Source: Peribolospora baueri (Eukaryota). Taken from it: a stretch of DNA of 20,000 nucleotides. The translations under genes and the position numbers were made by a program. Location: contig JAMDHS010000101.1 of NCBI GenBank assembly GCA_029717555.1, positions 50,672-70,671 on the forward strand. Reading direction: 5' to 3'. Numbering within the stretch: position 1 is the stretch's first letter; each line of letters begins with the position of its first letter. The notes below the pieces were generated by a model that had not been told where the DNA came from, did no database searches, and saw only the letters and a list, made by a program, of their open reading frames with translations. This document shows, in pieces, positions 1-20,000 of the stretch.

Positions 1-1788
1 TGAGGCTTCCGATGGCAAGCGCCTGCCTCCACTCCAACCCAGTGAGCCGAGCAGCGACGGATGTAGCAGTCATCTTGCTAATGAAGATAGCAACGACGAG
101 CAGGACGATGAGGCCCCACGTTTTTCCATCGTTGAGGAGGCGCATGTCGGTGGCGAGGCCGGAGACGACGAAATAGAGCGGCAGGAGCATACCCATCACC
201 AGTGACTCAATGCCTTCTGTAACTTTCACGGCGAAGACGCCGTGCGGACAGCAGATGCCGAAGGTGATGGCGCCGAGGATTGGGTGAACGCCGAGGGCAG
301 ACCTGGATGATGCGGTGGTGAAAATAAGAAAGGGTATGAGTCAAAGAGCCTTTTTTTGCAAAGGAGAACGTTCTTTCTTCTGCAGTCTTTTTTTTTCTCT
401 AGAGGAAAGGAAACGTGGAAACTTTGACTTACGTGAAGAAGGCGGAGATGAGGGCGCCTGCCAAGGTGAACGCCAAAACGCCTTCAGGGACCTTGCCACC
501 CTCCTCGGCCGTCTCCTCATAACCGCTCCTCTTCACCATCCAGCTCAAGATGGGCCGCACGGCTACCCATAGGAAGACGACAAAGCCGGCAAAGACGAGC
601 AGCTCGTACAATGCGTTAATGGGCGCCCCACCAGAACCAAGGGCGGAGCCGATGGCAAGGAGGATGTAGCCGAGCAGGTCGTTGAATACGCCAGACGCCA
701 TGGTCATGGCGCCGAGCTGGGTGGCCAGAATGCCCATCTCCGCCGCGACGCGGGAGAGCACGGAGAGGGAGGTAACAGCCATCACCGTGCCGACGAAGAC
801 AAAGAAGGTCTGAGGGCAGCGTCGGGAGAAGGAGAAAAGAAACACATAATGTCAGCGTCCTTGTTCTGACTCTGATTAGATTTGAAATTCGAACAAGGCA
901 TAGAGAGAAGTCTCACAGTAAACTTGATCGTCTGATCCGTCTCGGTCTTCCAGACAAGGTAGGACAATCCGGCGGAGATCGCAAAAGGGATGGCCATACC
1001 GGGCAGGACGATAGCAAGTACCTTCTTCAAGTACCGGGCCATGAGCGCGATGTCAGTCTCTAGGCTGTGGGAAAGGGGAGGGGAGCAGAGGGAAGGTTAG
1101 AAGAGGTGAGCGAGCGTCAAAGGGCAGAGGCTATGGGAACCTGGAGCGTGTGTAGCCTCCTCCCTCGCGAACCCGGCACGGCATCATGATGGACCGCAAC
1201 CCACCCAACCATAAACAAAAAGAAAATCAATCCGATGTTGGCCGTGACCGACAACAGCGGAATAGCATCGTGAGGAATGATGCTATTCGTAAAGCCGGGG
1301 ATATTACCAAAGGCCGTGGGCCCTAGAAGCACGCCAGCCAAGATCTCTGAAATTTTTGGCGCAAAAAGGAGAAGAGTCTGGGTTGAGAAATCCAGAGAAC
1401 AAGCTGAAGGACGTAATGCCAGCCCGAGCGGCGACGTACCTCCGACCACCTCGGGTTGGTTGATCGCTTTGAAAGCAGAGCCGAGCAGACGGCAGAGGAT
1501 GATGATGATACAGACCTGTGCCGATACAGAAGGGACGTAAGGGGAGGGAGAAGGAGGAAGGAGGTGGTTAGCCCGCCCAACCCCGCCCCCATTGTTGACC
1601 TCCTCTGCTCCCCCGCATAGAAAGGCGTTCGACGTCCCGACGGGACAGGCTCACGCCGCGAATCAGCTCACCTGAACGAGAAAGAGCGCAAAGCCATTAT
1701 TGGGGTCGGTGTAGCTGGTTGGGTCAAATAAGAGCGGATTGGCGTGGGAAAGGTAACCGACGTGCGAGTGGTTGGAGAAGGGGGACAT
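1..1788 (-). CDS. KHA1: KHA1-like K+(Na+)/H+ antiporter (Na_H_Exchanger family), 3' end beyond the left edge of the window
   Basis: Manual splicing, all introns GT..AG, frame continuous: exons 1788-1672, 1515-1440, 1346-1205, 1064-917, 809-433, 302-<1. Translation begins MSPFSNHSHVGYLSHANPLLFDPTSYTDPNNGFALFLVQ|VCIIIILCRLLG...QPEVVGEILAGVLLGPTAFG. It also contains GLIFFLFMVGLETD, MAVTSLSVLSRV, GVFNDLLGYILLA, GVHPILGAITFG and LLPLYFVVSGLATD, all motifs typical of fungal Kha1/plant CHX antiporters. Strict orthology to KHA1 is not established. Confidence 0.9.
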
Positions 1789-3025
1789 CGTGCGCCACGG
1801 GCAAATCGTTTGCTGGTGGCAGTCGCCGTCGTTGCCGTCGCCGTTCGCTCGTGGTAGCCGTTATCGTTGGAACGGCGCGAAGAAAGAGAGAGTAGGTCGC
1901 GGGGTAGGCGATCAGTCGCGCGACGCCATCGACGACGTGGAACAGGGTGCAAGCCGTGGAAGACGGGAGATGGAGAAGAGGAGAGAAGGGGGGCGGTGGC
2001 TCCTACTGTTACTGTACAGACGTTACTCTACAAACACCCCACCAAATCTCAGTCAGGTCCTCGTTGGTGGTCGGTCGTCGATCGTTGTTGGCCGTCGGCC
2101 GCCGGCCCCGGCCCTTCCTTTCCCACTCGACGCCCCTCTCGCGCATTGGCGGCGGGCGCCCGCAGGTGCGACGACCACGTGGACAGCCCGCATAGCCGCA
2201 GCAATGATGCAAGTGCAAATCGGGCACGTGATCTTCGCTGCGGCACGAAGCACAAAGGCTTTCTTCTTCTCCTTCTCCTTCGCTCCCTCCACCTCTTCTC
2301 TCCTTGCTCAGAACCACGACAGGAATCCTTTCTTTCGCCTTCCCTCGCTTCTCGCTCTGGTCGCAATGTCACAGCGCTTCTCCTTGAACGACGGCTCTCG
2401 CGCTCTCTGCCAAACGAGCAGACGCTTGCCTCGCACCGAACAGTGCCCATTCTTCCTCTCTTTTCCTCTATACCTCTCGTCCATTGCCGTCTCAATTCAC
2501 ATCGTACCTCCTACACCCCCACGAGGTCCAGGTGTTACTAAGGGCGGCGAGAGCGATTCTCTTGACCGGAGCGGTTGTACGCAACCGTTCCTTCTGGGCG
2601 TTTTTTCGGATGGCGGACGATTCTCCCGGGCCGTTTGTCCCTACGAGGCACCCAACATACCTTGTTCATTTCGCTCGTCTTTTCCGTTCCGATTTCATAG
2701 TCTCCTCTGTCTCACACGCTCATCTCAATGGAAAGACCGCTTGGATATACGAACGAACAACTTGGAATTGAACACCTTGGACTTGATGAGACAAGCTATG
2801 AACATGACGGATGAGGTGGATGGGACGGGTGCGGGGAATGGAACAAACACAAGTCGAGCACCGACGTGCACGGGGAAAACGAAAGATGCTATGAAAGACT
2901 TCGGACGGGGACAGCAGCGAAGACTGGGGATAGGGCATCAAGACCAGAATGAAGGGCTTTTCGGACCGACGGAGCGAAGCATTGAGATGAAACCGGAAAA
3001 AGGGAGGGTGGGTAGGTAGCGTCAA

Positions 3026-6000
3026 TCAAGGGTGCGGCTCGTACATATAGTCGAGCACCTTCAGGCAGCGCAGCATTCTGCTCTGCACCGCGTCTGCAGG
3101 CGAGAATCTCCCGAGCGCCAAACTCCTTGGCTCGGGCTGATGAGTCCTCTCGCTCTCCTCCAGACCCTTCACCAACGCGTCCAAGTCGCCCACCAGAGCC
3201 GTACCGAACTCTTCGATGCGCGTCCGGAGCTCGGTTGCGATGACCTCGCGCGAGTCGTGGACGTGCGACAGGTGCAAAATTAGCGCGAGTGTCTGCTGGA
3301 ATGTCTTGCTCGTACATTCACCCGCCGTCAGGATATTCACCACCAGCCGAAGCACGTGCGCGGGGATTTGTGGCGGCCGCGTCAGCTTCAGCTGGTTCGG
3401 GGCAGAAGCATCTGCGCCAGCAGTCAACGACGGACCGGCTTCTCCTTGTGCCGGCCTGCCGCTTCCCACCCCAGGTGACCCTTGTAGAGCCTCAGTCGCC
3501 TGCGCGGCAGAATCACCGGCCGTTGGCGGCTCAGTTGGCTGGCCGGGCCCGCTTTGTCCTTCTTGTTCGCTCGCCTCTTCCTTCTTGAGGGAAGTCAGCG
3601 GCCGGGTGATGGTGGACAGGAGGCTGGTAAATGATTCCATAAGAGCGGGCGTCTTGAGCAAGCTCGGGCGGTCGAGAAGACCGAGCAGAACCACGATCGG
3701 ATACTTTGTCGCTGGCGACGGCTTCTCCTTCTCCTTGCCTTTCCCCTTCTTCGTTTGCGACCGCTTGAGACCCACAGGCACGTCGCTCTCAGTGAGGAAG
3801 AGAAGAGGCACCTGAGGGTTGGCAGCGACGAGGTGCGCCAGAGCGTCGAAGGAGCGCTGCGCCAGCAAGTTCGGCACGTTCTCGCCAGGCATGTGAGCGA
3901 GAGGGCCTCCGGACCCAAAGAGGCCTGGCGTCGTCATCGCCGGCTCAGGGTTCGTCTTCTGTCGCTTCGGCGTCGGTCTCGGAATAATACCTTTGCCAGC
4001 GCGTAGGGGCGCTTGTGAGAAGCTCCTATCCATGGCCTGCGGATCGCTCGTGCCGTCTTGAAGAACAGTGAGAAGAAGGTTGAAAAGCTCGGTTCTCGTC
4101 TTGGAGTTCTCCGAGAGATTGGCTAGTACCTTGTGCAGCGCGCCCCTCTTGTTCATCTCCGGGAAGAACAGTAGTCGCACGAGCGTAGCCACGCCAGCCT
4201 TATCCAGGAGCTGAATAGCATCTCGCGACGGACTTGCCTTCTTAGACGACCCTGCCGCCGCTGCGCCTTGCTCGTCGCGTTGCCTGCCAGATTGGCCGAA
4301 CAGACGACGAGATTGCCTCGGTGGCCACCAATTTACTTCGGCAAGCATCGCCGGGGGCAAGGTCTGAAGGAAAGTCTCATCTTGATCCAGGAGAACGGTT
4401 TGGCGAAGGCTCGGGTCCAGGCCGGCGAGGAAACTGGCTGAGTCGATCTCCGCTGGCTGGCCCGCGGCCTCTTGACCACCCTCTCCGGCTACGCCTTCGC
4501 CGCGCTGTCGGCGCTGCTCCAATGACCGACGGCGAACTTGTTCCAGTGCCTCTTGCTGAAGGACTTCGGCCCGGATCTCAGGAGGGAGGGCTTCCAAAAA
4601 TTCGGGGCTGATATTGGTGTCCTGAGGCGCAGCCGCGGGCTCTGCTCTACGTTCGCGGAAGTGCTGGTTCAGCACCTCCTCCCGCATGTCGTCTGGGAGA
4701 GCCTCAAGGAAGCTCGGATCAATGCCCGTATCAGTAATGTCGATCGAGTTTCCGTGGACGGTGACAGTGACCCTCTCTGGCTGACCGGCCTGTTCGGATA
4801 CGCCTCCACCTTCTCCATTGCCGGAGGGACTCCTAGCGCCGGCGGTCGGAGTACCATGGGCGGCGGATACCGCGCCTGCCGGCGTGCCACCCGGCGTGAG
4901 GGCTTGCTGCAAGTCCCTCAGCTCCATCGCCTCTGCCGAAGACCCTGGAGCACTGTCGCTCACGTCTTCCATCTCTGCGTCGTCGTTGGAAGCGTGAGCG
5001 GCCGCTTCCGCTGCCTCTCTCGCCACGCGCTCCTCCTCTGCCCTTCTAGCCTCCTCCTCCGCCTTCCTTGCTTCTTCCTCCGCCTTTCTCGCCTCCTCTG
5101 CTTTGCGCTCCTCCTCTCGCTTGGCCTCTTCTTCCCTTTCCTTCTCTCGCCGCTGCTTTTCCTCCTCTTCCTTGCGCTTCTGTTCTTCCGCCTGGTGCAC
5201 CCAATAGGCCGGCAGAAGGGCGTTCAGAACGTGGTTGCGGAAAGACATCCACGACGACGAAGAAGGGTTGACGATGCGCGACTCTTCCTGCCAACGCTGC
5301 ACGGTCGTAATCGGGGTGAAAGATTGGACCTGCATGACGGGGTCGTAAGGCCTGGAGGCAGGCACGCCTTGTTGGCCGCCACGGGCTGTGATAACGGCAG
5401 TGGCTCGCGGACGCCGCTCAAGCCCTCGACCTCCTCCGAGCTCGCCGATCGTAGCCACAGCGGGCATCCGCATTGGCCCGTGTCCGTGCCCATGTCCATG
5501 CGGAAACTCGATGTGAATATCCGTTCCGTGCGCCGCACCGCCACGACTGAGAAGCGTTTCAAGGAAGTTGAGCACTTCTCCACCACCGCCGCCGATTAGA
5601 TCATTGATCGACTGCGCCCAATCGCTAAACGTCGCTTGACGACCGTCTCTGTGTGCGCGGCGAGCACCGTATGGAGCCGGAGGCGTAGCGCCCTCCGTGC
5701 GGTCGACTAGTAACGGGTGAGACGTCATATCGTCGTCCCCTCTTCGTCTGCCACCGGTCATAGTCATTTCCCCGTAGTCTGTCACGACGCAAAGGAAGTA
5801 GATGATGGATGTCAGAACCCAAAGCTCACATCATGGTAGATACCAGAGGCACTCACCCAGGAGGCGGTTTCGTCGACCACCACCAACCATGCTCATCATA
5901 TGCCCTGGCATGCCCGATGGGCGAGAACCGCGAGCACCTTCGGCGTCGCGAGCGAATGGCAGAGTAGTCCAGCCCCAGTTGGCGCCAAAGCGGTCATCAG

Positions 6001-9000
6001 AGAGCCCGGCTGGCGGCTCGCCCGAAAAGTCAACCTCCTCATTCTCGAAGAAGTCTTCCTCCTCGTCCATGATCGACTGCTCGCCGTCATCGTCTTCATC
6101 ACCATCGAATAAGGGTCCATCTAGAACAATTTGATCCTCGTCCACATCAACTTCTTCGACGATAGGACCGGCTTCGCCACCAAGATCGCCATCGGCCGCA
6201 CCGAGAACGTAATCGAGAGCTTCGCCATCCTCATCGTCTTCGTCATACCTAAGGGCAAGCATTTCTCATCGACAGTCAGCAACACTTCAACGTGATGAAA
6301 GAACTAAATGAGCACTCACTCTTCTTCTTCATCCTCGTCTCCACCTTCGTCTTCATCGTCTTCGTCCACCCATTCACCCCCACTTCCGCCTTCGTCGTTC
6401 TCGTCATCGTCGCTGTCTTCATTGTCGTCCTCGTCTGCATCCTCGTCATCGTCATCGATAACAACGTCCACATGCTCGTCAACATGGTGCATGTCGTCAA
6501 GATCGTCGTCCTCGTCACTGCGCGTCAAGAAGTTGGCAGAAGTCAGATCGGAATTCTTCGCGGCGGTCACAGCAGCAATGCTCACCTCGCATCGCTGTCC
6601 CCGAGGGTACCATCCTCCCCGTCGTACATTTCCTCATCGTCATCCTCCTCGTCCATGTCATCATATTCATCTGAAAGTGAGTCAGGCAAGACTGCATCAG
6701 CGCGCCTATCCACGTAAATAGTTCCAGCGGAAGGCCATTCTAGAGCTGACAACAACGGTGAAGTTGGGGAGATGGATACTCACCCTCGTAATCCATGCCT
6801 TCCATCTCCCCGGTGTGCATCCCGAGCGACGACGTGCGGTAGAAATCTGGAGTCTCCTCCCGGTCAGTATAATCGACCGACTCGTCCTCGCTCATCATAT
6901 CTTCGTCCGAGACCTCGGACTCTGAATGCTCCTCTCCTTTGTCTGCTCCATGGCCCTTCGAGGAGCGATCCGCCTTGCCCATCTTGATCGCGACTTTCGT
7001 GAGAAGCTCGAGGGGACGGAGGATCTCGTCCAAAAGCGCCTTCACGGACGGCAGGTTGAGATCGACATCGGCAAGCGCGTTGGTGAGGACCGTGACGTAG
7101 TTCTTCTCCAGCATCGTCTTAGCGATGTGCAGCGTTGAGTCTTCGCCATGCTTGGCTGAGCCGTTAGGTCGAGCCGTGAGGAGTCGGTGAGTGAGGTCAG
7201 CCAAAGCGTAGAGACGCCCATAACGGAGCTCGATGGGCTCGGCCGAGGCGGAAGCGTCTTTAATAGCCTTGGCAATACCATCGAGGACGAACTTGCGGAC
7301 AGAGACTAGCTCTGGAGAGACGTCCTTGACGTCCTGGTGAGTGGCTACGTCCGCGGTGAGTGCGACAAGAACGGACATGGCCCAGTTGGAGAGCGTCATT
7401 CGCTTGCGAAGTTCGTGAGAGAACTCAGTCTACGAAAAGGGAACCACCACTCATGTCAGTCTCGATATTTTACGGAACTCCTAGTCGATATAACGCCAGA
7501 CTCACATGAAGGAAGCCGAGCGGGACCAGTTCCGTGAGGAAGAACGAGAGAACGGCCGCCTTCGGCTTGATCGGCGTGGCAGGATCCCTGCTGCCCGAAC
7601 GCTTCTTGCTGAAGTTGATAAAGCTCAACTTGCTGGTCGTGTACGATGAGAGGAGCTCGGTGAGGCACTGCATGATGAAGCACGTGCAAAGGTATGGGGC
7701 GTCCTGCTCCTCCTGCGCGCCCTCGCCACTTTGTGGGCTGGTAGAAGCCGCGCCGCCGTTGACACTCTCAACCGGGGCAACATCTTGAGTGCCGCCAGCC
7801 TTGACGCCGGTAGAGTCTTTCTTGCTTGCAACTGAGCCAGTTCCAGTCGCAGCTGCCTTGGAGTGCTTCAAAAGCTCGGAGAGCAAGAAGTGTATGGCTG
7901 AGTCAAGCGCCTCGTTCGGCACCAGTGCAGGCGGGAGAAGGGCCACCTTCGACGGTTCGTCAACTTGCATATGCCCACCGGCCTTGGTGGGCGAAGCAGA
8001 ATGACCGCCACTCTCCTTGGTCGCTTCCGGAGACTTATCGCTCGGCTCCTCCTTGAGCTTGATGTAGCCCGATCCTTTTTCGGTGTTGAATTCGGCCAGC
8101 TCAACCGACGCCTTAGCCGCCTCGACGAAAACATCAGGGTCGCGATTGGCGGCCATGTTGTAAGAGCGGATAAAGTTGGACACATCGGTCAGCTTGTTGC
8201 GGCCAAGGGCGAAATAGGCCCGCATCTCGTTTTGCATGGCCGTCCTCAGTGTCGTCGTGTCCTCGGTGATGTGTCGGAGGATAGTTATGACCAACGGCTG
8301 ACAGCCTGCAACCTCTTTCGGCGAATTCAATAACGACTTGAAGATCAACTGCAACCCGTTCTGATTGACGAACTCGGCCGCCATGTCGTGTCGTCGGGTC
8401 AATAGAACAAGGGTACGCATAAGCGCCAGAAAGTCGCCCCTGAGCAATGTAGTCGATTCGACCCTGCGCAAAACGACCATGCATTGCTGGAAGATGAAAG
8501 AGCGAGCCTCTTGGAATAGCGGTGCCCTGCGCACACTGACATCAGACGGTATCTCGTCTTTGCCCAACAACTTGACATCCCGAGGTTCCTCGTCGATACC
8601 CAGAAGCGCGTCCGCGACGAGAAACTCAGAGGCGAGCCACCTGGGCAGAGGTGAGGACGATGGCTCGCGACGCATGAACTCCTTCGCGAGCGCGACAACA
8701 CAGTCCATCGCTCGACAGGCCTTTCTGTCGTCCATCTTCGGGCTGCTCAGCGACGTGTCATTGAGGATAAGGGCAAGCAAGCGGAACCGCACAGCGATGG
8801 TGGCCTCTTTCTCGTCGAATGCTGCTCCTTGGGCATCGTCGATGTCCTTCAGGAGAACGTCGAACGCGTTCTGGCCATCGCTCTTGATGGACGACGAGGT
8901 AAAGGCATCTTGCACGTCGAATACGAGTGGTTCGTGGTGATCGGCGAGCTCAAGCGCACGGCGAACGAAACCTTTTTCTAGGTCAAGCCGTACAGACTCA

Positions 9001-12000
9001 AGCTGCTCGCGAGGAGGTGGAGAGGGTTTCTCCGGTTCTTTGCCCTTGTCGCCCGGGTTGGCTTGCTCCTTCTCTCCCTCGTCGTTTGAGCGTTCGCAGT
9101 CATTGTCGTCCATCGCGACATCGTCTGCGTCTGCATCGTTTATAGACGTATCGCCCTCCGCCCTGGCGCCTGAAGTGTCAGCGGACGTCGACGTTTCGTC
9201 GCCTCCAGCGCGCTCGCCCTGGGACTGCCTCTCGTCAGCATTCTCTGGTGGCTGAGGCGTCGACGAGGAAGAAGTCCTATCCCGCGAAGCGCTTGCCGTG
9301 AGCTCCGGGTGCATGAGGAGGTATTCGGTGGCAGCGCTGAGGTTGTTGTGGCAGCGCACCAATGCGTTCTCTGCGGCCTCGCGAGAGAAGCCCATGTCCA
9401 TTAGCTGGCGAACCTTATTCTCGTCTGGCACCGTAAGTACCTGCATGCTCCGACGCATGGTCAATCCCGCAAGGCCACCTGCACTGAAAGGTGACGCGAC
9501 ACCGCTGCCCGTCCCGCTGCCAAGACCGCTGTCCGGCTTAGGGGGGGACTCTTCGCCCTCGCGCTTTAGGATGTTGAGAATGATTTGCACGACGGATCGA
9601 TTGATGCTGAGCGGCAAGGAGGCGAGCCAGGGCTTGTCCCATATCTCGCGAACGGCCGGAAGGATGGCGGCGCGAAGCTTGATAAGCAGCTCGTGGGGGT
9701 CAAAGTAATCTGGCGAGTCGCGGTTTCTGTCGCGGGAGGTCAGGACCGTAGTTTGAGCCGCTTCCAGCAATGGTTTGGCGGCAGAGAGCGACTGAAGGAG
9801 GTTGAGGACAACCTTGAGACCGCCACAGACGTGACCAAGTCGGATACCGGCATCCTGGTCCGGCTTCTGAACGGTGCCATCAAAGTTTGAGTCCACTTCG
9901 GCGATGTAGCGTCGGAGGATCTCGAAGAGCAACTCCGGGCCGCCAGCACGCTGGAAAGGGATTAGCAGGACAGTTTGAAGACCTTGGCCGGGGCCTTCGC
10001 CGAAGATCAATGTCGTCGTGTGCCCGACCATGACCGTCGCATACGCGAAATTGTTGGCTTCGTTGGACGAGCCTCGCCATCTCAAATGCTCAACCACGAC
10101 TCCAGCTACCACCTCTGCGATCCGCCGAGCTTGCACCACGTCAGGGTTACGGCGGTACAAAAGCATCTTGATGACGTCCTGGAAGAAGGACGAGAGTGAG
10201 ATGGGGATTTGCGCTGCTAGGTACCTAAGCGCCCTGCCGTTGTGCATGCGCCTCTCTTGCGGTGCGTTGGGCGCAGTCGGCGCCAACTTGATGTTGCTCT
10301 CCACGGAGCCAACTTGGACGTCGAAAAGCATGTCGTTGGGGAAGCCGGCAGCCGTTTGGTGGGGCTGCTCTACCTCTCGAGGGTGCGACGAATATTGCGC
10401 AGAATCGGTCTGAGAGTCGATGGCTGCCTCCGGAGAAGCGGGCTTCTCCTCCTCTTTCCCTGAAAGCGGCAACTGAGGGAGGACGGACTTGAGCAGGATG
10501 TTTTCCCACGTACACGTGCGCTGCAAAGCTCCAAGGCGAGCCAGCACCTGCTGCTCGTCGGTCCCATTAAGAACGCCAAGGAAAGCCGTGGCGACCTTGC
10601 CCGACGAATAGCCAAGCGTTTTGCACACATCACTGAGAAGATGTGTACGTGCGTTGAGGCTGACGAGAACCCGGAAGCTTTTGTTGGCCTCGGCAAGCTG
10701 CTCTCCAGCTGGCAAAACAGAAAAGGGCTAGATATGAGTGGGTGTGCAACCTTTGGCTAAGGGGTGGAAAGTACATCCGACTCATGAAGCTAGGCACTCA
10801 CGAGACACGTCCAACATTGGCAGCATCCTGCTCTCCGCAGAGGAACCCGCTCCCTCGGCTGCCCAAACCTGCCCGCTCTCCTCCAATGCAGTCTTGACGG
10901 CATTCACGAGCGCCTGCATTACCGTCTGTGGCTGTATCTCGCTCATGGAGCGTATCAGCGTAATCATCGAGTCGGCTGCCATGGACGATGCGAAGTCGTA
11001 TGGAAGGCAGGGAGACGCGTACAACCGCGACAGGCGCTCCATGCCGTCCGCCTTAAGAAAATCCTTGCAGTGCGAAACGGTCTGCATGAAGCTTTCAAGG
11101 AACTGGAGAAACGCAGAAAATGCCCGGTGGTAAGCACATCGAACGACAAGGGAGAGTCGCGCACGTTGGAAACCTCACCCTCGCAATCACGTCCATGTAC
11201 GCGACGACGCGGTTGTCCTTCTGACCGCCGTCCTTCCTAAAGATATCGCTCTCATCCATCACCACATCGGCCAGTGCTACAGAGCGGGGAGTGGGGCTGC
11301 TAGGCACAAGGCCACTTTGAGTAGCTGTCACCGTCGTAGAAGAGGCGGAGAGCCCTGCGCCCGTGTCTCCCATATCCACGTCCTCTGCTGTCGTCCCAAG
11401 CCTGCGATCCTGTTCGGACACAGCTTGGAGAGCATAGAACGATTGCTGACCCTCGTCGGGAACAAACTCTTGCCCCTCGCGCTCGATCGTCTCAAGCGTA
11501 TGGATGATGGAATCGAACACTCTCTGTTTTAGGCTGGGATGATGTCGAATAAGCTCATCAATGGCAGAGCCGAGCATGCTGGCGTTGTCCCTGTCCTGAA
11601 GAACTTTGGTGTGGCGCTGAGACGTGAAGATGCCGAAGAGCTTTGGGATGACCTCTTTGCTGTTGAATAGGTCCAGCCCTGCCTGGTTGAGGCAGAGCGC
11701 TCCAACAGCGTTAGGTATGGAGATGATAACGTCCCAGCTCGCCCCAATGTCTTGCTCGACGACGGCGTAAAACGCCTCAGGCAGCTTGGCCTCTTCCAGA
11801 ACGCCCAGGCTGGTTGGCTCGTTGTGGACAAAGGTGGCCATAATATTGATGGCCAGTGCCAGGATCTGTGGCCCGAAAACGGTGCGGTTCTCCATGATCA
11901 TGCGGATCGACTGCAGGAGGGTGCTGTCGATGAGGTTGCGAAGACCATCGGCGGTACCAGTCGAAGTCATCATGTGAGAGAGTGACTTCAGCATACTCCT

Positions 12001-14239
12001 CAAAAGGCTCGCTCGTCCGAATGGCAGTTTGCCGTAGACGTTGTCTTGGTGTGGCGGCGCCGAACTAGCGGCCAGAGGAGCTGAATCCAACTCTTCGCCG
12101 GATAGTCGGATATCGTACTCGACCTCCTCCTTGATCCTGCGCACAAGCGTCTCGAGGCCCTGCGCGTTGCAGAAAAGGCCAAAAGCAGGCTGGAACGCGT
12201 AGATGATGCTATCGAGCAGGCCGACGGCGCGAGATATGGTGCGGCAGACAAGGAAGGACTTGGGCTCGGGGATTTGAATAAACTGCACGAGCAGAGGGAT
12301 GATGCCGGCGCTGACAACCATATTACTGCCGGCGGGACTTGAGGAGATGAACGCGATGAAGCCTAAGAGACTATCGATGAAACCGTCGCTCGCCCGCGGT
12401 GGGTCAACAGCAAGGTCGGAGAGAGCCCGACGGATAACGTTAAGGAGGATGCCATGGTTGAGAGAGGCGTTGACGGCCCCCAACGTTTCTGACAACTTGC
12501 CACGATATCTGCCTATAGCGTCAAGAGCGTACAACGCCGCGCTCTGCACCTCTTGTGGCACGTCCCGTTCAGGGCGGATCAACTCGACCAAGCTTTGGAC
12601 GAGGTCGGGCTCATACAAGAAGAGGCGAGTGTTCGCGGTGGCCTCGGAGGCGATGTGCGCTGCGCGGAAGAGATACGGAACAGGGATCACAATATAAATG
12701 CGCCATACAATAAAGACAAGCTGAAACACACAGAGGCGGGGCGATACTCACCAAAAATTGCAATCGCGAGCAACCTCATCACCAACATCTGCTGCCTAGC
12801 CGCCGGATTCTGTATGTTCTGTGCCACTCGGATCTTCTGATATAGCGCGAAGTGGTCTTCCTTCGGGACTTCATTGTCCTGAGCTTGGGCGAGGAGCACA
12901 TCGATGGCGCGATCGCCAGACTTGGTGACGTCGCCCAGGTCGATTATGGTCAGACCTTCGTCGGTACCGGACGCTCCTTCCTTCCCCCCTGGCGCACCAG
13001 CAACTCCTGCTCCACTAGGACCAGGCGTCGTTACGGACGTCGGCGGTCCTCCAAGTGTGGCAGCTCGCTGGGGTACGCCTGGGCGAGATGGTCGAGAGGG
13101 CGTTGCGAAGATGTCCCTGTCGGCCTCCACTCTGTCCTCCCTGAATCCATTCGCACCTAATTCACCCTGCCTATCCAACACCCTCGAGGGATCGGTGCGA
13201 CGGAAAAACTGGAACTGCACCGTCTTGAGCTCGTCTGAAATCTGAGTCTCTGGCTTGGCGAGGTCGACGATCTCAACGCCGTGCTCGCGTGTGTTCCATC
13301 CTCGGGCTAGGCAGAGCAGGCGCTCTTCGGAAATACCAAATTCGTGGTGGATGGAACCTGTGCTGCCGTACTGCTGAGCGGGTCGAAGGATGAGACGAAG
13401 GGTGGCCTCTAGGATATCGAGGTCGTTGGTGAGCAGCAGCTCGTTGAGGTGCTAAGAGTTCGGAAGAAGGGGAGGAATAAAAACAAGTTGAGCAAACCAC
13501 ATAAAACAGAGCAATGCTTTGTGAAACAGAGGACACGAGACATGCACTCACCTCGTACGATGCATACAGCTTCCGATTCGTGCAGTTCTCCAACAGCAGC
13601 CTGGAGAACCTGATCACCGAGAGCAATAGCCTCTTAGTTCGAGGCGTGAAGTCGTTGACCTGAAGGCGCGGAAGGTCATAGTCCTTGCAGGTCTGTTCTA
13701 GGATAGCGTCAAAGCGGTTGAGCGTCTTGGTCCAGTAGTGGAGATCGCCGCGGGGCCAAGACCATGCTGAGACGCGGTCGAGGATGTCGGGCAGCTCGTC
13801 ATCCGGCGCAGCGGCAATTTGGTCGAGGAGGGCGACGACCTCGGGATGCTGGGGTTGCACAAGGAAGACGTGATGAGGGTGGCAAAGAGATAATCAGTAC
13901 GAGACAGTAAGAAAAGTTTCGCCTCCGTCCCTCACGCGTTCCTCGCCCGACAGCAGGCTCTGCATGGTCGTCCAGCGAGAGCAGGAGGATCCATCCATGT
14001 CCTTCGTCGACCTTGCCCGTTCAATCGCACATCGAACAAGAAAAAGACACTTCAAGCCTGCCATCCGAGCGACTGACCAAGCCGCAATCTACACCCCCAG
14101 CGGTGGCACGACTCGCGCGTGACGGACCGACCGATCACGGATCGCACGACGAGGGAAGCAGTCGAAGCCAGACAAAGGAAAAATGAGGCTCGCCACTCAC
14201 AGCCGGCGCAAGACGCTTGGGCATCCTCTTGATCCGCAT
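3026..14239 (-). CDS. TOM1: TOM1/HUWE1/Ptr1-family giant E3 ubiquitin ligase, N-terminal ~3364 aa only (DUF908, DUF913, UBA, acidic region, UBM/DUF4414); no HECT domain
   Basis: 11 exons joined by hand in one continuous frame: 14239-14201, 13848-13552, 13451-12752, 12659-11179, 11102-10802, 10708-7506, 7429-6784, 6670-6586, 6517-6320, 6248-5857, 5778-3026. Total 10095 nt including the TGA; every donor is GTGAG. Family motifs: WSWPRGDLHYWTKTLNRFDAIL, RLLLENCTNRKLYASYEHLNELL, INIMATFVHNEPTSLGVLEEA, IPNAVGALCLNQAG, LGSAIDELIRHHPSLK, UBA (LMDMGFSREAAENAL), UBM (IDPSFLEALPDDMREEVL), LRLVVNILTAGECTSKTFQQTL. Confidence 0.92.
4340..4726 (-). other. Tandem UBM/DUF4414 ubiquitin-binding motifs within the TOM1-like protein
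   Basis: GIDPSFLEALPDDMREEVL, ISPEFLEALPPEIRAEVL and IDSASFLAGLDPSLRQTVLLDQDETFLQTLPP match the repeated (D/S)PxFLxALPxxxRxEVL motif of HUWE1/Tom1. Confidence 0.85.
5000..5190 (-). repeat. E/K/R-rich low-complexity coding repeat (EEARKA-like units) in the TOM1-like protein
   Basis: EEQKRKEEEEKQRREKEREEEAKREEERKAEEARKAEEEARKAEEEARRAEEERVAREAAEAAA. Confidence 0.75.
9312..9425 (-). other. UBA domain within the TOM1-like protein
   Basis: DENKVRQLMDMGFSREAAENALVRCHNNLSAATEYLLM: MGF loop plus terminal LL, the canonical UBA signature. Confidence 0.88.
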
Positions 14240-14849
14240 GGCCACGCTTGGCTCCTTTCACTCGACGGGAGGCCCAGACGAAGAGGGAGCTGGGACTCTG
14301 GCGGCGAGATAAGATGAAGTAGATGTGATCGGCGTGCGCAGGCGGGTCGGATGTGGTGGAGGTCGAGATGGGAAGTCGAAGTGCTGAAAGACCCAAGCCC
14401 ACGCGCCGCCCGGCGACGAAGACGGATGCGACAGAAAAAGAAGAGGAAACAAGCGTCCTCCGGGGCCGGGTTGGGGGGAAGGGAGACGATAAGGACGGTC
14501 GCGACGACGTTTGAGAATCCCCTTGGACGACGGCGGCCGGACGATGAAGGCGAGAAAAGGCCACGATCGGTGATGTTTGAGCGGGCGACGACCGCTTGAA
14601 TCCGATTATCGCCGCTGGCTGCGGCAAGCTCTCATCCTACGCGGCGGGACACGCCTCGAGATCAGAGATGGGATGATGGATGGAGAGCAGCTTCATTCGC
14701 GGCCACACGATCGACGAGGCCTTCGTTCGCACTTACGAGACCATCTGCTGCCTTTTCGAGCAAGCCAGCCAGCAGCTGACCTTACTTTGTGCCGAACAGC
14801 GCTCAAAATCCCGAAGGCTAGACTTATCTTCTCAAGGTTTTAAGGCTTT
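14240..14849. promoter_or_regulatory. Divergent (probably bidirectional) promoter/5' UTR region between the TOM1-like gene and PCH2
   Basis: The start codons at 14239 (minus) and 14850 (plus) point away from each other, 610 bp apart. No specific binding site identified. Confidence 0.55.
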
Positions 14850-17361
14850 ATGCCCCAACCGTCCTCTGTCGGGTCGAGGGGAGGCGAGGATGACACGCTC
14901 CTTGGGGAGGATGACACGCTCTTGAACGGCGGATCCGATGTCAGCAAGCCGCCGGCGTTGGACAAGACGAGGAAGTACCCTCTTCATAGTGAGCGCTGGC
15001 CGGACAATTTTCTACAGGCCGATCGCGGAGACCATGACCATCAAACCGACTCATGCGCGATGTCGTCCCGCCCCACGCTTCCCATACCGGACAGTCGAAG
15101 TCCGACTGAACGCCCGGTCCACGATCAGGCTCGATACCGCCCGACGGATAGTGCATAGTCACATTAAGGATAACATGACCTCTCTCATTCGCGATTCGGA
15201 GCTCGAGGACTGGAGGGACGTGCCGACGCTCGCGGAACACGTCGAGTTGATAAGGGTCGCAGAGAGCTGTGAGTGCCTTTCCTAGAGCTTTCGAACTGAA
15301 AACAGAAGGAAGCTCTGTCGACGCCGTACCACCCGTACAAGTTACGGCCGAATGCTCCGTCAACTGACGAAGCTCTACACACTGTATGCGTCGCTCTTAC
15401 AGCTTTGCGACAAGAGGTTATCCCACTCTCATCCGCGGCGCTCCAGATTCACGTCTACCAACCAGCACTTTCGGATGACGTGGAGGAATTTGCAGCTGGA
15501 GATACTGATCCGGCTGCTGGGGACGGAGACGATGTGATGGCTGCCAGCGTGACTGAGTTACCGAGCCGGTCATTGGAAGGAGTTTGGGACAGGTGAGCAA
15601 GAAGGGTGTTCGGGGCCGTCAGTTAATTGGTAGCTTCGCGAAGCACTTGGTTTTTACAAAACCCTCGCCTCCATAGTGGGATGGGCAAACCCGACCGCGC
15701 GCCGTCTGCTGATCCCATCTTGACTGACTTATCCTCATGGGTTCATCAGTCTGATCTTCGTAGACGACGTGAAGACGCGGCTCCTCAATTACATCTACAC
15801 AACGGTGCTCTTTTCGGACGCCAACGTGGACTTTAACATTGTAACTTGGAATCGGTGAGCAGCGTCGCTGTCACTTGCGGACATCAGCTCGTAACTAATG
15901 AGCTGCAACTGCCCGCAGAGTCGTTCTCCTTCACGGGCCTCCAGGAACGGGAAAAACGAGCTTATGCCGAGGACTGGCTCAGAAATTGGCTATTCGATTA
16001 TCGAGTCGGTAAGTTATCATAAACGGTAGCTGCCGCTGATCTCCCAGTTCGCTCACATCACTTCATTTTCGTCTGCATCCCGTCTTTCAGCTACTCCCAC
16101 GGGAAACTGGTGGAGATCAATTCGCACTCTCTGTTTTCAAAATGGTTTTCCGAATCCGGAAAGCTCGTGCAACGGCTTTTCTCCCTGGTGACGGAGATGG
16201 TTGAAGATGAGGATGGTTTCGTCGTCATCCTCATTGGTAAGCTTCCTCACTCGCTGATAGATTTCCTTCCGCGCTCATCTACATTGACTGACCTCTTTTT
16301 TTCATGGAATTTCTGCGCCTTCGTACCTGCAGACGAAGTGGAAAGCTTGACGGCGGCACGAAGCGGTGCCATGTCCGGCGCCGAGCCATCGGACGCTCTG
16401 CGGGTGAGTAAGGAGGACGAGGACCCAGCTGTTTACCGAACGTTTCATCCGAGCCAGGCTGATACCCGTTACGTGCACATAGGTTGTCAACGCGCTCCTG
16501 ACGCAACTGGACAAGCTCAAGCATCGAAAGAACGTGTTGGTGATGACGACGTCGAATATCTCCCAAGCAATAGGTGCGCGGCGTTATGTCCCTTCATGCA
16601 ACGTGTTTAGCAGGTGTCGGGACGTCTTCCGAGCGGTTCTTGCCTTGCTTTCACCAGATTCTGCATTCATCGACCGAGCGGACATCAAGCAATATATCGG
16701 TCTTCCGCCAAGACAAGCTGTGTACTCTATCCTGCAAACCTGCCTAAAAGAATTGATGAGGGCTGGCATTCTCGTCACAACCGTGAGTTGCCGCGGACGT
16801 GAACTACCTTGATCGTCTCTGCTTCTCGTCTCATCGGCATCGGCCGGCCGTTTTCGAGCGCAGGATATCCTCGACTTTCGATCTGTCGAGCTTTTCCGTC
16901 ACGGAAGGCTCTCGTCCGAGTTCGACAAGTCCCGAAAAGCTAGCCTCAAACTGTACGATCTGGCGGGGAAATGTCATGTGAGCTTAGCGTCGGGGATTTA
17001 GTCGGAAGGATGGGTTCTTTAGAGATACGACGGCAGAGGATGAGCAGGTCGTCATCGCCGCGGTGTACGGGCCTGGCTTTTGACGATATGGCCTGTCTGC
17101 CCACTGTGGGTGAAGAAGCGTCATCTGGGCAGCTCTTGCTCACCACCTCTGTGCTCACCTCCATGTGCACAGGGCATGTCCGGACGCACTCTTCGTCGGC
17201 TGCCCGTGCTCGCCCACGCTCGCTACATAGGTCTCGCCTTCGGCATCCAGGAGGGAGAGGCGGAAGCGACGGACATGGACACTTGGCTGGACGCCATGGC
17301 GAGGACGGTGGAGGACGAAGGGGCTGCGATAGAGCGAATCGATGACAGCCCCTCCGTCTGA
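14850..17361 (+). CDS. PCH2: Pachytene checkpoint protein 2 / TRIP13 AAA+ ATPase, ~477 aa
   Basis: 11 exons, GT..AG, continuous frame (1434 nt): 14850-14988, 15095-15268, 15403-15592, 15750-15854, 15919-16008, 16091-16236, 16333-16403, 16483-16573, 16658-16782, 16864-16977, 17173-17361. Motifs: [41 protein letters not shown] (Walker A), [30 protein letters not shown] (Walker B), [45 protein letters not shown]. The exact start codon is less certain than the core. Confidence 0.95.
14883..14924 (+). repeat. 21-bp tandem duplication in PCH2 exon 1 (GEDDTLL x2)
   Basis: ggcgaggatgacacgctcctt followed by ggggaggatgacacgctcttg; in frame. Confidence 0.85.
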
Positions 17362-17989
17362 GGCGAAGGCCTGCGCCTGGCTGTCGCACGGACCCGACTT
17401 GGTCCCATCCTTCCTGCATTTGGATTAGTACTCGTGGCCCCACCTCTGTCCTGCTGCATCTCTCTCTTCTCCCTCTGCCCCAAGCTTGCCCGAACATTTG
17501 GACGGATCTCAGCAGTCTAGAGCGTGTGTATATGTATCAGTAGCACACTCCCGCGGCCCTTCCGCGTGCCCCATGCCATGTGCGAACCTGACCTGACCCA
17601 GACCCGAGCCAATCGAGCATTCCGCAACGCCGTTGACGGTTCCTCGAAAGCGTGGATGAACGTAAATCACAGACTGATGGGCCGGCCGGGCGGTCGCGTC
17701 GGGGCGCGGCTGGATAAAGCAATCTGCCGGCTCGTCGGCCGCTCGGGACGAACGTCGGTCGTCGATGAAACGCAACGAACGGCCGTTACAACAACGTCCG
17801 TCTGTCGTCTCCAACAGAACGGCACTTGGGCTCCTTCTTTCCCCTCCTCTCCGCTCGTTCATCTGCTCACCATCCCGTGTGGCATCCGGACCGTCAGACG
17901 ACAAGCAAGCCGCCCATCGCCCATCGACGACGGCGTGCCGGCCTCTCGACCATCGCATCGACCTATCTATCCCCTCCCCGTTCCCGAGG

Positions 17990-19124
17990 ATGGCGGCCCA
18001 CGTCCTGGCGCCCGTCGCCTCGCTCGTCCAGACGTGCTCGACGACGGTGGTGCACCCGACATGGTTCCCGTTCCCTCTCGTCCCCTGTTTTCACGCCGCC
18101 CGGATCAGTGAGCAATCCTAGCCTGGCCCCGCTCTGCCGCCAGGCCGTACGCCGTTATCTCGACGATCTGACGATCTGATCAGACAAATCTTCCTCACAG
18201 GCCTCGCTTTCCGAGGACGACAAAAGGCGACGGGCAACGACGGCAAGCTCAGCTGGGCGCAGGAGATCGCAGGCTTCCTGGTCATGGTGCGTCGCTCGCG
18301 CTCTGCCGTCCACGCATACTAAGATGCGCATTCTCCCGACGCTCCATACACGGCCAAAGCCAAGTTAAAAAGACAACGGCTCATTGGTCTTCTTCTCCAC
18401 CTCTTTGCGACGGCTTCGTCCATCTTTGGTATCTTCTCCTCGCCCGTCCCGTCGTCCGCAGGCATGGGGAGGCTCGTTCATCTCCCACTACCTCCTCCAC
18501 CTCACCCCACCGCAGCTGCTCTCCTTCGGGCCGGTGTACAACTACGTCGGCGTCTACCTTTTCCTCCGCCTCCTCTTCGCCTTGATGCCCACCCCACCGG
18601 CCTACCTCGTCGACACGGCAGCGCCGCTCTTCGACGCCATCGCCCGGTCCGCGCCCATCGTCGGCGGCGTACACCTTGTCACCTCGCACGCGAACCCAGC
18701 CGTACGGTCATCGCTCTTGCTCCAGCTCCTCCTCGGCGCGATCGGTTCCGCAGGCGGAGGCATGAGCGCAGCGACGCTCCAAGTGTGGACCACCGGCTGG
18801 ACACTGCACACGCCCGTCTTCCTCGTAAACCCCTCTCCGCTGGCCACGCTCGACGTATGGGCAGGCGCAGCGGGTGCCGGGCTGTACGGCTTCCTCACAG
18901 CCTCCCATCCAGCGTACGAGCCCTTGGCGCTCCTCGCCACCAACGGCACCTCCAAGGCCCTCCTCAGCGCCGTCGGCGCCAGAGCCGCCGTGGTCGTCTT
19001 TCTGACCCTTTGCTTCGGCACGAGGGCTGTGTGGACGCACTGGTGCGCCCCCGTTTCCCCGCCCGCAAAGGCAAAGGCAGGGTCAGCCAAGACGAAGGAG
19101 GACGCGTTGAAAAAGGCCCAGTGA
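17990..19124 (+). CDS. Multi-pass membrane protein, ~288 aa, TRIC/TMEM38 (trimeric intracellular cation channel)-like, with a C-terminal KKxx motif
   Basis: Exons 17990-18107, 18201-18286 and 18462-19124 (867 nt, continuous frame, GT..AG). Several hydrophobic helices with glycine clusters: FLVMAWGGSFISHYLLHLTPP, DAIARSAPIVGGV, LLLGAIGSAGGG. Ends in KKAQ*. The gene model is solid; the family assignment is motif recall only. Confidence 0.75.
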
Positions 19125-19251
19125 GACCAAGAGGCGTCACGTCGTGTAGCTGGCTGGCTGGATTGGAGGAGATGGAAGGACGACATTTGGAATTGGAAAC
19201 GCATATCGAGGATGGATTCGAGATCGGAACCTGGGCCGTTGCGCTCACTCT

Positions 19252-19275
19252 CAAAGGCAAAGGCAAAGGCAAAGG
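19252..19275 (+). repeat. (CAAAGG)4 microsatellite at the junction of repeat copies 1 and 2
   Basis: caaaggcaaaggcaaaggcaaagg. Confidence 0.88.
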
Positions 19276-19364
19276 TAGTGTCGGCCAAGACTAAGGACGA
19301 CACGGTAAAAAGGGCCAGTGAGACCAAGACAAGACAGACAATACAGCAAGAGGCATCACGTCGT

Positions 19365-19396
<32 letters not shown>
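19365..19396 (+). repeat. (CTGG)8 microsatellite
   Basis: Perfect ctgg x8 in the second repeat copy; the matching site has about 3 units in copy 1 and about 2 in copy 3. Confidence 0.9.
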
Positions 19397-19398
<2 letters not shown>

Positions 19399-19497
19399 TG
19401 GAGGAGATGGAAACGACGACAATTGGAATTGGAAAAGAAACGGATATCGAGGGAGGATTGGAGATCGGAACCTGAGCCGGTGCGCTCACTCTCAGAG

Positions 19498-19998
19498 TCA
19501 AACGCAAAGGCAGGGTCGGGCAAGACGAAGGAGGACACGGTAAAAAAAGCCCAGTGAGACCAAGACAGACAAGACAGCAAAAGGCGTCACGTCGTGTGCC
19601 TGGCTGACTCGGAGATGGAACATATAGCGATAAGCTGTCCCCTGTCTTCTGTTCCTGAGCCTTTGCCTCTGACCCTCAGCCCGCTCTATTCCCCTGTCGT
19701 TGTCGCTTGAAGGTACGTCTTCTAGACCAGACTGGGGTAGCGCCTCAGGCGGGAAGCAGTCGATTCCTCGTTTCGCTGCGTCCACGAGACACAGCGGACA
19801 TATAGAGACCCGATATTCCGGAACCTCGCCAGTGCTCGGGTGTTGTCGCGAGGAATGAATTGCGATCAGAAGATTGTTCTGAGAGGGACGAGAAGATGGC
19901 GTAACCTCTTCGGGCACCTCGGTCCGGGACGCATCGGTATCGACGTCGTTGTCCAGTTTCCGTAGTCTCCGCTGCCGTGTCGAGGTGACTTTTGCAAA
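19498..19998 (-). other. Open reading frame entering from the right edge; possible 3' end of an unidentified gene
   Basis: Stop-free from 19998 (FAKVTSTRQRRLRKLDNDVDTDASRTEVPEEV...CPLC...) to TGA at 19498-19500. No recognisable motif. Confidence 0.25.
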
Positions 19999-20000
19999 AA

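Follow-up and report, generated by a model that had tools for sequence, protein, structure and literature searches.

The ubiquitin ligase HUWE1/Tom1 is conserved and acts in quality control and stress; how its activity is controlled by ring closure and the HECT tether is a question raised by recent structures. In Saccharomyces cerevisiae (Tom1) and human (HUWE1), the enzyme is a giant HECT E3 built as one chain (PDB entries 9egk, 9dns, 7jq9 and 9plr). The head domain of Tom1p is reported to touch the final repeat leading into HECT (10.1101/2024.07.08.601072). The ring is described as closing through contacts between ARLD1 and ARLD4, and ARLD4 as being joined to HECT by a 3-3 helix bundle with a disordered linker (Hunkeler 2021, PMC8476073).

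Here, we analyse a TOM1 gene in a 20,000-nt stretch of the Peribolospora baueri assembly (contig JAMDHS010000101.1, positions 50,672 to 70,671; hereafter the window). Its product, TOM1-N, follows the order of Tom1/HUWE1: DUF908, DUF913, UBA, an acidic region, UBM repeats and terminal helical repeats. Unlike Tom1/HUWE1, the chain stops 127 residues ahead of the HECT domain, with the break falling between the equivalents of yeast Tom1 residues 2760 and 2762, and the final helical block and HECT are missing from both the gene and the window. The closest counterparts are pairs of uncharacterised proteins from Ustilaginomycotina: UMAG_05564 (3702 aa) and UMAG_03442 (571 aa) of Ustilago maydis, together with equivalent pairs in Pseudozyma flocculosa and Exobasidium rhododendri.

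Structure and integrity of the TOM1-N gene

The rebuilt model on the minus strand comprises 11 exons and 10 introns with a single stop and encodes 3364 aa (Table 1). All ten introns, which range from 68 to 352 nt in length, have the form GTGAG[T/G/C]...YAG, and the N-terminus encoded by exon 1 agrees with the MKITK.PKRLAPA of relatives. Pfam profiles for DUF908 (PF06012) and DUF913 (PF06025) match the exon frames with E-values of 7.7e-30 to 3.5e-90; UBA (PF00627/PF22562, 2.6e-11) and UBM (DUF4414, PF14377, 8.2e-30, in three stretches) are also recovered, and a D/E-rich stretch lies between these two at model residues ~2170-2400. Of the traits of the TOM1/HUWE1 family, the DUF908 and DUF913 domains, UBA, UBM, the acidic region and orthology are present, and a HECT domain with its catalytic Cys on the same chain is lacking.

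Table 1. Features of the TOM1-N locus and its flank, in window coordinates
Feature	Position	Strand	Remarks
TOM1-N coding span	3026..14239	-	ATG 14239-14237, TGA 3028-3026; 11 exons, 3364 aa
Exon 1 (MRIKRMPKRLAPA)	14201..14239	-	followed by a 352-nt intron, 14200-13849
Exon 2	13552..13848	-	start of DUF908 (Pfam)
Exon 3	12752..13451	-	DUF908 (Pfam)
Exon 4	11179..12659	-	end of DUF908; DUF913 profile positions 1-346
Exon 5	10802..11102	-	end of DUF913
Exon 6	7506..10708	-	solenoid body; UBA domain ~9428-9303
Exon 7	6784..7429	-	body; acidic region begins
Exons 8-10	5857..6670 (6670-6586, 6517-6320, 6248-5857)	-	acidic, D/E-rich; introns of 68 and 71 nt
Exon 11	3026..5778	-	final 917 codons and the stop; three UBM repeats ~4741-4330, then final helical repeats
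Last conserved helix SRMLRCLKVLDYMY	3041..3082	-	aligns with Tom1 2749-2760; relatives stop after the same helix
TGA at the fission point	3026..3028	-	same in the second organism; 2700-3289 without listed difference in runs X3 and X4
Spacer	1789..3025	.	1237 bp; TOM1-N 3' flank and antiporter promoter/leader; coding matches to the TOM1 C-terminus absent
Na+/H+ (Kha1-like) exchanger, 5' part	1..1788	-	PF00999 on three frames; ATG 1788-1786; runs off the window; separate from TOM1

The last open frame (3026..5830, minus strand) terminates in ...FSPADAVQSRMLRCLKVLDYMYEPHP, and the protein itself in ...LRCLKVLDYMYEPHP, four residues (EPHP) past ...LDYMY. Exon 11 aligns with yeast Tom1 residues 2535-2760, and residues 59-571 of UMAG_03442 align with Tom1 2762-3268. 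With three full-length orthologs as tblastn queries, the matches cease at residues 3127 of 3665, 3344 of 3865 and 3117 of 3632; in alignment, all eight full-length orthologs continue for a further 453-463 residues, and TOM1-N is shorter than full-length orthologs by about 460-520 aa. PF00632 (HECT) is absent from each of the 33 stop-to-stop frames of the window tested against Pfam. A profile built from the C-terminal 520 aa of 110 orthologs and run with all filters off against 660 six-frame pieces of the window gave a best E-value of 7.9 and only negative bit scores. The original prediction thus stands on several counts: the 11-exon, uninterrupted frame of ~3364 aa is reproduced by the rebuilt model; the stop before the HECT domain is borne out by tblastn, alignment and Pfam; Pfam and the C-terminal profile agree with it that no HECT-like ORF lies downstream of the stop; and the same-strand gap to the antiporter ATG is indeed 1237 bp.

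Window positions 1-14700 are spanned by one Logan contig per run in all four short-read runs (X1-X4), which represent two related organisms. The stop, spacer and antiporter are collinear in these contigs, and the depth (77-118) is the same as that of other contigs and single-copy. The sequences from X1 and X2 match the window exactly; these two runs may be its own source and so not independent. Runs X3 and X4 derive from a second organism, which differs from the window by 159 substitutions and 43 gap letters (~1.1% divergence); 13 indels, at positions that are not listed, separate the two organisms, and the intact frame is that read in the window's organism only. Six differences between the organisms are visible in the last 176 codons, three of them amino-acid-changing, and the part of the spacer at 2700-3025 is identical in both. 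No joint is reported in the contig layout, the loose ends near the stop being other contigs that match over 18-28 nt only. Misassembly, one of the options first put forward for the missing domain, is contradicted by this layout in all four runs of the two organisms. The TOM1-N gene is complete and intact, normal for its lineage, and neither broken nor misassembled.

HECT-less TOM1 proteins and their partner genes

A careful IQ-TREE analysis groups the window protein and seven TOM1-N proteins of Ustilaginomycotina apart from 12 others with a support of 100/100, and a tree of 27 rows gives the same grouping a support of 100. A tree of 178 rows places the window protein in a 12-tip clade (support 100) in which all 11 other members lack the C module, with no HECT-bearing row among the 178 falling inside it. 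'TOM1-N of Ustilaginomycotina type' is a grouping defined in this analysis rather than a curated family; its HECT-less members include U. maydis UMAG_05564 and proteins from Pseudozyma, Tilletia and Exobasidium. The window protein forms the earliest branch of this clade, with 50-56% identity to the members; its branch length is ordinary (0.42-0.44), and it is nested within basidiomycete TOM1 and thus orthologous by phylogeny.

The end point is shared as well. Fifteen of 18 long proteins of the Ustilaginomycotina type finish 4-5 residues past the same LRxLxxL(D/E)(Y/W) helix, with the C-terminal pattern ...L(R)AL(D/E/N)(Y/W)xxxG(R/K), and the remaining three carry an extra low-complexity tail of 40-55 aa. 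Pfam finds HECT in none of the nine N proteins tested. UMAG_05564 ends ...LRSLRALNYIMTGR and is without the C module; the window protein resembles it in clade, in domain set and in ending after the same helix. In contrast to the TOM1-N proteins of crown Ustilaginomycotina, the window protein branches earliest and its gene has 10 introns; its ancestral-looking terminal repeats are closer to those of unsplit lineages (VLRLVVNILTAGECTSKTFQQTL) than to the crown version (RLAAVV.PL.T.ISSKGFQ.TL), and its four-residue tail is EPHP instead of TGR. Given these differences in repeats and tail, it is conceivable that the window's lineage broke at this loop on its own.

The catalytic half is encoded separately in the relatives. 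Here called TOM1-C, it is represented by 23 named proteins of 540-680 aa from Ustilaginomycotina, which carry PF00632 as their sole Pfam domain and span 92-100% of the C-terminal module (453 aa) of a full-length TOM1. The TOM1-C gene starts in the linker in which TOM1-N ends. It opens with its own Met and a variable leader; next come the three-helix block found after the break in unsplit TOM1, a short linker and a second set of three helices, and finally a complete HECT domain including the catalytic Cys. In the 17 that were aligned, the start Met is present, and both the HTCFNQ catalytic site and the pre-HECT residues L63, Y67, W76, L79, L96-L97-P98, I100-E101-S102 and M104-V105 are invariant. 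Among the TOM1 C modules of basidiomycetes, these proteins group in a single clade (support 100) whose branches are short. Both halves are kept in all three species checked for both, and are unlinked or non-adjacent in each: UMAG_05564 and UMAG_03442 of U. maydis lie on contigs of different length, as do PFL1_06891 and PFL1_02220 of P. flocculosa PF-1, and CBS101457_003625 and CBS101457_003636 of E. rhododendri are non-adjacent. The HECT-less clade and the separate HECT gene of the relatives support the original prediction of a catalytic module encoded elsewhere, for which gene fission was the first option named, and the break at the same residue that was to be looked for in related genomes is found in the 15 of 18 proteins above. 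The trait had been taken for a peculiarity of one genome; it proves instead, with its clade supported at 100/100, to belong to a whole subphylum.

Pucciniomycotina offer a parallel. TOM1 is again divided between two gene models with the scaffold apart from HECT: Meredithblackwellia eburnea, Phenoliferia spp. and Atractiella rhizophila have HECT-less TOM1 models and a separate HECT protein of 424-507 aa. Unlike in the window, the N part ends after LLPLIESLMV helices and the C part begins F(L)xFT..H, which places the break in the linker between two three-helix sets, ~70-100 residues further on than that of the window. If real rather than gene-model errors, these splits would be independent events, since the lineages sit among unsplit relatives.

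Interpretation of the split

The window probably carries the intact N-terminal scaffold half of a TOM1/HUWE1 ligase that was divided into two genes in an ancestor shared with the sampled Ustilaginomycotina, and whose halves are presumed to reassemble. At the level of sequence, a fission that is old and clade-wide is supported, and we infer that a TOM1-C gene is also present elsewhere in the window's genome. The two proteins would reassemble without a covalent link: the helical block of TOM1-C would pack onto the final repeat of TOM1-N, TOM1-C would additionally contact the N-terminal head of TOM1-N, and the solenoid ring would close as in the one-chain Tom1/HUWE1 to give a two-subunit HECT E3.

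The halves might instead have become independent after the fission, leaving TOM1-N as a ubiquitin/substrate scaffold without ligase (or with TOM1-C lost) and TOM1-C as a small stand-alone HECT ligase. Such independence would agree with the failure of Pfam and the C-terminal profile to find TOM1-C in the window, with the lack of linkage in relatives, and with the solved chains of isolated HUWE1/Tom1 HECT constructs (5lp8 and 9cmr), which begin near the same region as the break. However, the initial helical block of TOM1-C is invariant or nearly so across the 17 aligned proteins, and the one role known for it is to pack in the solenoid/helix bundle. The final TOM1-N helix is conserved in nine of nine proteins, neither half shows lengthened branches, and the three species retain both genes. 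We regard independent halves as unlikely.

A single polypeptide could still be made by trans-splicing or through a very long intron enclosing the antiporter gene, and the ORF-called fragments of some other basidiomycetes that stop in the same linker (8 of 120 matches) hint at an intron. Against this, an in-frame stop occurs at the same place clade-wide together with a conserved short tail, and no GTGAG donor, the type used by every intron of the gene, occurs within the frame's final 200 nt; the nearest one is at 2715, 311 nt beyond the stop. Because the stop is conserved and the partner genes of relatives are unlinked, on other contigs and beginning with Met and a leader, both routes are highly improbable.

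An artefact or a dying gene, whether a misjoin at 3026 or a truncated pseudogene or partial duplicate beside a full-length TOM1, could draw on the possible non-independence of X1 and X2 and on a diverged full-length paralog that might exist elsewhere in the genome, but it is hardly credible given the same collinear contig in the second organism and the clade free of HECT-bearing TOM1, and the intact 10.1-kb frame with all ten introns intact, the single-copy depth and the normal branch length make a decayed copy, or a partial duplicate without expression, unlikely.

Beyond the old fission itself, we tentatively propose that TOM1/HUWE1 can exist as a two-subunit enzyme, with HECT docking in trans on a scaffold of 3300-3700 aa, and that the split dates from the origin of the smut/Malassezia subphylum, has been stable ever since and has recurred at a neighbouring linker in other basidiomycetes; this wider proposal is plausible, with much room for doubt.

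Significance for the TOM1/HUWE1 family

Our literature searches yielded no description of the Ustilaginomycotina TOM1 split, and a two-gene TOM1 in the smut-fungus subphylum has apparently never been described. This subphylum takes in the genetic model Ustilago maydis and the Malassezia skin yeasts. Annotated scaffold halves go by the names 'UBA domain-containing', 'DUF913-domain-containing' or 'DUF913 protein', while the HECT halves are named 'HECT-domain-containing', included in counts of 'TOM1' or set aside as truncated models; in a survey of fungal HECT ligases, the domain structures of 33 among 204 TOM1 sequences are reported as atypical, the sequences being potentially truncated or bearing duplicated domains (PMC5913265).

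In this naturally occurring two-gene form, which is conserved across the subphylum, the chain is severed precisely at the last repeats ahead of HECT. Such a form would allow one to ask whether the halves bind, whether ring closure is needed in cis, and whether the catalytic subunit is exchangeable or regulated. If the two-subunit reading is true, the junction before HECT would be a natural plug-in point, and separate genes would let the cell control how much catalytic subunit there is, where it is located or how it assembles independently of the scaffold.

The HECT-less TOM1 gene and its setting

Minus-strand frames with DUF908, DUF913, UBA and three UBM repeats (Pfam) lie in series from about 13900 to 3026. 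An independent rebuild of this gene, termed TOM1-N as the HECT-less scaffold half, gave the exons listed below, separated by ten introns of 68-352 nt that all start with GTGAG and end with YAG. The product has 3364 residues and one stop, and its C-terminal end reads ...FSPADAVQSRMLRCLKVLDYMYEPHP*. The rebuild agrees with the original prediction of 11 exons, 3364 aa and an uninterrupted frame; likewise, the 1237 bp given there for the spacer between the stop and the ATG of the next gene on the same strand, a Na+/H+ exchanger, was obtained again on rechecking. A decayed pseudogene is made unlikely by the rebuilt gene model and by the ordinary branch length of the protein in the trees described below.

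Features of the window
Feature	Position	Strand	Remark
TOM1-N exons 1-4	14239-14201, 13848-13552, 13451-12752, 12659-11179	minus	rebuilt gene model
TOM1-N exons 5-8	11102-10802, 10708-7506, 7429-6784, 6670-6586	minus	rebuilt gene model
TOM1-N exons 9-11	6517-6320, 6248-5857, 5778-3026	minus	rebuilt gene model
Na+/H+ exchanger ATG	1788-1786	minus	
Stop-free spacer frame	1757-3019	plus	420 codons
Stretch with no listed A/B difference	2700-3289		590 nt
TRIP13/Pch2-type AAA lid	16483-16812	plus	PF23242, 5.2e-06
GEN1 C-terminal domain	19498-19998	minus	PF18380, 2.2e-11

Full-length basidiomycete orthologs align to the window's protein only through residue 3127 of 3665, 3344 of 3865 and 3117 of 3632. 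All eight full-length orthologs aligned extend 453-463 residues past the end of the window's protein: a variable linker leads to a conserved helical block, and a further linker to the HECT domain. No HECT domain was detected by Pfam in the 33 stop-to-stop frames scanned, and an unfiltered profile built on the C-terminal 520 residues of 110 orthologs, when searched against 660 six-frame pieces of the window, gave a best E-value of 7.9 with every score negative. The alignment and the blank profile search thus bear out the claim that the gene stops before its HECT domain and that the catalytic module is missing from the window. Nothing resembling the EK..IY..F.F..LW block, as expected of an extra exon past the stop, was present in the three minus-strand frames of 3100-1700, and GTGAG, the sole donor type of the organism, is absent from the final 200 nt of the TOM1-N frame. 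An Rfam search over the whole window returned no match.

The arrangement was compared with contigs from four public sequencing runs, in each of which a single 24-26 kb contig spans window 1-14700 in one piece. The two runs of organism A show no difference from the window, of which they may be the source, and the two runs of organism B, a related second organism, show 159 substitutions and 43 gap letters. Contig depths are 77-118, equal to those of other contigs and single-copy. No joint was reported over window 1-14700 in the four runs, the sole loose ends being other contigs that share just 18-28 nt. In both organisms, which are related, the stop is followed collinearly by the spacer and the antiporter at single-copy depth; therefore, the arrangement is no assembly error. 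A misjoin at the TOM1-N stop is rejected on the one-piece contigs of organisms A and B, and the misassembly raised as one option in the original prediction is contradicted by short-read contigs, one per run, that cross the region in all four runs. The A/B differences listed cover 40 of the 162 substitution sites and 12 of the 25 indel sites; among them, none touches the TOM1-N stop or the final 88 codons in organism B, and the final 176 codons carry six differences, three synonymous and three nonsynonymous.

The spacer has features of its own. A stop-free plus-strand frame covers it entirely and extends to within 7 nt of the TOM1-N stop, a length reached in none of 5000 first-order Markov resamples (mean 150, maximum 392 codons). 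It has no Pfam match and no usable ESM Atlas match. It is probably not one gene, because organism B lacks 1 nt at 2260, which would disrupt the frame. The 590-nt stretch in the table, of which 326 nt lie past the TOM1-N stop, has zero differences between A and B among those listed, and 1789-2699 has 19 substitutions and two indels on the same basis. At the spacer's rate, the probability of no difference in 326 nt is about 0.001, and the stretch may be a constrained 3' UTR or other element. The TRIP13/Pch2-type and GEN1 frames are ordinary flanking genes.

Separate TOM1 scaffold and HECT genes in Ustilaginomycotina

No identical or near-identical database protein to that of the window was found; identity reaches at most 49% among longer matches and 57%, over half of the query, among matches of similar length. 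The best 120 longer matches have 43-49% identity over the query region, and 117 of them bear a HECT domain. Searching exhaustively with the window's last exon against cluster representatives, followed by name look-ups, retrieved scaffold halves from Tilletia walkeri, T. indica and T. horrida (3429-3475 aa), Exobasidium rhododendri (3650 aa), Tilletiaria anomala (3365 aa), Pseudozyma flocculosa (3286 aa), Sympodiomycopsis kandeliae (3395 aa) and Ustilago maydis (UMAG_05564, 3702 aa), as well as several Logan/ENA proteins. All nine relatives tested with Pfam have DUF908, DUF913 and UBM, most have UBA, and none has HECT.

Among 194 proteins of at least 2400 aa, the C module is present in 173 and absent from 21, of which 18 are of the Ustilaginomycotina TOM1-N type. 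Fifteen of these 18 terminate in ...LRSLRAL(D/E/N)(Y/W)xxxG(R/K), stopping 4-5 residues past the helix that ends the window's protein (...LRCLKVLDYMYEPHP); the other three (Exobasidium and two others) carry an extra 40-55-residue low-complexity tail. The last helix is conserved in nine of nine. The original prediction had asked whether related genomes break the gene at the same residue, and these 15 relatives do end just past the same helix. The TOM1-N gene is ordinary for its lineage.

Shorter proteins were queried with the 453-residue C-terminal module of full-length TOM1. The best 120 matches include 23 named Ustilaginomycotina proteins of 540-680 aa, termed TOM1-C, from Ustilago, Sporisorium, Pseudozyma, Thecaphora, Testicularia, Melanopsichium, Moesziomyces, Kalmanozyma, Malassezia, Meira, Exobasidium, Violaceomyces, Ceraceosorus and Parajaminaea. 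HECT is the only Pfam domain in the 23, and 92-100% of the module is covered. In an alignment of 17 of them, every protein starts with Met and a non-conserved leader of about 50-150 residues. The leader is followed by the block LA.IYE.F.F..LW..LS..L.R…LLPLIESxMV, which is what follows the break in unsplit TOM1, and then by a short linker that leads to the F.FTE.HRKILN helices and the HECT domain. Invariant in the alignment are the HTCFNQ catalytic site and, in 17/17, 16 positions of the first helical block. Among basidiomycete TOM1 C modules, TOM1-C forms one clade with support 100 and short branches. The 90%-identity cluster of Meira miltonrushii TOM1-C includes a 648-aa protein assigned to the fern Adiantum nelumboides, apparently a fungal contaminant in a plant assembly.

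Both halves are retained in all three species checked for both. The U. maydis pair (UMAG_05564 and UMAG_03442) is divided between contigs of 560,724 and 733,962 nt, and the pair of P. flocculosa PF-1 (PFL1_06891 and PFL1_02220) between contigs of 657,210 and 1,024,930 nt; the E. rhododendri pair (locus tags 003625 and 003636) shares one 5.45-Mb contig. The HECT-less scaffolds of the relatives and their TOM1-C genes, apart from the scaffold, support the option of the original prediction that the gene underwent fission into a scaffold and a separate HECT subunit.

Origin of the split

In a first tree, the window's protein formed a deep lineage by itself, with an ordinary branch length. In a 27-row tree it is sister to eight HECT-less proteins; both the group of eight and the group of nine that includes the window have support 100. 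A careful IQ-TREE analysis of the first 1300 residues, with UMAG_05564 included, separates the window and seven relatives from 12 others at 100/100; the split between the seven and all remaining rows has 99/99. When all long matches were used (178 rows), the window fell in a clade of 12 tips (support 100) that is HECT-less throughout, with no HECT-bearing row inside it. Branch lengths are ordinary (0.42-0.44 for the window, 0.25-0.85 for others).

The simplest reading is that the gene split once, on the stem lineage of this clade, and that the window's organism is the earliest sampled branch, a position that the ten introns and ancestral-looking terminal repeats of the window gene fit. These same features leave room for a small chance that the window's lineage broke independently at the same loop. 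Trans-splicing of the two halves would be an unnecessary assumption given the separate loci, the conserved stop and the TOM1-C starts with Met and a leader. Cis-splicing is spoken against by the same stop and starts and by the distance between the halves in relatives. As to how a single stem fission arose, four ORF-called genomic fragments of Phaffia-like TOM1 enter unrelated sequence a few residues past the same helix (LLRVLKTLEH). Other basidiomycetes thus seem to have an intron in that linker, and an intron may be where the fission took place.

A second type of TOM1 split was observed in Meredithblackwellia eburnea, Phenoliferia spp. and Atractiella rhizophila. There the scaffold ends past the LLPLIESLMV helices, and F(L)xFT..H opens a separate HECT protein of 424-507 aa, which places the break in the linker that joins the two three-helix sets. 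The two models have accession numbers 51 apart, on contigs of equal size, in M. eburnea, and lie on different contigs in Phenoliferia spp. and Atractiella. These lineages are placed among unsplit relatives, and their splits would be independent events if real, gene-model error being possible. The HECT-less models of Kriegeriales are ruled out as the same event as in Ustilaginomycotina, since the tree puts them inside Microbotryomycetes and the break point differs. A HECT-less Mycena venus model (3194 aa) ends inside the second linker; its close relative Favolaschia is full-length, and the model is probably an annotation artefact.

A proposed two-subunit HECT ligase

By content and phylogeny the window's protein is a member of the TOM1/HUWE1 family, but it lacks the defining feature, a HECT domain on the same chain. 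We infer that it acts like the scaffold of a TOM1/HUWE1-type ligase. Its last helix aligns to yeast Tom1 2749-2760 (LKILTTVDFLYT), and residues 59-571 of UMAG_03442 align to Tom1 2762-3268 in solved chains. Judged from these alignments, the two parts are therefore directly adjacent in one-chain Tom1, 127 residues ahead of the HECT domain, which is assigned to 2889-3268 (10.1101/2024.07.08.601072).

The sections available of that study describe extensive contacts of the Tom1p head domain with the final body repeat leading into the first HECT helix, which aids ring closure (10.1101/2024.07.08.601072). For HUWE1, the available text reports a ring closed through ARLD1-ARLD4 contacts and an ARLD4-HECT hinge of two three-helix sets (3851-3893 and 3953-3986) with a disordered linker (Hunkeler et al., 2021; PMC8476073). 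The TOM1-C profile matches HUWE1 3789-4374 in one stretch. AlphaFold2 with the 17-row alignment gave a poor TOM1-C model (mean pLDDT 45, pTM 0.29), in which residues 1-45 are disordered, three helices span 47-111, a gap spans 113-140 and three or four helices span 144-182. TOM1-C can be read as both HUWE1 three-helix sets plus HECT, by collinearity rather than residue-level alignment.

To our knowledge, the first helical block of TOM1-C has no role besides solenoid packing. A continued partnership of the two proteins is suggested because this block is invariant at its 16 positions nonetheless, the last TOM1-N helix is conserved and both halves are kept. In the most likely arrangement, TOM1-C would dock on TOM1-N and extend the solenoid at its C-terminal end. 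The docked TOM1-C would also contact the N-terminal head of TOM1-N, and docking would close the ring to form a two-subunit HECT E3.

Outside subscription journals, searches for UMAG tags, for Tom1/HUWE1 with Ustilaginomycotina and for fungal HECT gene fission found, among the papers listed, none on the TOM1 split. In its available text, the survey of Marin (2018; PMC5913265) counts U. maydis TOM1 once and describes 33 of 204 TOM1 sequences as atypical, being potentially truncated or DUF908/DUF913-duplicated; its supplement is a HECT-only alignment. Public annotation already contains the split pairs, with uninformative names. The lineage-wide encoding of a giant HECT ligase in two unlinked or non-adjacent genes appears to be undescribed, and such a two-gene TOM1 is useful for open questions on the architecture of HUWE1.
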